A DNA stretch of 14,719 nt from Armatimonadota bacterium (GCA_038207085.1 JBBRAE010000052.1:1-14719), one strand, 5' to 3'. Shown: positions 1 to 14,719, numbered from the stretch's first letter. The notes: a model not told the origin generated them from the sequence alone. Numbers and translations are program-made.

Positions 1-17
1 GGGCGAAAAGCCATCCC

Positions 18-560
18 CTACGCTGCTAGAAGCTCCAAGTCTGAGACTGCGGCAGAAAAGCCCGCTGCGTCCGTTCCTGAAAGCACCTTATCGATGTCCA
101 AAAGCAGTTTGACCCTGCCTTCAGACTTACCGATGCCAAGTATGTAGTCCGAGTTGACATTTATGCCAAACGACGGAGTGTCGTCGATATCCGAACTTGC
201 GATGTCGAGAACTTCCGACACCTTGTCGACGACGACGCCTACTTCAAGGCCCGAGGACTGCACTACGATAATGCAGGTCTCTTCGGTCTGCTCCTTTGTG
301 TCCATTTCAAGCTTGAGCCTTAGGTCCACTACAGGAATCACCTTGCCGCGCAAATTGATCACACCCTTGATGTGACTCGGTGTCCGCGGAACGGTGGTTA
401 TCGGCATCATCCCGATTATCTCGTGCACCTTTAGAATCTCAAGCCCGTATTCTTCACCCGCCAGAAAGAAAGTGAGGAACTTGCCTCCTCTTTCTTCGAC
501 GATACCTGCGACTGCTCCCATGCCTTTAGCTGCGGCAGCCGCGGCCGACTCACTGCTCAT
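18..560 (-). CDS. cheW: Chemotaxis coupling protein CheW
   Basis: Typical CheW sequence (KFLTFFLAGEEYGLEILKVHEIIG...IKGVINLRGKVIPVVDLRLK...VKLLLDIDKVL). Start moved from TTG 566 to ATG 560 because SD AGGAGGT (572-566) lies 5 nt upstream. Confidence 0.96.
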   Translation of the reverse strand: MSSESAAAAAAKGMGAVAGIVEERGGKFLTFFLAGEEYGLEILKVHEIIGMMPITTVPRTPSHIKGVINLRGKVIPVVDLRLKLEMDTKEQTEETCIIVVQSSGLEVGVVVDKVSEVLDIASSDIDDTPSFGINVNSDYILGIGKSEGRVKLLLDIDKVLSGTDAAGFSAAVSDLELLAA

Positions 561-583
561 ATTCAACCTCCTGGTTTGAGCTT

Positions 584-615
584 CAGCCGATCCATCTAAT
601 ATCCCAGATCGGCTG
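584..615. other. Stem-loop between cheA and cheW
   Basis: Perfect 9-bp inverted repeat CAGCCGATC (584-592) / GATCGGCTG (607-615), 14-nt loop, no U-tract. Function unknown. Confidence 0.45.
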
Positions 616-649
616 TATAATGAGCGACTGAAACGCGTTCAATTACGTC

Positions 650-3226
650 TCAGGCCGCACGCAAGCACATCACCTCCCCACCCCTTGACTCAATACATCC
701 AGACCTCGCAAGAGATGCGACCTCACCGGGGTCGATTATCAAACCGACTCGCCCGTCTCCAAGGATCGCGCCTCCGGAAATGCCGGGAATATCACCAAAA
801 CCATCTCCCAGAGTCTTCGCCACAACGTGCTGCTGACCGAGGAGCTCATCGACGAGAAGCGCGCAGCGGCGGTCGCCGTCTTCGAGAATGACAAGCAAGC
901 CCTGCGTCAGCTCCTCTACCCCACCAGTAATGCCAAAGAGCCGGTGCAGCCTGAATACGGGCATCAACTCGCCTCGGAGCATTACAAGCTCCCCTCGGCC
1001 CGTCACAGTAGACAAGGCCTCAGGATTTGGACGGAAACTCATGTAAATGTTGATCGTCGGGATGATGAACTTCTCATCGCCTACCCGCACAAGCATGCCG
1101 TCGGTTACTGCAAGAGTGAGCGGCAGGCGCACGGAGAATGTGCAGCCCTTGCCGAACTCGGATGTGATCTCGATGCGGCCCCGCATCGACTCGACGTTCT
1201 TCTTAACAACGTCAAGCCCAACGCCTCGCCCCGAGATATCGGTCACCTGGTCGGCGGTCGAGAACCCCGGCTCAAAGATCATGTTGAAGACCTCGCCATC
1301 GCTCATCCCCTTGTCGGTCTCTATCAGGCCCTTGGAGATTGCCTTCTCGACGATTTTCTCACGGGAAAGCCCCCGGCCATCGTCCTTCATCTCGACTACC
1401 ACGGTTCCACCGGAGTGAAAAGCCCTGAGTTTGACCGTGCCGGTCTTGGGTTTGCCGTTCTGGACGCGCACGTCGGGCGGCTCGATGCCGTGGTCGACCG
1501 CGTTTCGCACCATATGAACGAGCGGGTCGTTGATGATGTCGACCATGTTGCGATCTATCTCTGTCTCCTCGCCTTCGGTGATGAACTCAACGAGCTTGCC
1601 GCTCTTCTTCGCGACATCGCGCACGAGCCGGTTCATCTTCTGGAAGGTGGGCTTGAGAGGAACCATCCTCATAGACATGCTCAAATACTGCAACTCGCGC
1701 ACGATCTTGCCCATGTGGGTCACTTTCTTCGATAGCTCGTGGTGGCCCCGAAGCATGACGACACCGTCCTGGCTGACCATGGACTGGGCGATTACGAGTT
1801 CGCCGACGGTGTCGATCAGCCGGTCGAGCCTGTCAGTGCGCACCCGGACCGACGACTCAACGCCGCTTTCGTTGCCGGAAAGTTTCTTCTGGGTCCGAAG
1901 CGCCTTTGCAACGTCAGTGACCGAGGCTGCGGCTGCTTTAAGAAGCGCCTCTCCGAGCTTGTCCTCGTCTTCTTTCTCTTCTTCGACGGTCTCGACCCGC
2001 TCACGCAGGGCAGCGCCTTCAGCGACCAGGATATCTCCCACACGCGGAACGCTCGCCATCTCGAAAGAGTCGCCGTTAATTCCTGCTGCATCCGGGTCGG
2101 CGAGAGTATCTATCAACTGAGAAAAACCATCCGGCAGCTTCATAGGAGCCCCGCCAAGAGCCGACTGGACCTGCAAGATCAAATCTTTCAGCATATCGAT
2201 CGAGCGAAGCGACAGGTCAGCGTAACCACCAGTGCACCTGATCTCACCTTCACGCACGCGGCTTAGGAGCGACTCGGCTTTGTGAGCCAGTTCGGAGATG
2301 CTCACAAGCCCAAGAAACGCCGAAGTCCCCTTGATCGTGTGGAACGCCCGAAATACGACGTTCACAGCCTCAAGGTTATCATGGTCCGTTTCAAGGTCAA
2401 GAAGCGAGGCCTCAGCGCCTTCGATATACTCCAGACATTCTGTCACAAACTCCCCAAGGAGTCCGGTGTCGGCGTCGTCCGGAAGCTGGCAGGCTACCGA
2501 CTCCGCCTTGGCAACAGGCTTTGGAGCAGTCGGAGCAGGTGGGGCAATATCAACGGGCTTAGCCTCTGCTTGGGGCTCGGGCACGACATCGCAGCCCATG
2601 CCAAGGTCTTCGGAAGCGACCATTGCCTTCTCGATCAGGCATCCGACCTCCGTAAACGATGCAGACTCTTCGTCGGCTGTCCCTGCGGCGATAGCCGCAA
2701 GAATCGCGGCGGCTCGCTTGATAGGATCGGCGGCAGCGGCACATGCGTTGATGGAAATAGCGACAAGAGCGGCGCTGGCGCGTTTGAGATCGTCGGTGTC
2801 GGTCGGTTCGATCTGGAGAAGAAGGGTGGCGACGTCGTCGAGGTTCATATCCTCCTGCGGCCCCGCGCCACAGGCATCTTCGGAAGCAGAAGCCGCCTCA
2901 AGCTGAGCCGATGCGACCGAGACGATAGCTTCGCAGTCGTCTGGCGACAGCAGAGCCGATGCTGCGGCGTCGCAGGCGTCCCCAATAGCCGCGACAAGCC
3001 GCGCGGGCGGGTCGGCTATGTTCTCGTACACAGTCTTCAGCCCCTCAAGACAGCTGCAAACAAGGTCAAAGAGCAGTGAAGGAGCGCTTTCTTCTATCTC
3101 CCCCATGACCTCTTCAAGCCCGGCGCCGACTTTGACAACCACGTCGACATCACCCGGACCTATATCCTTGACTCTCTGTCCCGCGAGCCTGAGTCTTTCA
3201 ACAATTTCGGTATATTGACCTTGCAT
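650..3226 (-). CDS. cheA: Chemotaxis histidine kinase CheA with long N-terminal extension
   Basis: HPt motif VFRAFHTIKGTS, dimerisation domain SVRVRTDRLDRLIDTVGELVI, HATPase boxes (HMVRNAVDHGIE, DDGRG, IFEPGFSTA, SGRGVGLDVV), C-terminal CheW-like domain (LPLTLAV...GGAILGDGRVGLIID). Confidence 0.97.
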   Translation of the reverse strand: MQGQYTEIVERLRLAGQRVKDIGPGDVDVVVKVGAGLEEVMGEIEESAPSLLFDLVCSCLEGLKTVYENIADPPARLVAAIGDACDAAASALLSPDDCEAIVSVASAQLEAASASEDACGAGPQEDMNLDDVATLLLQIEPTDTDDLKRASAALVAISINACAAAADPIKRAAAILAAIAAGTADEESASFTEVGCLIEKAMVASEDLGMGCDVVPEPQAEAKPVDIAPPAPTAPKPVAKAESVACQLPDDADTGLLGEFVTECLEYIEGAEASLLDLETDHDNLEAVNVVFRAFHTIKGTSAFLGLVSISELAHKAESLLSRVREGEIRCTGGYADLSLRSIDMLKDLILQVQSALGGAPMKLPDGFSQLIDTLADPDAAGINGDSFEMASVPRVGDILVAEGAALRERVETVEEEKEDEDKLGEALLKAAAASVTDVAKALRTQKKLSGNESGVESSVRVRTDRLDRLIDTVGELVIAQSMVSQDGVVMLRGHHELSKKVTHMGKIVRELQYLSMSMRMVPLKPTFQKMNRLVRDVAKKSGKLVEFITEGEETEIDRNMVDIINDPLVHMVRNAVDHGIEPPDVRVQNGKPKTGTVKLRAFHSGGTVVVEMKDDGRGLSREKIVEKAISKGLIETDKGMSDGEVFNMIFEPGFSTADQVTDISGRGVGLDVVKKNVESMRGRIEITSEFGKGCTFSVRLPLTLAVTDGMLVRVGDEKFIIPTINIYMSFRPNPEALSTVTGRGELVMLRGELMPVFRLHRLFGITGGVEELTQGLLVILEDGDRRCALLVDELLGQQHVVAKTLGDGFGDIPGISGGAILGDGRVGLIIDPGEVASLARSGCIESRGGEVMCLRAA

Positions 3227-3278
3227 AACCTATCCAGTCCTCTATTTGGCCGCTTCACTCGTGACGTAAATGATTGGT

Positions 3279-3791
3279 TTAAGCTGTGGGCCTACCCACA
3301 GCAAGCCCGAGCCAGAACTGACCTTCCGGCAGGGAGTAACACATCCGAAGCGAGGAAAGCGCGCCGGGGAGCATTATGTTGATGTCGCTTCCACGGGCGA
3401 CCGTCGGCAGCGACATACTCACCCGCACGCCCATCATATCGAGTTGCGCGACCACGTCACCGGCAAGCACATTTGCAAGCTCGCCAACGACATCTCCCAT
3501 ATCCGCGCTTTCAAACTCGATCTCAAACCCTGCGAACTTCTGGGCAAGAGCGATAGCCGTTTCACGCGGAAAGCCAAGAGAAAGCGACCACGCTACCCCT
3601 CCCACAACCGAGATAATCCCGATTGCCCCCTCGCAGGGTGTGGATTCGATGCTTTCTCCCAATAAAACAGGCTCAGCTCCGGATATCGCACCAAACGTGG
3701 ATGCCATTGCGGCCTTAAGGCCTTCGATATATTCAGGCGCAGTGACGCCTTTTGCGGCGCAAACAGCGCTCAATGTTTCTGGTGTTGTCAT
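3279..3791 (-). CDS. cheX: CheX-family CheY-P phosphatase
   Basis: ExxN motif (DVVGELANVLAG), GIISVVG strand, C-terminal SLPTVARG; lies between cheY and cheA; SD AGGAG upstream. Confidence 0.88.
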   Translation of the reverse strand: MTTPETLSAVCAAKGVTAPEYIEGLKAAMASTFGAISGAEPVLLGESIESTPCEGAIGIISVVGGVAWSLSLGFPRETAIALAQKFAGFEIEFESADMGDVVGELANVLAGDVVAQLDMMGVRVSMSLPTVARGSDINIMLPGALSSLRMCYSLPEGQFWLGLAVGRPTA

Positions 3792-3803
3792 ATCGGATGT
3801 CTC

Positions 3804-4238
3804 CTAATCCATCAGTTTGCTGAAGAATCCACCAGGCTTCTGGCCCCGCTTCTTTTCGATATCTTCGATAAGAGGCCCAACTTTCTTCTGCACATATTCA
3901 ACAGTGAATGGCTTGGTGATATAGGCGTTTGCGCCGGCGCTGTCGAGGGCTTCCTCGATCTTTGCGACCGTCTTTTCGCTCGTCACCATAATGATGGGGA
4001 CGTCCGTAGACTTGGTGGTCGCGCGGACTTTCTTCACAAACTCGATGCCGCTCATCTTGGGCATATTCCAGTCCGCGAAAACGATGTCTATCACCTTTGG
4101 GTTGAACTTGGTGACGGCATCGGCTCCATCTTCGGCCTCTACAAACTCGAACTCAGCAAGCTGGGTCCGACGCAGCGACTCCATTACCATATTGCGCATG
4201 ACGCGCGAATCGTCGATTACAAGCGCCCGTAGCTTCAT
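3804..4238 (-). CDS. cheY: CheY-like single-domain response regulator with C-terminal tail
   Basis: Receiver motifs ALVIDDS, DWNMPKMSG, PIIMVTSE, YITKPF; first gene of the che operon; SD GGGAG 7 nt upstream. Confidence 0.92.
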   Translation of the reverse strand: MKLRALVIDDSRVMRNMVMESLRRTQLAEFEFVEAEDGADAVTKFNPKVIDIVFADWNMPKMSGIEFVKKVRATTKSTDVPIIMVTSEKTVAKIEEALDSAGANAYITKPFTVEYVQKKVGPLIEDIEKKRGQKPGGFFSKLMD

Positions 4239-4358
4239 TTACATTCTCCCGTTCCACTAGAGTATCGTTATGAAAGGGCGTTGCAGCCCTGGTCGATTCC
4301 TGCAGATCGTTTGCACGCGGCAGGTGGTGGTACAATTACTGTCACTCCCACTTTCATT

Positions 4359-4390
4359 GTTTCGGCTATTCACGCCCCCAGTCTTGTCAC
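4359..4390 (-). promoter_or_regulatory. Putative sigma28 (FliA/WhiG)-like promoter of the che operon
   Basis: Minus strand reads GTGACAAG-N16-GCCGAAAC about 120 nt upstream of cheY. The -10 resembles GCCGATAA and the same layout recurs at 8679-8710. Confidence 0.55.
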
Positions 4391-4459
4391 CCGAATGGAG
4401 CGCATTTCGGGCGATTTTCCGGCTCACCTGGGGTTAATACCTACTACCAAAGGAGCAGT

Positions 4460-4485
4460 CCTATGGGTGACATGTCACCTATAGG
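4460..4485. promoter_or_regulatory. 26-bp palindromic operator candidate
   Basis: CCTATGGGTGACA|TGTCACCTATAGG, one mismatch between arms, in the centre of the divergent intergenic region. Confidence 0.55.
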
Positions 4486-4529
4486 GAGTAACCCTGCGCC
4501 TGATAACAGTACCTGATTACCAACCCATC

Positions 4530-4545
4530 GGTGATTTTTGTCACA
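4530..4545. promoter_or_regulatory. CRP/FNR-family-like site
   Basis: GGTGA-TTTTTG-TCACA matches TGTGA-N6-TCACA at 9 of 10 positions, just upstream of the -35 at 4560. Confidence 0.35.
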
Positions 4546-4559
4546 GTTTCACTCCACTC

Positions 4560-4588
4560 TTGACAAAGTATGCGAGCAGGTGTAGAGT
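4560..4588 (+). promoter_or_regulatory. Putative sigma70 promoter for the mini-protein/kinase unit
   Basis: TTGACA (4560-4565), 17-nt spacer, TAGAGT (4583-4588). Confidence 0.55.
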
Positions 4589-4689
4589 TCTAACAGGTAG
4601 GCTGACTATGCAACGATGCATAACGCAGGCATTGCTCGGCAATCGCGCAACTGTCTGGGCACATTCAATGGAATTACAGAGGCATGGTT

Positions 4690-4926
4690 ATGACAAGTAC
4701 GGATGAGGTAGGCAATTTTCTAACGCAAGCCAGAGGCAACGTTCACAAACTCGCGGGTCTCTTGAGCGGCGTATCGGCAGGGCTATACTGCACCAAGATC
4801 GCTGAGGATATGCCGGGAGTGATGAGCTGCGTAGTGGACGTTCAGAAGCTGGTCGACGAAGCAAGCGAGGAACTCACTGAGCTTAGAAGCGCACTTCACG
4901 CAATGGGACGATCCCTCGAAAGCTGA
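4690..4926 (+). CDS. Small helical His-containing protein, DHp/HPt-like (candidate phosphotransferase)
   Basis: SD AGAGG (4678-4682) fits ATG 4690 better than ATG 4684. Amphipathic helical pattern, HKLAG motif, by-eye alignment to the HisKA region of the downstream kinase. Confidence 0.65.
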   Translation: MTSTDEVGNFLTQARGNVHKLAGLLSGVSAGLYCTKIAEDMPGVMSCVVDVQKLVDEASEELTELRSALHAMGRSLES

Positions 4927-4995
4927 GGTTGATTTCGTCATTACTACAAGTAAACGAGCATCAGGAGGAGTCCATCAGCACACCGAAACACCAAA

Positions 4996-7683
4996 GTGGC
5001 TTGGATTCACAAAGGGGAGAACGGTTTGGCGAGGACATACGATATTGATACAGATGTGCTACAGGCGTGCGGAGTTCTCACGCGCTGCAGGAAAGGATCG
5101 CCTTCAAGCGCTCTTGAAGTGATCGCAAGAGCCGTCTGCGCGGAAAGCGTCCGAGTGGATATGCCCGGCTCCGAGAGCTGCACATGGCCGTCACACACAC
5201 CCAGTAACGCTGGTTGGGCGTTCAGACTCCCAATCGGCAGAAGCACGACCCTAATTGGTGCGCTCGTATTTTCTTTTGATCGAGAACCGGGTGACTGGAA
5301 GGAAAAGCAGACCGCCCTCCAAGTTTTCGCAGACTGCCTCGCGCTCTTCTACGACAAGTCACAGGTCAAGAACGAGCTCGAACTCGCAGAGCCCTATCTT
5401 GACGCAGGCCTCAGCCGCGAGATGATCGACGACCGGGCGTTCTGCGACAGCGAGGAACGCTTCAAGGCGCTCGTGGACTCCATGGATGACCTGGTCGTAA
5501 CCCTGAACTACAAGCACAAAGTTGTCGGGGTGTACGGCAAATGGCTGAACAAATACCATGTCAATCCAAAAACGCTGATCGGTATTACCGCTAATCACAT
5601 CGTCGGTGAAGATATGGGGGCGCTGCATGAGTTCATGCTCAACCGAACGCTCGGCGGTGAAACAGTGGCCTATGAGTGGCAGGTACTGATTGGCGAGCAG
5701 CTTGTCAGTTTCCACACCGTGCTCTCTCCAATGCACAACGCAGCCGGCAGCGTAACCGCCGTTCTCGGAGTGTGCAGGGACATCACCGACATCAAGCGCG
5801 CCGAGCAGGAGCTGAGAAAGAGCGAAGCGACCGTTCGAGCTGTACTAAGCGCAATTCCTGACCTCGTTCTAAAGATCAGGCATGACGGGGTAATCGTCGA
5901 CGCAAACCGCCTCGAAAACACGACACATCACTTGCCGGACGAAGACTTCCTCGGCAGACCTATTGATGAAGTTATGCCACAGGGTGTTGCAGATAACATA
6001 ATCGCTCACATGCGAAAAGCTTTTCAGACAGGGAAACTTGAGACCTGCATCTACGAGCTCGACACCCCAAATGGCACGAATATCTCCGAAGCAAGAATCG
6101 TCCCCTGTGGACACGACTCGGTCCTTGCGCTTGTGCGCAACGTCACCGAAAACAGACGCAGAGAATCACACCTTAAGATCCAGACCTCCGCGATCAAGGC
6201 GGCCTCGGACCACGTGGTTATCCTGAACGCGAAAGGCCGGATAGAATACGTCAACCCCGCCTTCGAGCTTGATACGGGATACTCCACGTCTGACCTGCTC
6301 GGCAAGCACATCAGCATGCTCAGATCAGACGAACACAACACGTGGTTTTACAGGCAGCTTTGCTCGACTATAGAATCCGGCAGCACCTGGCAGGGTGAAG
6401 TCGTCACCCAGGCAAAAGATGGAATCTGTATCACGATCGATGCGACAATCACCCCTGTTAAGAACGAGAAAGGCCTGACCGAGCGCTACATAGTCATCGG
6501 ACGCGACATTACCGAGCGAAAAGCCTACCAAGACCACCTGATTCAATCGCAAAAGATCGAGATGGTCGGTCGCATGGCCGCAGGTATAGCCCACGACTTC
6601 AACAACCTGCTCCAAGGCATCCTCGGGTACACACGGATTCTCATGCACAGGCCAGAGATGGACCCTTCATGTCGGGAGGACCTGCTTGAGGTGGAACAGG
6701 CCGCTGTCCGCGCCGCAGACCTGGTAAGGCAGCTTATGACGTTTTCCCGGCAAGTGCCCAACCGCCCGGAGCCCGTCGACATCATCTCGCTTGCCCAGGA
6801 GACATCGCGCCTGCTTCGAAAGACCCTGCCCCGTACGCTTCGTGTTGATTGCACTGCGGCGCCGGGATGCTACCCGGCGCTTGCCGACGCGACGCAGGTC
6901 CATCAGGTGATTATGAACCTGTGCCTGAACGCACGCGACGCGATGAAGGACGGCGGACAGATTACCATCTCAGTAGATCAGGTGACGCTGGACGATGAGT
7001 TCGTCAAAGCCAACATCTGGGCACGCTCAGGCAAGTATGTGCTGTGCGTTGTCTCAGACACTGGCTGCGGCATGAGCGAAGATATCCGAAAGAGGGCCTT
7101 TGAACCGTTTTTTACTACCAAATCGCCCGAAGAGGGCACCGGGCTCGGGCTATCCGTCTGCTACGGCATAGTTCAGAGCCACAACGGCTTTGTGAACATC
7201 GAAAGCATGCCCGGGCAGGGAACGACGGTCAGCGTGTATCTGCCGGTCGCCAAAGGCAAAGCTGTGTCGCCGCCGGGAGATCCGGGGGAGGAGGGCCGCC
7301 GAGGCACGGAGACGATCCTTCTAGTTGACGACGAAGACTACATCACGAAGTTCGGCAAGAGGCTCCTTGAGAGTGTGGGATACAGCGTGCTGGTGGCGTC
7401 AAATGGCAGGGAAGCGGTGGAAACAGTTGCGAACTCGGGTCACATTATAGACCTGGTCCTGCTCGACCTGAACATGCCGGAGTTGGACGGCTTGGGAGCG
7501 CTTTCGATGATTCGGGAGTCCCACCCGGATATGAAGGTGATCGTAACAACCGGGCTCGACACCGGCACCACAGAGATGCCTCACGACAAGAAACCCGACG
7601 GACTTGTGCTCAAGCCATACAAGCCCGAAGTTCTCCTGCGAACGATCCGCAAACTGTTCGATGGGGAAGAGACGCATTGCTGA
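4996..7683 (+). CDS. Hybrid sensor histidine kinase/response regulator (GAF-like, 3 PAS, HisKA, HATPase, REC; CckA-type architecture)
   Basis: PAS/PAC ends RDIT, RNVT, RDIT; H-box AAGIAHDFNNLL; NLCLNARDAM; SDTGCGM; FEPFFTTK; GTGLGL; receiver ILLVDDE...DLVLLDLNMP...KP. The start may instead be TTG 5026, which follows AGGGGAGA. Confidence 0.95.
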   Translation: MAWIHKGENGLARTYDIDTDVLQACGVLTRCRKGSPSSALEVIARAVCAESVRVDMPGSESCTWPSHTPSNAGWAFRLPIGRSTTLIGALVFSFDREPGDWKEKQTALQVFADCLALFYDKSQVKNELELAEPYLDAGLSREMIDDRAFCDSEERFKALVDSMDDLVVTLNYKHKVVGVYGKWLNKYHVNPKTLIGITANHIVGEDMGALHEFMLNRTLGGETVAYEWQVLIGEQLVSFHTVLSPMHNAAGSVTAVLGVCRDITDIKRAEQELRKSEATVRAVLSAIPDLVLKIRHDGVIVDANRLENTTHHLPDEDFLGRPIDEVMPQGVADNIIAHMRKAFQTGKLETCIYELDTPNGTNISEARIVPCGHDSVLALVRNVTENRRRESHLKIQTSAIKAASDHVVILNAKGRIEYVNPAFELDTGYSTSDLLGKHISMLRSDEHNTWFYRQLCSTIESGSTWQGEVVTQAKDGICITIDATITPVKNEKGLTERYIVIGRDITERKAYQDHLIQSQKIEMVGRMAAGIAHDFNNLLQGILGYTRILMHRPEMDPSCREDLLEVEQAAVRAADLVRQLMTFSRQVPNRPEPVDIISLAQETSRLLRKTLPRTLRVDCTAAPGCYPALADATQVHQVIMNLCLNARDAMKDGGQITISVDQVTLDDEFVKANIWARSGKYVLCVVSDTGCGMSEDIRKRAFEPFFTTKSPEEGTGLGLSVCYGIVQSHNGFVNIESMPGQGTTVSVYLPVAKGKAVSPPGDPGEEGRRGTETILLVDDEDYITKFGKRLLESVGYSVLVASNGREAVETVANSGHIIDLVLLDLNMPELDGLGALSMIRESHPDMKVIVTTGLDTGTTEMPHDKKPDGLVLKPYKPEVLLRTIRKLFDGEETHC

Positions 7684-7812
7684 GTCGCTAAGTCGGTTTT
7701 CTTATCTGTCCTGACAAACGACCGATTACTGACGTGTTATCAGGGCTGAGGTGGGAACACAACTCAGATTCCCCACCCCGACCTCGTGATTTTCGTAACC
7801 CTGCGAGTAGGC

Positions 7813-8514
7813 TCAGTTGCAATGGCCCTTCAACTGCTCCAGCAGTTCCCTGCGAGAGGTAACGTTCAGATGCTGATAGATCCTGCGCAAATGGGTTTTC
7901 ACGGTGTTGACGCTTACGGAAGTCACTTTGGCGATTTCCTTATTGGTCAAGCCGTTTGAAGCAAGAGCCGCGATCTCGCGCTCACGCGCGGACAGACCTT
8001 TGGCCTGGTTTTCCGAGGCAGTATCTCTGAACGTATAGTGGATTTTTGCCATTCTCTCCAAGATAGGCGCGGCGATTGAAGGGTCAAATACGTGCTCACC
8101 GGACGCGACGGCTCTTACGGCATCAACCAGACGCTCACACGAACTGGTTTTAACCATATAGCCTTCGGCACCGGCATTGATCGCGTCGAGCAGGATTTCC
8201 TCCTCGTGATACGCGGTCAAGAACAGAATCTTGATCTCCGGGTGTGACATTTTCAGGTCTCTGGCCCATTCGATACCTGACCCATCAGGCAACACAATAT
8301 CCAACAGGACGACGTCAGGACGTCCCTGTTCGATAACGGTTGTTGCTTCCGCTATGCTGCCAACTGCTCCGGCGACTTCGAATCCGTCTTGGCTGGAGAG
8401 CATTCTGACCAACAGTTCTCTTACCATTCCGTGGTCTTCTACGATGGCAATCGTCGTTCTCTCCGCCGGCACTCCCTGGCTTTGCCTTTCTGCGATGACA
8501 GACACTCTTTCCAC
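7813..8514 (-). CDS. NarL/LuxR-family DNA-binding response regulator
   Basis: Receiver (IAIVEDH, PDVVLLDIVLPDGSG, FLT, GYMVK) plus LuxR HTH (LSAREREIAALASNGLTNKEIA...VNTVKTHLRRIYQHL). Start probably GTG 8514 (GGAGGG 6 nt upstream) rather than 8610. Confidence 0.94.
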   Translation of the reverse strand: MERVSVIAERQSQGVPAERTTIAIVEDHGMVRELLVRMLSSQDGFEVAGAVGSIAEATTVIEQGRPDVVLLDIVLPDGSGIEWARDLKMSHPEIKILFLTAYHEEEILLDAINAGAEGYMVKTSSCERLVDAVRAVASGEHVFDPSIAAPILERMAKIHYTFRDTASENQAKGLSAREREIAALASNGLTNKEIAKVTSVSVNTVKTHLRRIYQHLNVTSRRELLEQLKGHCN

Positions 8515-8678
8515 GATCATCCCTCCGGGCGGATCCAAATTGACTGTGCTGAGCTGCTTGGTCCGCGCGTCCGATACCGGTACCGGGCGCGACTCCCAGT
8601 GCCCAAGCACATGTAATACGTTCTACACCGGGCCCGCGTCATCCTTCATTTTCCAGAGAGTATTTTTTGCAATTGTGA

Positions 8679-8710
8679 TAATCGGCACCAATGTCCAGCC
8701 CACTTGTCAC
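8679..8710 (-). promoter_or_regulatory. Putative sigma28-like promoter of the luxR-type gene
   Basis: Minus strand reads GTGACAAG-N16-GCCGATTA; -10 is one mismatch from GCCGATAA. Confidence 0.55.
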
Positions 8711-8817
8711 GGTGAGCGACCTTTCCAAACGTAGCATCGTCACCGAAAACCCTGCCTGTGTATACCAGTATGGCATTCCCTGAAGTGTAAGAGCAAAATG
8801 TGGGGCATCAACAGTTT

Positions 8818-9045
8818 ATGAAACACCAGGCGGGCGACAAACTGGCATTCGATATTGAAACTGTGCTTTCCCGAGTCCGCGCTGAGATCAGGGGTTATCC
8901 CAAGGCTGCAATGTTCGATCTCGCCGATCAGGGTCACGTAAGTACAACTTCCCCGATTCAAACTATGACAGAGCTATACACGATCCTCCCGCAACATTAT
9001 TGGACCGAAATCAACGCGCTGCTGGTGCCCTTTGGCAAGCAGTAA
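8818..9045 (+). pseudogene. nth: Endonuclease III (Nth-like) remnant with large internal deletion
   Basis: N-terminal FDIETVLSRVRAEIRGYPKAAMFDLADQG joins directly to C-terminal SPIQTMTELYTILPQHYWTEINALLVPFGK. The HhH core and VDxHV motif are absent and the ORF stops before the Fe-S Cys motif. Confidence 0.75.
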
Positions 9046-9070
9046 AAATGCAGAATTCTCACAAGAAATG

Positions 9071-9100
9071 TTGACAAATCTTCAGATAAACTTGTATAAT
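9071..9100 (+). promoter_or_regulatory. Consensus sigma70 promoter of the tRNA gene
   Basis: TTGACA (9071-9076), 18-nt spacer, TATAAT (9095-9100). Confidence 0.85.
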
Positions 9101-9146
9101 CGTCGTGTTGAAAGCATGGAAGTTACCTTCCCTGCAAACGGAATGT

Positions 9147-9222
9147 TCCCCTGTAGCTCAATTGGCAGAGCGCTTGGCTGTTAACCAGGATGTTCGTGGT
9201 TCGAGTCCACGCGGGGGAGCCA
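9147..9222 (+). tRNA. tRNA-Asn (anticodon GTT)
   Basis: 76-nt cloverleaf: acceptor TCCCCTG/CGGGGGA, D arm GCTC/GAGC, anticodon arm CTTGG-CTGTTAA-CCAGG, T arm CGTGG-TTCGAGT-CCACG, discriminator G, encoded CCA. Confidence 0.98.
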
Positions 9223-9256
9223 ATTTCATGTACGGAACCGATCTCTCGGTAGAATA

Positions 9257-9290
9257 GCCCTGTCGGAGTTTCCGGCGGGGTTTTTACTTT
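9257..9290 (+). terminator. Intrinsic terminator after tRNA-Asn
   Basis: GCCCTGTCGGA-GTT-TCCGGCGGGGT stem with G-U pairs, followed by a T-rich run (TTTTACTTT). Confidence 0.75.
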
Positions 9291-9334
9291 TCTACGGGCA
9301 CGAATTGGGCTTCTCTCGTCATGTTGATGGACCC

Positions 9335-9370
9335 AATCTTGTTGACTCACGCTTCGAGGTCAACAAGATT
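9335..9370. repeat. Perfect 12-bp inverted repeat
   Basis: AATCTTGTTGAC (9335-9346) / GTCAACAAGATT (9359-9370), 12-nt spacer, between convergent transcripts. Confidence 0.6.
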
Positions 9371-9441
9371 TTCACGCTCAGGGATGCGAAAACAGAGTGA
9401 ACGGTTCGGCTCGCGTGTGTTACCTCTCTCCGGTTCCGCAT

Positions 9442-10185
9442 TCAGTCCATGGGGCGTCCATAGTAGTCGCACAGTTTGCCTTCGTAGTCGAGAGTGACGG
9501 GCTTATTGCGATCAAACTCAGGGCTGTTCTTGATAGCATCACGCGTCATGTCCACGTACACCATCGACTCGGCCCAGCTCACCCTATTGATCCACCGGGG
9601 AGACACCAGAACCCTCTTGCCCGGCAACCAGTTGCAGCAGTCCACGAGCAAGTAGCGAATGGTCCATGTGTCTTCGTCCACCATGAAATCCTCCACATGT
9701 CCGATCTCGCCATCGGTCGCCTCGATGTGGTAGTCGGTTACCTGGGACGTGCTTCGCAGGTGTGTATCGCTCTCAGGCTGCTCTGGCGGCACTTCGTCTT
9801 CTTCGGCGGTTCCCATTACTAAGTAGGGAGAAGCCTGGAATCCACCAAACGCAAGACCTCCGCCCCAGTAAATGGGCCAGTCGTAATATCCGTGCAACTC
9901 GGCCTCGTGCTGCCGTGAAACGGGTTTGTCAGTTTCAACGCCCGGGCTGTTTCGCACCTGTTCTTTCGTCAGATTCACCGGAAAAGTCCGTGATTCCCAG
10001 TCGGGGGAATCCAGGGCGACAGGCGAAATCAGGACTTTGCGTCCGGGAAGCCAACCGCCCGTGTCCACCACTACATAGCGGATGGTCCACGCCTGATCGT
10101 CGAAATAGAACTCCGAAACAGTTCCAATATCACCATCATTGGCGCGAATAGTGTAACCAACCAGATCATTCAGACTGCGTTTCAT
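9442..10185 (-). CDS. Tandem PRC-barrel domain protein
   Basis: Two internal repeats: GYTIRANDGDIGTVSEFYFDDQAWTIRYVVVDTGGWLPGRKVLISP and DYHIEATDGEIGHVEDFMVDEDTWTIRYLLVDCCNWLPGKRVLVSP. SD GGAG upstream. Confidence 0.92.
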   Translation of the reverse strand: MKRSLNDLVGYTIRANDGDIGTVSEFYFDDQAWTIRYVVVDTGGWLPGRKVLISPVALDSPDWESRTFPVNLTKEQVRNSPGVETDKPVSRQHEAELHGYYDWPIYWGGGLAFGGFQASPYLVMGTAEEDEVPPEQPESDTHLRSTSQVTDYHIEATDGEIGHVEDFMVDEDTWTIRYLLVDCCNWLPGKRVLVSPRWINRVSWAESMVYVDMTRDAIKNSPEFDRNKPVTLDYEGKLCDYYGRPMD

Positions 10186-10217
10186 AAAGTCTCCGTTCGT
10201 TGTATTGAGTCGTTGCC

Positions 10218-10392
10218 CTAACCAGCATTATTCACGAGTAGTGTGAATAATGCTGGTTAGCCTGTCTGCCGTAATATACCCCAATATCGCTCAGCGAACA
10301 CACAGTCTCTTTAGCCCGCTTTATTCGTGAAACGAATAAAGCTTTCGCTAACAGAGCATTATTCACGCTTACTCGTGAATAATGCGGGTTAG
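10218..10392. mobile_element. MITE-like / palindromic repeat element, 175 bp
   Basis: 23-bp terminal inverted repeats with one mismatch (10218-10240 CTAACCAGCATTATTCACGAGTA; 10370-10392 reverse complement CTAACCCGCATTATTCACGAGTA). Three related internal hairpins. No transposase seen, so mobility is inferred only. Confidence 0.55.
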
Positions 10393-10460
10393 TAGCGTCG
10401 GATTCTCCGCAACGACGGCGTGTACTATATATAAGTGGGTCAGCTTTACATTAATAGGGT

Positions 10461-10685
10461 ATCAAGGAGTTGGAGAAGTCCGGCTTCGATATGAGAAAAC
10501 TGTCCATTGTGGGCAAATACTACCACACCGAAGAGCACGTGACCGGCTATTACACCGTGGGCGACCGCATGATGGCGTGGGGCAAATTCGTGCTCATCGT
10601 CCATGGGACGCCTGAGGAGATCACCCGGGCCAATAGCCTCATGGAACACACCGACCATCAGGGTCTGGCAGAGCACGCAGCATAA
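10461..10685 (+). pseudogene. General stress protein (YflT/DUF1269-like membrane protein) remnant
   Basis: IKELEKSGFDMRKLSIVGKYYHTEEHVTGYYTVGDRMMAWGK joins directly to FVLIVHGTPEEITRA; the Gly-rich hydrophobic middle recalled for this family is absent. In-frame TAG at 10455 suggests the N-terminus is lost. Confidence 0.72.
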
Positions 10686-10790
10686 GTGCTTCCGCTTCCG
10701 TGTAGGGCGTCGCCGCCTGACGAGGGGTGATACGGCGAAATTATTTGGCGTCAGCTTATGCTGGGCATCTAACGTAATGGAGTGACAAAT

Positions 10791-11282
10791 ATGAGAGCGA
10801 CAAGCTCTGTTCTGTTCAGAATGGTCAGTGTCAAGTGGCTACTTGTCGCGGTAGGTATTGTCGCCGCAATGGGCATAGCCGCGTGGTTGTGGCAATTGTC
10901 GGAACGCGACAAAATCTCAGCCGATTTTGATCAGTATCTCAGGGAGTCGGCTTCCCAGTCTGCCGAAATGGTGGGGCGAGCGATAGCCACGTTTGGCAAC
11001 AAGGAGATTGTGGCTGGGAACTGGGACACGGTGCAAGAATACGCCGACGACCTGGTTAGAACGAGATCCGTGGCTTACGTTGCGATACTTAATCGCGAAG
11101 GCATTGCTGTCGTTCATACCAACAGGAGTTTCAAGGGAATCAAGTTCCACGATCCAGGGAAAACTGGAAATGCTGCACACGCGTCGGTTGCAGTCATGAA
11201 CTTGACGCGGCAAGTGGCTACCGTTCATGTCGGCGTCAACATTAGCCAGCGTGCAATGGTTCGACAAGATATGGCGAACTGA
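10791..11282 (+). CDS. Single-TM protein with extracytoplasmic PDC/Cache-like domain, no signalling domain
   Basis: Hydrophobic WLLVAVGIVAAMGIAAWLW, a long helix, then VQEYADDLVRTRSVAYVAILNREGIAVVHTN, a sensor-domain-like pattern. SD GGAG (10779-10782) favours ATG 10791. Confidence 0.7.
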   Translation: MRATSSVLFRMVSVKWLLVAVGIVAAMGIAAWLWQLSERDKISADFDQYLRESASQSAEMVGRAIATFGNKEIVAGNWDTVQEYADDLVRTRSVAYVAILNREGIAVVHTNRSFKGIKFHDPGKTGNAAHASVAVMNLTRQVATVHVGVNISQRAMVRQDMAN

Positions 11283-11325
11283 GGCACGGGCGACGCGATT
11301 GAGTCACACCAACAGGAGGTAAAAA

Positions 11326-12489
11326 ATGACACAGAAGAGGACTTTGCTCACCATCGAATCACTAGCCGAGTTGGCATCGGTTCACCAGCCGCCGTGTCTC
11401 TCGCTTTACCAGCGGACCCATCGGCGCCGTCCCGAGAATCAGCAGGACACGATCCGATTTCGCAACCTTGTAAAAGAGATGGAGACTTCGCTGCGGCAGA
11501 ATTACCCAGAAGTCGATGGCCGACTTCTCATGGAACCGTTTGAGGCTCTCGCCCACGATGATGACTTCTGGAACCACACACTGGATGGCTTGGCTGTGCT
11601 TAGCGGGCCCGGCTTGTTTCGGGTTTTCGGGCTTCAGCGGCCAGTCGTCGAACTCGTCGTCGTGGCCGACAGCTTTCACACCAAGCCTTTGAGACTCTTT
11701 CTGCAATCGGTCGACCGCTATCAGGTTTTGGGATTGAGCCTCAGCAAGGTACGGCTTTTCGAGGGCAACCGTGACGCGCTCGACGAGATCAAGCTGGCAC
11801 CAGGCGTCCCGCGCACCATTTCCGAGGCGTTGGGCGAGGAATTGACCGAGCCACACCAGACCGTCTCCTCCTACGGTGGAGTCGGCGGTGATGCCACGCC
11901 CATGCACCACGGTCAAGGTGGTAAGAAAGACGAGGTGCAGATCGACACGGAACGTTTCTTTCGAGCGGTCGACCGCGCGGTGCTGGAGCATCATTCCCGA
12001 CCGTCGGGTCTGCCGCTGATTCTGGCGGCGTTGCCGGAGCATCATCATCTTTTCCACCAGGTCAGCCATAACTCGTTTCTGATGGCCAACGGAATTACTG
12101 TCAATCCCGATGCCTTGTCGATCGATGAACTTCGGGAGCGTGCCTGGCAAGTCGTAGAGCCGCAGTATCAGGCGCGCCTGGCTGCACTGGCCGACGAGTT
12201 TGCAGTGGCGAAGTCCGATGGTCGCGGCAGTGACGACCTGGCGCAGGTTGCTCAGGCAGCCGCAGGCGGGCGAGTCGCGACGCTGCTGATCGAGTCCGAC
12301 CGCCAGATTGCCGGCCATCTCGACGGCGCGACGGGCCGGGTCGAAGTTGCCGATCTGAGCGACCCGCAAGTCGATGACCTACTCGACGATCTGGGCGAGT
12401 TGGTCGGGAAGATGGACGGCCAGGTAGTGATCATGCCGACGGAGCGGATGCCGGTGCAGACGGGACTGGCCGCGATCTACCGGTATTAG
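11326..12489 (+). CDS. Bacterial aeRF1-like protein (baeRF3/baeRF7-type), Balon-like hibernation factor candidate
   Basis: PPCLSLYQRTH...ENQQDTIRFRNLVKE, FWNHTLDGLAV, VADSFHTKPL, FFRAVDRAV...LPLILAAL, AAAGGRVATLLIE, DLLDDLGELV...GLAAIYRY. Strong SD AGGAGGT. No GGQ or NIKS. Confidence 0.88.
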   Translation: MTQKRTLLTIESLAELASVHQPPCLSLYQRTHRRRPENQQDTIRFRNLVKEMETSLRQNYPEVDGRLLMEPFEALAHDDDFWNHTLDGLAVLSGPGLFRVFGLQRPVVELVVVADSFHTKPLRLFLQSVDRYQVLGLSLSKVRLFEGNRDALDEIKLAPGVPRTISEALGEELTEPHQTVSSYGGVGGDATPMHHGQGGKKDEVQIDTERFFRAVDRAVLEHHSRPSGLPLILAALPEHHHLFHQVSHNSFLMANGITVNPDALSIDELRERAWQVVEPQYQARLAALADEFAVAKSDGRGSDDLAQVAQAAAGGRVATLLIESDRQIAGHLDGATGRVEVADLSDPQVDDLLDDLGELVGKMDGQVVIMPTERMPVQTGLAAIYRY

Positions 12490-12518
12490 GCCAATAACAA
12501 TCACAACAGGAGAAAACC

Positions 12519-12857
12519 ATGCAGATCCAAATCAACACCGACTCTAACATCGAAGGTCGCGAGGCGCTGACCGCTCATGTCAGTGGCGCAGTGGAAAACG
12601 CCCTGAGCCGATTCAGCGATCACATCACCCGAGTGGAGGTCCACCTAAGCGACGAGAACAGCGGCAAGAAGGACGGCAGTGAAGACATGCGTTGCATGAT
12701 GGAAGCCCGCCTCGAAGGCCGCCAGCCAATCGTGGTCACTGATCAGGCAGCGACCTTGGACCAAGCCGTCGATGGCGCTGCACATAAGTTGACCAGATTG
12801 ATCGAGACCATCATCGGGAAGCACCAGCACGCAGGGACGCAAGTAAATTCGGCCTGA
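12519..12857 (+). CDS. HPF/RaiA-family ribosome-associated protein (short type)
   Basis: MQIQINTD...LSRFSDHITRVEVHLSDEN...DMRCMMEARLEGRQPIVVT...AVDGAAHKL; SD AGGAG. Confidence 0.9.
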   Translation: MQIQINTDSNIEGREALTAHVSGAVENALSRFSDHITRVEVHLSDENSGKKDGSEDMRCMMEARLEGRQPIVVTDQAATLDQAVDGAAHKLTRLIETIIGKHQHAGTQVNSA

Positions 12858-12938
12858 AGGCAACTGAAACAACCGGCGCGTGGCAAAGCAGGCTGAGTTT
12901 GATACGCACAAACCGGCTTTCACGAACGAGGTGAAGTA

Positions 12939-13493
12939 ATGGAGCGATCACCGTTCGGAGCTCTGCTCCTTGATATGGGCGGGGTGATTCTGACAAATGG
13001 TTGGGACCGTCACGCACGCGAAAGAGCCGCCGAGCGGTTCAATTACAACCATGAAGAAGGTGGCATGACGCTTGACCAATACCTGGACCACATAGTGTTC
13101 TTCAAAGAGCGGGGATTCCCGCAGGACGACTTCAAGGGTTTCAGGTTCAGCCAGTCGCAGCCATATCCGCACATGCTGCACCTGTTTGCTGAGATCAAAG
13201 CCAGGTACGGAACGAAGGTAGTCGCGCTTTCGAATGAGGGGCGAGAACGGGCGCTTGACCTGGTTCTGTTGCCGCTGGATGCTGTTGTCTACATAGACAA
13301 CACCCCATTTCACGTCGAGGTTGCTTGGGAGCTTGGGATATCGGCGATAGTCCACGTCGATCGCGAGACAACTGTGGCAGCCTTACGAGAAAGATTGGAC
13401 CGTTCTTCTAACGCGCCGCATCATCGAGCCATGTGTAACCGGGCCACGCGCCGTGGCGAATACGATGCCGCGATGGAAAGGACAATAGCATGA
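12939..13493 (+). pseudogene. HAD-superfamily phosphatase (YihX-like), probably inactivated by internal deletions
   Basis: Motif I LDMGGVIL, motif II LSN and motif IV YIDN are present, but SNEGRE runs straight into RALDL with no motif III KP segment. The cap helix also looks shortened and the C-terminus is atypical. The ORF is still open, with SD GAGGTG. Confidence 0.7.
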
Positions 13494-14719
13494 CGACAAG
13501 TATCCAGCGACAGACGAATCCGACAATGCCGCACGCCGGACCCAACCACCACGCTCACATGGCGGCGGATTTCCGGAAACGGTTCTGGATCTCACTGGCC
13601 TTGACCCTACCGATTCTCGCACTCTCGCCTATGCTCCAAAAGCTGGTAGGTCTGCGAGAATCCATTCGTTTTTCCGGCGATATCTATGTCCTGTTCGGTT
13701 TTTCTTCCGCGGTCTTTTGGTATGGCGGCTGGCCGTTCCTCAAAGGTTTGTTCACGGAGGTCAGATCCCGGCAGCCCGGAATGATGACCCTGGTCGCCGT
13801 CGCCATCTCGACCGCCTATCTTTACAGCAGCGCCGTGGTCTTCGGCCTGACCGGAATGATGTTTTTCTGGGAGTTGGCCACCCTCGTTGACATCATGCTG
13901 CTGGGGCACTGGATCGAGATGAAGTCGGTGATGGGGGCTTCAAAGGCTTTGGAGGAACTGGCGAAACTGATGCCCTCGGACGCTCACAAACTCATGCCTG
14001 ACGGCAGCGTGAAGGATGTGCCGCTCACCGAGTTGGCGGTGGATGACAAGGTACTGATAAAACCGGGTGAGAAGATCCCCGCAGACGGCGCCATTGTGGA
14101 GGGCGAGAGCTCGGTCAATGAAGCGATGCTCACCGGCGAGTCAACTCCGGTCGCCAAAAACACTGGCGGCAAGGTTATTGGCGGATCCATCAACGGTGAA
14201 GGCTCGCTAACAGTCGAAGTGAAGGGTACTGGCAAGGATTCCTTTCTGTCGCAGGTCATCGACCTGGTCAAGCAGGCCCAGGAGAGCAAATCGAAGACCC
14301 AAAACCTCGCCGATAGCGCCGCCCGTTGGCTCACTATAATTGCGTTGAGCGGCGGCGCGATCACCTTGTTCATTTGGTTGGCTCTGGCGGGCAAAGACTT
14401 TGCCTTTGCCATCGAACGAGCCGTAACCGTCATGGTGATCACCTGTCCGCACGCGCTCGGTCTGGCGGTACCCCTGGTCGTGGCTGTCTCCACAGCCTTA
14501 GCCGCGAAAAACGGTTTGCTTATTCGTAACCGTGTGGCGTTTGAGAGCGCCCGGAAGATAGAAGCCGTTATTTTCGACAAGACCGGCACGCTGACTGAGG
14601 GCCGCTTTGGAGTGACCGACACTCTGGTGCTAGGCGAGGACATCAGCGAAGAAACGCTGCGGCAGTACGCGGCCTCGGTGGAGGCCAGTTCCGAGCATCC
14701 CATCGCCAAGGCCATCGCC
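13490..14719 (+). CDS. copB: Copper-translocating P1B-type ATPase (CPH type, CopB-like), 5' partial
   Basis: Manually translated open frame from ATG 13490 (ATGA overlap with the HAD stop; SD AAAGGA) to the window end: HHAHM...FRKRFW, PGMMTL, LLGHWIEM, KPGEKIPADG, LTGES, ITCPHALGLA, FDKTGTLT, SEHPIA. Confidence 0.94.
   Translation, partial: MTTSIQRQTNPTMPHAGPNHHAHMAADFRKRFWISLALTLPILALSPMLQKLVGLRESIRFSGDIYVLFGFSSAVFWYGGWPFLKGLFTEVRSRQPGMMTLVAVAISTAYLYSSAVVFGLTGMMFFWELATLVDIMLLGHWIEMKSVMGASKALEELAKLMPSDAHKLMPDGSVKDVPLTELAVDDKVLIKPGEKIPADGAIVEGESSVNEAMLTGESTPVAKNTGGKVIGGSINGEGSLTVEVKGTGKDSFLSQVIDLVKQAQESKSKTQNLADSAARWLTIIALSGGAITLFIWLALAGKDFAFAIERAVTVMVITCPHALGLAVPLVVAVSTALAAKNGLLIRNRVAFESARKIEAVIFDKTGTLTEGRFGVTDTLVLGEDISEETLRQYAASVEASSEHPIAKAIA

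Follow-up and report, generated by a model that had tools for sequence, protein, structure and literature searches.

A two-helix mini-protein with an invariant histidine, encoded beside a CckA-like hybrid kinase in Armatimonadota, as a candidate histidine phosphotransfer protein

Hybrid histidine kinases need a histidine-containing shuttle to reach the final regulator. Many genomes have no recognisable shuttle for each of their hybrid kinases, and HPt proteins are hard to find by sequence. How such a kinase might pass on its phosphate is the question raised by the window analysed here (the whole stretch of 14,719 nucleotides from an Armatimonadota bacterium, GCA_038207085.1 JBBRAE010000052.1:1-14719), in which a small open reading frame precedes a CckA-like hybrid kinase (Table 1). 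The first-pass annotation had stated that this kinase has no HPt of its own, and indeed Pfam finds no Hpt domain in it. It had further proposed that the small frame encodes a stand-alone helical hairpin resembling the DHp domain of the kinase, which would either complete a phosphorelay or act as a DHp-mimicking inhibitor. Residue numbers of the mini-protein refer to the 80-aa frame throughout.

Table 1. Positions of the features of the window on which the analysis draws
Feature	Position	Strand	Basis and remarks
CheW	18-566	-	Pfam
CheA with its own Hpt/P1, dimerisation, ATPase and CheW domains	650-3226	-	Pfam
CheX	3279-3791	-	Pfam
Single-domain CheY-like receiver	3804..4238	-	Pfam Response_reg, E 5.6e-24; divergent from the mini-protein gene; candidate alternative acceptor
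Sigma-70-like promoter match TTGACA-17-TAGAGT	4560..4588	+	Divergent intergenic region 5' of the mini-protein gene; consensus match only
Shine-Dalgarno-like AGAGG	4678..4682	+	From sequence; 7 nt before ATG 4690
Mini-protein gene	4690..4926	+	Translation; 78 aa from ATG 4690, 80 aa from ATG 4684
His21 codon	4744..4746	+	Sole invariant residue of the family, 17/17 rows (16 unique); candidate phospho-acceptor
Gly25 (H+4) codon	4756..4758	+	Within the small-residue stripe H+3, +4, +7, +8, +10, +12
Stop codon of the mini-protein frame	4924-4926	+	Translation
CckA-like hybrid kinase, PAS x3 + HisKA + HATPase_c + REC	4996..7683	+	Pfam
Kinase H-box His533	6592-6594	+	Codon
Kinase REC Asp824	7465-7467	+	Codon
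NarL/LuxR-type regulator (REC + GerE)	7813..8610	-	Pfam; convergent with the kinase; candidate terminal acceptor

The small frame is a real gene for a small protein. Its coordinates, and the codons given on first reading for its histidine and for His533 of the kinase, were found to be right, and the public database gene call corresponds to the 78-aa form. A non-coding leader and a chance ORF were ruled out by the existence of small relatives, by the ratio of substitutions and by a confident fold, and the same three lines uphold the claim of a stand-alone protein. An exhaustive phmmer search of 1.84 billion representative proteins returned 16 matches at E<=1e-3, self included, of which 13 were non-self proteins of 74-86 aa (E 1e-10 to 5e-4); two long matches (420 and 955 aa) were repeat proteins and were judged spurious from their sequences. 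Over 76 codons, the orthologues of the genomes G003 and G005 differ by 16 synonymous and 10 nonsynonymous codon changes (dN 0.059, dS 0.458, dN/dS 0.13), and on this codon comparison the gene is under purifying selection. The divergent intergenic region between the CheY-like gene and the frame spans 445 nt, and the promoter match within it agrees with the consensus at 10/12 positions; two promoter-like sites were counted in 4200-5100, against 0.7 +/- 0.8 in shuffles. Among sequencing runs, only a DNA run, perhaps the source sample itself, was listed for 4400-5400, and no RNA run.

The relatives come from Armatimonadota MAGs and metagenomes and were aligned in 17 rows, 16 of them unique sequences. 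A six-frame search of 41 related genomes located the gene in G003, G005, G025 and G031 in addition to the genome of the window (G000). When the search was widened to the 53 genomes that make up the class and to 401 genomes sampled from the phylum, only weak matches were gained, and these were not counted as family: those of G050/G051 had E about 6e-4, and those of G134/G211/G279 lay inside large ORFs or contained a stop. A word-indexed search with the single mini-protein recovered only itself, and a first-pass metagenome scan gave 90 pattern matches with no relative among them. Among longer proteins (152-2000 aa), a profile search turned up no fused forms, which is weak evidence that such forms do not occur. 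The suggestion that this is not a described family agreed with all database comparisons: the window mini-protein has no Pfam match at E<=10 and no NCBIfam match (otherwise single-member noise), a PDB sequence search with the family profile gave coiled-coil noise only, and a full-text literature search found no description of the family.

The helical hairpin that had been proposed was recovered by structure prediction. The AlphaFold2 model built from the 17-row alignment consists of a helix (3-39), a turn (40-42) and a second helix (43-79), with a pLDDT of 92.8 and a pTM of 0.77, so that an antiparallel two-helix hairpin is predicted with confidence. Having two helices only, the mini-protein must oligomerise to form a bundle. 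Structural comparison proved to be of limited use for such a simple shape. Foldseek against the PDB gave a best E of 0.22 and only designed or generic hairpins, and the best score in the ESM Atlas (0.86) was to unnamed clusters. A wide VIA-align search returned 285 chains at Z>=8 with ESCRT-III hairpins on top (Z 11-12) and one kinase DHp (ZraS, Z 9.8) at rank 37, showing that a hairpin search is not discriminating. The generic hairpin folds matched include chemoreceptor bundles.

Conservation of the histidine had been named as a check on the first proposal, and His21 was invariant in every row of the alignment. On helical wheels averaged over the family, His21 lies in the middle of helix 1 at 140-155 degrees from the hydrophobic face, and His21, G25, S28 and A32, at 140-170 degrees, form an exposed flat stripe opposite that face. 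Among the unique sequences, H+4 is Gly in 15/16 and Ser in 1/16, H+3 is Ser (9/16) or Ala (7/16), and H+7 (T/S), H+8 (G), H+10 and H+12 are likewise small; the Lys of the HPt motif HxxKG is absent from H+3. H+2 is Leu, as in Hpt, H+5 is Leu in 12/16, and H-4 is Arg in 12/16. H+1 is R/K/T or another residue, acidic in a single case (1 D of 16). Tyr at H+14 (10/16) and Cys at H+15 (13/16) are also conserved and are not explained by a relay role. Of the ~10,000 Hpt sequences described in PMC6341664, 87% carry Gly and 10% Ser at H+4, where DHp domains have T/N, and the same source describes bulky H+4 residues as abolishing transfer in Ypd1. The reliability of the HxxKG motif has itself been questioned (PMC11481889). 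By these residues the environment of His21 looks like that of an HPt rather than that of a DHp, with the H+3 Lys of HPt missing. The remark on first reading that HKLAG fits the HPt pattern therefore held, given the Gly/Ser at H+4, and held better than the DHp alignment offered beside it.

Membership of the known phosphotransfer families was examined with Pfam models and with hhalign, for which target profiles were built from domains in the related genomes (28 domains for Hpt). The Hpt model (PF01627) matched neither the window mini-protein (E<=10) nor any of the 17 members. With hhalign, the Hpt profile was aligned over 73 columns with His on His (score 21.2, P 2.8e-3, probability 11%); 0/150 column shuffles reached this score and the reversed control gave 14.6. 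The highest score, also reached by 0/150 shuffles (reversed control 10.5), was to HisKA_3 (24.2, P 5.5e-4, probability 30%), with the His one residue off. In hmmscan, HisKA_3 (PF07730) matched 3/17 members below threshold, at up to 21.1 bits where the cut-off is 24. The His was about 5 positions out of register there, and from the ranges aligned the resemblance seems to lie mainly in the second helix. The DHp motif of HisKA_3, HD..Q, is also visible in the hhalign alignment. Generic HisKA scored 18.6 (P 0.0072, probability 5.4%) with the His out of register; again 0/150 shuffles reached the score, and the reversed control gave 16.1. The features of HisKA (PF00512) were not found, since H+1 is mostly non-acidic, H+4 is G/S and there is no Pfam match. 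The four-helix monomer of Hpt differs from the two helices of the AlphaFold2 model. A hairpin with the His on its first helix, as in Spo0B and ChpT, is what the model predicts, with His21 at mid helix 1; the mini-protein matched neither PF14689 nor PF10090 (no Pfam match at E<=10) and has only 80 aa. Spo0B and ChpT carry an extra C-terminal ATPase-like domain, which is impossible in a protein of that length. By profile comparison the family belongs to no known family, no match to Hpt, HisKA, HisKA_3, Spo0B or ChpT being significant, and is best described as a His-bearing hairpin with a faint resemblance to both kinds of phosphotransfer bundle.

The more specific claim, that the mini-protein aligns with the DHp of the adjacent kinase, stood as a literal alignment and failed as evidence of relationship. 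The alignment was reproduced with one gap, 11 identities and 22 positives in 53 columns and a BLOSUM62 score of 26. BLASTP of the mini-protein against the whole kinase did not report it, and a Smith-Waterman comparison with the 87-aa DHp segment scored 35 against 23.0 +/- 4.2 for shuffles, 31/2000 of which reached 35. When whole families were compared, hhalign placed the 17-row alignment in the same His-His register on DHp columns drawn from 40 CckA-like kinases, the neighbours of family members among them, with a score of 12.4 (P 0.11, probability 0.5%); 9/100 column shuffles reached this score and the reversed control was higher, at 16.3. Judged by these scores, similarity to the adjacent DHp is not above chance. 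A copy or mimic of the DHp thus lacks statistical support, and the residues at H+1 and H+4/H+5 are also unlike those of a DHp. The best BLASTP match between the two proteins was a different one, DMPGVMSC at the hairpin turn of the mini-protein (residues 42-49, 4807-4830) with DMPGSESC at the N-terminus of the kinase (55-62, 5158-5181), identical at 6/8 positions (E 0.13); as the hairpin turn is not conserved in the family, this match is probably due to chance.

The strongest evidence for a link to the hybrid kinase was the gene context. At four independent loci the mini-protein gene lies directly 5' of a CckA-like hybrid PAS-HisKA-HATPase-REC kinase on the same strand, and the kinases at all four are without an Hpt domain. 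The gap is 69-99 nt in the window, depending on the kinase start chosen (the public gene call begins at TTG 5026 and gives 885 aa), and 143 nt in a metagenome locus represented by two contigs. In G025 the two genes share 4 nt at the kinase start and are translationally coupled, with no che genes within the 16 kb examined. The fourth locus is that of G031 (contig C34). A NarL/LuxR regulator and che genes are found near the pair in 3/4 loci, the che genes lying beside it in G000, G031 and the metagenome locus, where FliM, CheC and CheD are adjacent; the NarL-type regulators share only 30-32% identity across loci. In addition, a mini-protein relative and a kinase orthologue occur on contigs of equal size in P0014/P0027 (4242 bp) and in P0005/P0139 (15177 bp), which may represent further linkage. 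The synteny that had been suggested as a check was thus observed, and it is accompanied by co-occurrence across genomes. With kinase orthologues defined at E<=1e-100 (45-55% identity over DHp-CA-REC), 6 of the 41 related genomes have the orthologue; the mini-protein gene is present in 5/6 of these and in 0/35 of the others, counts that overstate independence, since the genomes are kin (4 genera), and are therefore suggestive and not a statistic. The exception, G020, has a kinase orthologue on a 5.7-kb contig with no room directly 5' of it, and no mini-protein gene was found in that genome.

In the G031 copy (C34, 1441-1800) the frame is interrupted by a TGA five codons ahead of the His, and H+4 is Asn; the downstream kinase is split into ORFs of 186 aa (PAS) and 1019 aa. 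The genome is 73% complete, and either decay of the locus or assembly errors may account for this. The mini-protein gene of G003 and G005 is flanked by genes for an M16 peptidase and a secreted protein; no two-component, signalling or che genes lie within 6 kb, and the kinase orthologue is on another contig, clustered with genes for another kinase, for a receiver and for a receiver-PP2C phosphatase. Within the G003 cluster (C50:33000-46000) the other kinase is again of HisKA type, the receiver is a single domain and the phosphatase is REC-PAS-GAF-SpoIIE (PP2C), which suggests a partner-switching output there.

The receiver of the partner kinase has the full catalytic set: D779, D824 and K873 are invariant in the 40 kinases and T852 is present. 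Partner kinases are cytoplasmic proteins with many PAS/GAF domains, for which no ligand is obvious. Relatives of the kinase are often named CckA by their sources, and thousands of CckA-like hybrid kinases occur without a mini-protein. At the end of beta4 (residues 850-854, 7543-7557) the sequence is [ST][AT]G[LIM]D in the closest Armatimonadota kinases and S/T-G-Y across the wider CckA-like set, the latter being the FATGUY-type motif reported for CckA receivers; Gly853 is invariant in 40/40 sequences. As for other shuttles, G000 encodes three Hpt domains, two in CheA proteins and one stand-alone. The last belongs to a separate kinase/receiver cluster that recurs in relatives without the mini-protein gene, and its presence on contig C24 makes the argument that no HPt is available weaker than had been stated. 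That cluster (G000:C24:16549-19886) is a four-gene relay of a regulator, a single receiver, a HisKA kinase and the stand-alone Hpt protein, and its Hpt-HisKA pairing recurs in G001, G002, G003, G004, G005 and G007. No ChpT-family (PF10090) or Spo0B-family (PF14689) protein was found over the cut-off in G000, and no HisKA_3 kinase was detected (best E 0.9). The genome nevertheless has five REC+GerE (NarL-type) regulators with no HisKA_3 kinase, at least one of which is present in 17/20 of its closest relatives.

Relay by a dimeric hairpin is not new in kind, being preceded by Spo0B, ChpT and the putative case of HmrB. In Spo0B and ChpT, as described in PMC11481889 and PMC3433190, a four-helix bundle is built from two hairpins, each with the phospho-His on its first helix, and the C-terminal receiver of CckA is described as a shuttle that passes phosphate to the DHp-like dimer ChpT (PMC9981736). 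The kinase beside the mini-protein gene belongs to the CckA-like group, a likeness to the partner of ChpT. HmrB of Caulobacter is a 108-aa hairpin encoded beside the hybrid kinase HmrA and modelled as a dimeric four-helix bundle; its proposed role as an atypical HPT comes from genetics and from AF-multimer models, not from biochemistry (PMC11481889). By the description given there, HmrB shares with the mini-protein its position beside a hybrid kinase and the lack of HxxKG, and differs in its length, in having two candidate histidines (H50, H74) and in being confined to Caulobacteraceae; the mini-protein family, compared with it by description only, has 74-86 aa, one invariant His and Gly at H+4. 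Set against all three systems, the family stands out by its smaller size, by its single invariant His followed by an HPt-type Gly at H+4, by its origin in another phylum and by its conservation beside CckA-like kinases in che clusters.

Likeness to Hpt proteins (Ypd1, ArcB-HPt, CheA-P1) consists in an exposed His on a long helix, Gly/Ser at H+4, Leu at H+2 and the weak His-on-His profile alignment over the His helix and the next helix. Against this, Hpt proteins are monomeric bundles of four or more helices, and the H+3 Lys, an HMM match and a high hhalign probability are all missing from the family. HisKA_3 DHp domains belong to kinases that pair with NarL/LuxR regulators, the type that neighbours the mini-protein gene, and they are also hairpins with the His on helix 1 and give the best, though weak, profile match. 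The family nonetheless falls below the cut-off with its His off register, has R/K/T at H+1 where HisKA_3 has D/E, has L and not Q at H+5, and has no ATPase domain.

From these data we consider it about an even call that the mini-protein is a minimal, presumably dimeric, His-phosphotransfer protein. It would be cytoplasmic and would work with the CckA-like hybrid kinase encoded just 3' of it. Two hairpins would associate as a four-helix bundle, the arrangement of Spo0B, ChpT and putatively HmrB; the phosphorylated kinase REC (Asp824) would dock on the flat His face and transfer its phosphoryl group to His21; and from His21 the group would go on to a terminal receiver, for which the NarL/LuxR regulator is the most plausible candidate and the CheY-like protein a possible one. 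With no acidic residue at H+1, no T/N/Q at H+4/H+5 and no ATPase domain, the mini-protein would be a pure shuttle without kinase or phosphatase chemistry.

The tight linkage to the kinase and the co-occurrence with it would also fit a hairpin that is not phosphorylated and that binds the DHp or the receiver to inhibit or tune the kinase, a reading that includes the DHp-mimic idea. Sda is such a helical-hairpin inhibitor of KinA, and by analogy the fold of the mini-protein would suit this role, as would the literal DHp alignment in His-His register, the three sub-threshold HisKA_3 matches and an hhalign score to HisKA_3 that no shuffle reached. It is considered unlikely, because the similarity to the DHp of the cognate kinases themselves is at the level of chance, the HisKA_3 alignments are out of His register by one residue (hhalign) or about five (hmmscan), and a binder has no obvious need of an invariant exposed His with Gly/Ser at H+4. 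The two conserved residues that a relay leaves unexplained suggest instead a sensory or cofactor-binding accessory, in which His21 and Tyr35/Cys36, perhaps across a dimer, would hold a metal or haem or respond to redox and signal to the PAS kinase, itself cytoplasmic, PAS/GAF-rich and with no obvious ligand. This is quite unlikely. The Cys is missing in 3/16 sequences, including the G025 protein that is translationally coupled to its kinase; the 15 residues that separate His21 from Cys36 on one helix put them beyond reach of a common ligand within a monomer; and searches of Pfam, the PDB and NCBIfam gave no match to any metal- or haem-binding family.

The che genes that flank the pair in three of the four loci, with FliM, CheC and CheD in the metagenome locus, and the chemoreceptor bundles among the generic fold matches raise one more reading, that of a chemotaxis or flagellar hairpin without phosphotransfer (an adaptor, a chaperone or a CheZ-like protein) that is near the kinase only by way of the che clusters. 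We regard it as improbable, since the G025 gene overlaps its kinase with no che gene in the 16 kb examined, the G003 and G005 genes have no che genes nearby, and the mini-protein gene was found only in genomes with the kinase orthologue, CheA-type Hpt domains being present in many more.

The phosphotransfer reading can be taken further, and here our doubt somewhat outweighs our belief: the mini-protein would be the smallest known His-phosphotransfer protein, a bare two-helix protein of ~78 residues without an ATPase-like domain that combines a DHp-like hairpin with an HPt-type His/Gly(H+4) surface, wires che-cluster CckA-like hybrid kinases to NarL/LuxR regulators in Armatimonadota, and is possibly an evolutionary intermediate between DHp and HPt. 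If so, chemosensory signalling would be linked to gene expression in this phylum. If an 80-residue hairpin suffices for a relay, many orphan hybrid kinases may use unannotated mini-proteins, and maps of relay wiring would need revision. The family would then offer a minimal scaffold for what a phosphotransfer surface needs, namely an exposed His, Gly at H+4 and a flat face of small residues, and it may show how the DHp and HPt bundles are related.

Some further genes of the window were recorded beyond the NarL/LuxR-type regulator. On the minus strand, 9442-10185 encodes a 247-aa protein with an N-terminal PRC-barrel domain, around which lie unannotated ORFs at 8231-8734 and 10382-10615. A small Cache-like ORF at 10782-11282 stands ahead of a gene for an eRF1-like protein (11326-12857; baeRF family 3, E 6e-55), which lies directly 5' of a gene resembling the Ribosomal_S30AE hibernation factor.
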